Below, piece after piece: positions 1 through 64,000 of a DNA stretch of 64,000 nt. Source of the stretch: Candidatus Latescibacterota bacterium (lineage in GTDB: Bacteria; Latescibacterota; UBA2968; UBA8231). How positions within the stretch are numbered: the first letter of the stretch is position 1; each line of letters opens with the position of its first letter. Location of the stretch: assembly GCA_965203175.1 (NCBI GenBank), contig OZ241867.1, positions 32,001 to 96,000 on the forward strand. Direction: 5' to 3'. A program made the translations under genes and the position numbers. The notes beneath the pieces are model-generated. The model made no database searches. It was not told the origin of the DNA and saw nothing but the letters and a program-made list of their open reading frames with translations.

Positions 1-609
1 CCAGGTGACGTCGGCTATGGGCTCGCGCTGGCCGTCGCCGGTGTCGCGCCATGGAATGGCGCCGTGGCAATGGCTGCCGGGGACAAAGGAGAGGCATCCA
101 TTTTCCTCGTCGGCGTCGACGAGGGGGATCCAGACCGAGAGGATGCGCAACTCGGGGAGGACTTCGCCGCCGTAGTAGAAACTGTCCTGGTGCCAGGCAA
201 AGGTGGTGCTCGGGTCGTTGGGGATTTTAGGGCGGACCCAGTAGTCGCCGTTGGCGGTCAACTCAGGGCCGAGGAGGTCCGCGGCCAGATCGGTCAGCGG
301 AGGATAGGTCAATAATCGGTACACAGCGCGGTCGAGCAGGCCCCTCTGGCCCCAATTGCGCGCCAAGGGCGGGTTTTCCGGGTCTCGGTTGTAGTCGCGG
401 GCGGCCAAGGCCCAGCGCTCGGCAAAAGGAGCCTCCGCGTAGAGGGAGCGAATCTGGCTCCTCTGGTGCATGGCGCGGATTTGCCCATCGACATAGCGGG
501 TGATGAGCTGGCGCACGGGCTCGAGGACGGCCTCGTCGCACAACTGGCGCAGGACCAAGTAGCCGTCGGCGGCAAAGGTGTCGCGTTGCGTCCGAGTGAG
601 CATGGGCAT
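1..609 (-). CDS. Phytanoyl-CoA dioxygenase (PhyH) family protein, 3' end outside window
   Basis: Not in ORF track (open at edge). Manual translation from ATG 609: MPMLTRTQRDTFAADGYLVLRQL...FAWHQDSFYY...SVWIPLVDADEENGCLSFVPGSH; HxD iron motif and W-I-P-L-x-D...NG-L-x-V-PGSH signature. Confidence 0.9.
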   Translation of the reverse strand, partial: MPMLTRTQRDTFAADGYLVLRQLCDEAVLEPVRQLITRYVDGQIRAMHQRSQIRSLYAEAPFAERWALAARDYNRDPENPPLARNWGQRGLLDRAVYRLLTYPPLTDLAADLLGPELTANGDYWVRPKIPNDPSTTFAWHQDSFYYGGEVLPELRILSVWIPLVDADEENGCLSFVPGSHCHGAIPWRDTGDGQREPIADVTW

Positions 610-715
610 TTAGTATAGGTCCAATTGGGCACGGCCTTCAACATTGGACACCCGATAGAACTTTCATTTTGTCTCAAACTGCCCGATTTTGGGAGCGCTT
701 ACAAAGGACCACGCC

Positions 716-2260
716 ATGCAATTGAGAGAATCAATGGAATTGGGGGGCCAGCACCTACTGGGCTGGCTCGACCCAGAGCGCGACTACCTGCCCACGGGCA
801 GTTGGGCCATCACCCACGATCTGGGTCGCTGGTGGGACGCCATGTTGCGCCTTGAACACGCCACAGGCTTTGCCATCCCCGCGTACGTGGAAGGGGCCAA
901 CCTGCGCAATCTCCACTGGCTCACCGACAATGCCGACGGGCTCCTCTGGGTGCCGCCGGGCCTGGATTGGCACCCCATCAAATTCGAACTCCACAGCCTG
1001 CGCGAGGGCATCCTGACCTTTGCCGCCCTAGCCCAGTACCGCAACAACGCCTGGGCCCACCAGGCTGGTCGCAAGTACCTCGAATCGATCCGCCGCAGCC
1101 TCAAGCCGGACTTCACCTGGGACTTCGACCAGTTCGACTACGCCCGCTACTTCACTGGCGGCGAAAACGAGGACCCGGGACACAAACCCTCCAACGAGGG
1201 CCGCTTTGCCCTGACCGTCCAACACGGCCGCTGCATCGAGGCCCTGGTGTGGTACTACGAGGCCACAGGCGACGCCCTCGCCATGGAACTGGCCGAGGAC
1301 CTAGCCCGCTTTCACCTCGCGTACGCCATTGCCCCCGACGGCACCATCCCCGACGAACTGGCGCACCGAGCTATCGGCGACCGCCAATCCCACCTGTACA
1401 CCCTGTGCGGCCTGCTGCTCTTTGGCTGCAAGACCCACCAGTCCGAATACGTCGACGCGGTAGTGCGTACGTATCAAGCCGGCGTCCCCACGCTGGTCAA
1501 TGAATGCGGCTGGGTCGCCCACGATATGGGCCAGGCGCGCTTCCTCGACCAATCGGGTAATCTCCTGGCCAACACCGAATCCACGGGCGCGGCCGCCCGG
1601 CTCGCCCTGTGGATGGCGCGTTATACCGCACATACCGAGTGCTACGACGACGTCGAGCGGCTGGTGCGCGCCCGGCTTTTCCCGGGCCAGATCACCCAGG
1701 CCGATATCCACGCCAACCCAGACCTAAAAATTCCCCCTAGGGCGCTCGGCGGCTGGGGGGGCAACGACTACCCCCACGCCGGCAAGGGCTACAATCCCAG
1801 CGGCACGGCCGAAATTGTCCACACCATGAGCGCGATCTACCAGCACATCAGCGCCCTCGAGGAGGCTGGTCTTGTCGTGTACATGCACTTTGACTACGCC
1901 GACGACGCGGTCGAGATCAAAGCGGACAGAAGCGCCGAGGCCGCCCTCGCGGTGCGGCCCCGCATCCACGACAATGTCTTGATCCGCGTGCCCGGGTGGG
2001 CGCCCCCGGAATCGGTCCGCATCGAAGTCAACGACCGCCCAGTGGCCCTGCGCATGGTGGGGTCATTCGCCTATCTCGGACGCGAGCAAGTAGGCGTCAA
2101 CAGCCAGATCGTCCTGCGCCACGCCCTGCCAACCCGCCGCACGCAAGAGACCATGGCGGCCGGAGACACCTACCACTTTGCCTGGCGCGGCGACCAGATC
2201 ACCGGTGTACACCCGAACGAGTGGCCCCTGCCGTTCTATCCGACGCTCGAGTCTCCCTAG
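716..2260 (+). CDS. Hypothetical protein, GH127/beta-L-arabinofuranosidase-like (alpha/alpha)-barrel plus beta-sandwich
   Basis: ATG 716 after AAGGA; C-terminal 'LIRVPGWAP...IEVND' pattern resembles GH127/GH146-like proteins; divergent from the PhyH gene. Confidence 0.55.
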   Translation: MQLRESMELGGQHLLGWLDPERDYLPTGSWAITHDLGRWWDAMLRLEHATGFAIPAYVEGANLRNLHWLTDNADGLLWVPPGLDWHPIKFELHSLREGILTFAALAQYRNNAWAHQAGRKYLESIRRSLKPDFTWDFDQFDYARYFTGGENEDPGHKPSNEGRFALTVQHGRCIEALVWYYEATGDALAMELAEDLARFHLAYAIAPDGTIPDELAHRAIGDRQSHLYTLCGLLLFGCKTHQSEYVDAVVRTYQAGVPTLVNECGWVAHDMGQARFLDQSGNLLANTESTGAAARLALWMARYTAHTECYDDVERLVRARLFPGQITQADIHANPDLKIPPRALGGWGGNDYPHAGKGYNPSGTAEIVHTMSAIYQHISALEEAGLVVYMHFDYADDAVEIKADRSAEAALAVRPRIHDNVLIRVPGWAPPESVRIEVNDRPVALRMVGSFAYLGREQVGVNSQIVLRHALPTRRTQETMAAGDTYHFAWRGDQITGVHPNEWPLPFYPTLESP

Positions 2261-2278
2261 CGGCAGTTAGACGGCCTC

Positions 2279-3118
2279 TCAGGCCCGCTGCCAGCGGCTG
2301 GGGTTCACGCCCGGTGCCTCACTCGACATATTATCGGGCTTGTTGGGCACGTCAAAGTCCCAGTGCCGCGTATTGGGATCGGCGAAAAAAGGACGCACCG
2401 ACTCGGGCAGCTCGGCCAAGTCCTCCTCATCCCAGTTCTCGACCTCGTCAATAGGGCCGGCCCAGGCCGGGCGGTACGCAATCGCCAGCACCGAGCGCGT
2501 ATGCTCGCCCTTGTTGGGCCAGGTCCCGTGGAAAGCGCGGTGGTTGAGAAAAACCGCCGAGCCAGCCTTGCAGGGCACCACCACTTCCTCGGGATGGCGC
2601 TCGTAGCGCATGTACGGATTGGCATCGGCGTGCATGCACAAATGAGAGCGCGGAATGACGCGGAAAGGCGACACCTCGGGTGTCAGGTCATCGAGGTAGT
2701 AGAGCACGCGAATGGTGAAGGGACAACTGCCGTTGTACCCGAAAATCTGCGAGCCGTAGGGCTGCCCGTCCGTGTGCAGGCTGATACCGGGCGTGCCGGG
2801 CTCGGAGCGGTCGTATCCGTAGCTGAGAAAGACGATCTCGTCACCGAAGACTTGGCGCAAAAAATCAACGGTCGGCGGATGGGCGATGAGATCGGTCACA
2901 GCCCCCCCTTCAAACTGGATCTGGGACTTGCCGCGCTGGTGCGGACTGTAGTCGCGCGGCGTAGTCTCCCAAGTTTCAGCTTGGGCCTTGAGACGGGCGA
3001 TGTGCTCGGGGCTGAGCAGGTCGGGAATGACCAGATACCCTTCGAGCTCAACGTGGCGGATGCGCTCGCCCAGCGTGAGGGCGGACCAGTCGCGGTCGTC
3101 GATGGTGGTCTTTTGCAT
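2279..3118 (-). CDS. Phytanoyl-CoA dioxygenase (PhyH) family protein
   Basis: EGYLVIPDLL, HTD motif, FRVIPRSH, KAGSAVFLNHRAFHG, R in 'TRSVL'. Confidence 0.9.
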   Translation of the reverse strand: MQKTTIDDRDWSALTLGERIRHVELEGYLVIPDLLSPEHIARLKAQAETWETTPRDYSPHQRGKSQIQFEGGAVTDLIAHPPTVDFLRQVFGDEIVFLSYGYDRSEPGTPGISLHTDGQPYGSQIFGYNGSCPFTIRVLYYLDDLTPEVSPFRVIPRSHLCMHADANPYMRYERHPEEVVVPCKAGSAVFLNHRAFHGTWPNKGEHTRSVLAIAYRPAWAGPIDEVENWDEEDLAELPESVRPFFADPNTRHWDFDVPNKPDNMSSEAPGVNPSRWQRA

Positions 3119-3190
3119 AGCAGACTCTCCTCGGTTGAGATTATACCTCTTCTACACGGCGGCACTGCTGCCGCCGGTGATGAACTTTTG

Positions 3191-4264
3191 TCAATTGTCG
3201 ATCTGCACCTTTTCGCCAGTTTCCGCGCTCGCGTAAATCGCGTCCAGCAACTTCATGAAGGTCAGTGCCTCGGCGGGAGAGACATCGGGCGGCTGGGCAC
3301 CGCGAATCGCGCCGGCAAAATCGCGGATCTCCGCGTTGAAGTCGCCGTCGCCGTGTTCCACAAACCCACCAGTGGAATCGTCACCTTCAGCGTAGATGGC
3401 ACCCAGCAACCGGCGCGTCCCCGCACGTCTCTTGCCCTCGGGCAGCGAAGTGGATTCCACCTCAATCGTGCCATTCGTACCCAGGACGCGCAAGCGCAAA
3501 TCCCACGCCCGATCCGCCCAAGTGGAAATGACCGAGGAAGTATCCATCTGAATTGTCATACCGCCGGCGCAGCCCACCAGAAAACTCATGTAATCCTCGG
3601 AGTGGCGCTCTACTTCTAGGGTCGTTGGAAACGCGCTGTGGCTGACGGCAAAGGCCCATTCGGGTTGCGGACAACCCAGTAAAAACCAGGCCTGATCGAG
3701 GTAGTGCGAACCGTGTTGGCCCAATGCACCGCCCTTAAGACCCCACCGATATATCCAGCTCCTGCCCGGCGACGGCTCGTAATGGGCTCCCCGCTCGCGA
3801 TAGTGATAGTGGACGCGCGCGTGGTACGCGCGCCCAATCCTTCCAGCGGCGATCATTTGCCGGCTCTCTTTGTTCTCCGCTTGGTGCCGCATGAAGTAGG
3901 AGTACACGAGCGTTTTCCCCGTGCTTGCTGCAACGGCGTTGATCTCCTCGACGTCTGCGGCATTGCGACCGTGCGGCTTCTGCACCAACACGTGCTTTCC
4001 CGCCTCCAGCGCCTCAATGACCATTGGCTTCCGCACATCGGGTGCGGTGGCGACTCCAACGGCTTCGACCTCGTCATCGGCGAGCAGCTCTCGATAGTCT
4101 CCGTAGACTCTGGAGACATCGTTCGCCTCGGCGACCTGTCGCGCCAAATCTCGATCCAGATCGGCGACCGCCCAGGCAATGGTATCTTCGCCGATGTGGG
4201 CACCTGCTACCCAAGTCCTGCCAACTCGGCAGCCGATTACGCCCATTTTAATTTTATCTGTCAT
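3191..4264 (-). CDS. Gfo/Idh/MocA family oxidoreductase
   Basis: N-terminal GVIGC Rossmann, AGKHVLVQKP (EKP variant), GGALGQHGSHYLD; ATG 4264 follows AGGAGG. Confidence 0.9.
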   Translation of the reverse strand: MTDKIKMGVIGCRVGRTWVAGAHIGEDTIAWAVADLDRDLARQVAEANDVSRVYGDYRELLADDEVEAVGVATAPDVRKPMVIEALEAGKHVLVQKPHGRNAADVEEINAVAASTGKTLVYSYFMRHQAENKESRQMIAAGRIGRAYHARVHYHYRERGAHYEPSPGRSWIYRWGLKGGALGQHGSHYLDQAWFLLGCPQPEWAFAVSHSAFPTTLEVERHSEDYMSFLVGCAGGMTIQMDTSSVISTWADRAWDLRLRVLGTNGTIEVESTSLPEGKRRAGTRRLLGAIYAEGDDSTGGFVEHGDGDFNAEIRDFAGAIRGAQPPDVSPAEALTFMKLLDAIYASAETGEKVQIDN

Positions 4265-4266
4265 AA

Positions 4267-5304
4267 TCACCTCCTTTGCAACCGCTCGAGCTTTGCCTGC
4301 AACTCGGGCTTTTCCAGTACTTCCCTGTTGACCACGTGCTCGGGAATTTCGCCGCGCTCAATTCGCGCCACCTGCCGGAGTCTGCCCCTCCAAGTCTGCA
4401 TGTAGTACTCGTCGGTGTGGCACAGGGAGTGCGGCGCGACCACGACGTTGTCCATCTTGAGGAGGGGATTGTCTGCATCGACGGGCTCCTGCTCAAATAC
4501 ATCCAGCCCAGCGCCGCGAATGCGCCCGCTCTGCAGGACCCGTATCAGAGCTTGCTCATCGACGACGGGGCCGCGCGAAGTATTGATCAGGTACGCCGTC
4601 GGCTTCATCAAGTTCAATTCCCGCTCGCCGATCAGGTGGCGCGTCTGCTCGCTGAGCGGGACGCTGATGCTGACGAAGTCCGATTCGGCCAGCAGGGTAT
4701 CCATATCGACCAGTTCCACGTCCACATCGGCCACATCCTTCTCGCTCAGCCTGGGATCGCAGCCCAAATGCCGCATGCCAAAGGGCTTGGCCATCAGGAA
4801 CATCTCATGCCCAATATTGCCCACGCCAATGGAACCGAGCGTCTTGCCGGTCAGCCCTTCGCCTCGGTAGAGGTGCTGGTCGGCCCAGCGCCCCTCGCGG
4901 GTGATCCGATCCTTGTTGATCAGGCGCGTGGCCAAGGCCAGAATAAAGGTGATGATGGTGCAGGCCATGGGCCGGCGCACGGCGTCGGGGGCCAAACAGA
5001 GCATTGTATTGGCCCGAGTCAGGGCCTCGACATCGACGTGGTCGTACCCAACGCCGGTGAGGAGCACGGCCACAAGCTGGTCGTTGCCAACTAGGGAACG
5101 CTCGCTCCAGCGGGACCCGCCTGAGATAACCGAGTCGCAGCCGCGCACTTGCTCAGGGGCTATTTCCGCGCTCCGCTCAGCCAATATCCGGTACTGAATC
5201 CTAGGCATATCATCGAATAGTTCCAGCCCAGGACCGGGCAAGTCGAAATTCCCCTCCGCGTCGAAGAAATCCCGGGCGATCCCAACCGTAATTTTAGTGG
5301 TCAT
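4267..5304 (-). CDS. D-isomer-specific 2-hydroxyacid dehydrogenase
   Basis: GVGYDHVD, GSIGVGNIG, INTSRGPVVDE, GAGLDVFEQEP, APH motifs. Confidence 0.93.
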   Translation of the reverse strand: MTTKITVGIARDFFDAEGNFDLPGPGLELFDDMPRIQYRILAERSAEIAPEQVRGCDSVISGGSRWSERSLVGNDQLVAVLLTGVGYDHVDVEALTRANTMLCLAPDAVRRPMACTIITFILALATRLINKDRITREGRWADQHLYRGEGLTGKTLGSIGVGNIGHEMFLMAKPFGMRHLGCDPRLSEKDVADVDVELVDMDTLLAESDFVSISVPLSEQTRHLIGERELNLMKPTAYLINTSRGPVVDEQALIRVLQSGRIRGAGLDVFEQEPVDADNPLLKMDNVVVAPHSLCHTDEYYMQTWRGRLRQVARIERGEIPEHVVNREVLEKPELQAKLERLQRR

Positions 5305-6103
5305 CTGCGTCCTCTCGGTACATGGAAAAAGCCTGCACCGCGCCGTCGCGGAGCAAGTCGTATTCGCTGTGGCGGAAACGACCCACCAACTGGATGCCGG
5401 CCCGGCGCTGGCGCAGGTACTCCTGGCGGTCTCGCGGATAAATCGCCGGCTCGGTAGCGATCCCCTTGGCCAGGGCGATCTCGATGACGCGCTCCATGGC
5501 CTGCACCACTTCCGGGTGTTCCCAATCGCCGTGAAAGCCCATAGTCGCCGCTAGGTCGCCGGGGCCAAACACCACCGCGTCCACCCATTCGTTGGCGAGC
5601 ATGGCCTCGGCGTTCTCCACGCCGCGCCAAGACTCGATTTTGAGAATGAGCATCGTAGCCTCGTTGGCCTCGCGGCAACAGCGGGCCGCCTCGCCAGCGG
5701 CGTACTCCACATTGGCACCCATAGCCAGCCCCCGCTCCCCATCCGGCGCGTATTTCATCCAGCGCACCAGCGCCGCGACTTGCTCGGGCTCTTCAGCGTG
5801 GGAGAGGCAGATCCCCAGAGCGCCTGCATCGAGCAGCCGCGATACAAAGGGACGCTCGGGCACCAAGACCGTCACCGCCGGAGAAAGGCCGTTGTCCCGA
5901 GCCATGACCAAGAAGTTGGTCAGAGTTTCGTCGTTGTGGATCACGTGCTCGTTTTCGACCAACAGCATATTGTACCCCGTCTGCGCCGCGATCTTAATCA
6001 CCGAAGGACGCAGCGACTCGAAGACATTGAAGCCAAACAGCGGCCCACCACTCCGGAGAATTTCCTTGGCCGGGTTGCGGATGAGGGAACTTGCTTCCGC
6101 CAT
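5294..6103 (-). CDS. HpcH/HpaI aldolase family protein
   Basis: Start trimmed to MAEASS (6103); ENEH, LLDAGALG, YAPDGERG, KIES, VFGPGDL motifs. Confidence 0.88.
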   Translation of the reverse strand: MAEASSLIRNPAKEILRSGGPLFGFNVFESLRPSVIKIAAQTGYNMLLVENEHVIHNDETLTNFLVMARDNGLSPAVTVLVPERPFVSRLLDAGALGICLSHAEEPEQVAALVRWMKYAPDGERGLAMGANVEYAAGEAARCCREANEATMLILKIESWRGVENAEAMLANEWVDAVVFGPGDLAATMGFHGDWEHPEVVQAMERVIEIALAKGIATEPAIYPRDRQEYLRQRRAGIQLVGRFRHSEYDLLRDGAVQAFSMYREDADDH

Positions 6104-6104
6104 A

Positions 6105-8273
6105 TCAATCCATTTCTGCAAAGCGGTGCAACACGTTCTCAGTAATGCGAGAGACATTGTTGTCGCCGTGGTTGTACGAAAGGCAACTGCACCAGCTAAT
6201 AGAGCCCACCGAGAATACCGCGCCGCCCTTGGGGCCTTCAAAGTACACCATGTCGGATCGCACCAAAGGGTTCTGGCTGCCGCCGGTATTGGGGGCCGAG
6301 ACCAACTGGTCTTCAATGGCCACTTGGTACAGATCGGTGAAGCCCTCGGCCGAAGCGAGCAATAGGGCGTGGTCGGGCGTGCCCAAGTCGCGGTCCATCC
6401 GGTCGATCTCAAAGCCGCCAGCGCCGTGTTCCAGGACCAGGGCGGGAAAGTCGCCGATCAATTCCTCGGGATCTAGGCCCTCAAAGATAAAGGCCGCCCT
6501 CGGGTCCAAACTGTCCGGCTGCCGTTTATAGGGGCGGTTGCGACCGCCGCCCTGAGAGGTAAAACCAACGCCGACCATTTTTTGCGGTGCCCGGTTGCGA
6601 AAGCGCCAGAGGCCACCCATCTCGCCCGTGGTGCTGTGAAAGCACTCGCCAGGGGCGGCCTCCCAAGCGCGTGAGCCTCGCCAGCGCCTGACTTCGACGA
6701 TGTGCGGACGCTGGGGGTCGAAGGAGGCGATCCAGTAGAAGCCATTGCCGCCTAGGTACATCAGGCGGCCGCCCTCCGCCTGGTACGCTTCCAGCCCTTT
6801 GAGCATAGACGCCGTCCAGTACTCTGGATGCGTGCCGGTGAGGATCACCTGGTACGGCTCCAACAACTCGCTGCCTTCGCAGTGCAACTCGTCGTCGGTG
6901 ATCACATCGTAGGCAAAGCCCTTGGTGTCCAGCCAGTCGAGCAGATGGAGATCGGCGTTGAGCAGGCGGGGCCAGTGCGCGGCCAAGGAACGGGAGGGCA
7001 TGCGGTACAGGGGACGAAAATTGACGATCGGCCGCCGCCGCGACGAATAACAAACACCCGTGCCGTCGCTGTGAAGGTCGTAACAGCTCAAGAGCCGCTG
7101 GTCCTGCATATACTGGTCTTGCGGAGCGGCGTCGCTGCTTTCGCGCAGATCCAGCATGGCGCGGATCGGATCGTTAAAGCGCTGGTTGGCATAGACCAGG
7201 TACGTGAGCGTGGGCACCAGAAAGGCGATGCGGGCCTGGGCTTTTTCGGGGACGACGATAAAGGGCAGATAATCCTCGGCGTCGGCACCGGTCAAGTGAG
7301 CCGCGTACACGCCGCTCGGCCAGTCTGGGGGCACGGTCCACTCGAAGGCGGCATCCCATTGGGCGTCTTCGAGATCGTCGTCGTGGAAGTGAATCGCCCC
7401 GTACTGGCTGGGGGCGACTTTGAAATCCGCCTCGTCGCCGGTCCAGTTGTGCCCGGTCACGGCCCGGGTCGGCAGGTTGACCGTACGGCCGTGGAGTTGG
7501 TTGGCCTCGGTGTCGCGCACTATTTCCGCGCCGATATCGAGAGAAAAGTCCCAGTCGGCGATCGGGGTGTCGGCCTCGGCCTCCGCCACGGAGAGAGCGC
7601 GGCTATAGAGTCGCGGATTGTCGATCTTGCCATTGAAGTGGTGAGTAGCCACTGGCCCCGAGGCAGCGGCCATTAGCAAATCCTCCTCATTCTCTCCCAC
7701 AGCTAGGGGGCTGATGGTTTTGCAGACCTGTGCTCGGGCACGGGGCACCGGCCAGTTGGACTGCAACTCTTGGTAGAGGCAGACTGCGCCCGTGGCCGCG
7801 TCGTAGCTGGCGGCGATACAGTGCCATTGCGCTGTGTGTAGGGCCACGCCGGTGCTCATTTTTTCCAGCCGCGTTCCATCGCCGACCCACAGGGCCAGTG
7901 ACCCGTCCTCGGCGATAAAGAGGCCATAGCCCGATTGGCCGGACAACTTGGTCAACAGCCCTTGCAGACCCTTTTGCGGCGTGGTGGGATAAATCCACGC
8001 CCGCAGGGTAAACCCATTGGGACAATTCAACAAAGGGTGATGCGGCACGGCCGCGTACGAGCCGCTGTGGATGGCCTGGTACTGGCCCGGGTACTCGCCG
8101 CTGATCGAGGATGCGAGCGCTTCGATTTTGCAGCCGGGACCTTGGGGATTGGCGTCCGTATGCCGCAGGCGCACGAGTTCGGCGCGGTACGCGGGCGCTT
8201 CGCTGCTGACCATAAAGCGTATGGTCTGCCCGGGCCGCACGCTGAAACGATCGCTGTACCCGACGATTTTCAT
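6105..8273 (-). CDS. N,N-dimethylformamidase beta (large) subunit family protein with LamG-like insertion
   Basis: MKIVGYSDRFSVRPG start, LamG-like 'FNGKIDNPRLYSRALS', TYLVYAN, SCYDLHSDG, HPEYW, MYLGGNGFYW, VFSVGSISW. Confidence 0.88.
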   Translation of the reverse strand: MKIVGYSDRFSVRPGQTIRFMVSSEAPAYRAELVRLRHTDANPQGPGCKIEALASSISGEYPGQYQAIHSGSYAAVPHHPLLNCPNGFTLRAWIYPTTPQKGLQGLLTKLSGQSGYGLFIAEDGSLALWVGDGTRLEKMSTGVALHTAQWHCIAASYDAATGAVCLYQELQSNWPVPRARAQVCKTISPLAVGENEEDLLMAAASGPVATHHFNGKIDNPRLYSRALSVAEAEADTPIADWDFSLDIGAEIVRDTEANQLHGRTVNLPTRAVTGHNWTGDEADFKVAPSQYGAIHFHDDDLEDAQWDAAFEWTVPPDWPSGVYAAHLTGADAEDYLPFIVVPEKAQARIAFLVPTLTYLVYANQRFNDPIRAMLDLRESSDAAPQDQYMQDQRLLSCYDLHSDGTGVCYSSRRRPIVNFRPLYRMPSRSLAAHWPRLLNADLHLLDWLDTKGFAYDVITDDELHCEGSELLEPYQVILTGTHPEYWTASMLKGLEAYQAEGGRLMYLGGNGFYWIASFDPQRPHIVEVRRWRGSRAWEAAPGECFHSTTGEMGGLWRFRNRAPQKMVGVGFTSQGGGRNRPYKRQPDSLDPRAAFIFEGLDPEELIGDFPALVLEHGAGGFEIDRMDRDLGTPDHALLLASAEGFTDLYQVAIEDQLVSAPNTGGSQNPLVRSDMVYFEGPKGGAVFSVGSISWCSCLSYNHGDNNVSRITENVLHRFAEMD

Positions 8274-8406
8274 TGATTTCTCCGCGCCACTAGGGCCGTG
8301 CAATGCCCCTGCAATCGCTTCTAGCCTACTCCTCGGCCGGCTCCGAGACGACGCGGCATTTTTCGTCTACTACCACGATCCAGACACAAGAAGTTGGGAC
8401 CAACCC

Positions 8407-9417
8407 CTATTGTACAGAGGCCAAGTTATTCAAGCAGAGTGGAGTTTCGACGTTCGAACGAATGAAGGCGATATGATCATCCCGTCCTGGCTTGAGATCA
8501 CGCGCATTGTCTAGGGGGACCACAATCGTCCCCCCACAACAGCGATGGTCTGCGTGACCCAATGCAAAGGCGCTACTCAAATGCGACATAGATCCTGATG
8601 GCACAGTATTAGAGCAGTGCTCTGACAGTTGCGTACATACAATTCTGGTGTCGGGCATGATCTCTCGTAAGACGCTAACGATCTCAGGATTCGGAGCACC
8701 GTAACTCCCGCGACCAAAGGAAAAGACCACAGTTATAGGCTCTACGGCTTCGAGTAACCTCTCGGTGAAGGAACGAATGTCCGCTGCACCCGGACGACCT
8801 CCATGATGTGGGTAGACCAAGATGGGTGCCTTCAGGTCCATATTTCGCATCAGCAGATCGTCCAGTCCGATTCCGTCGATGTCTGCAGGCAGAATGGCCA
8901 CATGCTTACCGGACACGCTTATCCGTATCACCGCACTGATAGAGTTGCTTGTGATCCTCCTCCCTGATCCGTTTTTACTACCTACGCCTTTCAGGACCAA
9001 AGCAGGGCTTGGAGCCATTACTTGGATCTCTATATCGCCAAGATCCTCGCTCTTCCCCGGGAACAAGCCAATATCAAGCTCCAGAGTGTCAGCCATATAC
9101 TTGCTAGCCAGTTCGTAGGTCAAGTCACGCCAGCTCTCTGTTTCCTTCGAAGCGTCACTGTTGAGCACAACTCTGTCGATAGTCACTGTACCCGACGCCA
9201 GCAACCCAACAAGGGCACCGATGTGGTCTTCGTCAGCATGAGATAGATAAACTGTCCGAATCCTCCTAATGCATTGCTGGTCCAAGAACTCCAGGAGCGC
9301 ACTGCGACGTCCAACATCGACGACAATCACTTCGGCATCTCCCACGACTACAGCGCAACTCCCCTGACCGACGTCGAGAATGTACAGATGACGACGTAGC
9401 TTGCTCACAGTATTCAC
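8407..9417 (-). CDS. ComEC/Rec2-type metallo-beta-lactamase-fold hydrolase (putative nuclease)
   Basis: LDVGQGSC, LSHADEDHIG (HxDxDH), PADI, PHHG, SFG..YGAPN; no membrane competence domain; Cys-rich C-terminal tail. Confidence 0.85.
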   Translation of the reverse strand: MNTVSKLRRHLYILDVGQGSCAVVVGDAEVIVVDVGRRSALLEFLDQQCIRRIRTVYLSHADEDHIGALVGLLASGTVTIDRVVLNSDASKETESWRDLTYELASKYMADTLELDIGLFPGKSEDLGDIEIQVMAPSPALVLKGVGSKNGSGRRITSNSISAVIRISVSGKHVAILPADIDGIGLDDLLMRNMDLKAPILVYPHHGGRPGAADIRSFTERLLEAVEPITVVFSFGRGSYGAPNPEIVSVLREIMPDTRIVCTQLSEHCSNTVPSGSMSHLSSAFALGHADHRCCGGTIVVPLDNARDLKPGRDDHIAFIRSNVETPLCLNNLASVQ

Positions 9418-10076
9418 TTAGATTCCCAAGAATCGAAGAACAGGGCTTCGTGACTCTCCGCACCAGTGTTAACTTGGGCATGAAACCTTCTACCCGGCTC
9501 GACACGATGACGAATTTTATCCGGAAGGTTGTCCTTATAGAGCCTTATCTTCTGCTGGGAGTCCCACGCCGGCACAATGGCGTAGAAATATCCTCCCTCA
9601 TCATCAACCTCAGCAACTCGGACGAGCGTACGCCATGGTCTTCTCGCGGGATGGAATGTCCCACCAATCTCACGGAGACTCTTCCTCCAAGCCTCCATGA
9701 GTTCTTCTGGATCTGGACTATTGGTCTTGAGTAGGGCTGGTATGTACCGGAGACATTCGCGACGGATTGTCACATCGACATCAGTAAATGTCGTACAAAG
9801 CATTCCAGGTATACCAGCTTTAGAACACTCTGCCACGAGAAGATCCCCATCGCATGCGGCATAGTTGTGCTTCTTAAGATGATAGTCACAGACTACTGCA
9901 TCCGCAGACTGCTTCGCCTTGGTTACGAACGACTCTGCGGTTTCGACGGGTCCCTCCACCATGACTGGCTCCAACCCCAACTCCTCAACGGGATACCCAT
10001 ATCCATTACGCGCTTCTGGATCGTCGTCCACAATCAGAACTCGACTAATCTCTCTGTCGTGAATCGTCACGGGCAC
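9414..10076 (-). CDS. Response-regulator receiver domain protein with non-HTH C-terminal domain
   Basis: VLIVDDD acidic pocket, phosphoacceptor-like Asp in VVCDYHL, CTT, conserved Lys (LLKTN); beta-rich C-terminus. Confidence 0.8.
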   Translation of the reverse strand: MPVTIHDREISRVLIVDDDPEARNGYGYPVEELGLEPVMVEGPVETAESFVTKAKQSADAVVCDYHLKKHNYAACDGDLLVAECSKAGIPGMLCTTFTDVDVTIRRECLRYIPALLKTNSPDPEELMEAWRKSLREIGGTFHPARRPWRTLVRVAEVDDEGGYFYAIVPAWDSQQKIRLYKDNLPDKIRHRVEPGRRFHAQVNTGAESHEALFFDSWESK

Positions 10077-10078
10077 GG

Positions 10079-12145
10079 TTATTTCCCAAGGATAGGAAGC
10101 TCTACAATGATTACCGCCCCGCCGAGCTCTCCCCTCTCTGTGGCGTCCACTTCCCCACCTAAATCCTTGACTGCATCTCGGACGATCGTAAGCCCAAGGC
10201 CGGTCCCGTTCTTGCGAGTGGTGCGTCCTGGAAGCCAGATATCAGTCTTCCGTATACCCTGGATGCCCGGTCCATTATCGTGGACTGTTAGGGTCCAACG
10301 ATCCTGTGAAATCGACGTCGAAATACTGATAACCCTGTCACGTGTGCCTCCACTTTCAAAAGCCGCTAAGCTGTTGTTCAGGAGATTTGTGACGATAGAC
10401 TCGATAGCGGCATCACTCCCCCTCAAGTAGGGATTCCCTGCATAGAAATCCGTCTGCACTGTAACATCCCTGCCTTTAAGAAACGGATCATAGGTATCCA
10501 ATACCTCCTGCAATAGCTCGTGGAGATCGACACGAGAAACCCTCCGCTTTTCATGGTCAACTAGTTTAAGAGTTGCTGTCCCCAATACAGCCAGGCTCCG
10601 CACCGCTCGCCTAATACCATCAACGGGCTTCTGAAGGAATTTGCTATAGTCGTCTTTGAGCAGCTTCCGGGCCCGCCGAGCAATGGCTTCGACTGACTGC
10701 GAAACCACCTTGACTGGGTTCCCACTTGATTCGTGGGCAAACGTGACGGCTGTAATCCCAGCGGTGCTAAGGGTTCTGTATAGTTGTATCTCTTTTTGAA
10801 GAAGATCAACTTCGCGGTCCCGTGCAGATTCGTAAGTGGCGAATGCCTGCCGAATGGCTTTGTGTGACTTGGACGGCGCTTTGGCGATCGCAGCCTCTAC
10901 GCCTCGTCTTGCCGTGTCTACTCGCCTCGGAGCTGACGTCCGCTTCCGGGAGCGCCGCTTCTCCGCCTCCTCCATCCTCCGATTGGCCATCCATTCCATA
11001 GCGTCTTGGGCGAACAGACGGAGCTCGATGAAGGATTCATCCTCGATAAACCCTGATCGGTCTGTCTTCTGGACGAGTCTTCCACGCCTGTCGGTGACAT
11101 CTATACGTCCTATTGAGGTGTTAGTCCCGGGTCTCTCCTCTGGACTTCGTACACGTCGGAGGTTCATCTCCAACCAATCATCGCCGGGATTGCCGTATGG
11201 GCTTACTCGCAGGCCATTATAATAGAAGTGGACTCCACCGAATTCGCGCAGCCATTCCTGTACTTCTCTAACACTCGACCTTCTGGTGGAAAAGGTCTCC
11301 TTATTGAGTATAAAAACCCACAAATCGAAGGTTGCAGGCGGACTTTTGTAGGCCTTCCCGTCTCTATGTACTGAGACATCTTCGTGACTCGCGACGTGAA
11401 GCCCTTGTCCCTTCCAGTCCACAATGTGCGCACTCGCTTGTCCATTTTTGTCGATTTCCGCCCGCAGATGATACTCCGCGTCTTGGAAATACCGACTACG
11501 CACGAGAGCTTCTATATCTTCGTACTCTGGAGCCACTAACTCCGGACGGAATCCTTCTGGATCAGCCCCGAACGGATCGGCGAGCAGAATTAGTTCTCGG
11601 GCCAACCTTTTCACGTCCGTCCGACTAAAGCCAGTTCTTAATTCTTCAATCCGGATTTCGGTTCCGGATTGGGTCCCCTTTTTCCTCCTTGCAGTCTCCA
11701 CGCTCAGTTCTACATCATCGACGAGATCGGCCGTATCGAACTCTTCCCAATCTATGAGCAGATTATGCTCAGTAGTCTTCTCTTTCCGTGGTAAGGTCGT
11801 CATGAGCGCTCGCTTGCCCATTCGCAGGGCGGCGAGTCTCCCAAGACCCTTACTGCCTGCTGGTATCCTTCCAAGACGTGTCTTTCGCTGCTGTGTCTTT
11901 GTTGATTTACCTAGCACCAGCCACCCGTTGGTAATATCATCAGTCGTCATTCCATTGCCATTATCCTTGACGATAACCACTCCCCCTGCTGCGTCGGTGC
12001 TTTGCAGTTCAACCGTGCATTTAGTGGCATCTGCATCGTACGCGTTCTTGACAAGCTCAAGCACCCCCTTGTCCAAGCTGGGATTTAACTCCTCGCCCAA
12101 GCGCTTGAGTATCTCAGTTGAGAATCGAATCCGTGCTGTACTCAT
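10079..12145 (-). CDS. MORC/MutL-like GHKL ATPase fused to histidine kinase
   Basis: N-terminal GHKL motifs ELVKNAYDA, DNGNGM, GSKGLGRLA, GTEIRI; C-terminal H-box FAHE, N-box NLLNNS, G1 DNGPGI, G2 GTGLGL. Confidence 0.9.
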   Translation of the reverse strand: MSTARIRFSTEILKRLGEELNPSLDKGVLELVKNAYDADATKCTVELQSTDAAGGVVIVKDNGNGMTTDDITNGWLVLGKSTKTQQRKTRLGRIPAGSKGLGRLAALRMGKRALMTTLPRKEKTTEHNLLIDWEEFDTADLVDDVELSVETARRKKGTQSGTEIRIEELRTGFSRTDVKRLARELILLADPFGADPEGFRPELVAPEYEDIEALVRSRYFQDAEYHLRAEIDKNGQASAHIVDWKGQGLHVASHEDVSVHRDGKAYKSPPATFDLWVFILNKETFSTRRSSVREVQEWLREFGGVHFYYNGLRVSPYGNPGDDWLEMNLRRVRSPEERPGTNTSIGRIDVTDRRGRLVQKTDRSGFIEDESFIELRLFAQDAMEWMANRRMEEAEKRRSRKRTSAPRRVDTARRGVEAAIAKAPSKSHKAIRQAFATYESARDREVDLLQKEIQLYRTLSTAGITAVTFAHESSGNPVKVVSQSVEAIARRARKLLKDDYSKFLQKPVDGIRRAVRSLAVLGTATLKLVDHEKRRVSRVDLHELLQEVLDTYDPFLKGRDVTVQTDFYAGNPYLRGSDAAIESIVTNLLNNSLAAFESGGTRDRVISISTSISQDRWTLTVHDNGPGIQGIRKTDIWLPGRTTRKNGTGLGLTIVRDAVKDLGGEVDATERGELGGAVIIVELPILGK

Positions 12146-13434
12146 GGCTTATACCACCATGGCATCTCAGCTAAAACTGAGGTCGTTAAGTGCCTACAGC
12201 GAAGTCGTCTGTTAAGCCAATTGTCCGTTTTGCTAGACTGAAGGCGTGTTATCAAAGCTCGACAGGTGTCCTCAGTTCCATCTTTCGGTAGCAACACCAT
12301 CAGATGGTTTTCTACGGCTACGGCACCTTTACCAAGTACCAGTGTGGCTATCGCACGCTTTCCGCCGTCCGGTCTTGATGTTCTCCTGATAGCTACGAAT
12401 GGCGGTTCAAAGAGACGCCCGGTAAATTTTCGCTTCTCCACGATCCGCTTTTGTTCCCCCCACGCGGGTAAAGAACGTGCGTGGATGTATCGGACTTCTG
12501 GACCTACTTCCTCGTGGCGATGTGGCACCACAGGTCCCACATGAACTGCAAATCGTCTGCCAACACCTCCGGGTTTTGTATCACTGATTGAGCCCCCTGC
12601 CTTGCCTCCCTTCTGCTCCCCAGTCTTCAGGAGGTCGAGGAGGTACACATCAACGTCAGCCCATCGGTCAAACAGACCGAGCGAGCGTTCTCCACGAATC
12701 GAACCCAAAGTGCTGATCATGTTGCGCCAGCGTCCGTAACGACTCCCTGATCGAAGTACATCCGGCAGGATTGCGACAATCCTAGTGCCCTCTTGAGAAT
12801 CTTGTATTACCCTCTCTACGAACATTGCCGCAGCACTGATCCGACCCCGCGCCCATTCGCATTCATCAGGAGCACGAGTGTAGCCGAACGGCGGATTCAT
12901 GATTACAACATCGGTACGATACGAAGGTTGCGAATAAGATAGGAAGTCGGCCTCAACTATCTTCGGAAACGTGCGATCAAGCACTATACTCTCGTCACTG
13001 AGACTGACTCTACAACGCTTTGAAGCCAGCAATGCGAGTCTGGCCTTCGCCAAACGGACGAAATCCGAGGAGATGTCGCAGCCGGCTAGGCATCGTCCCC
13101 AATGGTCGAGGGTTCCCCTAAACGTGTTGGCAATTGGTAGTTTCTTCGCCACAGCAAGTAGGAGGTCGCCTGCACCGCACGTTGGGTCGAGATAGACCTG
13201 TTCGTAGTCCGCACCAACGTCAAGTACCTTTGCTAGCCGCGTGGCCATCTTGGTACTGGTAAAATAGGCACCCTGCTCCCTCAACCGTGGATGCTCCTCT
13301 TCTCGGCGGAGCATTTCTCCAGGCTCACCGTCTAGACACATTGTCAGCTTCCGCTGCCACTCGACAGGACTAAGAGTCTTTCGTCCCTGAGCTAGCTGCT
13401 CAAGCTCGTCAACGTATCGGCGAAATTGTTCCAA
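12142..13434 (-). CDS. N6-adenine DNA methyltransferase (gamma class, TaqI/Eco57I-like)
   Basis: GAYFT, motif I DPTCGAGDLL, motif IV NPPF, followed by a probable target-recognition domain; TTG start with an in-frame TAG a few codons upstream. Confidence 0.88.
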   Translation of the reverse strand: MEQFRRYVDELEQLAQGRKTLSPVEWQRKLTMCLDGEPGEMLRREEEHPRLREQGAYFTSTKMATRLAKVLDVGADYEQVYLDPTCGAGDLLLAVAKKLPIANTFRGTLDHWGRCLAGCDISSDFVRLAKARLALLASKRCRVSLSDESIVLDRTFPKIVEADFLSYSQPSYRTDVVIMNPPFGYTRAPDECEWARGRISAAAMFVERVIQDSQEGTRIVAILPDVLRSGSRYGRWRNMISTLGSIRGERSLGLFDRWADVDVYLLDLLKTGEQKGGKAGGSISDTKPGGVGRRFAVHVGPVVPHRHEEVGPEVRYIHARSLPAWGEQKRIVEKRKFTGRLFEPPFVAIRRTSRPDGGKRAIATLVLGKGAVAVENHLMVLLPKDGTEDTCRALITRLQSSKTDNWLNRRLRCRHLTTSVLAEMPWWYKP

Positions 13435-13750
13435 TGTATTAGTCCGGAGCTACCACACTCAGGTTTAGATACTCAAAGGATACGACTAAAAGGGCACCTA
13501 CTTGAAATCGACAAGTTTCGACCTACATGTTCTCGTAATTCTTTGTTCAACAGTATGTTAGAGTTGGAAATGGTTGCAATCGTGAACCCACTGATTTCAT
13601 CTTTGTTTACGAAGGTACCTTCGCACTCCACAAGCCGCAAGGCATTTCGCCTGCCGTTCGATTTCTTGGAACAATTCCCTCCTATACGGCTCGCGCCAAG
13701 ACTCAGTAAGACCGTCGGATTTTGCGTCTCCCGACCAGCACAAAACGCAA

Positions 13751-14431
13751 TTACGCCAGTTGCTCGTCAGAAGCAATCCGACCGTCGTGGATGCGGATCA
13801 GCCGCTCGGCCTGTAGGGCAATAACGGGGTCGTGGGTCACCAACAGCACGGTATTGCCCTCTTCGTGCAGGGCGTCAAAAAGAAGCATGATCTCCTCGCC
13901 GGTGCTAGAGTCGAGATTGCCGGTCGGCTCGTCGGCCAACAGCAGCGACGGCCCGTTGGCCAAGGCGCGGGCAATGGCCACCCGCTGACATTGCCCGCCG
14001 GACAGCTCGGCCGGACGGTGCGTCATGCGGTGGGCCAAACCAACCCGCTCCAGCGCCTGAATCGCCCGGGCGCGGCGCACCTTGCGGCGCTGGCCATTGT
14101 AAATCAGCGGCAGCTCGACGTTTTGCAAAGCCGACGCGCGCGGCAGCAAGTTGAAGGTCTGGAAAATGAAGCCAACGCGGCTGTTGCGCACTTCGGCCAA
14201 CTCGTTGGCATTCATGCCCGACACATCCGTACCGGCCAAGCGGTACGTCCCATCCGTGGGCGAGTCCAAGCAGCCTAAGATATTCATCAGCGTGGATTTG
14301 CCCGAGCCAGAAGGCCCCATTAGCGAGACGTATTCGTTGTCCTTAATCGCCAAATCCACCGACCGCAGGGCGTGCACCTCTTCGGTGCCGCGCACGTAAA
14401 CCTTGCTAATGCCATTCAGTTCGATCAGCAC
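13751..14431 (-). CDS. ABC transporter ATP-binding protein (MacB/LolD-like)
   Basis: [32 protein letters not shown]; start trimmed to GTG 14431. Confidence 0.95.
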
Positions 14432-14435
14432 GAGA

Positions 14436-15659
14436 TCACTCCGAGCGCAACGCATCCACCGGATCGAGCCGCGAGGCGCGGGCCGCCGGATAGATGCCAA
14501 AGAAAAGACCAATCGCAATAGACAAGGCCAGCACGAACAGCGTGGCCTCCGGCGAGACAATGCTGGGAAAGTTCAACTCGCTGTAATGGGAAATGACGCG
14601 CGCAATACCCTCGCCCAACCCATAGCCCGCAGCCACCCCGAGCGCGCCCCCCGTCAAGCTCAGGGCCATCGCCTCGATCACGAATTGCCACAGCAGCGTC
14701 ACGGGCTTGGCACCGAGGGCCTTGCGAATGCCAATCTCGCGGGTGCGCTCGGCCACCGACACCAGCAGGATGTTCATAATGCCAATGCCGCCAACCAACA
14801 GCGAAATCCCCGCAATCCCCCCCACGACCAGCTTCAAGAGCAAGATGATCTGCTCTACCTGCTCTAGGATGCTGCGGCCGCTGATGATCTGATAGTTAGC
14901 CTCCGGGCCGTGGCGCTTTTTGAGTGCCTTTTCAATGGCCTCGGTAATGTGGGGCACGTCTTCTTGCTCTTTGGCGTGGGCTACCATGGCTTGGATGTAC
15001 TTGTTGCCAGCGAGGCGTCGCTGGGCCGTCGTCACCGGCACCAGCACTTGATCGCCCCAGTTCTCGCCAAAGGTCTGGCGATCCTCCATGAGGCCGACGA
15101 CCGTAAAGCGCTGGCCGTTGAGCTTGAGCTCTCGGCCCAAGAAGGGAGCCAAGCCAAACACCTCCTCGCGCACCTCTTGCCCAATCACGCAGACCCGGCG
15201 CAGCTTGTCCAAGTCGGCGTTGATCAGGAAGCGGCCCTCGGCGACCTCCCAGTCGTACACCTCGGCGAACTCGGGCAAGGTCCCGGCCGCAATACCCTGG
15301 TAGCTGGCCTTGCGATAGCGCAGATTGGCCCCATGCGACATAGAGGGCAGAACCGCCGCCAAGCGATCAGAGGATTGCTTGACTACGGACAGGTCGTCCA
15401 TGGTCAAGGGCTTGAAGTGGGGGTCGGGCACCCAGCGACCGTCCTTGAGCTGCCTGTATTGCGGCGAGACCATTACAAACTGCGCCCCACCTAACTTGCC
15501 GAACTCGTCGATGACAAACTGCCGCATCCCCTCGCCAATGGACACGATACCGACGACCGCGCCGACCCCGATCATCATGCCCAACAAGGTCAGCGCCGTG
15601 CGCAGCTTGTTGACCCATATTTGCCCGAGGGCAATGCGGATGGATTCGAGGAAGATCAC
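14436..15659 (-). CDS. ABC transporter permease (MacB/FtsX family)
   Basis: [49 protein letters not shown]. Confidence 0.95.
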
Positions 15660-16885
15660 GTGCGACGCAGCGCTTCTACCGGATCGAGCCGGGCAGCGCG
15701 AAAGGCGGGATAGACGCCGAAGAAAATGCCGACCGCCGATGAAAAGCCGACGGCCCAGAGCACGGACTCAGCCGAGACAATGCTGGTAAAGGGCGCGCCG
15801 GGCGCGAGCTGCTGAATGACAAAGGCCGCCCCCAAACCCAAACCCAAGCCAGTGAGGATGCCTAACAGGCCGCCGACCATGCTCAAGACCACGGACTCGG
15901 CGAGGAACTGGCCGAGGATGTGGCGCGGCTTGGCACCGAGGGCCTTGCGGATGCCAATCTCGCGGGTGCGCTCGGCCACCGACACCAGCAGGATGTTCAT
16001 AATGCCAATGCCCCCCACCAAAAGCGAAATCCCCGCAATCCCACCGCCCACCTGTTGCAGGACGCGGAAGAACTCATTGGCATCGTCTATATCTCCTTGG
16101 CTAGTCTCGATCCTGAACTCGTCGCCGTGCTCGTGATGCCGCCGGAGGACGCGGCGCACCGCAGCAACGACCCGCTCGACGGCATCCAAATCCTCGACAA
16201 AGAGCGTGAGTTCCGAAAAGTGATCCTCTCCTCGCAGCCGCTTTTGAGCCGTGGTGTACGGAACCAACACGATATCGCCCTCACTGCGGCCAAAGCGGAC
16301 GCGCTCGTCGAGCACGCCAACGACCACGTAGCGGTCGCCGTTGAGCAGGATCTCCTTGCCCAGCGGGTTGGCCCCCTGAAAGAGGCTCCCATATACATCG
16401 TTGCCGAGCAAGCAGACCTTGCGGGCGAGGCGCAAGTCGTCCTCGTTCAGCGGTCGGCCGCCGAGAACGGGCCAGTTGAAGCCCTCGTTGAATGCAGCGG
16501 ATGTACCTCTATAGCTCGCATCCACGGTGGTTTTGCCGCGCTGTAGCGCGGCGCTACCGCGAATCTGGGGCACGAGCGCGTGCAGCCCGTCGATTTCCCG
16601 CTGCATGGCCGCCATGTCGGCCTCGGTCAGGTACTCCTCCCAAGGGCGGCGCACCCAGCGGCCATCCTTGCGCACCCACTGGCGCGGCGGCTCCACCTCG
16701 ATCATGCCCGCCCCGCCGCTGAAGACAAACTGCGAGATCACTTCGCGGCGCAATCCCTCCCCAAGCGACACCACTGCAATAATGGCCGCTACGCCAATGA
16801 CAATGCCCAACAGCGTCAGCAGCGAGCGCAGTTTGTGTGCCCGGAGCTGACCCAATCCGGCGAAGAGGGGTTCGAGCAAGGTCAT
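15656..16885 (-). CDS. ABC transporter permease (MacB/FtsX family), second paralog
   Basis: Same MacB-type motifs; the [14 protein letters not shown]-coding DNA is near-identical to the neighbouring paralog. Confidence 0.95.
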   Translation of the reverse strand: MTLLEPLFAGLGQLRAHKLRSLLTLLGIVIGVAAIIAVVSLGEGLRREVISQFVFSGGAGMIEVEPPRQWVRKDGRWVRRPWEEYLTEADMAAMQREIDGLHALVPQIRGSAALQRGKTTVDASYRGTSAAFNEGFNWPVLGGRPLNEDDLRLARKVCLLGNDVYGSLFQGANPLGKEILLNGDRYVVVGVLDERVRFGRSEGDIVLVPYTTAQKRLRGEDHFSELTLFVEDLDAVERVVAAVRRVLRRHHEHGDEFRIETSQGDIDDANEFFRVLQQVGGGIAGISLLVGGIGIMNILLVSVAERTREIGIRKALGAKPRHILGQFLAESVVLSMVGGLLGILTGLGLGLGAAFVIQQLAPGAPFTSIVSAESVLWAVGFSSAVGIFFGVYPAFRAARLDPVEALRRT

Positions 16886-18201
16886 TAGTCCTCTTCGTCT
16901 TCCTCCTCGTCCTTCTCCTCGTCCTTTTGCTCCAGTTTGCTGCGAATGAGGCTTGGGTCTTCGGCGACGCGGTCGCCGCTGGCGAGGCCGGAGAGGATTT
17001 CGAGACGGGTTGAGGTCTCAATGCCGATGGCCAATTCCACCTCTGCGAAAGCACTCAGCGGCATTTGCAGCACGCTGTCTAGGCGCGTGCTGTCCGAGCG
17101 CGTACTGTCCGAGTGCGTGCTGTCTGAAGCGGCGGCTAGCGAATCCGGCGACTGGGCGATATACGCGACAAAGCGACCGCGCGTACCCGCGCCGCGCTCG
17201 TCTTCTTCGTCCTCGTCGTCAAAGACCTCCAGCGCCCGCTCGACCGGCAGGTACACCGCGCTGTCGCGGCGCGCAAAGAGAATGTCGATATCGCAGGACA
17301 TGCCCTGGCGCAGACGCGGCGCGTTGTCGGTAATCTCGATCTCCGTGTCAAAGGTGACGATGGTGCTGCCCTGCTTCTGCTGGCCCACGGGCGCAATCCA
17401 GCGCACCCGGCCGCGATACGTGGTGTCGGGATACGCATCCACGATAATGTCCACGTCTTGGTCGATCTCCACCCGGCCAATGTCGATTTCCGCGATGTCG
17501 CCGCGCACGATCATCTGGCTGGGATCGCCGATCTCAAAGAGCATCGTCCCGCCGGAATACGACGAGAGCCCAGAGGACACCACCTCGCCGATTTCCACGT
17601 TGCGGCGGATGACAATGCCGTCAATCGGGGCGAGGACGCGCATCTCGTCGAGCGAGACTTGATCTTCTGAGAGTTGGGTGCGCTGTAGGTTGGCCTTGGC
17701 TTCGAGCATGTCGAGTTCGAGCTGGGCCAAGCGCAGAACAGTGCGCGCGCGCGTCAGGCGCACCTCGGCTTCCTCAAACTGCTTGGCCGGTATCATCTTG
17801 CTGTCGAAGAGGGCCTTCTGACGCTCGAAGTTCCGCTCCTGTTCCGCCAAATCGATCTTGCCCTGCTCCACGCTCGAGCGCTTCTGATACAATTGCAGCG
17901 ATTGATTGGGATCTGGCTCGATGACGGCCATCAGCTCACCGGTCTCCACCCACGCGCCGGCCTCAATGGGCAAGTCGCGGATTTCGCCGGCAATCGTCGA
18001 TTTGACCTCCACGGTCCGCACCAACTCGATGCGGCCTGTTTCGGCCAGCTTATCGACGACCGCGCCTCGCTCGACGAGCGCCGTGGGATATGTTTCTTCG
18101 GCCTTTTCCCGCCGCAAGTTGAAATAGACCGCGGCTCCGACCGAGCCGACCAAGAGCAAGAAGACGAGGAACTTTAGAAGACGGCGCTTCTTGGTTGCCA
18201 C
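16885..18201 (-). CDS. Efflux RND/MacA-type periplasmic adaptor subunit
   Basis: N-terminal TM, lipoyl halves (VKSTIAGEI, APIDGIV), coiled coil, beta-barrel, acidic tail; GTG 18201 after GAG. Confidence 0.92.
   Translation of the reverse strand: MATKKRRLLKFLVFLLLVGSVGAAVYFNLRREKAEETYPTALVERGAVVDKLAETGRIELVRTVEVKSTIAGEIRDLPIEAGAWVETGELMAVIEPDPNQSLQLYQKRSSVEQGKIDLAEQERNFERQKALFDSKMIPAKQFEEAEVRLTRARTVLRLAQLELDMLEAKANLQRTQLSEDQVSLDEMRVLAPIDGIVIRRNVEIGEVVSSGLSSYSGGTMLFEIGDPSQMIVRGDIAEIDIGRVEIDQDVDIIVDAYPDTTYRGRVRWIAPVGQQKQGSTIVTFDTEIEITDNAPRLRQGMSCDIDILFARRDSAVYLPVERALEVFDDEDEEDERGAGTRGRFVAYIAQSPDSLAAASDSTHSDSTRSDSTRLDSVLQMPLSAFAEVELAIGIETSTRLEILSGLASGDRVAEDPSLIRSKLEQKDEEKDEEEDEED
17071..17146 (-). 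repeat. Imperfect 15-bp coding tandem repeat (DSL...SDSTH-SDSTR-SDSTR-LDSV)
   Basis: Plus strand repeats cgtgctgtccgagcg / cgtactgtccgagtg / cgtgctgtctgaagc. Confidence 0.8.
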
Positions 18202-18202
18202 C

Positions 18203-18886
18203 TCAACCTCCGGGGTTGAGGGTGCTGAAGAACGCACCGATGGCGAGGAAGATCAGCGTGATAGCCGCAACGCCCGCATAGGCACGGCTGCGCTCTATCT
18301 GACCGAGGATAGACAACCCGAGGCCGGCGATGACGACCATCCAGACGACAAAGGGATCGATGGAACTCAATAAAGCTCCCCCGAAACTTTTTTGGGCTTC
18401 CTCGGAAAGGAACATCCCCAGCCCTATTTGCACATTCATCGTCTCATTGGCTAAGACCAGCGGAGTCTTGACAACATGCTGGAGAATGGCAATCAGCGAG
18501 GTGTACGCGACGATGGCCAAGCACTGGCTATAGCCGAGCAGGCCGCCGAGTAATTTGCCTACTAAGAGGTATATCGCAGCACCAACAAAGAGCATGACAA
18601 ACGTCATAACCGGTGCGGCAATCAGCGTACTGATCAGGATGGCGTCTTTAGCGCCTTCCATTTCACCGCTTTGTTCTTGCTGCGGCATCTGTTCCATCGC
18701 CTCAGCCACGTAGATCGGCGAGGTTACATACGTGGAGAAGAAGACTACCATTGCCACTACAATGGTCGGCACCAGCCAGTCGGCGACACTGCGCTGCTTG
18801 CTTACGGCCTCAAAGGTCTCGGATGGAGCGTAGAAGACGCGCAACATGCGGCCTGCAACGCTCATTTCTGCTTGGGGAGCTTCCAT
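18203..18886 (-). CDS. Yip1 family membrane protein
   Basis: 'VFYAPSETF' N-terminal motif, about five TM helices, context next to a MacAB exporter. Confidence 0.85.
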   Translation of the reverse strand: MEAPQAEMSVAGRMLRVFYAPSETFEAVSKQRSVADWLVPTIVVAMVVFFSTYVTSPIYVAEAMEQMPQQEQSGEMEGAKDAILISTLIAAPVMTFVMLFVGAAIYLLVGKLLGGLLGYSQCLAIVAYTSLIAILQHVVKTPLVLANETMNVQIGLGMFLSEEAQKSFGGALLSSIDPFVVWMVVIAGLGLSILGQIERSRAYAGVAAITLIFLAIGAFFSTLNPGG

Positions 18887-19010
18887 GGCGGTTCCTTTGT
18901 GGGGGTGAAGGTTTTTCGCCGCTAGCGGCGAAGGCTCCGTTCATAGAAGCAAACTAACGATTGCCCATCACAGTTCCAAGCCGAGTCTCAGAGGACCGTC
19001 AACGAATCCG

Positions 19011-20000
19011 CTACAGCCACTGCAATAAAAACCGAGCCTGTGTCTCCTCTAGACTTAGCAGACCCTGGACGTACTCGCGGATTCGCTTCAGCATGGCTGC
19101 CGGGTCGTTGTACGCTCCCTTGAAGAACAAGTCGCAGGTCACTTCCCAACGCCGGCCTATATCCCCAAAGGCATCGGCCGCAGCCGACAGGGCACCCAAG
19201 CCGGTTGCCGCCGCCAGCCGCCGCAAATTGTCGTCCAGCCGCTGGCGCTGCGGGCCGAGTAGGGCCAGCTGACAGAACACCTCCCGCATCCAAACGCTCA
19301 TACTCTCTTCGTCCTGTTCAATCTGACGCTCCATCTCCTCGACAAAGCGCTGCGCGGCCGGCAAGCCCGTCTCTACTCGGCCGACCTTGTTGCCCGCGAG
19401 CATCTCCCGCACATCCTCCAAGAGGACCTGCTCCATTTTCTCAACTGGATAGGGGTCGAGACCCTCTGGCACTGCGTAGTCGTACACCACCAGTTCGGGC
19501 AACATCTCGGGCAGACGAGAAAGCGGTACCTGCCCCACAAAGCCCTGCGGATTAACCAAAATCGTCAACTTATCCGTCGCTTGATCGTATCCATAGATGA
19601 GCATGGCCTCGCTGGCACCGGGTGTGCGATTGTATTGAAAGGCCGCATCGCTCACATCGCGGGCATCCACCCAAGCGAGCAGCACTCGGTCTGCGGCAAT
19701 CGACTCCTCAATCGCCTGCCACAAATCGGCAAAATTGTCGCGGCGCACCTCGCGGCGCTCAATTCCATAGAGATAGTACAAGTTGCGGTGGATCAACTCA
19801 TTGGCCGGTAGGCCAACTGGCATTCTCTCCTCGGCGTCAAAAAAGAACGACCAGCCCATCAAAGCCCCGTAGTACGCTCGCTCGTCGGCCAGTTGGGGAC
19901 TGTAGTATTGAAGCGCGGCCATAATAGTCTCCCCAGAGGCAAATAACGTGGGATGCCCTTCGACTCGGTATAGATCGACAGGGCGGCGTACCTTTTTCAC
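19011..20000 (-). CDS. BtrH-like protein (BtrH_N/DUF4872 architecture), probably catalytically inactive
   Basis: Papain/C39-like pattern 'LAWVD...MLIYGYD' and helical C-terminus 'TGLPAAQRF...R...AADAF..IGRRW'; GAGGA RBS before GTG. Confidence 0.6.
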   Translation of the reverse strand: MKKVRRPVDLYRVEGHPTLFASGETIMAALQYYSPQLADERAYYGALMGWSFFFDAEERMPVGLPANELIHRNLYYLYGIERREVRRDNFADLWQAIEESIAADRVLLAWVDARDVSDAAFQYNRTPGASEAMLIYGYDQATDKLTILVNPQGFVGQVPLSRLPEMLPELVVYDYAVPEGLDPYPVEKMEQVLLEDVREMLAGNKVGRVETGLPAAQRFVEEMERQIEQDEESMSVWMREVFCQLALLGPQRQRLDDNLRRLAAATGLGALSAAADAFGDIGRRWEVTCDLFFKGAYNDPAAMLKRIREYVQGLLSLEETQARFLLQWL

Positions 20001-20107
20001 GGTATCCTCAATTGGTTAGAAGGTGAGTTGCCGAAGTCAGAGCAAGGCGCACGTACAGAGTGGTCTAAAAAGGACTTCTGCTCTAAACAGCGGATGGGAT
20101 GATAATG

Positions 20108-20398
20108 AGCAAGTCGCCTTGGGCCGAGGCGGGCTTGCACCGCGCCTCCAAGCGTGAACATGCCCCATCTCCTTCGGAGAAGGGGAACAGGCGGCCCCCT
20201 CGGGGGCCGGGCCATGTTCAACATTCCCTGCAGAGTGCAGCGATGTTTCTACCTATTCGCCAAGGCAGAAGGGAGCGACCCTTCGCCGGGTATCGGCTAT
20301 TGTATTCAGCAGATGACCCGACTAAGCGGGATCTGCAAGGAATGCTGAACACTCTGAAGATAGGGGGAGATAGCCGCTGGCGACAAGGCAAACTTGCT
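20108..20398 (-). ncRNA. Candidate structured RNA element / long regulatory leader (unassigned family)
   Basis: 20-bp stem 20215-20234 / 20332-20351 whose two mismatches are G-U only on the minus strand; several internal hairpins; alternative pairing 20155-20162 / 20213-20220; imperfect terminal inverted repeats. Confidence 0.5.
20357..20386 (-). promoter_or_regulatory. Putative sigma70 promoter TTGTCG-N18-TATCTT
   Basis: Lies just downstream of a terminator; the predicted start site falls at the first base of the long stem. Confidence 0.4.
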
Positions 20399-20411
20399 TT
20401 GCGATGGGCAC

Positions 20412-20441
20412 AAAAAAAACCAGCCCCGCAAAGGGGCTGGT
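20412..20441 (-). terminator. Rho-independent terminator of the ABC-ABC-DUF1854 operon
   Basis: Minus strand ACCAGCCCC-tttgc-GGGGCTGGT followed by a T run. Confidence 0.88.
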
Positions 20442-20467
20442 CAGCATACTACAACGGCGAGCGCTAG

Positions 20468-20998
20468 TCAGACGACCTGCTCGACTGCTGCTAAACTCTT
20501 CTTGTCCAGTTCGTCGAGGCGCGGAATTTCAAAGCGGTTGCCATCGACATCGGTGATCAGCAGCCGGTGGTCGCCGAGCCATTGGGCGTTTTCCGAGACG
20601 TTCTGGACGACGAACTCGCGCGAACCGCGGTCGGTCTGCACATCCCAATAAGAGGTGCCGTATTCGTTGCGCACCGCATTGACCCGCTGAATCGCCGCCG
20701 TCAAATAGCGGCGGTCCAGCTCCTCCTCGATCAAGGCGCGCGCCTCTAAGTCGAGCTGTTTGAGATCGTCGATCATGCAGATCTCCTCGTCTTTGGCGTC
20801 GAGGAGACAGATATAGCGGGTCGGGTGGGACAGTGGCGCGGCGCGGACGACCTTCACCTTCAGGTACGAGCGGTCGCCGTCGATGGTCAAGCGCAATATC
20901 CAAGCCGGCTCGCGGAAGAGGCGCAGCTTGTCGATTTCGACGTGCTCGGGGTGAGTCACGGAAATCGGGGTAATCGCTAGTTTTTTGTCATCTGTCAT
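20468..20998 (-). CDS. DUF1854 domain-containing protein
   Basis: VRAAPLSHP...EEELDRRYL...YWDVQTDRG...LITDVDGNRFEI signature. Confidence 0.88.
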   Translation of the reverse strand: MTDDKKLAITPISVTHPEHVEIDKLRLFREPAWILRLTIDGDRSYLKVKVVRAAPLSHPTRYICLLDAKDEEICMIDDLKQLDLEARALIEEELDRRYLTAAIQRVNAVRNEYGTSYWDVQTDRGSREFVVQNVSENAQWLGDHRLLITDVDGNRFEIPRLDELDKKSLAAVEQVV

Positions 20999-21012
20999 TG
21001 CGTCTTTCCTCA

Positions 21013-23223
21013 CTAGCCGCTAGTGGCCATCACCGCCGATGTCTCGCGTTGGGTCTTTACCAGATTGTAGAAAATGCCCTCGCGCGCCATCAGTTCCTCG
21101 TGCGTGCCAATTTCGGCTATTTTGCCCGCGTCGAGCACCACGAGACGATCGGCGCTGCGCAGCGTCGAGAGCCGGTGGGCAATGGCGAAGGTCGTGCGGC
21201 CTTTGACCAGCCGCTGAATCGCCTCTTGGATCTTTTTTTCGGTCGGCGTGTCGAGCGACGAAGTCGCCTCGTCTAAGATCAGGATCCTCGGGTCGTGGAG
21301 AATGGCTCGCGCAATGGAAATGCGCTGCTTCTCGCCGCCGGCGAGCTTGTCGCCCTGCTCCCCGACGACCATGTCGTACCCGTCGGGGTGTTTGATGATG
21401 AACTCGTGGGCGTTGGCCGCGCGGGCCGCGCGCAGAATCTCGTCAAACGTGGCACCCGGTTTGCCGTACGCAATGTTTTCGGCAATCGTGCCGTTGAACA
21501 AAAACGACTGCTGGGCCACCATGCCGATCTGCGAGCGCAGGTCGCGCAGGCGAATGTTGCGGATATCGACTCCGTCGATAGCGAGGCGGCCGTGCGAGAC
21601 ATCGTAAAAGCGCGTGATTAGGTTGATCAGCGTGCTCTTGCCCGCCCCGGACTTGCCGACTAGACCGATCATCTCGCCTGGCTGCACCACCAAGTCGAGG
21701 TCGCGCAGAACGATCTTGCCCGGGTCGTAGCCAAAGGCCGCGCCCTCAAAAATGATCTCACCCTTAAGCGCGGGCGCGCGCTGGGCGCTGGGATGGTCAA
21801 ACGGCTCGGAGGGCGCATCGACGATTTCAAAGATGCGCTCGGCACCGGCGAAGGCCCGCACCATGAAGCTGTAGAAATCGCCAAACCACTTGAGCGGGTG
21901 GTAGAGCATCCACAGATAGGCGATAAAGGCCATCAACTCGCCCAGCGACAGGTCGCCGCCAACGATCTGCTGACCGCCGAAATACCACACGAAGAACCCG
22001 CCAAAACTCATGAAGAAGTTGGTCACCATGAAGAAGACCAACCAAGAGCGCTCCGCGCTGACGCTAATTTGGCGCAGGGCGTGGTTGCGCTGATCAAAGC
22101 GCTCGGACTCGCGGTGCTCTTGCGCGAAAGCCTTGACCACGCGGATGCCGGAGATCGATTCGTTGAGATGCGTAGTAAGCCGCGACCAGCGCGCCGACCA
22201 ACGATCCCAGAAGCGCTGCAGGCGATTCCAGATGAGGCTCGAGCCAATGACAATCGGCGGCACTGGGGCCAGCACGTACAGGGTCAACTCCCAGTTCATG
22301 TAGAACAGCAGCCCCAAGATACCGACGATCATCGCGGCATTGGAGACGATATAGGGCATGTCAAAGAGCAGATAGTCTTCGACCATCTCCGAGTCGTTGT
22401 TCATGCGCGAGATCAAGGCACCGACCTTGCGCTTGTCGTAGAAGCGCAGGGGCAGGTACTGGAGTGCTTTGAACAAATCCGTGCGCAAGTGCTCGATGGC
22501 GCGGAAGCCGACCCGGACATTGAGCCAGCGGCGCACCACGCCAACGCACCACTCGACAACGCCAATCACAAAAAGTCCGCCGACCAACCAGTAGAGTAGG
22601 TTGGCTTCCGTGCCGGGAACGAGCACGTCGTCGATGAGATGCTTAACGATATAGGGCGGAGCCAACTCCAAAAGCGAGGATAACACGGTCAGGCCCAACA
22701 ACAAGGCTAGCTGAAACCGATAGGGCAGCATGTAGCCAATGAGGCGCTTAAAGGTATCGAATTTGGCGATGCAGACCGGGCATATCCCGCCTATTTCGGG
22801 CAGGCGGCGCCCGCATTGCTCACAGTGCGTGCGATCCAACTCGTGGGGCAGATTGAGATCCTGGCCCTCTTTGAGCTGTTCGATGCCCTCGGCCACCTCG
22901 GCGAATTTGGGCGCTAGTGAATTGGAGTAGTACAGATGCGTCGGTGCGCCTTCTTCGCGCTCCAATTCCAAGCGCCCACCGCCGACTAGCGCCTCGATGC
23001 GCGCGGATTTGACCGCTTGCAGCGAAAACTCCACGTCGCCGCTCGCGCCGTTGGGATCGAGGACCATCAGGCGCTTCGACGTTACGATCAACCAGCGCTG
23101 CTCAAAGCGATCCTCACCAGCCATATCCGTGGCAACCTGGATCAAGACTGGCTCCTCGCGACTCTTGCGCGAGTGGACTTTGGCCTCGACGGCGTGCGGC
23201 AGATTTTCCAAAAAGGTGGACAT
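21013..23223 (-). CDS. ABC transporter fused permease/ATPase with N-terminal extra domain and CxxC-x10-CxxC
   Basis: GKSGAGKST, LAGGEKQR, ILDEATS, IAHRLST; CEQC...CPVC. Confidence 0.93.
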   Translation of the reverse strand: MSTFLENLPHAVEAKVHSRKSREEPVLIQVATDMAGEDRFEQRWLIVTSKRLMVLDPNGASGDVEFSLQAVKSARIEALVGGGRLELEREEGAPTHLYYSNSLAPKFAEVAEGIEQLKEGQDLNLPHELDRTHCEQCGRRLPEIGGICPVCIAKFDTFKRLIGYMLPYRFQLALLLGLTVLSSLLELAPPYIVKHLIDDVLVPGTEANLLYWLVGGLFVIGVVEWCVGVVRRWLNVRVGFRAIEHLRTDLFKALQYLPLRFYDKRKVGALISRMNNDSEMVEDYLLFDMPYIVSNAAMIVGILGLLFYMNWELTLYVLAPVPPIVIGSSLIWNRLQRFWDRWSARWSRLTTHLNESISGIRVVKAFAQEHRESERFDQRNHALRQISVSAERSWLVFFMVTNFFMSFGGFFVWYFGGQQIVGGDLSLGELMAFIAYLWMLYHPLKWFGDFYSFMVRAFAGAERIFEIVDAPSEPFDHPSAQRAPALKGEIIFEGAAFGYDPGKIVLRDLDLVVQPGEMIGLVGKSGAGKSTLINLITRFYDVSHGRLAIDGVDIRNIRLRDLRSQIGMVAQQSFLFNGTIAENIAYGKPGATFDEILRAARAANAHEFIIKHPDGYDMVVGEQGDKLAGGEKQRISIARAILHDPRILILDEATSSLDTPTEKKIQEAIQRLVKGRTTFAIAHRLSTLRSADRLVVLDAGKIAEIGTHEELMAREGIFYNLVKTQRETSAVMATSG

Positions 23224-23230
23224 GGATGGT

Positions 23231-25459
23231 CTATTCCTTAATGGCGATGATCTCCGCCACCTCTCTTTGCAAATTGACCAACTCGTAAAAGGTCCCCTGC
23301 TTCGCCATTAGCTCCGCGTGCGTCCCCGACTCGACGATGCGACCGTCGTCTAGCACCATCAGCCGGTCGGCGTTGCGCAGAGTCGAAAGGCGGTGGGCAA
23401 TGGCCACGGTGGTGCGCCCCTCGACGAGCCGCTGAATCGCCTCCTGAATCTGCAACTCGGTCTCCACATCGACCGAGGCAGTGGCTTCGTCGAGGATCAA
23501 CACGCGGGGGTTGTGGAGGATAGCGCGGGCAATGGAGACGCGCTGGCGCTCCCCGCCCGAAAGCCCGGCCCCCTTCTCCCCGACTTGGGTCTCATAGCCA
23601 TCGGGCTTGGCCATGATGAAGTTGTGGGCGTTGGCTGCGCGAGCGGCCGCCATGATGTCCGCAAAGGAGGAGCCGGGCCGGCCGTAGCCGATGTTCTCGG
23701 CAATGGTGCCAGAAAAAAGCACCGGCTCCTGTAGCACGATGCCGATCTGCGAGCGCAAGTCGCGCAGGGCGATGTGGCGGATGTCGATCCCGTCGATCGC
23801 AATGGACCCGTAATCGACGTCGTAGAAGCGGGCGATGAGATTGACAGTCGTCGTCTTGCCGACTCCGGACTTGCCCACGAGGCCGATCATCTCGCCCGGC
23901 TGGATGTCCAAGTCAAAATCCTTCAGCACGGGCTTGCTCTTGTCGTAACCAAAGGTGACGCCCTCGAAGCGAATGCCCCCTTTCATCCGCGGCACCCGCT
24001 TTGCGGTCGGGTCCTCGTACGCCTCGGGCTTGGTGTCGATGACCTCGAAGATGCGCTCGGCCCCGGCAAAAGCCCGCGACATCCAAGAATTGACTTGGCC
24101 GAACCACTCCAAGGGGCCGTAAAACAGCCACATATACGAGTAAAAGGCCAACAGCGTGCCCAAGGTCATCTTGCCGCCGAGGACCTGTAGCCCGCCGAGC
24201 AGCCAGACGACCAAGACGCCCAAACCCGTCAAAAACGTGATGGTAGCGAAGAACACGCCGCGATTTACCGCGGTCTTTTCGGCGACTTCGCGCAGCCGGC
24301 CGTTGGGCTTGGCAAAGGCCGCTATTTCCCGGCCCTCTTGGGCAAACGCCTTGACCACGCGGATGCCGGAAAGCGTCTCCACCGTGCGCTCGGTCAGACC
24401 AGACCAGACTTGGCCCCACTTGACGAAAAACCCGCGCAGCCGTCGCCAAAAAATCACTCCCCACAGCATGATCAGCGGCACGGGTATCAACACGTACAGG
24501 CTCAACGACCAACTCATCCAAAACAGAAACCCGAGGATGCCGAAGACCATCAGGCCATTGATGACGATATAGGGCAGGCCATCGACGAGGAAGTCCTGCA
24601 ACATGCCGGCGTCGCGGGTGGCCCGCGAGATGAGGGAGCCGACCTTGCGCTTGTCGTAAAACTGCAAGGACAGCATTTCTAAGCGGCGATAGAGGTTTGA
24701 GCGAATGTCCGCGGTGAGTTGCGCGCCGAGCCAAGTCGCAATCCAGCCGTGGGCCCATTCGGCGACCCACGCCGAGAAGCGGACGCCGACCAAGGCCACG
24801 ACGAACAGACCCAAGAGATGGATGCGCTCGTCAAATCCCGTGGCTTGGCCCTCCACCGGGACCAACACCTCATCGACGATGCGCTTAGTAATCAGCGGTG
24901 GGGCCAGCTCCGCAGCCGTGGTGGCGATGGAGGCAAAGGCCAAGACGCCCGCCTTGAGCTTGTACGGGCCGAGATAGCTGGCGATGCGCTTGAGGGTCGC
25001 CAGTTTTTTGATACACGCCGGACAGATGCCGTTTTTCTCCGGCAAGAGCCGGTCGCAGCGCTCGCAGCGAGTCCGGTCCAAGAGTCCATTGATGGCAAAG
25101 GGCTGACCTTGACGCAACTGCTCCAAGCCCCGCGCCACCTCGGACATTTTTTCGGCCTGCGAGCTGGTGTAGCTCAGCGACAAGGCCGACGCATCCACGC
25201 GCTCAATCTCCAACTGGCCACCGCCGACGAGCGCGGCGGTGCGCACCTCGGCCAGCGCGGCGAGTGGAATATCGACGACCTCGCCCTGAGTGGGTACGAC
25301 GAGAACCCGGCGCGGAGTGGCCACCAGCCACTGGCGACCAAAGCGCCCGTCCGCGGCCAAATCCGTAGAAGCGCGGATTAGCACCTCTTCCTCAGCGGGC
25401 AGGGCGGCGGCAATCCGCGCAGTCGCGGTTGCGTCGGCTGATTCTAGCAGTTTTTGCAC
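23231..25459 (-). CDS. ABC transporter fused permease/ATPase, paralog (probable heterodimer partner)
   Basis: GKSGVGKTT, LSGGERQR, ILDEATA; CERC...CPAC. Confidence 0.93.
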   Translation of the reverse strand: MQKLLESADATATARIAAALPAEEEVLIRASTDLAADGRFGRQWLVATPRRVLVVPTQGEVVDIPLAALAEVRTAALVGGGQLEIERVDASALSLSYTSSQAEKMSEVARGLEQLRQGQPFAINGLLDRTRCERCDRLLPEKNGICPACIKKLATLKRIASYLGPYKLKAGVLAFASIATTAAELAPPLITKRIVDEVLVPVEGQATGFDERIHLLGLFVVALVGVRFSAWVAEWAHGWIATWLGAQLTADIRSNLYRRLEMLSLQFYDKRKVGSLISRATRDAGMLQDFLVDGLPYIVINGLMVFGILGFLFWMSWSLSLYVLIPVPLIMLWGVIFWRRLRGFFVKWGQVWSGLTERTVETLSGIRVVKAFAQEGREIAAFAKPNGRLREVAEKTAVNRGVFFATITFLTGLGVLVVWLLGGLQVLGGKMTLGTLLAFYSYMWLFYGPLEWFGQVNSWMSRAFAGAERIFEVIDTKPEAYEDPTAKRVPRMKGGIRFEGVTFGYDKSKPVLKDFDLDIQPGEMIGLVGKSGVGKTTTVNLIARFYDVDYGSIAIDGIDIRHIALRDLRSQIGIVLQEPVLFSGTIAENIGYGRPGSSFADIMAAARAANAHNFIMAKPDGYETQVGEKGAGLSGGERQRVSIARAILHNPRVLILDEATASVDVETELQIQEAIQRLVEGRTTVAIAHRLSTLRNADRLMVLDDGRIVESGTHAELMAKQGTFYELVNLQREVAEIIAIKE

Positions 25460-25618
25460 TCTTGTGCCTTAGCAAGAAAACTGCGGGAGTAACCCCGCAA
25501 AACAGGTTGACTCAACCTTGAAAAAGCTACTCTTGGCGCTTGGACAATAGCAAGGGGAAACTCCCGGTTGTGGACAATCGCTTTGCCAATCCGCTCTTAT
25601 CCTTACATTATAGGGTCT

Positions 25619-26416
25619 ATGACCGCTATGACCGCAGACCAAAAGACACTGGTGTCCTCGCCTTGCAAAAAGCGCGATCAGCAGCTAGCGCACTACCTCC
25701 GCGACCTAGCCCTGGAGCAGATGCCCGCCGAGGATCTTTTGCGCTGGGCCAGCGAGACCTTTCCCGGCCGGGCCGTACTCAACACCAGCTTCCAGTACAC
25801 CGGCGTGGCGATGATCCACATGGCGACGTCCATGGGGCTGAATTTGCGCTTTGCCACCATCGACACCCTCCGGCTCCATCCCGAGACGTACGCCTTTATG
25901 GAGAAAGTCAAAGCGCGCTACGGCTGCCGCTTCGAGGTTGTCCAGCCCAAGCGCGGCGATGTCGAGCGGATGGTCGCGCGCCACGGCGAGTATTTGTTTT
26001 TCGATTCCAAGGAAAAACAGGAGCACTGCTGCCAAGTGCGGAAGGAATGGCCCAACAACGCGCTGTTGCAGACCGCCGACTGCTGGATTTCGGGACAGCG
26101 CTGGGACCAGTCCGAGCATCGCCAGCAGACGGCCAAGAAGATGGCCTTGATTGACGAGTACAGCACCCGGCGCAAAATACTCAAGCTCAACCCATTGGTC
26201 GATTGGAGCGAAGAGGCGCTGATGGAGTTTACGCGGGCAAACGACTTGCCAGTGCATCCGCTCTACGGCCAAGGCTACCCGAGCTTTGGCTGCATCATTT
26301 GCTCCACCCCGATCCGGCCCGACGAACCCAAGCGCAACGGTCGCTGGCGTTGGTTCAACGAACAAGCCGACGTCGCGGATGACCACAAAGAGTGCGGGCT
26401 GCACTACAACATCTGA
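25619..26416 (+). CDS. cysH: Adenylyl-sulfate (APS)/PAPS reductase, Fe-S type
   Basis: IDTLRL, CCQVRK, KLNPL, GYPSFGCIIC, GRWRW, C-terminal ECGLH; the CC...CxxC motif indicates a [4Fe-4S] APS reductase. Start 25619 or 25628. Confidence 0.92.
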   Translation: MTAMTADQKTLVSSPCKKRDQQLAHYLRDLALEQMPAEDLLRWASETFPGRAVLNTSFQYTGVAMIHMATSMGLNLRFATIDTLRLHPETYAFMEKVKARYGCRFEVVQPKRGDVERMVARHGEYLFFDSKEKQEHCCQVRKEWPNNALLQTADCWISGQRWDQSEHRQQTAKKMALIDEYSTRRKILKLNPLVDWSEEALMEFTRANDLPVHPLYGQGYPSFGCIICSTPIRPDEPKRNGRWRWFNEQADVADDHKECGLHYNI

Positions 26417-26429
26417 GAAAAATCGAGCA

Positions 26430-26780
26430 ATGGCCCCCGCCTTGGAATGGCGCTACCACCGCCCCGGCTGAACGAGCTGCAAGCGCGCACAAGAGTTTCT
26501 TGTGCAAAACAACATTGCCGACGGCATGGTGCAAAGTGCAACTAAAGAACCGGTCGCGGGCACGGCAGCCCTCGCCCTGCTCGAGGACGCGACCGAGTTG
26601 TTCGTCGCCCAAGGGCAGCAGGTACTCCGCTTCGACCTGACGTCGCAGCGGCCCGCGGACGGGGAATTGCTTCAGCTTCTGTTGGGGCGTTCTGGCAAGC
26701 TCCGGGCGCCCGCATTCCGCTGCGGCACGCGCCTAATCGTCGGCTACAACCAAGCACTGCTGCCGCTGGCGTTGGATTAG
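26430..26780 (+). CDS. ArsC/Spx-like thioredoxin-fold selenoprotein (UxxC), TGA recoded
   Basis: MAPALEWRYHRPG-TGA(26469-26471)-TSCKRAQEFL...GRSGKLRAPAFRCGTRLIVGYN, continuous in frame with track ORF 26502-26780; 116 aa. Confidence 0.85.
26487..26505 (+). promoter_or_regulatory. SECIS-like hairpin
   Basis: GCACAAGA-gtt-TCTTGTGC, with a G-containing loop 23 nt after the UGA. Confidence 0.65.
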
Positions 26781-26852
26781 GTGAGTCGCCGCCGAGTCTA
26801 AAAAAGATTTCGTAGATGACCTTCAGCGCATAATGACCATCTACAATTGCGC

Positions 26853-28328
26853 CTATTCCCCCCGAATTGAATTGTGCGGATAGACCCGCTCCCACCCCGC
26901 CGCACCGAACACCTTATTGGCCCACAGAGGGCCACTTTCAGAAGCGTCCACCAAATTGTAGTCGTGCGAGGATTGCACGGAGCGCATGACCTCGCGCCAG
27001 AGTACAGCGTCTAAATGGCGGTATGTAGCCGCGTGCGACGCGGATTCGGCGAGATTGTGCTCTTCTTGGGAATCTTCCTGCAAATCGAAAAGCCCGGTCG
27101 CGCCATTGCCGTACTTCACTAGCTTGTGCCGCCCGTCGTAAGCCATCCAGCCGGATTGCAGGCCGCCGACTAGCATGTCGCGCGGAGAATCTCCGGCCAA
27201 GCCCAAGCCGGGTAGCGGTCTAGCGTCCATGTACTCCGGCACGCCGTGGCCAGACGCGGCTAGCAGGGTAGCAGTGACGTCCGTGAGGCAAACCAAATCG
27301 TCGCGCACCGCACCGGCAGCACCGCCCGGCTGACGCACCATCATGGGCACGTGGCAGCTACCTTCATAGAAGTTGCCCTTGGCGTTTACACCGTGATCCC
27401 CGACCAAGTCGCCGTGGTCTGAAGAGAAGATGACGAGGGTGTTGTCGAGACGGCCGCTTTCCTCCAAGGCCGCGAGGATTTGGCCGACCTCGTGGTCTAT
27501 CTGCAAGATGAGGGCCGAATAGTGGGCGCGCACCGTGCGCTTCTGTTCCTCGGTGTAGGGACCTTCGGTCTCTGGAGTCCATATCGGCGCACCCGGCCGA
27601 GGCCGAGGGTGGATGCCCTCGCGGACATCGCGGTGGATCGGGTCGCCGGGGGCGGGATCGGGAATTTTATCGACATCTACTTTAGCCAGAAATTCCGGCG
27701 TGGGGTCGTAGGGGTCGTGCGGGCCGGGGAAACCCACCATGCAGGCGAAGGGCCGCTCGTCGTCGTACTCGCGGATGAAGCGCGCCGCCTCCTCGCCGAC
27801 GAAGTAATCCCAGTAGCAATCCCAAGGCAAAAGCGACACGCAAGCGCCGCGCTGCTCGTCGTATCCTTCGTGCTCCTTGCCCATGTACTTGCGGTGACCG
27901 CGCTGTTGCAAATAGTGCCAGTAGTCGTCTTGGATGTTGACCCACACCTTGTCCTCGCAGGCGATGCGATGTTGGAAGCCAAAAGAGGCTTCCCACGGGT
28001 AGAAGTGCATCTTGCCAATGGCCGAGGTGAGGTAGCCGTGATCGGTCAACATCTCCGCCCAAGTGCGGATGCCACACGCAGCGTGGTCCGGTCGCAGATG
28101 GTTGCCGTTGGTCAGCACATGGTTGCGCCAGGCGTTGAGGCCAGTCAGCAGCGAACAACGCGCCGGTACGCAGACCGGATGCAAGCTGTAGGCTTGATCG
28201 TAGCGGATGCCCTCGGCGGCAATCCGGTCGATGTTGGGGGTGGAAATGTGGGGGGCACCATAACAACTGAGAAAGTCGTGGCGCATCTGGTCGGGCATGA
28301 TGAACAACAAATTGGGTCGGTCGCTCAT
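26853..28328 (-). CDS. Formylglycine-dependent sulfatase
   Basis: RPNLLFIMPDQ, CVPARCSLLTG (CxPxR), GKMH, PHDPYD, SDHGD. Confidence 0.93.
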   Translation of the reverse strand: MSDRPNLLFIMPDQMRHDFLSCYGAPHISTPNIDRIAAEGIRYDQAYSLHPVCVPARCSLLTGLNAWRNHVLTNGNHLRPDHAACGIRTWAEMLTDHGYLTSAIGKMHFYPWEASFGFQHRIACEDKVWVNIQDDYWHYLQQRGHRKYMGKEHEGYDEQRGACVSLLPWDCYWDYFVGEEAARFIREYDDERPFACMVGFPGPHDPYDPTPEFLAKVDVDKIPDPAPGDPIHRDVREGIHPRPRPGAPIWTPETEGPYTEEQKRTVRAHYSALILQIDHEVGQILAALEESGRLDNTLVIFSSDHGDLVGDHGVNAKGNFYEGSCHVPMMVRQPGGAAGAVRDDLVCLTDVTATLLAASGHGVPEYMDARPLPGLGLAGDSPRDMLVGGLQSGWMAYDGRHKLVKYGNGATGLFDLQEDSQEEHNLAESASHAATYRHLDAVLWREVMRSVQSSHDYNLVDASESGPLWANKVFGAAGWERVYPHNSIRGE

Positions 28329-28415
28329 AATTTTGTTCCATTCTCGTCTCTTGGTGGGCAGGTGAGGGGCTTGCCGAAGGCTTTCGACAAACGAAAGTAA
28401 AAAAGATCGGGCGGT

Positions 28416-29810
28416 TCATACAACGCTGAGGGCGCGGACCAACCGCTTGAACAGGTCGCCGCGCTCGGCGTAACTGGCAAACTGATCGAAGCTAGCGCAG
28501 GCCGGCGAAAGCAGCACCACGTCGCCAGATTGCGCTAGGTGGCGAGCGGTGTCCAAGGCTTTGGGTAGGTCGTGGCAATAGTGGACGATTGCGCTAGCGC
28601 CTACCTGTCGTAAAGCAGCGGCGATGCGCGGGGCTTCTTGACCGATGAGCAACGCAGCGCGGACATTGGCCTCGGCAATAGCAGTGCCCAAGGCGCTGAA
28701 GTCGGCCCCTTTTGAAGCGCCACCCGCAATCAGCAATAGGGGTGCATCAAAGGCTTGAATAGCAGCACAGGCAGCATCGACCGTCGTGGCCAGTGAATCG
28801 TTGCAATAGGTAACGCCGTCGCGCTCGGCAACGTATTCGAGACGGTGGGGAAGGCCTTCAAAGGTACGGAGGGCCTCGGCGAAATGGATCGCTGGCGCAC
28901 CAAAAGCCAACGCACCGGCTACGGCAGCAGCGACATTGCTCCAGTTGTGTTGGCCCCGGAGGGGAATGTCGGCCACCGGACAAACGGCGATTGGCTGCGC
29001 CCCAGGACAACAGGCCCACAACTGGCCGTCGGCAATCCACGCGCCCGGAATGCTCGGAGTGGTTGTGCTAAAGGACCAAAGGGCAGCTGGACTCTCGTCA
29101 GCAAAGGTTCGAGCCGTAGTACAGTCCCGATTGACAATGAGGATATCGCCAGGCGTTTGGTAGCGGCACACGGGCTTTTTGGCATCGACGTATTCGGCGC
29201 GGTTGGCGTGGTAGTCGAGGTGGTCCTCGGTGACTGAAAGAACCACGGCGATGTGAGGGCTTTGGTCGAGGTCTTGCAATTGGAAGCTAGACAGCTCTAG
29301 TACAACCCGGTCGGTCGCCTGCAACTCGTCAATGAATTCGAGCGGCGGCCGGCCGATGTTGCCGCCGCTGAACACCCGTGCCGACGGATCGGTTTCCAGC
29401 AAGGCGTGCAGCAGCGCGGTCGTAGTGCCCTTGCCCTTGGTGCCAGTAATGCCGAGCACCGGCGCGGGACATAGCTGTAAAAAGAGGCGCGTCTGGCTCG
29501 ATACTTCGACGCCGCAACACTGCGCCGCACACAGGCGCGGGTCCAGCGTCGGCAGACCTGGCGTGCGAAACAGTAAGTCGAAGTCGGTCAGGTCGTCGAG
29601 ATAGCCTTCGCCGATGCGCCATTGTTGCACGCCCTCCACTGGCGTGGCCGGGTCGCGGACGTCGCACACGGCAAAGGGAATCTGGCGCGCGTGGAGAAAG
29701 TGGGCCAGCGCGCGGTTTTCCACGCCGAGGCCGAGCAGGGCAATGCGCCGCTGGTGCAGATGTTGGGTCGCGCTTGACTCTTTGGGGCTGGAGGATTTCT
29801 TTAGCGCCAT
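28416..29810 (-). CDS. murD: UDP-N-acetylmuramoyl-L-alanine--D-glutamate ligase
   Basis: GITGTKGKGTT, GGNIG, LELSSFQL, DHLDYH, HRLE, NDSLATT, LLSPACASFDQF. Confidence 0.96.
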   Translation of the reverse strand: MALKKSSSPKESSATQHLHQRRIALLGLGVENRALAHFLHARQIPFAVCDVRDPATPVEGVQQWRIGEGYLDDLTDFDLLFRTPGLPTLDPRLCAAQCCGVEVSSQTRLFLQLCPAPVLGITGTKGKGTTTALLHALLETDPSARVFSGGNIGRPPLEFIDELQATDRVVLELSSFQLQDLDQSPHIAVVLSVTEDHLDYHANRAEYVDAKKPVCRYQTPGDILIVNRDCTTARTFADESPAALWSFSTTTPSIPGAWIADGQLWACCPGAQPIAVCPVADIPLRGQHNWSNVAAAVAGALAFGAPAIHFAEALRTFEGLPHRLEYVAERDGVTYCNDSLATTVDAACAAIQAFDAPLLLIAGGASKGADFSALGTAIAEANVRAALLIGQEAPRIAAALRQVGASAIVHYCHDLPKALDTARHLAQSGDVVLLSPACASFDQFASYAERGDLFKRLVRALSVV

Positions 29811-29858
29811 TGAAATCGCAATACGCGCTTTAATTAAATTAGATAGTGAGAAGGTGCT

Positions 29859-30236
29859 GTGGCTGTAACAATTATGCGTACGGTGCGGCCTAGTCCGCAA
29901 TGGCAAGACAGCTTGATCCGGCTAGAGAGCGGCCAGCGGGTCGTCATCGATGCCGAGGAAACTTGGTCGCCGGACATGCAAAACCAAATCGCTTGGTGCG
30001 GCGCCGATGGCGTGTACAATCTGCCTGCAGGCTCGGGCTACCTACTGCCGGGGGCCAATGTCGGCGCACTCGTGGCCCGCATTGGCGACGACGGGCCGAT
30101 CTTTGCCGTGGGCAGCCGCTGCGACTTTATCGCCGATGGCGCCGGCCTCCTAAATTTGGCCATGAACGAAAACCCGAGCTTCAACAACCAAGCCGGCAAA
30201 ATCGTCGCCCAAATCATCGTCTTTAGCCGACCATGA
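29859..30236 (+). CDS. Small beta-sandwich protein, possibly LecA/PA-IL-like
   Basis: WQDS.I.L..G, GALVARIG, FAVG, LNLAMNE pattern; stop overlaps the next ATG. Confidence 0.5.
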   Translation: MAVTIMRTVRPSPQWQDSLIRLESGQRVVIDAEETWSPDMQNQIAWCGADGVYNLPAGSGYLLPGANVGALVARIGDDGPIFAVGSRCDFIADGAGLLNLAMNENPSFNNQAGKIVAQIIVFSRP

Positions 30237-31270
30237 GCCTCGCCGGCAGCGCGGCGACCGCAGCCTATGTGCGCGCGGGTCATCCACCTGTCCGCGCGAT
30301 CGCTCCGCTCGCCGAAGGGGTCTGGCGCATCGAGGACGCAGACGGCCGCAAGGTCGTGGTCAAACATCAGCTCTTCGGCCGGCTGACGCAGGGCACGGCT
30401 TACGACCTGTTGGAGGTCGAGCGCGACGTGCTCGGCTTCTTGCACAGAGCGGGTTGTCCGGTGCCCGCCGTCCTCGGCGTGGACTCAGACGACCAATGCA
30501 TCTTCTTGCAATGGGTCGGCGATCACACCCTCGACGACGCCATTCAGGACGGGGACCGGGCGGCGACTATACAGGCCATACGCGGCCTGTGCGCCATTGA
30601 GAACACGTGCGCCCAACGCGCCGACCAGCTAGAGCCGAGAGTAGTGCCGAGTGCCAACCGCGCAGCCCTCGCCGCCGCTTGGGACGAGGCGGGAACGCGA
30701 GCGCATACTGGCATCGAACAGCTATGCAGCCGTCTCCAGCAGCCCTTGGAGGCTGGGATGCAACCACTGCTCGAAACCATGCACGATTGGCTAGCGGCGC
30801 GACCAGCCGCGCTGGGCAGCGTAGATTACAACGCGCGCAACGCAATTGTCGAGCCGGGGGGTACGCGCGTTTACTTCCTCGAATTTGCCAAAATTGGTTG
30901 GGACTGGACGGAACGGCGCTTGACGCAGTATACTTCAAGTATGGGCAGCGGCCGACAAGACGGGCGCATGCGCTCGCTACTGGACGCGTCCGCAGCGCGT
31001 TTGTACGCCGAGGAATCCGGGCGCAGCGACGGTGCGCGGGCGCTCGATTATCACCGTATCTTTTTTCTTTTAAACAGCGCGGCCCTGTTGTGCGCGGCCC
31101 TCGACGGCGAGCCGCACGCGCTGGCCCTGCGCCAACACTGGAAAAGGCCCCATGCGCGGCTGCGACAATGCGCGGCCATGCTGGCCCAAAGCCTGAGCAC
31201 AGACCCAAGCGCGGCCGAGTTCAGAAGCCGGTTGCAGTTTTGTTTGTCACCACGCGGAGGTACTCTATGA
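30233..31270 (+). CDS. Aminoglycoside-phosphotransferase/kinase-like protein
   Basis: VVVK, ERDVL, PVPAV, DYNARN catalytic-loop variant, LEF in place of the usual D-F/W motif. Confidence 0.65.
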   Translation: MSLAGSAATAAYVRAGHPPVRAIAPLAEGVWRIEDADGRKVVVKHQLFGRLTQGTAYDLLEVERDVLGFLHRAGCPVPAVLGVDSDDQCIFLQWVGDHTLDDAIQDGDRAATIQAIRGLCAIENTCAQRADQLEPRVVPSANRAALAAAWDEAGTRAHTGIEQLCSRLQQPLEAGMQPLLETMHDWLAARPAALGSVDYNARNAIVEPGGTRVYFLEFAKIGWDWTERRLTQYTSSMGSGRQDGRMRSLLDASAARLYAEESGRSDGARALDYHRIFFLLNSAALLCAALDGEPHALALRQHWKRPHARLRQCAAMLAQSLSTDPSAAEFRSRLQFCLSPRGGTL

Positions 31271-31533
31271 GCGAGTGGAACACTCTCGACTTCAAGCCCC
31301 GAGCCCGGGGCATGATCATCGGCGATATTCCCTGGCTGGCGCGCATAGCCGACAAGGCGCGGGCGCACCAGCAGCAACGCATCGGCGACTACGTATTCCC
31401 CTGACCGGCTGACCAGCGCTTCCTGGAGGAAGTGGAGCTAACAGCCGCAGCATTCGAGGAGATGGTAGCCTCGTCCGCAGACGACGATGCACTAATCGAA
31501 AAGATGAAAGCGCATCTAACTAGAAAGCGCTAG
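31267..31533 (+). CDS. DUF5069-like protein with in-frame TGA (putative selenocysteine at codon 46)
   Basis: MSEW...WLARIADKARA...IGDYVFP-TGA(31402-31404)-PADQRFLEEVELTAAAFEEMVASSADDDALIEKMKAHLTRKR-TAG; ATG overlaps the upstream stop, GGAGG RBS, readthrough stop ends 1 nt before the next ATG. Confidence 0.82.
31406..31447 (+). promoter_or_regulatory. SECIS-like stem-loop
   Basis: CGGCTG..AGC-GCTTCC-tgga-GGAAGT..GCT..CAGCCG; G-containing apical loop 19 nt after the UGA. Confidence 0.65.
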
Positions 31534-31534
31534 T

Positions 31535-32422
31535 ATGAGCACCTCAGCGCAAACAACGCGCACGCCAAGGCGGAGAGTGCGGGAGATGGAGGTGGAGATC
31601 GTCCACGTGCGCCGCGACACCCCAGACACCACTACGCTCTTTATGTCGGCTGGCGACGAGCCGATCGAATACGAGGCCGGCCACTTCTGCACCATTGATC
31701 CGCATCAGTTCGGCGAGTTGGAGCACTTCACCGCCTATTTAGAAGATCAAAAGGGGCAGCGGGAAAAGCCGCGGGCCTATTCTATGGCCTCGGCACCGCA
31801 CGAAGAGCACCTCGCCATCACCATCAAAGAAGAGCGCTATGAGAGCGGTGAGACGCCGTACCCACCGCTGCTATCGCCGCTGTTGACGTACTACATCCAC
31901 GAGGGCCGGCGGCTGGTCATCAGCGGTTTTACCGGGGCATATACCTTTCCCGCCGATGTCTGCGAGCGCGCCGAGCACATTGTCCACGTATGCGCTGGAA
32001 GCGGCATCGTGCCCAACAGGAGCCTGATCAAGGAGAGCCTACACCGCGACGACCCGCTCCGGCACACCTTGCTGTTTAGTAACAAGACGCGCGGCGACGT
32101 CATTTACTTCGAGGAATTCGAGGAGTTGCGGGCACAGTACCCCGACAAACTCGAAGTCATCCACTGCATCACCCGCGAAGACCCAAGCGGCATCCGCGGC
32201 GCCCGCCAAGGGCGCATCTCTGGGGAACTCTTGTGCGAAGTCGCGCCCGACCCCTCCAAAGTGATGGCCTATAGCTGCGGCCCGGGCATCACGCCTTACG
32301 AGCGCCGGGCGGCCCGGGCCAAGGGCGAGACTCCCGAGCCGCGCTTCGTCGAAAACATGGTCGCGCTCTTGCAGGAGCACGGGCTGGACAAGAAGCAAAT
32401 CCGGCAGGAAAGCTGGGGGTGA
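31535..32422 (+). CDS. Ferredoxin-NADP reductase-like FAD/NAD(P)-binding oxidoreductase
   Basis: RAYSMAS (RxYS), AGSGIVP, YSCGP, C-terminal ESW. Confidence 0.88.
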   Translation: MSTSAQTTRTPRRRVREMEVEIVHVRRDTPDTTTLFMSAGDEPIEYEAGHFCTIDPHQFGELEHFTAYLEDQKGQREKPRAYSMASAPHEEHLAITIKEERYESGETPYPPLLSPLLTYYIHEGRRLVISGFTGAYTFPADVCERAEHIVHVCAGSGIVPNRSLIKESLHRDDPLRHTLLFSNKTRGDVIYFEEFEELRAQYPDKLEVIHCITREDPSGIRGARQGRISGELLCEVAPDPSKVMAYSCGPGITPYERRAARAKGETPEPRFVENMVALLQEHGLDKKQIRQESWG

Positions 32423-33379
32423 ATGAAGTTAATCGTGCAGATTCCCTGCTTTGACGAAGAGCAGACCCTGCCCGCTGTAATCCGCGACATCCCGCGCCAA
32501 GTGCCCGGCATCGATCAAGTCGAAATTCTGGTCATCGACGACGGCTCCAGCGACCTCACCAGCGCGGTGGCGCGCGAGTGCGGCGCAGATCACGTAATCC
32601 GCTTCCCGCACAATCGAGGGCTGGGCCAAGCCTTTAAGGCTGGTTTTGACGAGTGCCTGCGGCTGGGTGCCGATATCATCGTCAACACTGACGGCGACAA
32701 CCAGTACTACGGCGGCGACATCGACAAGTTAGTCGCGCCTATCCTCGGCGGTCAGGCCGACATGGTCATTGGCGACCGGCAGACGCAGGCCATTGCCCAC
32801 TTCTCCGCCCTCAAGCGCTACCTACAGAGCTTGGGCAGCCGGGTGATTAGTCGCCTCGCCGGCCTACAGGTGCCGGATGTGGCCAGCGGCTTTCGCGCCT
32901 TTAGCCGCGAGTGCGCGCTCCAGCTTTCGACCCTTACCAATTTCGACCACACAGCCGAGCACGTGATCGAGGCTGGATACAAGAATTTGGCCGTGATTTC
33001 TGTCGAGGTCCGCACCAATCCCAAGACGCGTGAGTCGCGCCTCTTTTCCAACATCGGCAAGTTCGTCTTCAAATCCGGGGAGATCAGCTTGCGCACCTAT
33101 GCGCGCTACGCCGCGCTCAAGATATTCGCCCTGTGCGGCATCTTGACCTTTGCCGCGGGCTTTGGCCTCGGCGTGCGCTTTCTCTACTTTTTCTTTTTTA
33201 CTGACGAAGGAATGCTGCACGTGCAGTCGCTTATTTTGGCGGCGATTTTGCTGTTGGCCGGGTTTCAGATGTTTCTCACCGGCGTCATAGCCGATCTGAT
33301 CGCCACCAATCGGGATCTGCTCGAAGATACGTTGCAGCGAGTCAAGAAGTTGGAGTTGCGCGATGCGAATAAAAAATAA
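32423..33379 (+). CDS. Glycosyltransferase family 2 (DPM1-like) with C-terminal TM helices
   Basis: IPCFDEE, IDDGSSD, NRGLG, TDGDNQY, DVASGFRA. Confidence 0.92.
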   Translation: MKLIVQIPCFDEEQTLPAVIRDIPRQVPGIDQVEILVIDDGSSDLTSAVARECGADHVIRFPHNRGLGQAFKAGFDECLRLGADIIVNTDGDNQYYGGDIDKLVAPILGGQADMVIGDRQTQAIAHFSALKRYLQSLGSRVISRLAGLQVPDVASGFRAFSRECALQLSTLTNFDHTAEHVIEAGYKNLAVISVEVRTNPKTRESRLFSNIGKFVFKSGEISLRTYARYAALKIFALCGILTFAAGFGLGVRFLYFFFFTDEGMLHVQSLILAAILLLAGFQMFLTGVIADLIATNRDLLEDTLQRVKKLELRDANKK

Positions 33380-33385
33380 TTCCAC

Positions 33386-34333
33386 ATGAAAAAACCTGTG
33401 GTTTACATAGACGGCCAAGAGGGGACGACCGGGCTGCGCATTCGCCAGATGCTAGCCGGGCGCGAGGATGTGGAGGTGTTGCTCATTCCACCGGAACATC
33501 GCCGGGACCAGCGCGCGCGGGCCGAATTTCTCAACCGCGCGGACTTGTGCGTGCTCTGCCTGCCCGATGATGCGGCAGCCGAGGCTCTCGACCTGCTCGA
33601 AAACCCGCAGACCAAGGTCATCGACACCAGCACGGCGCGCCGGGTCCATTCCGAGTGGGTCTATGGCCTGCCAGAAATTTCACCCGCCCACAAAGAACAG
33701 ATTCGCCACGCGCAGAAAGTCGCCAATTGCGGCTGTTATCCCGTCGGCTTCATCCTCGCCGTGCGGCCCCTCATCTCGCAGGGGCTGCTCCTGCCAACCG
33801 CGCCACTGGCCATCAACGCGGTGTCTGGCTATTCCGGAGGGGGGCGGTCAATGATCGCCGAATACGAAGAAGGGGACGAACACAAGCCTTTCTGCCTGTA
33901 CGGCCTCGACGGCGCGCACAAGCACTTGCCCGAGATCTGGAAATTCAGCGGGTGCGAAAAGCAGCCGCTCTTTGTGCCGTCCGTCGATCGTTCGTTCTGC
34001 GGCATGGTCGTCAGCACGCCGGTACCCACGGAACTTTTCGCCCGCCCCCGCGTCAATCGCGAAGCCGTGTACGAAGTCTGGCGCGCGTACTACGCGGACT
34101 GTCCCTTTGTGAAGGTGGTCGCACCCCAAGCCGCTGTACTGCGCGACGACAAATTCCTCGACCTAACGGGATTGAGCCACACCAACTTCGTCGAGCTATC
34201 GGTCTGGGGCGACCCAGAGCAGGGATTGATTTTGGTAGGGCGGCTCGACAACCTCGGCAAAGGAGCGTCGGGCAATGCCGTGCAGTGCCTCAACTTGATG
34301 CTCGGTTGCGACGAGACCGCAGGACTGGTCTAG
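33386..34333 (+). CDS. argC: N-acetyl-gamma-glutamyl-phosphate reductase (type 2)
   Basis: IDGQEGTTG, ANCGCYP, SGYSGGG, LDNLGKGASG. Confidence 0.95.
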   Translation: MKKPVVYIDGQEGTTGLRIRQMLAGREDVEVLLIPPEHRRDQRARAEFLNRADLCVLCLPDDAAAEALDLLENPQTKVIDTSTARRVHSEWVYGLPEISPAHKEQIRHAQKVANCGCYPVGFILAVRPLISQGLLLPTAPLAINAVSGYSGGGRSMIAEYEEGDEHKPFCLYGLDGAHKHLPEIWKFSGCEKQPLFVPSVDRSFCGMVVSTPVPTELFARPRVNREAVYEVWRAYYADCPFVKVVAPQAAVLRDDKFLDLTGLSHTNFVELSVWGDPEQGLILVGRLDNLGKGASGNAVQCLNLMLGCDETAGLV

Positions 34334-35083
34334 ATGCTCGTCGATAGCCACTGTCATCTCGACCAATTCGCCGATGCCGACGCCGTGCTCGCGGCAGCCG
34401 CCCAAGCCGGGGTGGAACAGGTCGTCGCCGTCAGCGAAAGCGCCGATTCCATGCGCGCGGTGCTCGCGCTCAAGCGTCAGTACCCGAACCAAGTGCTGGC
34501 TGGGCTGGGTTTGCATCCAGCATGGGTCACCCAAGCCACAGACGTCGAGCTCGCAGACGCACTCGCCTATTTGGCCGCGCATCTGCCCGAAGCCGATGTT
34601 CTCGGCGAAGTCGGCCTCGACTACAAATGGGCGACTAGTCCAGAGCAGCAGGCCCAGCAGCAAGACGTCCTCACGCAGCAACTCGACTTAGCGGCTCAGT
34701 GCGGCAAGCCGATCAACCTGCACTCGCGCCGCGCCCAGCGGCAGACCCTGGAACGGGTCGTGGAATTTCGCCGCCATACTAAGCTCAATGCCCAACTTCA
34801 CTGGTTCACCCAGTCCAAAAAACTCGTGCGGATCTGTCGCGCAGAGCGAATCTACGTCTCCGTCGGTCCATCCGTCCTGTGCGATCCGCAGACCCAAGCC
34901 GTGGTCGCAGAAATCGACCGCGAGTTGCTGCTGTTGGAAACGGACGCGCCCGTGCCCATTGGCGGGGCTGCGGGCCATCCAGCGCGGGTGGCAGCAGTCG
35001 CCGCCAAACTAGCCCAACTCATCGGGTTCACCGAGGAGGAGGCCGCAGCCAATTGGGCGCGCTACTTGGGCAGGCCATCGTGA
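34334..35083 (+). CDS. tatD: TatD family hydrolase
   Basis: DSHCHL, GLHP, GEVGLD, LHSR, LLETDAP. Confidence 0.9.
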   Translation: MLVDSHCHLDQFADADAVLAAAAQAGVEQVVAVSESADSMRAVLALKRQYPNQVLAGLGLHPAWVTQATDVELADALAYLAAHLPEADVLGEVGLDYKWATSPEQQAQQQDVLTQQLDLAAQCGKPINLHSRRAQRQTLERVVEFRRHTKLNAQLHWFTQSKKLVRICRAERIYVSVGPSVLCDPQTQAVVAEIDRELLLLETDAPVPIGGAAGHPARVAAVAAKLAQLIGFTEEEAAANWARYLGRPS

Positions 35084-35166
35084 AAACACGGGAGGACATC
35101 AAGGGTGGCGGTTTTATCGATATTATGGGAAATACTATAAGCGCAATTAGGTAAACAGGAGGAACC

Positions 35167-36912
35167 ATGCCAACGAACATTTTTGCCCTTGCTTGTGCCC
35201 TCGTCTTTTGCGGGCTAGCAGGGCCAGCGAGTGCCCAAGGCCTAGGCAGCTTGGAAAGTCTGGTACGGGGCGAAGAGGTCAGACAACAGGCCCTTTCCGC
35301 GTCCGATCTACCGGACCTAAATCAGGATGTGATCTCTGATAAGGCGCGTCTGCCCGGCAGCTTAAGCGCGGATAAGACGCGCATCGGTCAGGATCGCGAT
35401 ATAGACCCAGACGCGTACATCGTCGGCCCTAACGACGTACTTCAGCTTTACATCTGGGGCGAATTTGACCAGCCTTACACCTTGCAGGTCAATCCAGAGG
35501 GCAATGTCCTCATCCCCACCGTCGGCTCGTTTCACATTTCGGGCCTATCGCTAACCGCGGCCAAAGAGCGCCTCTCGACCGCAGTCCAAAACAAATATCC
35601 CAACGTGGACATCAGCATCTCCCTCGTGAGTATGCGCTTCTTCACCGCGTACGTCACCGGCGCAGTGCTGAACGAGGGCAGCTTCACTATCCATCCGACT
35701 ACGCGGGTTTTAGATATAATCAAACAGGCTGGCGGCTTTGAGGGCCGATTGCAACGGGTCGCGTTGCCGGACCAAGATGCCGGTGGAGCCACGAACCGCA
35801 ACACGGGTCGGCGCTCCATCCAACTAATCCACCGCGACGGCACCAGCGAGCGCGTGGATCTCGACATGTTTCTCGCCACCGGCGACCTCGCGCATAATCC
35901 CTACGTGCGCATGGGCGACATGGTTCACGTCTCGTTTCGCAAGCATTCAGTGTCCATCTTCGGCGCGGTCAATAAAGAGGGCGAATACGAGTTCCTACCC
36001 GGGGATACCCTCGGCGACCTCGTGACATTGGCCAAGGGCTTGAACCGCTCCAAGCCGTTGGTCAGCGCCGAACTCTGGCGCTTTCAGGAAGGAACCGAGC
36101 AGGCCGAACTCATTGAGCTAGGCGGCACCAAAGAGACGCTGGAGGAACTGAACTACGAGACCATCCGCCACATTGAGCTGCGCCCCAACGACGCGATCTT
36201 TATCCGCGCGCAATCGCTGTGGCAGTCCACGCACACGGTCGTGATCTCTGGCGAGGTCCGGTTCCAAGGCCGCTACCGCATCGAACCCGGCGTTACCCGC
36301 ATCAAGGACGTAGTGGCCGCGGCCGGCGGCCTAACCGATGAGGCGTCTCTCATCGGTGCCCGAGTAATCCGCACCAAGGTCCGGGCCGAGAAAGACCCGC
36401 AGCTAGAGCAGCTAAAGAGACAGAGCGAGGTGGCGGGCCTCACCGACATGAACATTGAGGATCGGGCTTATCTCAAGACCAAAACCCGCGAAGAAAAGGG
36501 GCGGATCGCAGTCGATTTCGAGCGATTGTTTGTGGATGGCGACGAGGGGCAAAACATCTTGCTCGCCAACGGCGATGTGATCTTTTTCCCCCTGCAGCGG
36601 CACACCATCAACGTCAGTGGCCAAGTGCAGCGAGCCGGACTGATCGACTACGAGCCAGGCCGCAAAGTGCGCTACTACATAACCAAGGCCGGTGGGTACT
36701 TGTACGACGCTGACAGACGCCATGCCCGCCTAGTCCGAGCGCGCACGGGCGTCCGCGAGAAACTCAAAGACAACCTGCTAGTCGAGGTCGGCGACGAAAT
36801 ATGGGTACCCCAGAAGGAGCGCATCGATTACTGGGCACTCACCCGAGAGACTATTCCTACCGTCTTCAATATCCTGACCCTCGCGGCCTTGTTGAGGGGG
36901 GCTTTTTTCTAG
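35167..36912 (+). CDS. Polysaccharide export protein with multiple SLBB domains (Wza/KpsD-like)
   Basis: Signal peptide, YIVGPNDVL Poly_export motif, repeated V.G.V..G...AGG SLBB units. Confidence 0.88.
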   Translation: MPTNIFALACALVFCGLAGPASAQGLGSLESLVRGEEVRQQALSASDLPDLNQDVISDKARLPGSLSADKTRIGQDRDIDPDAYIVGPNDVLQLYIWGEFDQPYTLQVNPEGNVLIPTVGSFHISGLSLTAAKERLSTAVQNKYPNVDISISLVSMRFFTAYVTGAVLNEGSFTIHPTTRVLDIIKQAGGFEGRLQRVALPDQDAGGATNRNTGRRSIQLIHRDGTSERVDLDMFLATGDLAHNPYVRMGDMVHVSFRKHSVSIFGAVNKEGEYEFLPGDTLGDLVTLAKGLNRSKPLVSAELWRFQEGTEQAELIELGGTKETLEELNYETIRHIELRPNDAIFIRAQSLWQSTHTVVISGEVRFQGRYRIEPGVTRIKDVVAAAGGLTDEASLIGARVIRTKVRAEKDPQLEQLKRQSEVAGLTDMNIEDRAYLKTKTREEKGRIAVDFERLFVDGDEGQNILLANGDVIFFPLQRHTINVSGQVQRAGLIDYEPGRKVRYYITKAGGYLYDADRRHARLVRARTGVREKLKDNLLVEVGDEIWVPQKERIDYWALTRETIPTVFNILTLAALLRGAFF

Positions 36913-36938
36913 CATAAGAATCCCAGGGAGCACTCTTA

Positions 36939-38141
36939 ATGAATACCCAAAAAAAAGAAATCGACATCATCGATCTGCTAACGGCACTGCACGCGGGCCG
37001 ATGGCTGATCATCGGTGGCACCTTGGCCATCTGCGTCTTGGCCGGTGGCCTCAGCTTTCTCTTGCCAAAGGAATACGAGGCCACCGTGCAAATTCTGCCC
37101 CCCCAAGAGAAGAAGCAGAGTTTTGGTTTTTCCAGCATGCTCGCGTCCTTACCCATACCCGCCTTGCGCCTCGGGGAGAGGGGCACGCCATCTGACATTT
37201 CTCTCGCCACCATCAAGAGCGTGACGACGCGGCGGCGGATGGTCGAGAAATTCGGCTTGATGCAGCGCTACGAGGCTCGCACCCTGACCGACGCAATTGA
37301 GGTCCTCTCCGACAACACCACGGCCGCCATGACCGAAGAGGGCATGCTTGGAGTCTCAGTTCTAGACAAAGACCCGCAAACGGCTGCGGACATGGCCAAT
37401 TACTACATCGTCCTGCTCGATAGTACCAACAAGCGATTCGCGCACAAGACGGCCTCCGACCGCTTGGACTTTATCCGCGGGATTTTGCAAGAAGAAGATA
37501 AAAAGCTCGATGACAAGATGAAGCTGCTGGAGGAGTTCCAGTCCGAGCACAACGCCATCTCGATCGACGACCAAGCCCGCGCCGTGATCCTGACGGCCAC
37601 CTCAATGCAGACCGCCGCAATGGAACTCGAAATGAAGCGCCAACAACTCCTTGACTCGGGGCTCAGTCCCAACCACGATAAGGTCAAAAAGCTCGAGCGC
37701 GAAATCCTAATGCGTCAGGTGACCTTGGCTTTCTTGCGCGATGGCCGCAAGACCGCCGACAACACCATGCTGCAAAACGAATCGCTGCAACTAGAGCTAG
37801 ACGAAAACCTCTTCCTGCCGCTGAAGCAGATCCCGAGCGTGGCCCAAGAGTACGCAAACCTCGAAAAGGATGTACTCGTGCAGACGTCCCTTTTGCTGGT
37901 CCTACTGCAACAGGAGGCCCAAACCCTGATCGAGGCCAAGGACGCCACTTCGACCGTGCAGATACTCGACCCAGCCACACCACCCGAAATCAAGGCCAAG
38001 CCCCAGCGCGTGCTGATCGTATTTCTCGCCGGCTTACTCAGCCTCATCGCCTCCGTCTCCTATGTGCTGGGGGAGGTGTACATGCGGGGCCTTCAACAGC
38101 GCTGGCGCGAGCGGCACGAGACGACGCCTGAAGTTCTATGA
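36939..38141 (+). CDS. Polysaccharide chain-length determinant (Wzz/Wzc N-terminal, GNVR-like)
   Basis: [17 protein letters not shown], coiled coil, [10 protein letters not shown]...P, C-terminal TM; no kinase domain. Confidence 0.88.
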
Positions 38142-38578
38142 CTATTCGAGTAAAAGTGATAAACAAGGGGGGTCAACCGCTGCCCACGTATGAGACGGAG
38201 CACAGCGCGGGCCTCGACTTGCGCGCCGCGCTATCAGAGGCAGTGGTCTTAGCGCCCGGCGAGCGCGGCCTCATTCCCACAGGCCTGTTCCTCGAAATCC
38301 CTCCAGGCTACGAAGCACAGGTCAGGCCGCGCAGTGGCTTGGCCCTCAAACGCGGCCTGACGCTGCTCAACGCCCCGGGCACAATCGACGCCGACTACCG
38401 GGGCGAAGTCGGCGTCATCATGATCAACCTTTCGGCCGAGGACCAGCCCATCGGCCCGGGCGAGCGCATCGCCCAGCTCATTTTCGCGCCGGTTACGCTC
38501 GGCGAGTGGGTCGAGGTCGAGACGCTCGCTAAAACGGAGCGCGGCAGCGGTGGCTTTGGCTCGACGGGGAGACGCTGA
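38138..38578 (+). CDS. dut: dUTP diphosphatase
   Basis: [36 protein letters not shown]. Confidence 0.98.
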
Positions 38579-38600
38579 AATTATTCAAAAGTGAGTGAGA

Positions 38601-38645
38601 AAAAGAAAGGGCCGGTACTCTTGTTGGAGTACCGGCCCTTTGTGT
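38601..38645. terminator. Bidirectional intrinsic terminator between convergent dut and moaD-like genes
   Basis: 15-bp perfect stem AAAGGGCCGGTACTC-ttgttg-GAGTACCGGCCCTTT with A/T-rich flanks. Confidence 0.88.
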
Positions 38646-38663
38646 TGCATCCGTTACGGCTGA

Positions 38664-38933
38664 CTAACTCGCGCCCCCCGATATGGCCGGCAGAAAGTGG
38701 ACCTCGCTTTGCGGCCCCACCTTCGCCCTCAACCCGGCGGCGACCACTTCGCCATCTACTGCCACGGCAATCTCGGTCTTGATGCGATCGCCATCGAGAA
38801 CCCGCTCCTTGAAGCCAGGGTAGCGGGCGTCGAGCGCGGCAACGACCTCGCGCACGGTCGCGCCCTCTACCTCTACTTGCTGCTGGCCAGCAGTCAGCTT
38901 CTGCATCAGCGAGGGAATCCAAGCTACGGGCAT
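38664..38933 (-). CDS. MoaD/ThiS family sulfur-carrier protein
   Basis: GATVREVV..L...YP, AVDGE, PAISGG followed by AS. Confidence 0.88.
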   Translation of the reverse strand: MPVAWIPSLMQKLTAGQQQVEVEGATVREVVAALDARYPGFKERVLDGDRIKTEIAVAVDGEVVAAGLRAKVGPQSEVHFLPAISGGAS

Positions 38934-38939
38934 GATGGG

Positions 38940-41222
38940 CTAACCGCCGGCAGCCTGCGCGGCCCGATCCTCGTGCGCCTGCAACGCGGCGACAATGCGG
39001 TCTGGCTTCATGGGCAATTCCTGCGGCCGCACGCCAACGGCAGCCTCAATGGCCGCGGCGATGGCGGCGGGCGGCGGGGCGATGTTGGCCTCGCCAACGC
39101 CGCGTACGCCATAGGGATGGCCCGGGTTGGGAACCTCGACGATGATGGTCTCAATCATCGGCAGGTCGAGGCTGGTCGGGATCCGGTAGTCGAGAAAGCT
39201 GGAGTTGTCGAGGTGGCCGTCTCCACTGTAGAAGTACTCCTCGTTAAGAGCCCAACCAATGCCTTGCACCGAGCCGCCCTGCATCTGACCCTCGACGTAC
39301 GCCGGGTGAATCGCCCGGCCCGCGTCTTGGATGACCGTAAAGCGCAAAACATCCACCTTGCCAGTCTCGGGATCTACCTCGACATCAGCGATATTGGCCG
39401 CAAAGGAGCCGCCGACGCCCGAGTCTGGATCCACGGTGGCACGGCCAATGACCGGACCGCCGGTCTCTTCGAGTCGGCCAGCTAGTTCCTTAAAGGTCAT
39501 CGCGTTATCGCCGGAACGGAAGACGCCATCGTCAAACTCGACTTGGCTTACTTCGACCTCCCACAGTTGAGCCGCGCGCTCGCAGAGCTGGTCTCGCACG
39601 TCGAGGGCGGCCTTGTACGCAGCCCAGCCAGTGGCGTACGTCACGCGGCTGCCGCCGGTTACGTCCGTGTGGCCAATCGAGTCCGTGTCGGCCACTTGGG
39701 GTTTGACGTCTTCGGCCTGTAGGCCCAAAGTCTCGGCAAACTGCATGGCGACCGACGTGCGCGTACCGCCGATGTCGGTCGAACCCTCGACTAAGCTGAC
39801 TGTGCCGTCTGAATTGACGCTAGCCGTGCAGGAGGACTTGAGCCCGACGTTGAACCAATAGCCGACCGAGATGCCGCGCCCTCCATTGGGGCCAGCGGGC
39901 GCTGGACTCTGGTAGTGCTCTGAGTCGCGGATGGCTTCCAACACCTCCTTGCAGCCCATCTTTGGATACACCACGCCGTCAATGCGGCGGGTGCCGGTCG
40001 TCGCGGTGTTTTTGAGCCGGATCTCTAGCGGCTCCATCCCCAGTTCGGCGGCCAGCAAATCAACTACGTGCTCGGTGGCGAAGGCCACCTGCGTCGAACC
40101 TGGGGCGCGATACGCAAAACTCCGCGGCTTGTTGACCACTACGTCATAGCAGTCGATCCGGCCATCGGGTATGTCGTAACACGAAAACACGCACATGGCA
40201 GCCGCGCCGACCAAGCCACCGGGATACGCCCCGGATTCAAAGGCGATATAGGCGTCGGCGGCCACGATCTTGCCGCTTTTGTCAGCACCCATCTTAATCT
40301 TGACGTACGACCCAGGCGTCGGACCGGTGCTCTCAAAGACGGCTGGTCGGGTCATAACCAGCTTGACGGGCTGACCGCTCGCCTTGGAGAGCAGGGCGGC
40401 GACCGGCTCCAAGTAAACCGGAATTTTGCCGCCAAAGCCGCCGCCAATTTCCTGCGGCACGACCTTGATCCTGGAAATTGGCATGTCCAAGACCGCGCCG
40501 AGTTGGGCGCGTGCGGTGAACGAACCCTGGGTGCTGGTCCAGATCGTCAGTTGGCCATCGGCGTTCCAACTCGCCGTGGCGTTGTGTGGCTCAATGTACC
40601 CTTGATGAACAGTGGCGGTCTGAAACTCGCGTTCCACGACCACGTCGGCCTCGGCAAAGGCCTTTTCCGGGTCGCCGAGCCGGTGCTCGAAGTGGGTGGC
40701 GAGGTTGCTTTTGCGGCCGGTGTCTTCCCCAAACTCTTGGGTAGTCATGTCGTCGTGGAGTTGGGGCGCACCCTCCTGCATGGCCTCGCGCACATCGAGC
40801 ACGGCCTCTAGTTCCTCGTACTCGACCTCGATCAGGTCGAGGGCCTCTTCGGCAATGTGGACGCTAGTGGCGGCAACCGCGGCGACGGGATGCCCGCTGT
40901 ACAGGGCCTTATCCGTGGCCAGCACGTTGTCGCGCAGGTATTTGAGCCGGGCTGGACCTTCGCCGAGATCAACCATTTGGTCGCCGGCATCGGGCAGATC
41001 TGCGCCCGTGAGAACGGCCTTGACCCCAGGCAGGGCCGCAGCTTTAGACGTGTCTATGGACTTGATGCGCGCATGGGCGTAGGGCGAGCGCAGGACCTGT
41101 CCGTAGAGCAAGCCGGCCAACCGGGTGTCAGCGCCGTAAATGGCGCGCCCAGTGACCTTGTCAACGCCGTCGTGGCGGATGGGGCGGGTGCCGATGACTT
41201 TGTAGCCGTTGTTGGCAGGCAT
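38940..41222 (-). CDS. Xanthine dehydrogenase family molybdopterin-binding (large) subunit
   Basis: KVTGRAIY, RSPYAHA, GGGFGGK, AYRAPG, GGSR, EGQMQGG, GVGE. Confidence 0.95.
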   Translation of the reverse strand: MPANNGYKVIGTRPIRHDGVDKVTGRAIYGADTRLAGLLYGQVLRSPYAHARIKSIDTSKAAALPGVKAVLTGADLPDAGDQMVDLGEGPARLKYLRDNVLATDKALYSGHPVAAVAATSVHIAEEALDLIEVEYEELEAVLDVREAMQEGAPQLHDDMTTQEFGEDTGRKSNLATHFEHRLGDPEKAFAEADVVVEREFQTATVHQGYIEPHNATASWNADGQLTIWTSTQGSFTARAQLGAVLDMPISRIKVVPQEIGGGFGGKIPVYLEPVAALLSKASGQPVKLVMTRPAVFESTGPTPGSYVKIKMGADKSGKIVAADAYIAFESGAYPGGLVGAAAMCVFSCYDIPDGRIDCYDVVVNKPRSFAYRAPGSTQVAFATEHVVDLLAAELGMEPLEIRLKNTATTGTRRIDGVVYPKMGCKEVLEAIRDSEHYQSPAPAGPNGGRGISVGYWFNVGLKSSCTASVNSDGTVSLVEGSTDIGGTRTSVAMQFAETLGLQAEDVKPQVADTDSIGHTDVTGGSRVTYATGWAAYKAALDVRDQLCERAAQLWEVEVSQVEFDDGVFRSGDNAMTFKELAGRLEETGGPVIGRATVDPDSGVGGSFAANIADVEVDPETGKVDVLRFTVIQDAGRAIHPAYVEGQMQGGSVQGIGWALNEEYFYSGDGHLDNSSFLDYRIPTSLDLPMIETIIVEVPNPGHPYGVRGVGEANIAPPPAAIAAAIEAAVGVRPQELPMKPDRIVAALQAHEDRAAQAAGG

Positions 41223-41242
41223 GGCGTTCCTCCTCGTTAGGT

Positions 41243-41722
41243 TCAGGCGCTTTGGCGCACTTCCTCAGCGGCGTCGAGGACAGCGCGAATGATCTTGTCG
41301 TAGCCCGTGCAGCGGCACAAGTTGCCGGCCAACCAGTGCCGCACTTCGTGCTCGGAAGGGTTGGGGTTGTGGTCGAGTAGGGCTTTGGAAGCCACCAAAA
41401 ATCCCGGGGTGCAGATGCCGCATTGCAGCGCGGCGTGTTCGAGGAACTTCTGCTGCACCGGGTGCAGGCTATCCGGGCTAGCAATACCCTCGACCGTGCC
41501 GATCTCCTTGCCCTCGGCCTCGACGGCCAGCATCAAACAAGAATCGACGAGGACGCCGTCAACGGCGATGGAGCACGCGCCGCAGTTGCCGTCGTTGCAG
41601 CCTTCCTTGGTACCGGTGAAGCCGAGCGTCTCGCGCAATACTTCGAGCAGGCTTTGGCGCGGCTCGCAGAGAAATTCGGTCGACTCCCCGTTGATCGTGG
41701 TCTGGACGTGTATTTTGCTCAT
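41243..41722 (-). CDS. Xanthine dehydrogenase family (2Fe-2S) small subunit
   Basis: GCNDGNCGAC, QCGICTPG, NLCRCTGY. Confidence 0.96.
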   Translation of the reverse strand: MSKIHVQTTINGESTEFLCEPRQSLLEVLRETLGFTGTKEGCNDGNCGACSIAVDGVLVDSCLMLAVEAEGKEIGTVEGIASPDSLHPVQQKFLEHAALQCGICTPGFLVASKALLDHNPNPSEHEVRHWLAGNLCRCTGYDKIIRAVLDAAEEVRQSA

Positions 41723-41767
41723 GTACCTTAACTCCGAATTTGGGCCGCTTGTTGCGGCTAGTGAGAC

Positions 41768-41830
41768 GTTTCTCTCGCCGACCGAATGGTCGGTGCAGAA
41801 TGTTTCCCGCCGACCGAACTGGTCGGTGCA
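41768..41830. repeat. Two tandem REP-like palindromic units in an intercistronic gap
   Basis: CGCCGACC-gaat-GGTCGGTG and CGCCGACC-gaact-GGTCGGTG, each preceded by GTTTC. Confidence 0.7.
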
Positions 41831-41851
41831 ACTTCTAATACCTTCTATCCG

Positions 41852-42760
41852 CTATCCGGCCGCTTCCTGAACGGCGTTGGCGACGAACTGGCCACGAGCC
41901 CGTGCGATAGCACCCGCGAGGGTGCGCTTGACCAGCACTCCGACGAGGTGGGTGCGGAACTCGGCTGGGCCGCGCATATCGGAAATCGGGCGAGCCGCAC
42001 TCTGGGCCGCGGCCGCCGCGGCGGCGATGGCCTCGTCTGAAACGGCTTGGCCCGCTAGGCTGTCGCCGGACTCGCGGGCGAAAATCGGCGTGGGGCCGAC
42101 CGCGGCGAGCGCAATGCGCGCGGCCTTAAACTCCTTGCCGCGATTGGCCAAGGTGACATGGGAGGACACTCCGACGACGGCGATGTCCATCTCGTTGCGC
42201 GGAATGAAGCGCTGGTAGTGCGAGCCCGTGTTCTTCCTGGCAATCGGAATCTGGAGAGAAACCAAAATCTCCCCAGGCGCGAGCACACTGCGGCCCGGGG
42301 CAGTGCAAAAATCCTCTACCGCGACTTGGCGCTTGCCGTCCGGCCCGGCGATGTGGCACACGGCCGAGTGGGTAATCAGGCTGGGGATCGTGTCCGCGCT
42401 GGGAGAGGCGTTGCACAAATTGCCGCCAAAGGTGGCGCGGCCCTGTATTTGGATGCCGCCGATAATGGCAGCCGAATCGATGAGCCCAGGGTATCGCTCG
42501 ACGATTCCGGGGTCATTGTACATGCGCCAGCAAGACACGCCCGCGCCGATGACCAATCCCCGGCGGGGGCCGTAGGAAAGCTCGTTGGCTTCGGGGACGT
42601 TCTTGATGTCGATGATGCAGTCGGGCGCAAAACGATTCCCGCGCAATTGGACGATCAAGTCAGTGCCGCCAGCGAGGACGCGGGCGGCTTCGCCCTTCTC
42701 GGCCTTGAGGGCCACGGCCTCGCGCAACGTGCTGGGGGCGCAATAGGCAAAATCTTTCAA
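41852..42760 (-). CDS. Xanthine dehydrogenase family FAD-binding (medium) subunit
   Basis: LAGGTDL, ATFGGNLCNASPSAD, PISDMRG; TTG start after AGGAGG. Confidence 0.95.
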   Translation of the reverse strand: MKDFAYCAPSTLREAVALKAEKGEAARVLAGGTDLIVQLRGNRFAPDCIIDIKNVPEANELSYGPRRGLVIGAGVSCWRMYNDPGIVERYPGLIDSAAIIGGIQIQGRATFGGNLCNASPSADTIPSLITHSAVCHIAGPDGKRQVAVEDFCTAPGRSVLAPGEILVSLQIPIARKNTGSHYQRFIPRNEMDIAVVGVSSHVTLANRGKEFKAARIALAAVGPTPIFARESGDSLAGQAVSDEAIAAAAAAAQSAARPISDMRGPAEFRTHLVGVLVKRTLAGAIARARGQFVANAVQEAAG

Positions 42761-42932
42761 GGAAAAACCTCCTTGCTTGTAAGTAGTGATCGCTGCGTTC
42801 GCGCCTAATTATGGAACGCCCCACCCCCGCTGTCAAGAGCGGCAAAAGAGGCCGAACATCTGGATTTTTCTGGAAAAAACCCTCGGCGCAAGGTGCTCTA
42901 ATCCGCAGGCGACTGCGCCGACGGGATGCGTT

Positions 42933-44753
42933 CTAAGGCAGCTTCATCATCTTCTTGGTTTCCACGCGCCCATCCACCTCGACCCGATAGAGATACACCC
43001 CAGCCGCCACATCCCTGCCCATCTCGTCGCGGCCATTCCAAGTAAAACGATGCGTACCCACCGGTAGTGCCCCCTGCCACACCTGCCGCACCCGACGACC
43101 CAACACGTCGTACACCGTCAGCGACACCCCCGCCGCATCCGTCGTCAAATCGAGAGGAATCACCACAGCCGGATTAAACGGATTGGGATAGCTGTCGCCC
43201 AGCCGATACTGCGTCGGCACAGCAATCGCCGCCGTCAGCACCGCCGTCGGCTGCCCTCCTCCCGAATTCTTGAGTACATGCACGCCGCCCAAGGCCGAAT
43301 CCAACACCACCAAGTCCAAGTCTCCATCGTCATCCACATCGCCAGTCAGCACCTCGATCCCATCGCCAGCCAAACGATGCGTCTCCTCTTCTTGGGTCGG
43401 ATTCAAACCCCCACCCCACTCGACAAACACCCCAAAGCCCGATGCCCGATTGCCGCCGACAAACACCCAATCCTCTACTCCATCGGCATTCAAATCGCGC
43501 ACCACCACCCACGAGCGCAGAAACAAATGCTCATCATACAGTACCTCCAGCACCTCTCCGGATAGCCCCCCTTCTGGAGACAGCCTTTTTACAACGAGTC
43601 CCATGTTTCCTTCAAAAGAATTGCGTTGGAGTTCCACGGGTATCTCCTGCTGTCCATCGCCATCAAAATCCCCTCTCATAGAATCAAACCTGCTGTAGTA
43701 CAAATCCCATAGCGCTTCGCGGTCGTCCGAACTTATGGTGAGTACCTCTTCCTGGAGATCCGCCCCGATAGACCAAACTTCTATTTCGCTGCTCCATGTA
43801 AAAATCGCAATCTCGTCTTGGCCATCGCCATCCACATCGCGGGCGAGTATATGCATAAACCCTCCCCTGTCTTGGGTATCCCCGATGCGCACGCTTTCAA
43901 AGGCCCCGCTACCATCATTGAGGGCCATGACCCAGCCCCGAACGCGATCCCCTTCATAAAGGGTATAATGAATAGAGAAAAGGTCTAAGTCGCCATCGCC
44001 ATCTAAGTCGGTCAAGACGCCACTCCCCAATGGATATCCTAAACCCGGTGCAATCGGATAGAACACCGGCGGCGCAAAAAGACCGGGATCATCAAAGTGA
44101 AAATACTCTACATGAGGCCGGGCTAATTCGCCCTGCGAGCGCTCTTCAGGGCCGGTCAATTCGATCCAGTCGATCTCAAAATGCCCGACCAACTCATCCA
44201 CCGACCGGGGTTCCTCCGCTTCGTTTCGATCCAAGCTAAAACGCAGCCGAATATCCCGTAAAAGCCCCGCCCACACGATCTCATCTTGGCCGGAGAGGGC
44301 AAACTCTACTTCCTGCCATTCGGTCGTGTAAACGAGGTCTATGGAGGGGATCGCAAACCGGCTTTCTGGCGGCTCTGGATCGCGTCCTGGTGTCGCGAGG
44401 TTGAGCTCGTTGGTCCAAGCAAGCCGCACGCGCCCTACCGTGGGGCGATCATGCACGGTACGGAATCGGACCCGCACCCGATCAAACAGGTGCGAATCGT
44501 AGCCGATGAGATAAGAAATCAAGGTCGCATCTGGAGAAGGATTCCTTTTGTCCACCATCGAGGGCGAGACATCGATCCTCCACACGCCGTCTTCGACCTC
44601 CCCTGGAAACAGATAAAATTCATTTGGACCACCCCACTCAAACGCTCTTTTGGCGGACCACCCTTGCGTCGTCCCGTCGTCGAAATCCCACTTGACCGCC
44701 TCGGCGAGGCTACTCCATAACAATAAGCATCCAACAACGGCGAGCTTTAACAT
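42933..44753 (-). CDS. Secreted FG-GAP/VCBS repeat protein with T9SS type A/FlgD-like C-terminal domain
   Basis: Start MLKLAVV after GGAGG; signal peptide; DxDGDGDxD repeats; YPNPFNP...VYDVLGRRVR...WNGRD...GVYLY. Confidence 0.85.
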   Translation of the reverse strand: MLKLAVVGCLLLWSSLAEAVKWDFDDGTTQGWSAKRAFEWGGPNEFYLFPGEVEDGVWRIDVSPSMVDKRNPSPDATLISYLIGYDSHLFDRVRVRFRTVHDRPTVGRVRLAWTNELNLATPGRDPEPPESRFAIPSIDLVYTTEWQEVEFALSGQDEIVWAGLLRDIRLRFSLDRNEAEEPRSVDELVGHFEIDWIELTGPEERSQGELARPHVEYFHFDDPGLFAPPVFYPIAPGLGYPLGSGVLTDLDGDGDLDLFSIHYTLYEGDRVRGWVMALNDGSGAFESVRIGDTQDRGGFMHILARDVDGDGQDEIAIFTWSSEIEVWSIGADLQEEVLTISSDDREALWDLYYSRFDSMRGDFDGDGQQEIPVELQRNSFEGNMGLVVKRLSPEGGLSGEVLEVLYDEHLFLRSWVVVRDLNADGVEDWVFVGGNRASGFGVFVEWGGGLNPTQEEETHRLAGDGIEVLTGDVDDDGDLDLVVLDSALGGVHVLKNSGGGQPTAVLTAAIAVPTQYRLGDSYPNPFNPAVVIPLDLTTDAAGVSLTVYDVLGRRVRQVWQGALPVGTHRFTWNGRDEMGRDVAAGVYLYRVEVDGRVETKKMMKLP

Positions 44754-44859
44754 GACAGCACCTCCATAGAAATTTCCACAAGACAGCGTATCGAAAAGAT
44801 GCCAGATTCCATCGAGTACTAACATATAGTCGGCGACAGACCGTATCAACAACTTCTCA

Positions 44860-45735
44860 TCAATCGCTCCCTCCCCCCGCTTCCAAGCTCCAATAGACCG
44901 TTTCGATCCAGCGCTGCGCTGGCACGAAAGACCACTCCCATGACGCCCATTGAGGGTCGAGTCCCTCGGCGCTGATCTGGTCGAGCGACATGCCCGCACT
45001 CCGACGCGTGCGCACGCTATCCGTAGTCTCCACCAACATGCGGTGGTAAGCCTTTAAATCGTCGAGCGTGGCGACCGGACCGTGGCCGGGGATGATTTTC
45101 GCGTCCGCGGAAAGCTGGCCGATGAGTGTGGCAATGTGTTGCGTCAGGGTCTCGACGTCGCCGCCGTACTCTAGATCGACGAAGGGGAAGATGCCGTTGA
45201 AGAACAGGTCTCCGAGATGGGCGATCTGGGCGTTGACAAAGAATACGGCGATGTCCCCATCAGTATGGGCGCGGGGAAAGTGAACGGCGCGGATTTGCTC
45301 ACCGTTGAAGAACACAGACGCCGACTGCTCAAACGCAATCTCTGGCAAGGCAACTGCTGGCTCAGGCTCAATGTGCCGCTTGCCAAATTCACCGCCTGTC
45401 GCCAAGCGTTTGCGGACGTTGACGTGGGCCAAAATCGTCGCGTGCTGGCCAAAGGCACGGTTGCCGCCGATGTGATCGCCGTGGAAATGCGTGTTGAAGA
45501 TGTACTCGGGCTGGCCGTCAAAACGGGCTAGCGCGGCGCGCACCGCATCGGTCTGCGACGCCAATTTATCATCCACCAAAAGAATGCCGTCATCGCCGAC
45601 GCAAACCCCGACATTGCCGCCACCGCCTTGCAACACGTACACCGCGTCACTGAGCTGGTGAAGCGAAAGCTCGGCGGTCGCTGGGCTAGCAGCTAACAGT
45701 GCCGCGATTAATGGACAAACATTTAAGAAGCGCAT
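44860..45735 (-). CDS. Secreted metallo-beta-lactamase-fold hydrolase (cyclase-like)
   Basis: Signal peptide, NTHFHGDHIGGN, AHTDGD, GDL, IPGHG. Confidence 0.9.
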   Translation of the reverse strand: MRFLNVCPLIAALLAASPATAELSLHQLSDAVYVLQGGGGNVGVCVGDDGILLVDDKLASQTDAVRAALARFDGQPEYIFNTHFHGDHIGGNRAFGQHATILAHVNVRKRLATGGEFGKRHIEPEPAVALPEIAFEQSASVFFNGEQIRAVHFPRAHTDGDIAVFFVNAQIAHLGDLFFNGIFPFVDLEYGGDVETLTQHIATLIGQLSADAKIIPGHGPVATLDDLKAYHRMLVETTDSVRTRRSAGMSLDQISAEGLDPQWASWEWSFVPAQRWIETVYWSLEAGGGSD

Positions 45736-45778
45736 GTTTCTCTATCCCTGTGGTTAGGTCCTGTGTAAATGAAACCAA

Positions 45779-47398
45779 TCACTGATCGCTATTTCTCTCT
45801 TCTATCGTTACGTACCGATTGACCGGCAAGTCGGTAAAAATTTCGCGGTGTTGATCGGGCCAGCGCACTTCGAGCGTATCGACCAACTTGACGCGCCCCA
45901 GCCCGAAGTGGAGGCGACGGTCCTCGCTGGAGAGGAAGCTGCTGCCGCAGATGAGGTCGCGGATCTGCGTCCGCTTGCCAGCGACGAGTCGCGCTCGGGC
46001 GCCAATGCCATCGCGGTTGCCGCGCGTACCAACCAAGCGCAGGCCCAGCCAATTCTGCTGGTTGCCCACATCATTTCGCAACAGCGAGGGCTGATCGTCG
46101 AGATTGGCAACGAAAACGTCCAAGTCCCCATCGTTGTCAAAGTCGAGCACGTTGGCTCCTCGGCTGACGCGAGGCACCTCGGAGCCGAGCGCGACCTGCG
46201 TAAACGTTCCGTTGCCAACATTGGCAAAGAGATGATTGGGCTGGGCGTACGCACTGCCGCTGCCGGCGCGGTCGATCTGCGGATACACGTGGCCATTGGC
46301 CACCAACAGATCGAGATCTCCATCGTGGTCATAGTCGAAAAAACCCGTACCAAAGCCCACGTGTGCCCATCCCACGCGCGCTAAGGCAGCTTCCGCACTG
46401 ACATCCGCAAAGATGCCATCGCCCTCGTTGCGATAGAGGGTGTTGTACTCGTCTGCAAAATGCGTGGCGAGCAAATCGGGGCGACCGTCGCTGTCGTAAT
46501 CGCCCCAAGCTACCCCCATGCTCGCTTGGATTTGTCCGCCGCGGCCATAGGCCAAGCGGGCTGGAAGAGAGCGGTCAGTAAAGCGGCCATCGCCGCGATT
46601 GCGATAAAAAAAGTTCGGGCTGGAGTCATTGGCCACGAATAAGTCGGGCCAGCCGTCGTCATCCGCGTCCGCAAACAGGACGCCCAACCCGTAGCCCGGG
46701 GAAGGGTGGTTGAGGAGCGCCCAAGCAGTGATGTCGGCAAACTCGGTGCCGTCGTTGCGATAAAACACATCCGCAGCCCCCACCAATCCCCTCGGGCCGA
46801 CGAAGACCTCCACCCCCTTCCATTGAGCACCCAAGCGTTCTACCTCAGTCGAATCGAATACCGCATAGCTCGCCACGTACAGGTCGAGATCGCCGTCGCG
46901 GTCGTAGTCGGCCCAAGCCGCGCCCGTGCTCCAATGGGGCGTGGCCACGCCAGCCGCTGCGGCCACATCGACAAAGCGATCGCCGTCGTTGCGGAAAAGC
47001 AGATTCTCCCGCAACTGGGTCGCGTACAGGTCTTGGTCCCCATCGTTGTCAAAATCTGCGCTAGTCGCGCCCATGCCCCAACCAAGGCCCGCGACCCCAA
47101 ACGCCTCGCCCACATCAACAAAGCCGGTCGAGCCGTCGTTGCGGAAAAGCGCGTGGCCGCCGCCTTTGCCATTGACCCAGTAGAGATCCTGATCGCCGTC
47201 GCGGTCAAAATCGAGCGCGGCCGTGCCGCCGCCTTTGGCCTCGGGGATATAGCCCTTTGCCAAGCTGCCGCTCGTGTGGACGCGGGTCAGGCCGAGTTGG
47301 ACGGCCACATCGACGAAGGGCGCAAGCGGCTCGGCGGCAGCACAGCACGCCCACAGGACGCAGAGGCCGCCGGTTATATTTGCGGAAAATGCAGACAC
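45779..47398 (-). CDS. CRTAC1 family protein (FG-GAP repeats plus ASPIC/UnbV)
   Basis: Multiple DFDxDGDxD repeats, C-terminal NRDGIGA...LHFGLG...VRWP. Confidence 0.92.
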   Translation of the reverse strand: MSAFSANITGGLCVLWACCAAAEPLAPFVDVAVQLGLTRVHTSGSLAKGYIPEAKGGGTAALDFDRDGDQDLYWVNGKGGGHALFRNDGSTGFVDVGEAFGVAGLGWGMGATSADFDNDGDQDLYATQLRENLLFRNDGDRFVDVAAAAGVATPHWSTGAAWADYDRDGDLDLYVASYAVFDSTEVERLGAQWKGVEVFVGPRGLVGAADVFYRNDGTEFADITAWALLNHPSPGYGLGVLFADADDDGWPDLFVANDSSPNFFYRNRGDGRFTDRSLPARLAYGRGGQIQASMGVAWGDYDSDGRPDLLATHFADEYNTLYRNEGDGIFADVSAEAALARVGWAHVGFGTGFFDYDHDGDLDLLVANGHVYPQIDRAGSGSAYAQPNHLFANVGNGTFTQVALGSEVPRVSRGANVLDFDNDGDLDVFVANLDDQPSLLRNDVGNQQNWLGLRLVGTRGNRDGIGARARLVAGKRTQIRDLICGSSFLSSEDRRLHFGLGRVKLVDTLEVRWPDQHREIFTDLPVNRYVTIEERNSDQ

Positions 47399-47495
47399 TA
47401 GAAGCTATCTCAGTCGCTAGCATTTAGGTGCAGAGGCACCTCTTGTAACAGTCGATAGGGTATCGGACGGCTACAAGGCATATAAGGATAGCTGC

Positions 47496-49988
47496 CTAGT
47501 ACACGCTAGCGACGAGTTTGGTACTCGTAGTTTGCTCGCCTTCGGCGTCCACTTCCACGCCGACGCGACACACGTACAGTCCCGGCGGCAACAGCCGGCC
47601 CTGTCGATCGCGGCCATCCCAAGTCAGCCGCTGGACCCCTGCGGCGGTTGCGGCCGCCTGCTCGATGCGCTGCACCGACTGGCCGTCCAAGCCATAGACC
47701 TCCAGAACCAACGCCTTGGCTCCCTGCACTTGGAACACCGGAAAGACCAATTCCACCACGTCGTTGATCCCGTCTCCATTGGGCGTAAACGGATTCGACG
47801 ACGCAGCTACCTCACCTAAAACGGCCTTAGTAAAGGGCGTAAACACAGTCAGGCCGCGGCCCGCGTTGACTCCGTTATCCACCCGCTGCCACACTTGGTC
47901 GGCTCCTTGTCCTTGCCCGACCTGCACTTCAAAGGCATTGCTCACCAAGTAGAGCGCGCCGGCAAAGCGCAGCGACACGAGGTCCTGTCCCTGCACAACC
48001 GGCGCAGGCAGCCGCACCCACAGCGAATCTAGGCCGGTCGGCAGTCTCTCTAACTGATCGAGGCCGTACTGCTCTGCACCCACGGCTCCGTCAATCAAGT
48101 CCATCTCCGCGCCCGGCGGCAGCTCCACCAGCACTTGGTCAAATCCACTGTTGCCTTCTTGGAACGCGGGCCGCAAGAGCAAAGTGAACATCTGCGGCTG
48201 CCCGCGCTGGGACGCTCTGTTGGGGGTGATCTCGCCGAGAATTTGACTGGCGAGGGGCGCGTCCAGCGCGAGGCGCAGAGAGCGCAACAGCACGGCCGCG
48301 TCTGGATCGTCTGAGCGCAGGGTAGCCTCTATCATCACGTAGCGGCGCGGACTCGGCGAAGTGATGGGCGCACCCGACACCGAATAAGGCAGACTCCACG
48401 GACTCCAATCTGCACCGGGGATGATGGCAACGGTCGAATCGCCGCGCTGAAAGCTGAGCAATTTGCGGTACTTGGCCTCGGTCACTTCTTGGCCCGTGTT
48501 CGAGAAGTAGCGGATGTTCTGGCCGAGTTGATTTCCGCTGCGGCTGCGGACGCGCACTTGGGTGCCGGTCGGCGCGCTGGCTGTCCAGTGCATAGCCGAC
48601 AGAATGCGAGCGGCACCCCCCAATTCGATCGGCTCAGACGTAAGCGACACCTCGGGGAGAAAGCCGCGTCCGTATAGCTGTATCTCGCGGATGGCCGGAC
48701 GGGCCGACCCCCTGACCAAGGTGTAATTCATCCTGAAGTAACGCGCCTTGGTCAGCGGAAACACATTGTCCTGAAAGAGAATATTGCGATGCGCGGTTCC
48801 CTCTACACCTTCCAAGCCGCGCGCCGTCAATGCGACGTAGCTCAAGCTGCCATCCGGTGCGCGGCTGCCGTCGGAAAGCGCGATCCCGTAATTGGGAAAC
48901 GCCCGGCTGTACCTATCGCCAAAGACGATGGCAGTGCGGTTGACCCAGTACCAGGTTCCCAAGTCGAAATAGATATTGCGATGCGGATCCTGAAATACAA
49001 CCGCCGGATCGTTGCCGCTAAAGCCCACTTCCACGCTCCAGAAGGATCTCCACTCGCCATCTACAGTTAGCTTTTCCGCGCCCAAGTTGCCGTAGCCGAT
49101 AATCTCCCCGCCGCGGTCTAGGGCACCGAGGCTAATGTTGTCACCCATGGTCCACACCTCGACTTCGGTCAGCCGCGGCCTCTCCCGGCGATAGTATTCG
49201 ACCGGGCCTTGCCATTCCTCCTCAATGGCTTCGTATGCCGCTTGGTCGATCGGCCGCAAAACGCCGGAAGACTCGCGGCGGAAGTAGAGCACATCGCCGC
49301 GCTCTTCCTCCGGCAGACTGTTCCAGCGCGCGGCACTGATCTGCCCGGCCTGGCCCAAGTCGCTGGCCGTCGCCACCACCTGGAGAAACTGAATCAGCCG
49401 ACCAGTAAGCCCCGGGTCCACTTGGCGGGTAGGCTGCAACTCGAACTCATAGACGCGCTGCGATTTGTTTAATCCCTCGCTGTGGCCGGCGGGCAGGTAG
49501 CTGAAGGACTCGCTTTGCAAGAAGGCGGGATCGCCGTTGGCAGTGAGCACCTTGAACTGGAGGAATGGATCGCCTTGACCTTCAACGGCAAATTTCACCA
49601 CCACCTTCTGCGCCCACACTAGCCGCCCCAAGTCGATTTCGACCCACCACTTGTCGAGCGGGTCCGCCAAGTCCGGTTCCCAGAAGGTATCCTCCCGGCC
49701 ATCTAGAATGTTGGCAGCCCCCGCGAGGCCGGTTCCAGCACTGCGAATGCCACCTTGCACCCCATCTCCATAGGTGAACGCGCTGGCGTCCAAGGCGGCG
49801 TTGACCTGATCGCGGACAAAGACGGGCCGGACGCCTTCGGCGCTGAAGTCCAAGCTGCCCGGCGGAAAACCCCACTCCGGCCAGTGCTCCGGAGCGACGT
49901 TCAACCCTTCCTCGTCGAGTTGGTACGCTTGACACCACGCCGCCGATGCCGTCAGCAAAACCGTGCCCGCGATCGCAACGCTTTTCAT
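47496..49988 (-). CDS. Large secreted protein with FlgD-Ig/CHU_C-like C-terminal domain
   Basis: Start MKSVAIAG, signal peptide, discoidin-like 'VEIDLG' modules, NPFTPNGDGIND...WDGRD..G..LPPGLY. Confidence 0.85.
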   Translation of the reverse strand: MKSVAIAGTVLLTASAAWCQAYQLDEEGLNVAPEHWPEWGFPPGSLDFSAEGVRPVFVRDQVNAALDASAFTYGDGVQGGIRSAGTGLAGAANILDGREDTFWEPDLADPLDKWWVEIDLGRLVWAQKVVVKFAVEGQGDPFLQFKVLTANGDPAFLQSESFSYLPAGHSEGLNKSQRVYEFELQPTRQVDPGLTGRLIQFLQVVATASDLGQAGQISAARWNSLPEEERGDVLYFRRESSGVLRPIDQAAYEAIEEEWQGPVEYYRRERPRLTEVEVWTMGDNISLGALDRGGEIIGYGNLGAEKLTVDGEWRSFWSVEVGFSGNDPAVVFQDPHRNIYFDLGTWYWVNRTAIVFGDRYSRAFPNYGIALSDGSRAPDGSLSYVALTARGLEGVEGTAHRNILFQDNVFPLTKARYFRMNYTLVRGSARPAIREIQLYGRGFLPEVSLTSEPIELGGAARILSAMHWTASAPTGTQVRVRSRSGNQLGQNIRYFSNTGQEVTEAKYRKLLSFQRGDSTVAIIPGADWSPWSLPYSVSGAPITSPSPRRYVMIEATLRSDDPDAAVLLRSLRLALDAPLASQILGEITPNRASQRGQPQMFTLLLRPAFQEGNSGFDQVLVELPPGAEMDLIDGAVGAEQYGLDQLERLPTGLDSLWVRLPAPVVQGQDLVSLRFAGALYLVSNAFEVQVGQGQGADQVWQRVDNGVNAGRGLTVFTPFTKAVLGEVAASSNPFTPNGDGINDVVELVFPVFQVQGAKALVLEVYGLDGQSVQRIEQAAATAAGVQRLTWDGRDRQGRLLPPGLYVCRVGVEVDAEGEQTTSTKLVASVY

Positions 49989-49995
49989 AGCTGCT

Positions 49996-51117
49996 TCAGT
50001 GTGGATCGCCCACGCGCCAGCGATGCCTTTCCACCCCATCCATGTCCAACTCAATCCCAAAACCCGGGCCTTCCGGCAACACGATGCAACTGTCCTCCAC
50101 TCGCAACGGCTCGGTGATTATCTCGTCCCGCCACTCAATGCCGGTGACGAACTCCATGGGAGCCACATTCGGTATGGAAGCCATCAAATGCGCGGCCGCT
50201 ATAATGCCGACTGGGCCTTTGGTGTTATGCGGCGATATGGGAACGTGAAAGGTATCGGCAATGGCCGCGATTTTGCGCACCTCGGTAATCCCGCCAGCGT
50301 ACATCAGGTCGGGTTGTGCCACGTCGATGCCGTCTAGATCCAACAATTGGCGGTAGTGGCTCTTGGTGTTCAGCCGCTCGCTGCCCATGACCGGAATGGA
50401 GATTTCCCGCCGCACTTTTGGATAGGCGTTCAGGTCATCCGGCGGCACGGGGTCTTCAAACACGTAGAGGTCGGATGACTCTATGGCGCGGGCCAAGCGG
50501 ATGCACTGGGCCACTGTGAAGCGGCCGTGGCAATCGATCAACAGCTTGACATCCGGCCCCACCGCTTCCCGCACCGCGGCGAAATGCTCTGCCGTCTCGG
50601 TCGGATGGCCATCGTCCGCGTACTGACCGAAGTCGGCCCCACTCCGCGACCGCGCTCCACCCTTGAGCGCAGTGTACCCCTCTTCTACCTTTTCCTGCGC
50701 CATTTTCGCCGAATCCTCGGGCGTGGCACCACCAAAGTGCGTATAGACCTCGACCCGGTCGCGGAACTTGCCGCCCAACAGCTCGACCACCGGCAGATTC
50801 GCCACCTTGCCCTTGATGTCCCACAGGGCTTGGTCAATGCCGCTCATGGCGCTCATCCACACGGGGCCCGCCATGCGCCAGATGCAACTCAGCGAGGAGC
50901 GCAGATAGAGCTTGTGCCACAAGTACTCGATGCGCGCCGGATCTTCGCCGATCAGTTCCTGTTTGAGATGCTCGATGGCAGCGACGACCACTGGCTCCTT
51001 GTTGGAATACGTGGCCTCGCCCAAACCCACTAGGCCCTCGTCTGTAAAGACCCGCACAATCGTCCATTTGCGGCCTGGCGAGTCGATCAGAATGGTATCA
51101 ATATCGCGTATTTTCAT
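49996..51117 (-). CDS. Mandelate racemase/muconate lactonizing enzyme family (galactonate dehydratase-like)
   Basis: TDEGLVGLGE, SGIDQALWDIKGK, LLGG, DCH, EDP, SER, QPD, PHN. Confidence 0.92.
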   Translation of the reverse strand: MKIRDIDTILIDSPGRKWTIVRVFTDEGLVGLGEATYSNKEPVVVAAIEHLKQELIGEDPARIEYLWHKLYLRSSLSCIWRMAGPVWMSAMSGIDQALWDIKGKVANLPVVELLGGKFRDRVEVYTHFGGATPEDSAKMAQEKVEEGYTALKGGARSRSGADFGQYADDGHPTETAEHFAAVREAVGPDVKLLIDCHGRFTVAQCIRLARAIESSDLYVFEDPVPPDDLNAYPKVRREISIPVMGSERLNTKSHYRQLLDLDGIDVAQPDLMYAGGITEVRKIAAIADTFHVPISPHNTKGPVGIIAAAHLMASIPNVAPMEFVTGIEWRDEIITEPLRVEDSCIVLPEGPGFGIELDMDGVERHRWRVGDPH

Positions 51118-51152
51118 CGCATTACCTTTTGCCCTGCGAAGGGCTTTTCCTA

Positions 51153-52433
51153 TTAGAGGTTGGGTTCGGCTGTTGAAAGCTCCGCGCCATTATACGCCCA
51201 TTGCAAGTGTATATGGCTGGTCGAGTGTCTTTTGCTGATACGCCCCCCCGGCATATCCAGCGTCCGTTCCCAGCAATGGGGCGTCAACACGCCTTGCACT
51301 TCTTGGTAGCGATTGTAAGTAGTGATCCAAGTCGGCGGCAGAAAGTCGGGATTGGCTTGCTTGAACCATTGCTCTTCTTGGGGCGTTAGCTTTTCTCTGG
51401 TCTCGGCCAAGAGCGCCGTGCGACAGTCAAAGAGCGCCTCGAAATAGTGCCCGAATTTCCGGTCATCTACCAGCACGACATCATGGCAAGTCCCGTCCTT
51501 ATGGCGCTCTTGCTCGAGATAATCCAAGGCCACGCCCTCGCCCATAAAGCGGTCGATGAAATGCCAGCGGACCTCTTCGCCCCGGTGGCGCTTGGCGGCC
51601 AAATCAGGAGGCAGGATGCCTCCATATCGCCCCCAGCGATCTTCAAAGAGCGCCTCGAATGTACCCCGCTCCCGGATGGAGGGATTTTTGCTCACATAAG
51701 ATGGGTTGGAGACCGCAGGGTCGAACGAAACCTCTACCTTGTACTTCTCTTTTTTAGCGACCGCTCGATTTCCCCATCCTTCGTAGTGCCAAGTCGCCAC
51801 CGGATACAGATAGGGGGTCACTGGGAGCACCTTTAGGCAAACACCACCTTGGCAAGAAGGCCTTTTCAAATCTCTTACATTGGACTCTAACCACACCATC
51901 GCACTCATTGCTCGTATTTCGAGCAGGCGCTGCCTACCGCCCATGGCCTCAATTGCCCGCTCTACTACCTCCAAGGCCCGGTCGCGGTCTGCACCCATCT
52001 TGGCTAGGGGAAAGCGCACGTAGTCCTCGCGATAGTTCCCCTCGGCGGCCACGAACGCCAAGAGCAAGGAGTCGATATTCACATCGCCAGACCGCTCTAT
52101 CTGTATCCTCTTTTCGAGGTGAGCCATGGCGTCGTGCGCCTCGGGCGGCAATTGCTCCGCAATCTCATCAAGAGGAGTGGATTCAGCGGTTTCCTGTGCA
52201 AGCTGCAGTGGCGCAGCCTCGACGACCAAGCGCTGCATTTGCCGCTCGTGCAAAGCAGGTTTCGTAGGATCGAAGGCCCTCATTTCTAGTCGCGGCGGCT
52301 GACGAAAAACCACTTGGAAAGACGGTTGAGGTTCGGGTATGGAAGGAGTCAACAAGACCACAGTTAAATGCAGGAGGGCCGAAAGGAACAGGCAGACGGC
52401 CACTCTCTTGGTTTCTGTCGAGGACCAGTGCAT
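51153..52433 (-). CDS. Hypothetical membrane-anchored protein, family A copy 1
   Basis: N-terminal TM with SALLH; paralog of 53650-54912; AAGGAG RBS. Confidence 0.8.
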   Translation of the reverse strand: MHWSSTETKRVAVCLFLSALLHLTVVLLTPSIPEPQPSFQVVFRQPPRLEMRAFDPTKPALHERQMQRLVVEAAPLQLAQETAESTPLDEIAEQLPPEAHDAMAHLEKRIQIERSGDVNIDSLLLAFVAAEGNYREDYVRFPLAKMGADRDRALEVVERAIEAMGGRQRLLEIRAMSAMVWLESNVRDLKRPSCQGGVCLKVLPVTPYLYPVATWHYEGWGNRAVAKKEKYKVEVSFDPAVSNPSYVSKNPSIRERGTFEALFEDRWGRYGGILPPDLAAKRHRGEEVRWHFIDRFMGEGVALDYLEQERHKDGTCHDVVLVDDRKFGHYFEALFDCRTALLAETREKLTPQEEQWFKQANPDFLPPTWITTYNRYQEVQGVLTPHCWERTLDMPGGRISKRHSTSHIHLQWAYNGAELSTAEPNL

Positions 52434-52451
52434 ATCAATCTCCTTTCGCGC

Positions 52452-53528
52452 TCAGCGATGCAGACGACCGTTTTCAAGCAAACAGTCTAATACTTCTTGC
52501 GCCACAGTGCGAGCTACTTCTTGGTAAAACCCTTCGAGCATGGAATTGTCGTCCATCTCAAAGGCCGTATTGACGCCGTGCCACTTTTTCAACACCTCTT
52601 TGTTCTCAGGCATATCCTTCATTACCAACAGCGCGGTGGTGCCTAGCTTGAATTGTTGTTGGTCGCGATCCTTGCCACATGAGTACGAGTCTGCCACGTA
52701 ATCCAAAATATAGCGGGCGTCCTTAGCAGATGCGAGATCCGTGGTCCAATGAACGCGTCTGAACTGTTTGAGTTTGTCCAGGAGGGACGCTCGAATGGAC
52801 TCATGCAGTGCAAGGAGCTTTTCCTTCTGTATATCCTCCTGACGCGAAGCGGTCTTAAATATCTTAGAAAAGGTACTATCATCTATAAAAATTTGAGTGC
52901 GGACCTTCATACTACGGGTGCGGCCTGGCTTGATAACTGTACTGGCCTGTAAGGCATTACTGTTGCTCGTCCTCACCAACACCTTAAAGGTTCCAGTCGG
53001 AGCTTCTACCACACCTTCCTCCTCGATCGGCTCTTCCACCACCGACGACCCCACGAATGAAACCAGCAGAGCCGCTGTATAATCCAACGCTTGAAACTTG
53101 AGCAATTTGCTCTTGCCCGCCGCTTTGGCGATCAGCGGTTCCAGCCCAACATTCTCTTCTTTCTTTAACAGGTCGCCGGCCATATCCACAACCCGCACCA
53201 AATACGCCTTGGCCTCGCGCTCGGAAAAATGCGCTCCGTGCAGCGCAAAAAGCTGTTCGCCAAGTGCCGTGGACTTCTTGCAATGAGTCTTTAGGTCTCG
53301 CAACAGTGAGACCAAAGAATCCCGACTCGCGGCAGCCGACAATCCAGACGCCGTGCTGATATCCGCGACGAACTCGTCCAACGTACCCTTGTCGTCCCGC
53401 TCCATGCGGTCGCGCAACTGTTCCAAGGCCACGAGCACAAAACTCGCCTCTTGCGCAGAAGCGGCAGAGGCACTCGATGCCATGCAGAAAAAGACACAAA
53501 CACCAATGCGGAACCATCTGTTATTCAC
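52452..53528 (-). CDS. Hypothetical secreted protein, family B copy 1
   Basis: Signal peptide; N-terminal ~150 aa nearly identical to 54953-55996 and 56144-57202. Confidence 0.82.
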   Translation of the reverse strand: MNNRWFRIGVCVFFCMASSASAASAQEASFVLVALEQLRDRMERDDKGTLDEFVADISTASGLSAAASRDSLVSLLRDLKTHCKKSTALGEQLFALHGAHFSEREAKAYLVRVVDMAGDLLKKEENVGLEPLIAKAAGKSKLLKFQALDYTAALLVSFVGSSVVEEPIEEEGVVEAPTGTFKVLVRTSNSNALQASTVIKPGRTRSMKVRTQIFIDDSTFSKIFKTASRQEDIQKEKLLALHESIRASLLDKLKQFRRVHWTTDLASAKDARYILDYVADSYSCGKDRDQQQFKLGTTALLVMKDMPENKEVLKKWHGVNTAFEMDDNSMLEGFYQEVARTVAQEVLDCLLENGRLHR

Positions 53529-53649
53529 GCGTCTGCCTCCTTGCTAAGTACACGACAGGGGCTCTACAGATAATGCCGGGGGACGCCGTTCACATTATCG
53601 CGGATTTTCATCGCACTAACCTTCCTTTTGCATCGTACAGGAATACTTC

Positions 53650-54912
53650 CTAGCGAACGGGTTCTGCTATTGACGGCTCCTCGCCATTATACGCCCATTG
53701 CAAATATACAGAGATGGCATCCCTCCCCTGTGCCCGCTTCCAGAGATGGGGTGTCAACACGCCCTGCACTTCTTGGTAGCGATCGTAAACCGTGATCCAA
53801 GTCGGCGGATTGACCTTGGGATTGGGATTGGCTTGCCTAAACCATTGCTCTTCTTGGGGCGTCAGCTTCTCTTTGGTCTTGGCCAAGAGCGCCGTGCGAC
53901 AGTCAAAGAGCGCCTCGAAATAGTGCCCGAACTTCCGGTCATCTACCAGCACTACCTCATAACAAGTCCCGTCCCGACTGCGCTCTTGGCCGAGGTAATC
54001 TAAGGCAACGCCCTCGCCCATAAAGCGGTCGATAAAATGCCAACGCACCGCTTCGCCCCGGAGGCGCATGGCGGCCAGATCAGAGGGTAGGTTGCCGCTA
54101 AGCCGCATCCAGCGATGGCCAAACAAATTCTCGAATATTCTCGGCTGTAGCTTGGGATTTTTGCTCACATAAGACGGATTGGGGACCGCCGGGTCGAACG
54201 AAACCTCTACCTTGTATTTTTTTTTGGTAGAGACAGCGTGATTCCCCCATCCTTCGTAGTGCCAAGTCGCCACCGGGTATAGATATGGATTCACTGAAAT
54301 CACCGATAGAGGAAAACCTCCTTGCCAAGAAGGCATTCTTAGCTCCTTTAAGTTGACCTCTATCCACACCATCGCGCTCATTTCTCGTATTGCGAGCAGG
54401 CGCTTCCTACCGCCCATAGTTTCAATCGCCCGCTCTATCACCTCCAAAGCCCGATCGCGGCCTGCGCCCGTATTGGGCAGGGGAAAGCGCACGTAGTCCT
54501 CGCGATAGTCTCCTTCGGCGGCCATGTGCGCCAAGAGCAAGGAGTCGATGTTCACATAGTCAGACCACTCTATCCGCATCCTCTTTGCCAGATGAGCCAC
54601 GTCGTCGCGCGCCTCGGGCGGCAGTTGCTCTGCAACCTCGCCAAAAGGAGCGGATTCGGTGGATTCCTGTGCGAGCTGCGGTAGTGCACTCTTGACAACC
54701 AAGCGCTGCATTTGCCGCTCGCGCAAAGCAGGTTTTGCAGGATCAAATGGCCTCGTTTCTAGTGCGCGTGGCGGCGGACGAAAAACCACCTGGAAGGTCG
54801 GTTGTGGGTCGGGTGTGAGGGGTGGCGTCAACAAGACCACAACCAGATGCAGGAGGGCCGAAAGGAACAGGCAGACAGCCAGTCTCTTGGTTTCGGTCGA
54901 GGACCGTTGCAT
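53650..54912 (-). CDS. Hypothetical membrane-anchored protein, family A copy 2
   Basis: Paralog of 51153-52433 (shared VRWHFIDRFMGEGVALDYL, DDRKFGHYFEALFDCRTALLA). Confidence 0.8.
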   Translation of the reverse strand: MQRSSTETKRLAVCLFLSALLHLVVVLLTPPLTPDPQPTFQVVFRPPPRALETRPFDPAKPALRERQMQRLVVKSALPQLAQESTESAPFGEVAEQLPPEARDDVAHLAKRMRIEWSDYVNIDSLLLAHMAAEGDYREDYVRFPLPNTGAGRDRALEVIERAIETMGGRKRLLAIREMSAMVWIEVNLKELRMPSWQGGFPLSVISVNPYLYPVATWHYEGWGNHAVSTKKKYKVEVSFDPAVPNPSYVSKNPKLQPRIFENLFGHRWMRLSGNLPSDLAAMRLRGEAVRWHFIDRFMGEGVALDYLGQERSRDGTCYEVVLVDDRKFGHYFEALFDCRTALLAKTKEKLTPQEEQWFRQANPNPKVNPPTWITVYDRYQEVQGVLTPHLWKRAQGRDAISVYLQWAYNGEEPSIAEPVR

Positions 54913-54952
54913 ATCAATCTCTTTTCGTATTCAGCGACAGATATGAACGTTT

Positions 54953-55996
54953 TTAATCAAACAGCGGCGACACTTCTTGTGCCACAGTGCGAGCGGCTTC
55001 TTGATAAAGATCATCGAGAATAGATTCGTCGTCTGGTATGAGGTCCGGTATGAAGTCCTTCTGGATGATGAGTTCTTGCTTCAGCACCGTTTCGTCCTTG
55101 ATCACATCCTTCACTACCAATAGCACGTAGCTCTCTAGCATACGTCGGTCGGTATTGCGGCCATAGGTGCCGACCCAGTACGCGTGTACAATGTAATCCA
55201 AGGTGTAGCGAATGTCCTTGGCCGAGGGACTCGTGGTGACGCGGACGCGGTCGAACCGTTTGATAAGCTCATCCAAGAGGGCTGGTCGCACCGACTCATG
55301 CAGTGCTAGTATTTTTTTTTGCGCCTTCATTTTTGGACGCGCGGAAACCTTAAATACCCTGAAAAAGGTGGCATTGGATGAAGATCCATTCTCAACTAGA
55401 CGATCAACCTGCTCAGACAAGCCCTCACTGTTGCTCGTCTTCACCAACACTTTAAAGGTTCCAGTCGGAGCTTTTACAGTGCCCTCCTCCGCGGATGGTT
55501 CCTCCACCTCCGGCGACCCGACAAACGGAACTAGTAGAGCTTTCGTATAATCCAAGGCTTGAAACTTGAGCAATTTGCTTTTGCCCGCCGCTTTGGCGAT
55601 CAGCGGCTCCAGCCCAACATTCTCTTCTTTTTTTAACAGGTCGCCGACCATATCCACGACCCGCACCAAGTACGCCTTGGCCTCGCGCTCAGAAAAATGC
55701 TCGCCGTGCAGCGCAAAAAGCTGTTCACCAAGTGCCGTGGACTTCTTGCAATGAGTCTTTAGATCCCGCAACAGTGAGACCAAAGAATCCCGACTCGCAG
55801 TAGCGGACAATCCAGACGCCGTGCTGATATCCGCGACGAACTCGTCCAACGTACCCTTGTCGTCCCGCTCCATGCGGTCGCGCAACTGTTCCAAGGCCAC
55901 GAGCACAAAATCCGTTTCTTGCGCAGAAGTGGCAGAGGCACTCGATGCCATGCCGAAAAAGATGCAAACAGCAATGCGATACCATGTGTTACTCAC
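54953..55996 (-). CDS. Hypothetical secreted protein, family B copy 2
   Basis: Paralog of B copies 1 and 3. Confidence 0.82.
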   Translation of the reverse strand: MSNTWYRIAVCIFFGMASSASATSAQETDFVLVALEQLRDRMERDDKGTLDEFVADISTASGLSATASRDSLVSLLRDLKTHCKKSTALGEQLFALHGEHFSEREAKAYLVRVVDMVGDLLKKEENVGLEPLIAKAAGKSKLLKFQALDYTKALLVPFVGSPEVEEPSAEEGTVKAPTGTFKVLVKTSNSEGLSEQVDRLVENGSSSNATFFRVFKVSARPKMKAQKKILALHESVRPALLDELIKRFDRVRVTTSPSAKDIRYTLDYIVHAYWVGTYGRNTDRRMLESYVLLVVKDVIKDETVLKQELIIQKDFIPDLIPDDESILDDLYQEAARTVAQEVSPLFD

Positions 55997-56103
55997 GCGT
56001 ATACTCCCTGGTCAAATCTGCCTTGGTAGCGATCATAGATAGTGATCCAAGCTGGCAGCCGATCTTTGGGCGTCATCTTGGTTTCTGTCGCGGACCAGTG
56101 CAT
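55993..56103 (-). pseudogene. Internally deleted remnant of family A gene (copy 3)
   Basis: Translates MHWSATETK-MTPKDRL-PAWITIYDRYQ-GRFDQGVYA*, joining the A-family N-terminus (MHWSSTETK) to its near-C-terminal PTWITxYxRYQ; same RBS context as A1. Confidence 0.8.
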
Positions 56104-56143
56104 ATCAATCTCCTTTCGTACTCAGCGACGCAGGCGGACGTTT

Positions 56144-57202
56144 TCAATCAAACAGCGGCGACACTTCTTGCGCCACAGTGCGAGCTGCTTCTTGGTAAAA
56201 CTCATCGAGAATAGATTCGTCATCCGGTATGAAGTCCGGCATGAAATCCTTTCTGATGATGAGTTCCTGCTCCAGCACCGTCTCGTCCTTGAGCATATCC
56301 TGCACTACCAACTGCACTTGGGAGCCTAACTCCGCTCGTCGGCCAGGGCTATAGAAGCCGACCCTGTACCAGTTCACAATATAATCCAAGGTGTAGCGAA
56401 AGTCCTTGGCTGAAGGATCCGTGGTAAAGCGGACGCGGCTGAACCGTTTGAGCTCGTCCAAAAGCGCCGGTCGAACCGACTCATGTAGGGAAAGAAGCTT
56501 TCTCTTAGCCTTCATTCTTTTTTGCGGGAAGACTTTAAATATCCTAAAAAAGAGGTCCTCATTTGAAAAGATCTCATCATCTGGACCTCCGTATGCCTCA
56601 ACTAGTCCATTAATCTGGTCAGACAAGGCCTCACTGTTGCTCGTCTTCACCAACACTTTAAAGGTTCCAGGCAGGACATTTACCGCGCGCTCCTCTTCGG
56701 CCGACTCTTCCACCACCGGCGACCCCACGAATGGAACCAGCAGCGCCGCTGTATAATCCAAGGCTTGAAACTTGAGCAATTTGCTTTTGCCCGCCGCTTT
56801 GGCGATCAGCAGCTCCAGCCCAACATTCTCTTCTTTCTTTAAAAGGTCGCCAGCCATATCCACGACCCGCACCAGGTACGCCTTGGCCTCGCGCTCAGAA
56901 AAATGCGCTCCGTGCAGCGCAAAGAGCTGTTCACCGAGGGCCGTGGATTTCTTGCAATGCGTCTTTAGATCCCGCAACAGTGAGACCAAAGAATCCCGAC
57001 TCGCGGTAGCAGACAATCCAGACGCCGTACTGACATCCGCGACGAACTCGTCCAACGTACCCTTGTCGTCCTGCTCCATGCGGTCGCGCAACTGTTCCAA
57101 AGCCACGAACACAAAACTCGCCTCTTGTCCAGAAACGGCAGAGGCACTCGATACCATGCCGAAAAAGACGCAAACAACAATGTGATACCACGTGTTACTC
57201 AT
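56144..57202 (-). CDS. Hypothetical secreted protein, family B copy 3
   Basis: Paralog of B copies 1 and 2; GAGGAGG RBS. Confidence 0.82.
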   Translation of the reverse strand: MSNTWYHIVVCVFFGMVSSASAVSGQEASFVFVALEQLRDRMEQDDKGTLDEFVADVSTASGLSATASRDSLVSLLRDLKTHCKKSTALGEQLFALHGAHFSEREAKAYLVRVVDMAGDLLKKEENVGLELLIAKAAGKSKLLKFQALDYTAALLVPFVGSPVVEESAEEERAVNVLPGTFKVLVKTSNSEALSDQINGLVEAYGGPDDEIFSNEDLFFRIFKVFPQKRMKAKRKLLSLHESVRPALLDELKRFSRVRFTTDPSAKDFRYTLDYIVNWYRVGFYSPGRRAELGSQVQLVVQDMLKDETVLEQELIIRKDFMPDFIPDDESILDEFYQEAARTVAQEVSPLFD

Positions 57203-57217
57203 CCGTATGCCTCCTCG

Positions 57218-59203
57218 TCAGATCTGCGTCAAAAAGCTACCCATGTGATCGGTGATGTAATCGGCCACCAGCCACGCGCCGGCCGCAACCACTTCTCCGA
57301 GAATCAGCCCCAGAAAGAACGGACGCAGATTCCGGTATAGCCGCGGCCCCCCATACTTGAGAATCACCAGCTTGAGCAGCCAAGCGATGAGCGCACTGGC
57401 AAAAATGTGGCCGGTCTTCCAGTTCGCGCTGATGGCGTAGCCGAGCGGGTTAAGAGGCCACCACAGCAAATGGTGCCGCACCCACATCAGCACGGCCATC
57501 ACCCCGCCACCGATTGACATGAACAGCCAAGCGTCGAGTCGCGGACCAGTCAATTCCGCTGCAATGCGCGGGGCCATGTCCTTGGGGCCGTACGTAGCAG
57601 CTCCCCAGCCAAAAAACAGGCCGTTGAGATTGATGCCGCCGTATTTGTACGCCAACTCCATGGTAACGTACGAAGAGCCGACCAAGCTAACTACAATGGC
57701 GATGACCACCGCCCAGAACAGCCGCCGCTTTCCGCCCTTGATGACCTCGCTCATCTTCAGGCCATTGGCGACCGACGACATTACAAACGAGCGGATCTCC
57801 GAGTGCCAGCCATAGGAAAACCCCAAGGCCACCAAGCCAGAAGCTCCCAAGCTCGAAGCCCCAGCACCGGAAATCACAAAAGTCGAGGTCATAATGGGAG
57901 GGCGCATGGCCGGAATGCCCCCTTCGGCTACCACCCTCGTCAGGCCCAAAAACAGCACCATGGCCCCAAAGATAAACATCGCCACGCCCAACGGCGGTAG
58001 CCCGGCCATCCACAGCCCCAATCCCACCAAGCCGAGCGACCCTAGCAAGCCGAAAGTAGCCTGCCGGTACGACATAATTTCGTCGGTATCGTCCACGGCT
58101 GGATCGTCGTGCCACGCTTTACGCCACACGGCCTGCAAGTGCCCGCGCGACACCCACAGACCGATCAGCACGAAGACGATCATCGCCCCCATGCCTTGGT
58201 GGGCTAGGTACGGCTCCCGCGAGTACAGATCCATCCGCTCCGTGCTTTGCAGGCCGAGGACGTTGAAGACGCCCCGTTGCACCGTGGTCAGGATGTAGAA
58301 TACCCAGATGGACGCGGAAATATCCAAATTGACGAAGTAAAAGAAGCCGATCCAAGGCGGGCTAAACCACAGGTCCAAGCGCACAGTATCGCGGAACAGA
58401 GGGAGCGACGCGGTCCGCGTAATCCCAGGCACCTCCGGGAAATAAGCGTGTAATCCATTGACGCTGAGCAAGACAAATGCGAACGCAAACCCCAGCCACA
58501 TCGCCTTATTGGTAAAAAACGCCCGCCCAATAGCCCGCCCTTGCTCGCGCTGAATCATCTCCATCGGCACCTGCACCAACGGATACGCCAGCTTCTCCCG
58601 ATCTACCCATTGCTTGCGCAAGATGACCATCGTGCAAATCATCGCTGCGCTGAGCGCCAAGAAGAAGCCGTACCAATAGGTCAGCGGCAGCACCCACGCT
58701 GCCCAGGGAATGGCGGCCCCCTCGGGTAGCCCCTCAAAGAAGTAGCGCGCCACGTTTTCGCCGCGCGGGATCATCCACGTGGGGATGTACTGGTTGTATA
58801 AAAAGTCCCAGTTATTCTCCGGCGTCGCGTAGTACGTGGAGCCGACCAGACAGGGAATGATAAATTGGGTAAACCCCATCCCGGGAATGCAGCAGGCGAC
58901 TACCAACATGATGTAGATGGTAATCAGCTCGGATTGGGTCAGGGCCAAAGAACGGCGCAAGCAGTACACGAGGCCGCTGGCAGGCACTAAAAAAAAGAAG
59001 AAGAATAGAGCGGCTGGCGTGCTAAAATTTAAAGTCAGGTACGAGCCGCGAATGATGGTCGTCGCGTACGCGTCTAAACCATTGAGGAGCAAGGCGAGCA
59101 CTGCGCCGATCAGGATGCCCCGCGCGGGGATGCCGGCGGTATCCTGCTGCCCTTCCTCCTCGTTCACCCATTTGAGGTATGCTGGAGGAATCTGTTTTTT
59201 CAA
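57218..59203 (-). CDS. DUF6785/DUF6784 multi-pass membrane protein (putative peptide transporter-like)
   Basis: ELITIY, LRKQWVDREKLAYPL, RVVAEGG, WWPLNPLGY, LKYGG..LYR.LRPFFLGLILG. Confidence 0.82.
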   Translation of the reverse strand: MKKQIPPAYLKWVNEEEGQQDTAGIPARGILIGAVLALLLNGLDAYATTIIRGSYLTLNFSTPAALFFFFFLVPASGLVYCLRRSLALTQSELITIYIMLVVACCIPGMGFTQFIIPCLVGSTYYATPENNWDFLYNQYIPTWMIPRGENVARYFFEGLPEGAAIPWAAWVLPLTYWYGFFLALSAAMICTMVILRKQWVDREKLAYPLVQVPMEMIQREQGRAIGRAFFTNKAMWLGFAFAFVLLSVNGLHAYFPEVPGITRTASLPLFRDTVRLDLWFSPPWIGFFYFVNLDISASIWVFYILTTVQRGVFNVLGLQSTERMDLYSREPYLAHQGMGAMIVFVLIGLWVSRGHLQAVWRKAWHDDPAVDDTDEIMSYRQATFGLLGSLGLVGLGLWMAGLPPLGVAMFIFGAMVLFLGLTRVVAEGGIPAMRPPIMTSTFVISGAGASSLGASGLVALGFSYGWHSEIRSFVMSSVANGLKMSEVIKGGKRRLFWAVVIAIVVSLVGSSYVTMELAYKYGGINLNGLFFGWGAATYGPKDMAPRIAAELTGPRLDAWLFMSIGGGVMAVLMWVRHHLLWWPLNPLGYAISANWKTGHIFASALIAWLLKLVILKYGGPRLYRNLRPFFLGLILGEVVAAGAWLVADYITDHMGSFLTQI

Positions 59204-59230
59204 TTCCTTTAACCTCGGCCATGGTTCAAA

Positions 59231-61750
59231 TTAGTACACGCTAGCGACGAGTTTGGTGATCGTCGTTTGCTCGCCTTCGGCATCGACCTCCACGCCGACC
59301 CGGCACAGGTACAGGCCCGGCGGCGTCAGGCGGCCCTGATCATCCCGTCCATCCCAAGTCAAACGCTGCACTCCAGCGACGTGTGCCACCACTGGAGCCA
59401 TCTGCCGTACGCGCTGGCCGTCTAAGCCATACACCTCTAGCACCAACGCTTTGGCACCCTGTATTGCGAACACCGGAAACACCAATTCCACTACGTCGTT
59501 GATCCCGTCTCCATTGGGCGTAAACGGATTCGACGACGCGGCCACCTCGCCCAACAGCCCGCCGCTAAATGGGGTCAACACCTGCAAACTGCGGCCGGCA
59601 CCGGCATCCACCCGCTGCCACACCCGCTCATCGCCTTCGCCCAACCCCACTTGGACTGTAAAAGCATTGCTCGCAAGGTAGAGCACACCCGAAAATTGCA
59701 GCGCCACGAACCCCTCTCCCTCCGCCACGGGCGCGGGTAGCTGCACCCACAGCGAATCGGTTCCAGTCTTCACCCGCGTCACTTCTTCCGGCCCGTAGCG
59801 CACGCGCTCCGCGCCCACAACCACTTCCTCCAGGTCGACCGCTGCCCCCGACGGCAACACCACTAGTACCTGGTCGAAGCCGCGATTGTCGGCTTGGAAC
59901 TGCGGCTGCAAAGACAGCGTAAAGGTCGTGCGCTCCCCGCGCTGCTGCGTCTGCCGCGGCTGTACCTCGCCTATAACTTGGCTGGCCAAGGGCCAATCCA
60001 ACGCGATGTGCATCCCGCGCAACAGCGTCCCTTGGCCGGGATCGTCCGAGCGCAGCGTGGCCTCTACTATGGCGTAGCGGCGCGGGCTTGGCGAGGAGAT
60101 CGGCGCGCCCGTGGCCGTATAGTACGGACTCCAAGAGCTCCAGTCGGCACCGGGAACCACCGATATAGTCGAATCGCCCCGCTGAAAGCTGAGCAGCTTG
60201 CGATATTTGGCCTCAGTCACCTCTTTCCCGGCCTTGGTGAAGTAGTGGATTTCCTCGTCGAGCTGGTTGCCAGTGCGCGTGCGAAATTGCACTTGAGTGC
60301 CCGGAGGAGTGTCGGCGGCCCAATGGACGGAAGACAAAATGCGCGGATCGCTGCCCAGCTCCATAGGTGCCGATTGGAGCGTTACTTGCGGCAGGAAACC
60401 GCGGCCGTAGAGCTGGAGCTCGCGGATGCCGGAGTTGGCCCAATTCGGGACGATGAGCACGCGGTAATCCATCTTGAAGTAGCGCGCCCTAGTCAGCGGA
60501 AAGGCATTGTCCTGATAAAAAATGTGGGGGAACAGCCCACTGAAGCGGCCCGGCTCTACTTCGGCGGTTTCTCGCGTGGTCAGCGCAACATAGGCCAAGC
60601 TGCCGTCTGGGTTGCGCTGGCCATTCGAGAGGTTGATGACGTAGTTGGGGAACGCGCCAGTAAAGCCGTGGGCGATGTTTTCGCGATCAAAGCCGATGAC
60701 CACTCGGCTGATCCAAAACCAAGTCCCCAAGTCGAAGAGGAGTTCGCGGTCGAACTCCACGTCGATGTGCTCGACGCCGCTGACGCCCACTTGCTCGGTC
60801 CACACGGTCTTGTAGTCGCCGTCAATGGCCAAGCGCTCCGTCCCGGTGTTGCTCGTGCCCCCGATCAACCCGCCCCGGCTCAGCGAGCCCAAACTGATGT
60901 TGTCGCCCTCGGTCCACACCTCCACCTCGGCCAGCCGCGGCCGCTCCCGTCGATAGTACTTAATCGGGCCAGCGCGCGACTCGCTCAGTGCTGCGTGCTG
61001 GTCTTGGTCGATCTGCCGCAAAACGCCCGAGGACTCGCGCAAGAAGTAGATCACATCGCCGCGCTCTTCCTCTGGCAAGCTGTTCCAGCGGGTCTCGCTG
61101 ACTTCGTGCCCCTGGCCGTGCGCGCTGGCCGTGGCCACGATCTGGACGAACTGGAACATGTCGCCGACAAAATCCGCGTCCGCTTCCTGCGAGGGCTTCA
61201 GATCAAACTCAAAGACGCGCTGGGTTTTGTTCAATCCTTCGCTGCGGCCAGCCTGCGCAAAGCGGATCGCCTTGCTCTGGGAGAAAGCCGGGAGGCCGTT
61301 GGATGTGAGAACCTTAAACTGCAAGAAAGGATCGCCCATGCCTTCCGGCGCGAATTTCACCACGATCTTGCGCGCCCACACCAAGCGGCCCAAATCGACC
61401 TCGACCCACCAATCGCGGAGAGGCGCGTCCACGTCCGGCTCCCAGAAGGTATCCTCTTGGCCGTCTATGAGATTCGCGGCCTCAGCCAAGTTAGTGCCCG
61501 CCGCCCGGATTCCGCCCTGTACGCCTTCGCCGGACACAAAGTTCGGGGCGTCTAGCACGGCGTTGATTTGCTCGCGGATGCGGTGCGGTCGCACCCCCTC
61601 CGGGCCTAATTGCACCGTGCCCGCGGCTATCTCCCATTCCGCCCAGTCGCCCTCGTCAACGGCGACCCGGTCCGCTTCGAGGCGGAATCCCTGGGGCCAC
61701 GCCGACTCGGCGACCAGCAGGGTGCAAGCAACGAGCCACAACCGAGTCAC
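59231..61750 (-). CDS. Large secreted protein with FlgD-Ig/CHU_C-like C-terminal domain, paralog of 47496-49988
   Basis: GTG 61750 overlaps the upstream TGA; colinear similarity over the full length with the 47.5-50 kb gene. Confidence 0.85.
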   Translation of the reverse strand: MTRLWLVACTLLVAESAWPQGFRLEADRVAVDEGDWAEWEIAAGTVQLGPEGVRPHRIREQINAVLDAPNFVSGEGVQGGIRAAGTNLAEAANLIDGQEDTFWEPDVDAPLRDWWVEVDLGRLVWARKIVVKFAPEGMGDPFLQFKVLTSNGLPAFSQSKAIRFAQAGRSEGLNKTQRVFEFDLKPSQEADADFVGDMFQFVQIVATASAHGQGHEVSETRWNSLPEEERGDVIYFLRESSGVLRQIDQDQHAALSESRAGPIKYYRRERPRLAEVEVWTEGDNISLGSLSRGGLIGGTSNTGTERLAIDGDYKTVWTEQVGVSGVEHIDVEFDRELLFDLGTWFWISRVVIGFDRENIAHGFTGAFPNYVINLSNGQRNPDGSLAYVALTTRETAEVEPGRFSGLFPHIFYQDNAFPLTRARYFKMDYRVLIVPNWANSGIRELQLYGRGFLPQVTLQSAPMELGSDPRILSSVHWAADTPPGTQVQFRTRTGNQLDEEIHYFTKAGKEVTEAKYRKLLSFQRGDSTISVVPGADWSSWSPYYTATGAPISSPSPRRYAIVEATLRSDDPGQGTLLRGMHIALDWPLASQVIGEVQPRQTQQRGERTTFTLSLQPQFQADNRGFDQVLVVLPSGAAVDLEEVVVGAERVRYGPEEVTRVKTGTDSLWVQLPAPVAEGEGFVALQFSGVLYLASNAFTVQVGLGEGDERVWQRVDAGAGRSLQVLTPFSGGLLGEVAASSNPFTPNGDGINDVVELVFPVFAIQGAKALVLEVYGLDGQRVRQMAPVVAHVAGVQRLTWDGRDDQGRLTPPGLYLCRVGVEVDAEGEQTTITKLVASVY

Positions 61751-62457
61751 GCGACCTTCTCCTCCTCCACCTGCTGACACGCCGCGATAAATTCCTCGGC
61801 CGTGGTGGTATAACCGATCAGATGTTCAAAGTTGCGCAGCGTAATCCGGTTGATCCAACCGCCTTCCGGCAGGCTGTCGTCTAGCGTGTCTGGCATCTCG
61901 ATCGTACCGGGAGCATTTGAACAATCGCGCAACAGAATGACGCGGTAATTCCTCCCCACGGCTTCGGCGCAGGTGTAGTGCAAGCAGGCCCGCCGGCTGT
62001 AGCCAACCACGAACAGCGTCCTAATGCCATAGCTGCGCAAATGCTGGTCCAAAAAGGTGTCGTGAAAGCCGCTCCAGATCCACTTGGGGAAATTGCGCTC
62101 ACCCTCGCGGGGAGCCACGTAATCGAGGTACTCGGGTTTGTGTTCTTGTCGCGCCCAACTGGCAATGCCGTTGCCTCCGCCGCCCTTGGTCTTGCCCCAG
62201 ATCTCGCCTACGATGTTGCCGGGGTCGGCTACTAGGCGCAGGTCGTTGTGGACGTAGTTCACTAGCATCCCGCTGTCGCGCGCGGCTTGCAAAGCCGGCG
62301 CGATGAAGTTCTTAGTCGTTGGATTGGGCGAGCGCCCATCGACATCGACCAAGAGAAAGGCGCACTCGGCGAACTCTAGGGTCAGAGTCTCGTACCCGTA
62401 GTCGTACCCGCCGGGATAATCCTTGTAGTAGCGAATGGGAATTTGAATGTTGGCCAT
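61747..62457 (-). CDS. Isochorismatase-family cysteine hydrolase
   Basis: AFLLVDV, FPKWIWSGFHDTFLD..LR..GI, ACL (catalytic D-K-C), LLRDC. Confidence 0.88.
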   Translation of the reverse strand: MANIQIPIRYYKDYPGGYDYGYETLTLEFAECAFLLVDVDGRSPNPTTKNFIAPALQAARDSGMLVNYVHNDLRLVADPGNIVGEIWGKTKGGGGNGIASWARQEHKPEYLDYVAPREGERNFPKWIWSGFHDTFLDQHLRSYGIRTLFVVGYSRRACLHYTCAEAVGRNYRVILLRDCSNAPGTIEMPDTLDDSLPEGGWINRITLRNFEHLIGYTTTAEEFIAACQQVEEEKVA

Positions 62458-62470
62458 AGGGCCTCCTTTT

Positions 62471-64000
62471 TTAATAGACCACGGCGACGGTCCCCGCTAG
62501 CTGATCACCGCCTTTTTCCGACTCCACCGATATGCGATAAACGTACAGGCCCGGGGGCACTCGCTCGCCGTTCTCGTCCCGGCCATCCCAAGAAAAGCGC
62601 AGACCGCCGCTGTGCTGTTGCCCGTCGTGGATTACCCGCAGCGAGCGGCCGGACAAATCGAAGACCGCGAGGCGCAAGGGTACCTCTTGGGTTACCTGTA
62701 ACAGCTTGAAAGAGAAGTTAATCTGCTCGTTTATCCCATCGCCATTGGGGGTGACAATTTTCGGCTGCACTTCTATATCGTCCAGTAGGCGGCGGGAAAT
62801 TGAGGTGCGGACCGTGAGCACTTCACTCACTATTTCGCTGGCCGCATCGCCGCGATTGATAGGTTGCGCCAACTCCAAGGGACGCTGCGAGTCGCTCACC
62901 CAGCCGCGGAAAGTCGTGCCGTAGCGCAGCACGGGAGCGCGGAAGAACACCTCGATCACCCCGCCGGAATCCCCGGATGTGCGCGGGGGAAACAAGTCCA
63001 CTGAAAAGCGCAGCGAATCCGGCGCAATGTGCACGGCGAAGCTATCCAAGCCAGTGGCCTGGACCGAATCCACGCTAGCCACGCCAAAGGGCGCGTCGAT
63101 TTCCACTCCGTCAAAACCAGAGTGCTGCGCGCGGATGATGGGCTGAATGGCATACCTAAACGACGCGATCTCGCCCAGAGTAACCTCGGGGGGATATATT
63201 TCGCCCAGCACCTGCTCGGCGAGCGGCGGCTTGGTGGCCGAGAATTCGATGAACTCTAGCTCACCGCCCTCACTACCTACGGGCAAAAAATCGACCCGCA
63301 GTTGCAAGACCGAATTGGGACCGGGCGAGGCTATGGCAGTGCCGCTGCTGTCGGCGAACGCATAGGGCGACGACCAGAAGCTCCAGTTGTCAATGTCGTA
63401 GGTGATTTCGCCGGCCTCACCCGGTTTGAGAAAGAGGTAGTCCGTAGCGTCGAGGGGCTGTCCCTCTTCGTCGAGCGACGTCACCTCATCGCCCCGGCCG
63501 GTGAAGCGCCAATACACATTTGGATCGAGATCCTTCCCGGCCCGCGATTGGATCCAGACGCGGGCGCGAGGATCTTGGTGGCCGCGCCAGCGGATGTCAC
63601 CCCACACGGCCGGCTCGCCGAGGTCGATAAACGGGCTGACGTACGATGCTTGGTGCGCGTAGCCTACGCCATAGACTTCCACTTCGCCGATGTGCAGGGC
63701 CTTGGGCGACGCGCGGAGGAGCAACAGCCCCACGCTGCGGGCGAGAGCCGGGGGAAAGCTCACGTCTATGGTGTCCTGCACGTTTTCGGGTAGCTCAAAG
63801 ACGAGCTGGCCGCCGACGCGGGCAGCACCATACCCCGATACGGTGTCTTTCTTCTGCACGCCTAAGTCGGCGCTCACGTACAACCCATCGGGATACAGGC
63901 CACTCTCGGCGGCGACGACCCGCACCCTGTTCACAAAAAACAGGCCGCCGAGGTCCATGGTAACGCGCCGCGACTCCAGGTAGCGCTGGCCCGTGAACCG
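62471..64000 (-). CDS. Large secreted FlgD-Ig-like domain protein, 5' end outside window
   Basis: Frame stays open from 63958 to the window edge (RFTGQRYLESRRVTMDLGG); C-terminal TPNGDGINE...DLSGR...WDGRD..G..VPPGLY. Confidence 0.85.
   Translation of the reverse strand, partial: RFTGQRYLESRRVTMDLGGLFFVNRVRVVAAESGLYPDGLYVSADLGVQKKDTVSGYGAARVGGQLVFELPENVQDTIDVSFPPALARSVGLLLLRASPKALHIGEVEVYGVGYAHQASYVSPFIDLGEPAVWGDIRWRGHQDPRARVWIQSRAGKDLDPNVYWRFTGRGDEVTSLDEEGQPLDATDYLFLKPGEAGEITYDIDNWSFWSSPYAFADSSGTAIASPGPNSVLQLRVDFLPVGSEGGELEFIEFSATKPPLAEQVLGEIYPPEVTLGEIASFRYAIQPIIRAQHSGFDGVEIDAPFGVASVDSVQATGLDSFAVHIAPDSLRFSVDLFPPRTSGDSGGVIEVFFRAPVLRYGTTFRGWVSDSQRPLELAQPINRGDAASEIVSEVLTVRTSISRRLLDDIEVQPKIVTPNGDGINEQINFSFKLLQVTQEVPLRLAVFDLSGRSLRVIHDGQQHSGGLRFSWDGRDENGERVPPGLYVYRISVESEKGGDQLAGTVAVVY

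Follow-up and report, generated by a model that had tools for sequence, protein, structure and literature searches.

The window analysed here, a stretch of 64,000 nucleotides from a Candidatus Latescibacterota bacterium, contains a cassette of four genes, all located on the minus strand. They code for an N6-adenine methyltransferase (12142..13434, 430 amino acids), a soluble histidine kinase with a MORC-like head (10079..12145, 688 amino acids), a receiver protein (9414..10076, 220 amino acids) and a ComEC-type metallo-beta-lactamase, or MBL (8407..9417, 336 amino acids). The methylase and kinase genes are joined by an ATGA overlap and the receiver and MBL genes by a GTGA overlap; a 2-nt spacer separates the kinase stop codon from the receiver start codon (TAA-cc-GTG). 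The open reading frames coincide exactly with the gene boundaries of an initial annotation of this DNA, which had described four co-oriented, coupled genes. Upstream of the cassette is an AT-richer intergenic region of ~315 bp (13435..13750), presumed to be the promoter site. Open reading frames in 13426-13824 matched no Pfam family (E<=0.05), and no XRE/C-protein gene was found there. A promoter/terminator scan returned 0 sigma-70-like sites, a result that says little in this organism.

The GC content of the cassette is ~52% (0.51-0.54 in 1-kb windows across 8501-13500), compared to 61-63% (0.60-0.64 in the windows) in both flanks, in agreement with the annotation's description of less GC-rich DNA. 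An ABC ATPase, two MacB-type permeases and an HlyD protein are encoded above the cassette, and a DMF-amidase-like protein, an HpcH aldolase and a 2-hydroxyacid dehydrogenase below it, so that the MacB exporter and the catabolic genes flank the cassette as had been described. The dip in GC content and blastn of the flanks delimit a foreign island of 5.4 kb (8304..13745), extending from the DMF-amidase-like gene to the ABC ATPase gene. None of 18 same-genus genomes contains a kinase with >28% identity to that of the cassette, and the same flanks were found by blastn to be only 884-949 bp apart in three of five genomes of the genus. In one relative (G011) the gap at the cassette site holds an RHH-antitoxin-like and a PIN-toxin-like open reading frame. 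The same four genes are carried by a conjugative plasmid of Burkholderia sp. IDO3, where they adjoin ParDE. The cassette is horizontally acquired and mobile; its foreign origin, suspected from the start, is borne out by the GC dip, the search of the genus and the plasmid copy.

We used Pfam, NCBIfam, PADLOC and PDB profiles to assign domains to the four proteins. The methylase matches Pfam N6_Mtase (E 2.6e-6), and its translation contains DPTCGAGD and NPPF motifs of the gamma class; the C-terminal ~190 amino acids are presumably the target-recognition region. Its matches among PADLOC models are MTase_II (E 2.2e-13) and mad2 (E 1.4e-11). The kinase contains two ATPase domains, HATPase_c_3 at residues 25-147 (E 1.6e-22) and HATPase_c at residues 580-685 (E 2.3e-22), with a middle region (~150-440) between the former and a DHp domain that bears an FAHE motif, its histidine being H471. 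In the PDB profile search residues 447-684 matched ZraS-type kinases (E 3.6e-15), residues 28-121 matched MORC3 (E 3.7e-5) and MORC2 (E 6.9e-5), and a match to MutL (E 2.7e-3) was also obtained. Alignment with 17 homologues revealed that GHKL motifs I-III of the head are intact, with E30, N34, D61, G63, G65 and G97-G102 invariant; H471, E472, N587, N591, D623, G625, G627 and G647-L652 are invariant as well. The kinase is soluble, and the earlier view of an enzyme with a MORC/MutL-type GHKL head and no membrane sensor was upheld.

The receiver protein consists, in its AlphaFold model (pLDDT 94.5), of a receiver domain (residues 1-137) followed by a five-stranded, cold-shock/OB-like beta-barrel (residues ~148-218). 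The match to Response_reg PF00072 is weak (E 0.007, under the Pfam cut-off), but the model confirms the receiver fold, and a Foldseek search with it returned receivers only (E 4e-5 to 4e-4). The D17/D18 pocket, the phospho-acceptor D64 and T95 are in place. Across the receiver family D18, D64 and T95 show little or no variation, whereas the lysine position (K117) is not conserved; of the intact positions described initially, the acidic-pocket, Asp and Thr ones stand, while the lysine is kept here but not across the family. No HTH or wHTH was detected by Pfam or in the model, as the annotation had held, and the barrel takes its place. When folded alone, the barrel had a pLDDT of 90.7. Its best matches were EF-P/eIF5A and cold-shock domains, with VIA-align Z scores of 5-6.6 (values under 8 can reflect a common arrangement, and 6.6 was the highest) and a Foldseek E value of 3.4e-3, there being no Foldseek match at E<=0.001. 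Since these matches are weak, the barrel is called cold-shock/OB-like by topology only, with no family membership implied. The receiver family comprises 420 clusters (50% identity) at E<=1e-30, spread over many phyla, and its best 150 members are all stand-alone proteins of 213-257 amino acids. Neither these 150 nor a search of longer proteins, itself a weak one, contained a receiver-MBL fusion. A 525-amino-acid open reading frame at one locus (L021) was considered as such a fusion and rejected as an ORF-calling artefact, the receiver match being in another frame.

The MBL gene product matches Pfam Lactamase_B (E 6.8e-10) and the ComEC/Rec2 model TIGR00361 (E 1.1e-9). ComEC/Rec2 proteins were also the best PDB matches of the MBL family profile (E 5.3e-19), 30bt_A spanning profile positions 4-248. 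Across 30 sequences the HxDxDH motif (H60, D62, D64, H65), D179, H204 and H205 are invariant, and the protein carries a conserved C-terminal Cys/His cluster. The C-terminal domain of ComEC is described as a metal-dependent nuclease (PMC8579336). Weak matches to the PADLOC MBL effectors RTasMBL (E 1.9e-7) and LmuA (E 4.5e-5) were also found. PD-(D/E)xK and HNH families had no match in any of the four cassette proteins (Pfam, E<=0.1), consistent with the annotation, whose four domain assignments and operon structure hold throughout.

To assess conservation of the cassette, 37 related loci whose kinase is >=39% identical were collected, 33 of them assessable downstream of the kinase and 36 assessable for the methylase. 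Receiver and MBL homologues follow the kinase in the same order at every one of the 33 loci (31 intact, and two, L036 and L037, fragmentary), an arrangement far beyond chance. Homologues of the methylase (33-45% identity) adjoin the kinase at 24 of 36 loci only. At 11 of 36 the trio of kinase, receiver and MBL has no adjacent DNA methylase, its neighbours including EF-G, a solute-binding protein and glycosyltransferases, and at the one further locus (L030) an unrelated N6 methylase stands beside the trio. According to the kinase tree, loci lacking the methylase originated two or more times. An orphan methylase may lie elsewhere in those genomes. The expected four-gene synteny was therefore found for three of the genes and only in part for the fourth. 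We conclude from the 11 loci without an adjacent methylase that the core can do without this enzyme, and the initial proposal that methylation marks self is weakened.

The kinase tree was built from 76 rows, five loci without a kinase open reading frame of >=600 amino acids being left out. MBL-type loci form a single kinase clade (34 rows, SH-aLRT 100) that covers about ten phyla. Partner type follows kinase clade, with 9 changes on the tree compared to a minimum of 7 and a mean of 39.7 after shuffling. The tree is shared with kinases linked to C5 methylases. At two loci, L039 and L047, a homologue of the cassette methylase (39-40% identity) and a kinase are accompanied by another receiver and by an HNH nuclease, which indicates that receiver and nuclease are exchanged as a pair. 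PADLOC analysis of 105 of 115 flanking open reading frames of MBL-type loci (ten, from L027, L036 and L037, were left out) matched 119 families, none of them by more than 3 open reading frames; the commonest, counted without a baseline, were a mad2-like methylase (3) and type IIG enzymes (2).

A complex of the receiver protein and the MBL was predicted with an ipSAE of 0.87, a model confidence and not a measurement, compared to 0.04 for the best of three controls. Of 80 solved complexes 58 attain this ipSAE mark, as do 2 of 110 mismatched pairs; these figures are approximate, the alignments being our own. Between runs >=98% of contacts are shared, and partner pLDDT is >=87. Predicted contacts involve receiver residues 142-206 and MBL residues 38-43, 63-77, 94-102 and 286-289, which puts the docked barrel beside the HxDxDH metal site. 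On the barrel, residues of the predicted interface show higher conservation than the remaining ones (0.57 vs 0.45, permutation p about 0.02); on the MBL they do not (0.45 vs 0.52, p about 0.89). The predicted docking at the metal site favours direct, post-translational gating, and the nuclease is probably controlled in this way by the receiver. The idea that a His-to-Asp relay acts on the MBL thus gains support from the model.

The following scheme is consistent with these data. The soluble kinase would sense an infection-linked cue, most likely a DNA state, via its MORC-like head. Given the intact invariant motifs, it may autophosphorylate on H471 and in turn phosphorylate the receiver at D64. 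The receiver would act not as a transcription factor but through its barrel, predicted to lie on the MBL beside the HxDxDH site. Phosphorylation would act directly on the nuclease as an on or off switch, perhaps with DNA being offered to it or kept from it in the manner of the ComEC OB fold, which enhances the nuclease of ComEC (PMC12455585). The nuclease, judging from ComEC biochemistry, would then degrade DNA. We favour, with moderate confidence, the explanation that the cassette is a mobile anti-phage or anti-plasmid system with a core of kinase, receiver and nuclease, resembling the Ambrosia system of Pseudomonas aeruginosa; as part of the same explanation the N6-adenine methylase would be an accessory layer outside the obligatory core, adding self-marking or else substrate-marking, as proposed for Ambrosia (10.1101/2025.09.30.679545). 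A bolder version can be put forward only tentatively. It holds that the phosphorelay acts without transcription, the response regulator being an OB-like cofactor, switched by phosphorylation, by which a soluble ComEC-type DNase is physically gated; that kinase, receiver-barrel and nuclease form a self-sufficient immune core with no cognate methylase, as in the cyanobacterial clade; and that the MORC-like head is a direct sensor of foreign DNA.

Classical restriction-modification logic, put forward in the initial annotation, in which the methylase would mark self, the MORC clamp would detect DNA that is not methylated and the relay would allow the MBL to cut unmodified DNA only, would account for the translational coupling of the methylase gene in the cassette and for its homologues at two thirds of the related loci (24/36). 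It also accords with the presence of MORC-like GHKL heads in type II restriction enzymes: kinase residues 9-185 match NCBIfam BbrUII/HgiDII (E 8.6e-21), and a match to the PADLOC model REase_II (E 1.4e-10) was also obtained. We nevertheless consider it unlikely, given the trios without an adjacent methylase, their repeated origin on the kinase tree, the unrelated methylase of L030 and the finding that phage grown on the Ambrosia methylase alone stayed sensitive (10.1101/2025.09.30.679545). Membership in the classical type II systems was rejected, pairing with a nearby methylase not being obligatory for the nuclease at 11 of 36 loci. The Ambrosia authors favour transcriptional control, based on infection-induced reporter expression and the wHTH of AbrC (10.1101/2025.09.30.679545). 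Transferred to the cassette, this would mean that the receiver, once phosphorylated, binds to DNA and turns on the methylase and nuclease genes upon infection, the nuclease itself being unregulated. Cold-shock/OB-like barrels, the fold matched here, can bind nucleic acid; the receiver, however, is devoid of a detectable HTH or wHTH, an upstream XRE gene is missing, the barrel is predicted to be docked on the MBL, and an unregulated cytoplasmic DNase would need some other safeguard. Such a mode of action appears highly improbable.

It is also conceivable that the cassette has no immune function and is a selfish addiction module or a mobile device for DNA processing or repair, with the receiver serving as the antidote of a toxic nuclease. 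The predicted receiver-nuclease binding would suit an antidote, and the PIN/RHH-type pair at the site in a relative, ParDE next to the plasmid copy and the two decayed copies (L036 and L037) would suit addiction. Known addiction modules are, however, much simpler than a four-gene, ATP-driven phosphorelay; Ambrosia, the most similar architecture to have been tested, is anti-phage (10.1101/2025.09.30.679545), and ComEC-like MBLs recur as defence effectors, being used in gated form by Avs, Lamassu and Hachiman (PMC12799240). This possibility seems quite improbable to us, and a role in defence, as initially suggested, is likely by analogy.

Two-component signalling is a textbook means of gene regulation. 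Examples of it triggering an immune nuclease are only beginning to appear, and Ambrosia, the one tested relative, has no settled mechanism. The cassette offers a simpler circuit that can be tested directly, made up of a single kinase, a receiver whose barrel is predicted to dock on the nuclease, and a ComEC-like DNase; forms lacking the methylase occur in nature, and the receiver family comprises hundreds of clusters across many phyla. It could reveal what a prokaryotic MORC-like ATPase senses, a question that bears on eukaryotic MORC biology, and how phosphorylation might switch a nuclease without transcription.

In Detocs, a defensive phosphorelay, a TPR-type sensor kinase is combined with a buffer receiver and with another receiver that is fused to a PNP-type effector; the system is not known to contain a MORC head, methylase or MBL. 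What the cassette would share with it, its own role being argued by analogy, is a histidine kinase-receiver phosphorelay for phage defence with a non-transcriptional effector. Membership in MADS was rejected, the methylase scoring 25.1 bits with NCBIfam MAD2 (cut-off 720); other MADS models appeared neither in PADLOC nor among the NCBIfam matches listed for the three other proteins (for the kinase, the best 25 of 89). More generally, PADLOC v2 returned only generic MTase/REase and weak MBL-effector matches and NCBIfam no antiphage model at its cut-off, which places the cassette outside the systems in these libraries.

The MBL is closest to the nuclease domain of ComEC/Rec2 and is likewise paired with a small OB-like barrel (PMC8579336; PMC12455585). 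Unlike ComEC/Rec2, it is soluble, has no competence channel and belongs to a methylase-kinase operon rather than to DNA uptake, and its barrel, OB-like by topology only, is on a separate polypeptide, fused to the receiver. It resembles the MBL proenzymes of Avs, Lamassu and Hachiman as a ComEC-like latent effector that would need a partner; their gate is a trypsin-like protease, whereas that of the cassette is a putative phospho-receiver (PMC12799240).

Two-component-like pairs of MORC-like kinases and receivers, linked to restriction-modification genes and to paraMORCs, were described in silico in 2021 as HEF_HK PF19191/Response_reg_2 PF19192 (Bellieny-Rabelo et al., PMC8011034). The initial annotation treated such pairs as established, which rests on that work; Iyer et al. 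2008 (PMC2292703), considered as a source for kinase-fused MORCs with receivers, was discarded, the word "receiver" having 0 occurrences in it. HEF_HK pairs and the cassette have in common a soluble kinase composed of HATPase_c_3, DHp and HATPase_c, an adjacent receiver-like gene and linkage to a DNA methylase, and full-length alignments of the kinases show 24-29% identity. Neither PF19191 nor PF19192 matched the cassette proteins at Pfam E<=0.1. HEF_HK was detected in one branch only (L046, 23.8 bits) among nine related-locus kinases scanned, and not in the close homologue L001 at E<=0.01. The published HEF_HK set is linked mostly to C5 methylases, HNH_2 and Vsr, and the Results of that paper make no mention of an MBL partner (PMC8011034).

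The closest counterpart is Ambrosia, AbrR-AbrA-AbrB-AbrC-AbrD, reported in a 2025 preprint to combine an XRE protein, an N6-MTase, a kinase, a REC-wHTH protein and an HNH nuclease; it blocks phages, requires every gene, including the receiver Asp, and is not a conventional type II restriction-modification system (10.1101/2025.09.30.679545). Compared by architecture and not by Abr sequences, both clusters unite an N6-adenine methylase and a soluble kinase of the histidine kinase/HSP90-like HATPase type with a receiver and a nuclease. The counterpart of AbrA is judged by its N6_Mtase domain, not by the AbrA sequence, and the architecture of the kinase fits the description of AbrB, a sensor histidine kinase/HSP90-like HATPase. 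Where AbrC has a wHTH, the cassette receiver combines the invariant Asp with the five-stranded barrel; AbrD is a type IV HNH endonuclease, whereas the fourth cassette gene encodes the ComEC-type MBL; and AbrR, a HipB-like XRE regulator, has no equivalent among Pfam-matching open reading frames in 13426-13824. Loci of the HNH type, among them L039, L047 and nine more, share this gene order and may be Ambrosia proper. Literature on the exact four-gene combination with an MBL was not found within a search that covered neither subscription journals nor supplements. The claim that the cassette is not a named system holds for the PADLOC v2 and NCBIfam libraries and falls with respect to Ambrosia, a sister architecture already reported and shown to be anti-phage (10.1101/2025.09.30.679545). 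The kind of system is already known; new are the MBL in place of the HNH nuclease, the organisation without an XRE gene and the barrel in place of the wHTH.

The cassette is real and well conserved. Its four genes, all on the minus strand, encode a methylase (12142-13434, 430 aa), a kinase (10079-12145, 688 aa), a receiver (9414-10076, 220 aa) and an MBL protein (8407-9417, 336 aa); the ORF listing returned the same coordinates that had been proposed in the initial annotation. Junctions, read directly off the sequence in gene order, are ATGA, TAA-cc-GTG and GTGA, and the genes are therefore translationally coupled or abutting. GC content is 0.51-0.54 over the four genes compared to 0.60-0.64 on each side, where an ABC/MacB/HlyD exporter and a DMF-amidase-like/HpcH/2-hydroxyacid-dehydrogenase cluster are found. 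A second, milder GC dip (0.56-0.58) was observed at 18001-20500, just past the exporter genes.

The methylase matched N6_Mtase (E 2.6e-6) and contains the motifs DPTCGAGD and NPPF. The kinase has two ATPase domains, HATPase_c_3 (residues 25-147) and HATPase_c (580-685). A profile of 17 kinase homologues matched ZraS-type kinases at 447-684 (E 3.6e-15) and MORC3, MORC2 and MutL at 28-121 (E 3.7e-5 to 2.7e-3), and the homologues show no variation in any GHKL motif of either ATPase domain or in the FAHE histidine. More than 3000 database relatives of the kinase exist, the best 120 being 63-100% identical and 603-713 aa long. The top structure matches of the MBL family profile were ComEC/Rec2 (E 5.3e-19), with H60, D62, D64, H65, D179, H204 and H205 invariant (29 of 31 ORFs used; those of loci L003 and L021 omitted). 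C-terminal of the MBL core and outside the ComEC match range, residues 261-328 (window 8434-8637) contain a conserved Cys/His cluster (C261, C268, H279, C294, H315, C328), a candidate zinc-binding module.

Species-representative genomes yielded 80 related loci when scanned. Kinase identity was at least 39% in 37 of them (tblastn), four of which (L025, L027, L033, L035) end too early for the downstream genes to be assessed; receiver and MBL homologues follow in the same order in all 33 others, 31 intact and two fragmentary. In the latter, from a Nostoc MAG (L036, 7001-9800) and an Acidobacteriaceae MAG (L037, 5723-10605), tblastn revealed kinase and MBL fragments only, and both loci appear to be degraded versions of the cassette. 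In a kinase tree with 76 rows, from which five loci without a kinase ORF of at least 600 aa were left out, the MBL-type loci form a single clade (34 rows, SH-aLRT 100, about ten phyla). A homologue of the window's methylase lies upstream in 24 of 36 assessable loci, in two cases encoded on the other strand, and the N6 methylase of L030 is instead an unrelated one of Eco57I type. No methylase was found upstream in the other 11 (ten cyanobacteria and one Enterobacterales MAG), whose neighbours are housekeeping genes. Cyanobacterial loci without the methylase group in one sub-clade; L023 and L030 are placed elsewhere.

None of 18 same-genus genomes contains a kinase above 28% identity. A same-genus genome without the cassette encodes, at another chromosomal position (L082, G001:C1:976748-978832), a distant MORC-like kinase with 28% identity and an open frame of 724 aa. 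Three of the five same-genus genomes examined have 884-949 bp between the two flanking genes, compared to 5.4 kb in the window; in the remaining two the 1.5-kb flank had no match. In one genome, G011, the interval separating the ABC ATPase gene from the DMF-amidase-like one (L085 603-1368, equivalent to window 8304-13745) holds a 107-aa RHH/CopG-like and a 154-aa PIN/VapC-like ORF, judged by their translations, and the site is thus variable, taking small mobile modules. The same four genes adjoin ParDE on a conjugative megaplasmid of Burkholderia sp. IDO3, and related kinases are present on Hymenobacter and Pseudanabaena plasmids. A distant member of the kinase superfamily occurs in 41 Campylobacter plasmid records (among matches listed, 23-24% identity with 95-96% of the query covered), and 50 of 65 kinase-matching plasmid records were typed conjugative.

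The receiver matched Response_reg at only E 0.007, and Foldseek identified its model (pLDDT 94.5) as having a receiver fold (E about 1e-4). Of the positions initially described as intact, D18 and D64 do not vary in the family and D17 and T95 hardly do, whereas the Lys position lacks conservation (30 family members; 29 of 31 clustered ORFs used, L003 and L036 omitted). After the receiver fold comes a barrel of five strands, the third and fourth of which have a short helix between them. Modelled alone (pLDDT 90.7), the barrel resembled EF-P/eIF5A OB domains and cold-shock domains in VIA-align. There, 8put_E scored Z 6.6 (71 residues aligned at rmsd 6.1) and 6s8z_A Z 6.5 (64 residues at rmsd 2.4), and cold-shock domains reached Z 5.5-6.2. 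Foldseek gave no match at E<=0.001, the top one being the YBX1 cold-shock domain (E 3.4e-3), and the modelled likeness is topological only. The receiver-barrel family comprises 420 clusters (50% identity) at E<=1e-30 and 759 at 1e-10; each of the best 150 has a length of 213-257 aa and matches from end to end.

Complex prediction with MBL and receiver, one 30-row alignment each, gave an ipSAE of 0.87 compared to 0.04 for the best of three controls; among solved complexes 58 of 80 reached the ipSAE mark, and among mismatched pairs 2 of 110 did, rough counts since own alignments were used. At least 98% of contacts agreed between runs, with partner pLDDT of at least 87. Barrel residues 142-206 are predicted to contact MBL residues 38-43, 63-77, 94-102 and 286-289, a surface directly adjoining the HxDxDH motif. 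Interface residues of the barrel are more conserved than its other residues (0.57 vs 0.45, p about 0.02); those of the MBL are not more conserved than the remaining protein (0.45 vs 0.52, p about 0.89). The predicted docking near HxDxDH and the conservation of the barrel interface lead us to prefer a model in which the receiver gates the nuclease directly, depending on phosphorylation. In this scheme we infer the signal, phosphotransfer, nuclease substrate and sign of control.

The other 43 loci encode kinases of the same architecture (24-29% identity) with differing partners. Eleven have a receiver, an HNH nuclease and an Eco57I-type N6 methylase, the latter replaced upstream by a homologue of the window's methylase in L039 and L047. 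Others combine a C5 methylase with an unannotated partner of ~450 aa, with or without a small gene, or HerA with a Response_reg_2-like partner and an HhH-GPD glycosylase; in L046 (4285-10942), L051 and L079 the MORC-like kinase is flanked by the HerA-type ATPase and by the latter two, with a C5 methylase upstream. In the archaeal form, seen in Nitrosopumilaceae (L038, L041), the kinase precedes a canonical receiver (Response_reg E 3.5e-10), a family-less 199-aa protein and a C5 methylase. Partner type tracks kinase clade: it changes 9 times, against a minimum of 7 and a mean of 39.7 after shuffling, so receiver and nuclease are swapped jointly. Such a swap fits an output domain of the receiver tailored to its nuclease.

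The nuclease of ComEC is its C-terminal domain (PMC8579336) and is enhanced by ComEC's OB fold (PMC12455585); the barrel may work likewise. Other defence systems use ComEC-like MBLs as latent effectors (PMC12799240). The cassette is, on this analysis, very probably a defence cassette. It had been suggested that methylation marks self. The methylase-less clade argues against this logic in its simple form, as do data on Ambrosia, where methylation by its N6 methylase AbrA gives phage no protection (10.1101/2025.09.30.679545); it may still apply to methylase-bearing copies, the window's included.

The kind of system is already described in silico: PMC8011034 reports HATPase_c_3+HEF_HK+HATPase_c kinases that are paired with Response_reg_2 proteins and lie close to R-M genes. 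The Pfam models HEF_HK and Response_reg_2 miss the window's proteins. Iyer et al. 2008 (PMC2292703) do not mention receivers. The MBL variant was found in no paper searched; supplements, which may list such loci, lay outside the search. A sister architecture is already tested experimentally. According to the preprint (bioRxiv 10.1101/2025.09.30.679545), Ambrosia consists of XRE, N6 methylase, kinase/HATPase, REC-wHTH and HNH proteins, is active against phage in PAO1, requires all genes and the receiver Asp, and is proposed by its authors to act transcriptionally. In contrast to Ambrosia, the cassette has an MBL effector, a receiver with an OB-like barrel and no XRE, which make it a new form within this kind.

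Follow-up and report, generated by a model that had tools for sequence, protein, structure and literature searches.

Gene organization at the locus

The 64-kb window (the whole stretch of DNA that was analyzed) contains a compact run of genes on the forward strand, with the following features.

29859-30236, forward strand: orf125, which opens a conserved three-gene module and encodes a LecA/PA-IL-like beta-sandwich protein (weak Pfam PA-IL match, AF2/Foldseek)
30233-31270, forward strand: APH-like phosphotransferase (protein-kinase-like fold), 345 aa, overlapping both neighbors by 4 nt
31256-31260, forward strand: Shine-Dalgarno-like GGAGG, 6 nt ahead of the ATG, read from the sequence
31267-31533, forward strand: full recoded CDS, putative short-form DUF5069 protein of 88 aa with selenocysteine (Sec) at residue 46 (translation, Pfam PF16798, homologues)
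31402-31404, forward strand: in-frame UGA at codon 46, proposed to be read as Sec (aligns with a conserved Cys; TGA/Cys loci)
31535-32422, forward strand: FNR-like FAD/NAD(P)H oxidoreductase that lacks a ferredoxin domain; its start lies 1 nt beyond the TAG (PF00175)
32423-33379, forward strand: GT2 glycosyltransferase resembling polyprenyl-phosphate sugar transferases, the operon's following gene (PF00535, E 4e-21)

The ATG of the recoded gene (31267-31269) shares the sequence ATGA (31267-31270) with the TGA stop of the upstream open reading frame (ORF). Translated with table 11, the ORF from 31267 halts at the TGA at 31402-31404 and gives 45 residues; after this TGA come 42 sense codons (31405-31530) and a TAG (31531-31533), with the next ATG at 31535. 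The sequence and its translation thereby bear out the first-pass annotation, which had described a 42-codon continuation to a TAG lying 1 nt before the next ATG. An open frame after a TGA is in itself commonplace, as a scan of the whole window found 20 cases in which a TGA is followed by at least 25 open codons in otherwise unassigned DNA; the present case stands above chance because the readthrough product is homologous to DUF5069.

The window was also scanned for a second selenoprotein. The PAPS-reductase-like ORF at 25568-26416 was discarded, as it retains the Cys of its ECGLH motif and ends normally, and a candidate on the reverse strand (3616-4203) was discarded because its readthrough sequence is junk.

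The TGA occupies the position of a conserved cysteine in DUF5069

The Pfam DUF5069 (PF16798) match of the readthrough product spans the TGA (residues 11-87, E 1.5e-13) and, at 51.5 bits, exceeds the gathering cut-off of 27 bits, while covering only profile positions 4-80 of 133, that is, less than the full-length domain. Searches with the same product returned 61 homologues, mostly full-length Cys forms of 87-95 aa with 51-76% identity. On the basis of these alignments, the window protein and its relatives of about 90 aa constitute a short DUF5069 subfamily; longer or fused versions of this subfamily were looked for and none were found, which is weak evidence. The sequence around codon 46 reads GDYVFP-U-PAD and the family motif is G-D/E-Y-x-Y/F-P-C-P-x-D, with Cys conserved at position 46 in at least 90% of an alignment of 62 sequences. 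The motif that the first-pass annotation had given for DUF5069, and its placement of the TGA at the motif's Cys, agree with the alignments, including that to PDB entry 3omd. The same annotation had proposed checking the Cys/TGA alignment and whether sequence is conserved both before and after the TGA, and both are evident in the Pfam match, the homologue alignment and the translations of related loci.

Among 169 domain matches across the wider DUF5069 family, the Cys column holds C in 110 and Ser in 26; the Ser members make it less likely that a redox role is obligatory throughout the family. Twelve of the 150 family representatives listed stop exactly at profile position 45 and resemble additional TGA forms whose predicted proteins were cut short. 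Two database proteins (P0059 and P0063) show W at the Sec/Cys column, most likely from a pipeline that used a TGA=Trp table. Domain fusions were considered as a clue to function, and the wider DUF5069 members proved too mixed for one to be assigned: a cupin is fused in three proteins, and single cases involve DUF2249, a methyltransferase, an AI-2E transporter, a CO_deh_flav_C fragment or DLH.

An AF2 model of the DUF5069 protein (pLDDT 81.3) predicts a small helical domain with one short beta-hairpin, in which residue 46 directly precedes helix 47-55 (helix 2) and lies beside a cluster of invariant Arg/Lys residues. The structure closest to the model is 3omd_A (TM 0.74, rmsd 1.9 Å over 73 columns), in which the Cys is kept, and a profile comparison with 3omd (E 4e-12) aligns the motif Y-x-Y-x-C-P-x-D. 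Compared with 3omd, an uncharacterised protein of 145 aa from Leptospirillum rubarum, the window protein lacks the C-terminal third, which is also present in typical members, and has the proposed Sec where Cys stands in 3omd and PF16798. The PDB fold search with the model returned no Trx-like fold, and the 88-aa readthrough product contains no Cys anywhere besides Sec (U46), hence no second redox Cys two or three residues from it.

TGA and cysteine codons alternate at the same position in related loci

A scan of genome contigs identified related loci in which codon 46 is TGA in 64 of 80 and TGC or TGT in the other 16. The TGA carriers are metagenome-assembled genomes (MAGs) labelled Latescibacterota, Gemmatimonadota, Poribacteria and others; about 25 of the 64 TGA loci are close relatives (92-97% identical), so that these counts overstate the number of independent observations, although the TGA forms of Poribacteria are only 57-60% identical. 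In translation, the flanks of codon 46 are conserved on both sides across all 80 loci. Variation downstream of the TGA is concentrated in third codon positions, as the entropies at positions 1/2/3 are 0.75/0.65/1.26 bits downstream and 0.44/0.33/1.28 bits upstream (64 TGA forms, 62 distinct stretches; L062, whose locus ends early, was left out). This pattern indicates that translation continues in frame past the TGA.

These comparisons bear on whether the codon at 31402 is a true stop, in which case the gene would encode a 45-residue peptide and the downstream 126 nt would be an untranslated spacer with a regulatory hairpin. Such an arrangement matches the table 11 translation, and the spacer does contain stable local structure. 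It is nevertheless very improbable, as the DUF5069 domain and the solved structure 3omd extend across both sides of the codon, conservation downstream is codon-periodic, and the Cys-form orthologues are one continuous protein of equal length.

Still less credible is a pseudogene whose TGA arose by nonsense mutation or through an error in sequencing or assembly. Gene callers evidently stop at the TGA, the protein collection contains no near-full-length protein above 76% identity despite the existence of genomic loci of 92-97% identity, and the window carries no Sec machinery, all of which count in favor of this view. The first-pass annotation had named uniqueness of the TGA to this assembly as an observation that would speak against its reading, and the recurrence of TGA at the same codon in several phyla disposes of it. 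In addition, coding-type substitutions persist downstream of the TGA, and the hairpin described below is conserved only in TGA forms.

In a tree of 78 rows (midpoint root, for display only), the Cys forms fall into one group (SH-aLRT 84) within the Sec forms, and a tree with all 81 rows requires two Sec/Cys changes. Some Cys forms, such as L030 and L063, retain a fossil SECIS-like hairpin.

A conserved hairpin follows the UGA in TGA forms

Downstream of the UGA, the RNA can form the following structures.

31417-31434, forward strand: candidate bacterial SECIS (bSECIS) core hairpin, stem 31417-31423 with 31428-31434, apical loop UGGA at 31424-31427
31406-31447, forward strand: lower helix extending the hairpin, 31406-31411 with 31442-31447, in the 48-nt minimum free energy (MFE) structure

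The hairpin lies 13-32 nt downstream of the UGA, inside the coding sequence. The 18-nt core in the window has a 7-bp stem, a 4-nt loop, a UGA-to-loop distance of 19 nt and a free energy of -8.0 kcal/mol, and the 48-nt structure that includes the lower helix reaches -19.1 kcal/mol. Across relatives, 95.1% of cells pair in the core hairpin versus 67.9% in the lower helix, which thus appears to be lineage-specific or weakly conserved. The first-pass annotation had reported a long stem-loop with a G-containing loop after the TGA: the loop is indeed present, as UGGA, and so is the long stem-loop in the window itself, but only the upper 7-bp hairpin is conserved across relatives.

Several comparisons point to conservation of the core hairpin as RNA. 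Its covariation score is 0.346 versus 0.113 in shuffles, with none of 500 shuffles reaching the score, and only 34-71% of cells pair in controls in which the hairpin was slid along the alignment. Compensatory changes are seen at pair 17-32 (GU, UA, AU and GC) and at pair 18-31 (CG and GC), and RNAalifold independently recovered six of the seven hairpin pairs. Each TGA form carries the 7-bp hairpin at the 19-nt spacing; the UGGA loop is present in all 65 TGA forms versus 3 of the 16 Cys forms, and the median hairpin MFE is -8.0 kcal/mol in TGA forms versus -1.9 kcal/mol in Cys forms. Among TGA forms, third-position entropy is 0.38 in the six hairpin codons versus 1.26 elsewhere. Synonymous variation is thus suppressed in the hairpin, and most Cys forms have lost it. 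Part of the hairpin conservation is protein-driven, since some of its sequence codes for an F-L-E-E peptide that is conserved. When 69 nt of the region were folded as a single sequence, the result was no better than shuffles (z -0.70).

In E. coli fdhF-type bSECIS elements, the hairpin follows right after the UGA in the coding sequence and carries G residues in a small loop at its apex, some 20 nt away from that codon. The window hairpin is similarly placed directly downstream of the UGA inside the coding sequence with a G in a small loop, but differs in that its 4-nt UGGA loop caps a simple 7-bp stem in which no bulged U is evident. The bSECIS consensus comprises a loop of 3-9 nt, an upper stem of 4-16 bp, a G in the first two loop positions, a UGA-to-loop distance of 16-37 nt and an MFE of -7.5 kcal/mol or lower (PMC13188914, section 5), and the window hairpin, with G at loop position 2, lies within all of these bounds. 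When the free-energy bound is applied to the 18-nt core alone, 42 of the 65 TGA forms lie within it and 23 are weaker; the minimal hairpins of two Poribacteria loci (L072 and L075) have values of -6.5 and -6.9 kcal/mol.

Decoding of the UGA

Taken together, the comparative evidence strongly supports a selenoprotein reading, and the gene at 31267-31533 very probably encodes an 88-residue DUF5069 selenoprotein in which the UGA at 31402 is decoded as Sec. The Cys alignment, the TGA loci elsewhere and the conserved hairpin thus favor the selenocysteine that the first-pass annotation had proposed at this TGA. By the standard bacterial mechanism, the 7-bp UGGA hairpin would act like other bacterial SECIS elements and bring SelB, loaded with Sec-tRNA(Sec), to the ribosome; the UGA would then most likely be decoded as Sec, which would take the place of the conserved Cys in the G-D/E-Y-x-Y/F-P-C-P-x-D motif of the family.

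ARAGORN and a Pfam scan that included 46 further ORFs detected none of selA, selB, selD or tRNA-Sec within the 64-kb window, ARAGORN found no tRNA of any kind in the 80 related loci, and Rfam at gathering thresholds gave no match in the window. That no Sec machinery was detected in these searches would suit readthrough of the UGA, without selenium, as one of the standard amino acids Trp, Cys or Gly, by near-cognate suppression or local recoding, with the hairpin as a mere readthrough stimulator; the W in P0059 and P0063 also counts in its favor, although it is most likely a product of the translation table. We consider this improbable, as the loop sequence, stem length and spacing of the hairpin agree with the bSECIS consensus, and the recoded site is a conserved Cys, as in a classic Sec/Cys pair. 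The neighboring genes (30233-31270 and 31535-32422) both terminate in TGA, indicating that the genome does not read TGA as sense in general. Furthermore, one report describes Sec-containing hydrogenase variants from Poribacteria MAGs, so that at least one of the TGA-carrying phyla is reported there to use Sec (PMC13582414).

Assuming decoding as Sec, Sec46 is most likely the reactive (nucleophilic or redox) center of the DUF5069 protein, because it stands at the site of the conserved Cys, before helix 2 of the model and beside the invariant Arg/Lys cluster. Since the protein has no second Cys, any redox cycle would have to use a partner or a small molecule.

Neighboring genes and their linkage to DUF5069

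In this lineage DUF5069 comes third in a module of tightly overlapping genes (LecA-like, APH-like, DUF5069). The first gene, orf125, matches Pfam PA-IL weakly (E 0.026), and Foldseek aligns its AF2 model (pLDDT 78) with the PllA/EclA/LecA lectins at TM 0.57-0.60; its homologues share 69-98% identity. The APH-like kinase has no Pfam match and weak NCBIfam matches to APH(3')/Bud32 (E about 0.003), its atlas feature neighbors are PF01636 APH clusters, and the residues K44, E63, D198, N203 and D224 are invariant. An in-frame stop in the kinase homologue of L044 is only apparent and represents the end of the gene. A complex predicted for the APH-like kinase and the DUF5069 protein of L037, a natural Cys form, received a score of 0.00 (mark 0.32), a value that speaks neither for nor against binding. 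A promoter and terminator scan of the operon gave the same result as shuffles.

Downstream, the FNR-like protein matches PF00175 (E 2.7e-14) and, partially, NCBIfam models of PaaE/Hcr-type reductases, all far below equivalog cut-offs, so that no specific enzyme name applies. Its translation contains RAYS, GSGIVP and CGPG, which we take to be the FAD-binding RxYS, GxGxxP and CGP motifs of FNR-like reductases. The GT2 gene has partial NCBIfam matches to AglJ/PpgS-type models. Over 77 loci, the LecA-like gene lies upstream of the DUF5069 gene in 54 and the APH-like gene in 56, whereas FNR and GT2 lie downstream in 40 and 39, respectively. By codon type, FNR adjoins DUF5069 in 30 of the 64 loci with Sec and in 10 of the 13 with Cys.

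The first-pass annotation had coupled the selenoprotein to the adjacent FNR-like NAD(P)H oxidoreductase, which would recycle the oxidised Sec of a redox-active DUF5069 protein. Adjacency is real, as the FNR gene begins immediately behind the TAG in the window and overlaps the DUF5069 stop in L037. The FNR-like protein, having no ferredoxin domain of its own, would need an external acceptor, and the modelled position of Sec at a helix N-terminus is a common one for redox-active Cys and Sec residues. However, the FNR gene is absent in 37 of the 77 loci, including several Sec-bearing clades of Latescibacterota and Gemmatimonadota and 16 of 16 Poribacteria loci (which also lack LecA-like and APH-like neighbors), and the upstream LecA-like and APH-like genes, which that annotation leaves unmentioned, are linked more widely. 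Moreover, as the DUF5069 protein has no Cys besides Sec, there is no evident simple redox couple within the molecule for FNR to recycle, and the family members with Ser at the Cys column speak against a redox role that is obligate family-wide. Recycling by the FNR-like enzyme is therefore doubtful.

Relation to known selenoproteins

DUF5069 is not among the 119 prokaryotic selenoprotein families and subfamilies in Table 1 of a 2026 review (PMC13188914), the term 'DUF5069' does not occur in the literature searched, and NCBIfam has no model for it, in keeping with the first-pass statement that this is not an established selenoprotein family. The candidate resembles the DUF523, DUF3179, DUF1573 and DUF1858 selenoproteins among the families of that table, in that a domain of unknown function is predicted to contain Sec by comparative genomics alone (PMC13188914). 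Like bacterial selenoproteins with Sec/Cys pairs, it has a single in-frame UGA at a conserved Cys, with TGA forms and Cys orthologues in different organisms, and, within the coding sequence, a small hairpin whose apical loop contains a G and lies 16-37 nt from the UGA. In contrast to UxxC/CxxU selenoproteins, DUF5069 has no two-residue redox motif, and its fold is helical rather than thioredoxin-like. The carriers also differ, being MAGs labelled Latescibacterota, Gemmatimonadota and Poribacteria, whereas the organisms given as examples in the deep-Sep paper and in Table 2 of BSepDB repeatedly belong to Desulfobacterota or clostridial lineages.

Implications

Tentatively, DUF5069 may be an undescribed selenoprotein family in which Sec is perhaps the older state of the short-form clade and the selenol is the reactive center of a cytoplasmic LecA-like/APH-like/DUF5069 module, often accompanied by the FNR-like and GT2 genes. 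The gene is invisible to standard annotation, probably likewise in dozens of related MAG genomes, and with it the prokaryotic selenoproteome would gain a family from phyla that so far contribute hardly anything to it. The gene also provides a clean, well-conserved minimal bSECIS candidate (7 bp, UGGA loop) with natural compensatory variants. For DUF5069, a domain of unknown function whose structure (3omd) has been available since 2010, no other clue points as strongly to the functional residue as the apparent use of Sec at one position, which gives experimenters a specific residue to mutate and defined candidate partners. If the Sec-centered module is real, it would imply that poorly known phyla modify carbohydrates or glycolipids by a pathway with one selenium-dependent step.

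A DUF5069 gene with an in-frame TGA at the conserved cysteine

The DUF5069 gene lies in a plus-strand run of abutting or overlapping genes, whose members are listed together with the hairpin discussed below.

Features of the DUF5069 cassette
29859-30236, +, orf125, weak PA-IL match and lectin-like model
30233-31270, +, 345-aa ORF, APH-like kinase, from weak APH(3')/Bud32 matches and residue pattern
31267-31533, +, DUF5069, PF16798 match across the TGA
31417-31434, +, SECIS-like hairpin, conserved columns mapped onto the window
31535-32422, +, FNR-like reductase, domain/family matches
32423-33379, +, GT2 transferase, domain/family matches
33386-34333, +, ArgC, domain/family matches
34334-35083, +, TatD, Pfam-type match

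A GGAGG at 31256-31260 precedes the start codon (ATG 31267), which shares ATGA with the TGA stop of the preceding ORF. As the first-pass annotation described, the frame reaches a TGA at 31402-31404 and continues for 42 sense codons to a TAG (31531-31533), with the ATG of the next gene at 31535; translating 31267-31533 with TGA as U yields 88 residues that include GDYVFP-U-PAD. A window-wide scan returned 20 comparable open stretches after a TGA; such a frame is unremarkable in itself, and the case for the DUF5069 gene stands on homology. Of two further candidates of this kind, one read as junk. The other, a PAPS-reductase-like ORF (25568-26545, +) in which 42 open codons after the terminal TGA fill a gap, was rejected as recoded: its TGA is an ordinary stop, since it comes after the catalytic Cys (ECGLH) and opens onto a low-complexity extension. 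Since both genes flanking the DUF5069 gene end in TGA, the organism does not generally read this codon as sense.

From residue 11 to residue 87, and so across codon 46, the readthrough product scores 51.5 bits against Pfam DUF5069 (PF16798; cut-off 27). Most of its 61 relatives in the protein collection are 87-95 aa long, with at least 95% query coverage, 51-76% identity and a Cys where the window has TGA. This Cys is at least 90% conserved in their alignment (consensus GDYIYPCPAD), and the sole solved relative, the uncharacterised Leptospirillum protein 3omd (E 4e-12), keeps the motif as YTYNCPLDQ; the alignment and the 3omd motif thus bear out the earlier proposal that the TGA sits at the family's conserved Cys.

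Among 1.84 billion representatives, 503 proteins matched the profile at E up to 0.001. Aligning the 150 listed of these 503 gave 169 domain matches; at the Cys column, 110 have Cys, 26 have Ser and 17 a gap. Twelve of the 150 stop exactly at profile position 45, which is what a gene caller yields when halting at a TGA there. The Ser residues occur mostly in tandem-repeat proteins, and their presence shows that redox chemistry is not a requirement for all members of the family. Six database proteins of 310-441 aa (P0064, P0073, P0074, P0081, P0077 and P0082) carry two or three tandem DUF5069 domains, mostly with Ser, Gly or another residue at this column. Fusions among the wider members (P0120, P0138, P0211, P0116, P0126 and P0150) involve cupin_2 (three proteins), DUF2249, a SAM methyltransferase and an AI-2E transporter; so mixed a set does not point to any one function. 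Two database proteins of Sec-form clades, P0059 and P0063, have Trp at the Sec position, evidently from pipeline translation of contigs with a table in which TGA is Trp.

The TGA codon is shared by other genomes

One scan of genome contigs confirmed 198 related loci. Among the best 80 of these, codon 46 is TGA in 64, TGC in 11 and TGT in five (the codon was located by pattern in 77, and the remaining three, read separately, all have Cys codons), so this assembly is not alone in having the TGA. The TGA forms are 97% down to 55-60% identical to the window protein, and their records are titled Latescibacterota, Gemmatimonadota, Planctomycetota, Poribacteria or unclassified bacteria. The 64 loci are not 64 independent events, since about 25 of them are near kin of the window, at 92-97% identity; in the tree, the Poribacteria form a well-separated clade. 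Phylum-level labels of these MAG records are unreliable: the DUF5069 gene of L002, an 'Alphaproteobacteria bacterium' contig, is identical to that of L003, a Latescibacterota chromosome, and near-identical cassettes (L020, L023) are also titled Gemmatimonadetes.

Across 64 TGA forms (L062, whose locus ends early, was omitted), mean entropy at codon positions 1, 2 and 3 was 0.44, 0.33 and 1.28 bits upstream of the TGA and 0.75, 0.65 and 1.26 bits downstream of it outside the hairpin; the downstream pattern indicates that the sequence past the TGA has evolved under translation in this frame.

A conserved SECIS-like hairpin follows the UGA

All 65 TGA forms have a hairpin at a fixed distance from the UGA. 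Counting from its U, columns 16-22 pair with 27-33 around a UGGA loop (23-26). In 64 sequences, 52 of them distinct, 95.1% of cells are paired, vs 80.7% in shuffles and 34-71% with slid partners. Pair 17-32 occurs as G-U, U-A, A-U and G-C, and pair 18-31 as C-G in Latescibacterota/Gemmatimonadota forms and G-C in Poribacteria. These pair types and the slid controls are a stronger argument than the covariation score (0.346 vs 0.113), which was reached by none of 500 shuffles but which relatedness alone can raise above shuffles. RNAalifold, run independently, recovered six of the seven pairs. Third-position entropy is 0.38 bits in the six hairpin codons vs 1.26 elsewhere downstream, which points to a constraint over and above that of coding for F-L-E-E. 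Cys forms differ: UGGA occurs in three of 16, their 18-nt cores have a median MFE of -1.9 kcal/mol vs -8.0 in TGA forms, and a core at -7.5 or lower is found in one of 16 vs 42 of 65.

The window hairpin (-8.0 kcal/mol, 7 bp, a 4-nt loop whose second and third positions are G, 19 nt past the UGA) agrees with every stated constraint of the consensus bSECIS model (PMC13188914, section 5). The single-sequence fold of this region was no better than shuffles (z -0.70). The long stem-loop reported by the first-pass annotation is present in the window (-19.1 kcal/mol), although among relatives its lower helix pairs in just 67.9% of cells. With homology across the TGA, TGA in other genomes and a conserved hairpin, the proposed recoding of TGA 31402 as Sec held up, and the DUF5069 gene is real and very probably encodes a selenoprotein.

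Sec and Cys forms

In a quick maximum-likelihood tree of 78 rows (Sec/Cys column masked; L030, L063 and L064 omitted), a single Sec/Cys change suffices, 13 Cys forms making one group (SH-aLRT 84) within the TGA forms; all 81 rows need two changes. The sample, the best 80 of 198 matches to a Sec form, is biased toward that form's kin. Sec may be ancestral and Cys derived; with a short alignment of 88 columns, many forks left unresolved and nothing but a midpoint root, this is a reading rather than a result. Two Cys forms that still have the hairpin, L030 (-8.0 kcal/mol) and L063 (UUCC-UGGA-GGAA core), support the Sec-ancestral reading. In these Cys-codon forms (L030:6136-6183, TGT; L063:6124-6171, TGC) the hairpin or its core looks like a fossil SECIS element after recent Sec-to-Cys replacement.

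No tRNA was found in the 64-kb window or within the best 80 of 198 loci, and no SelA, SelB or SelD domain in the window (10 plus 46 further ORF proteins scanned). The one outside hint of Sec use comes from a paper reporting Sec-containing hydrogenase variants in Poribacteria MAGs (PMC13582414); excerpts of two papers naming Latescibacteria hold nothing on Sec use in that phylum.

Gene neighbourhood

Same-strand homologues of the neighbours were sought within 3 kb at the 77 loci with the codon located by pattern.

Neighbours of the DUF5069 gene
orf125, 54/77 loci
APH-like kinase, preceding the DUF5069 gene, 56/77 loci
FNR-like reductase, 40/77 loci
GT2 transferase, 39/77 loci

None of the four occurs in the 16 Poribacteria loci and five other loci; the Poribacteria neighbours are UPF0182, PheA and QueG. 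The suggested coupling to the FNR-like reductase was therefore upheld as gene linkage in 40 of 77 loci but not as a family property, and may be lineage-specific. Recycling of the selenoprotein by this reductase is a hypothesis to which the linkage lends partial support. The two upstream genes are better-conserved partners than the FNR-like reductase. In sequence, no gene of the cassette is as well conserved as orf125, which stays 69-98% identical across loci where the adjacent kinase falls to ~40%.

The 125-aa orf125 product has no significant family match (Pfam PA-IL, E 0.026), and its model (pLDDT 78) matches the lectins PllA, EclA and LecA at TM 0.57-0.60, a predicted LecA/PA-IL-like beta-sandwich; it appears cytoplasmic, and its gene is translationally coupled to the next through a 4-nt overlap. 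The 345-aa ORF has no Pfam match. Its language-model feature neighbours are APH-family PF01636 clusters, and its homologues share an invariant Lys, Glu, D-x4-N, Asp pattern, which we take to be a kinase-like active site. Polysaccharide export genes (35167-38141, +; Wza-like Poly_export/SLBB, Wzz/GNVR) and a divergent Mur-ligase family gene (28416-29906, -) flank the operon, suggesting a cell-envelope or glycan context.

Residue 46 and the apparent novelty of the selenoprotein family

An AlphaFold2 model from the relatives' alignment (mean pLDDT 81.3) has four helices (24-35, 47-55, 60-69, 73-87) and, near the N-terminus, a short beta-hairpin, which places residue 46 immediately before helix 2; no structure other than 3omd_A matched the fold significantly (TM 0.74 on query, rmsd 1.9 A). 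In the short subfamily, K10, P11, R12, R14, R26, D29, K30 and P45 are among the invariant residues, and R32, R38, Y42, Y44, C46 and D49 among the nearly invariant ones. The window protein has no Cys besides the predicted Sec at position 46. We infer a reactive centre: a lone selenol or thiol, placed where a helix begins and alongside a basic patch, would act as nucleophile or redox centre, with an anionic ligand or a partner protein as its possible target.

That DUF5069 is not an established selenoprotein family is supported by the literature, Table 1 of PMC13188914 and NCBIfam. The term 'DUF5069' was not found in about 8.4 million searched papers and preprints; PF16798 is not in the text of the 2026 review PMC13188914, nor DUF5069 among the 119 families of its Table 1. 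NCBIfam release 20 includes the NF04xxxx selenoprotein models cited there; the window protein matched none of its models with an E-value of 0.01 or less, and one Cys form and one Poribacteria form matched none with a value of 1 or less. Excerpts of the deep-Sep paper do not mention DUF5069, and the BSepDB main text contains no 'DUF' term, its family list sitting in Table S2, outside the main text. None of the 61 relatives is named a selenoprotein in its source name. Near-full-length relatives above 76% identity are absent from the protein collection although genomic loci of 92-97% identity exist, an indication that truncation or omission of TGA forms is routine. The proposed mechanism is the one at work in ordinary bacterial selenoproteins, and DUF5069 appears to be new as a selenoprotein family.
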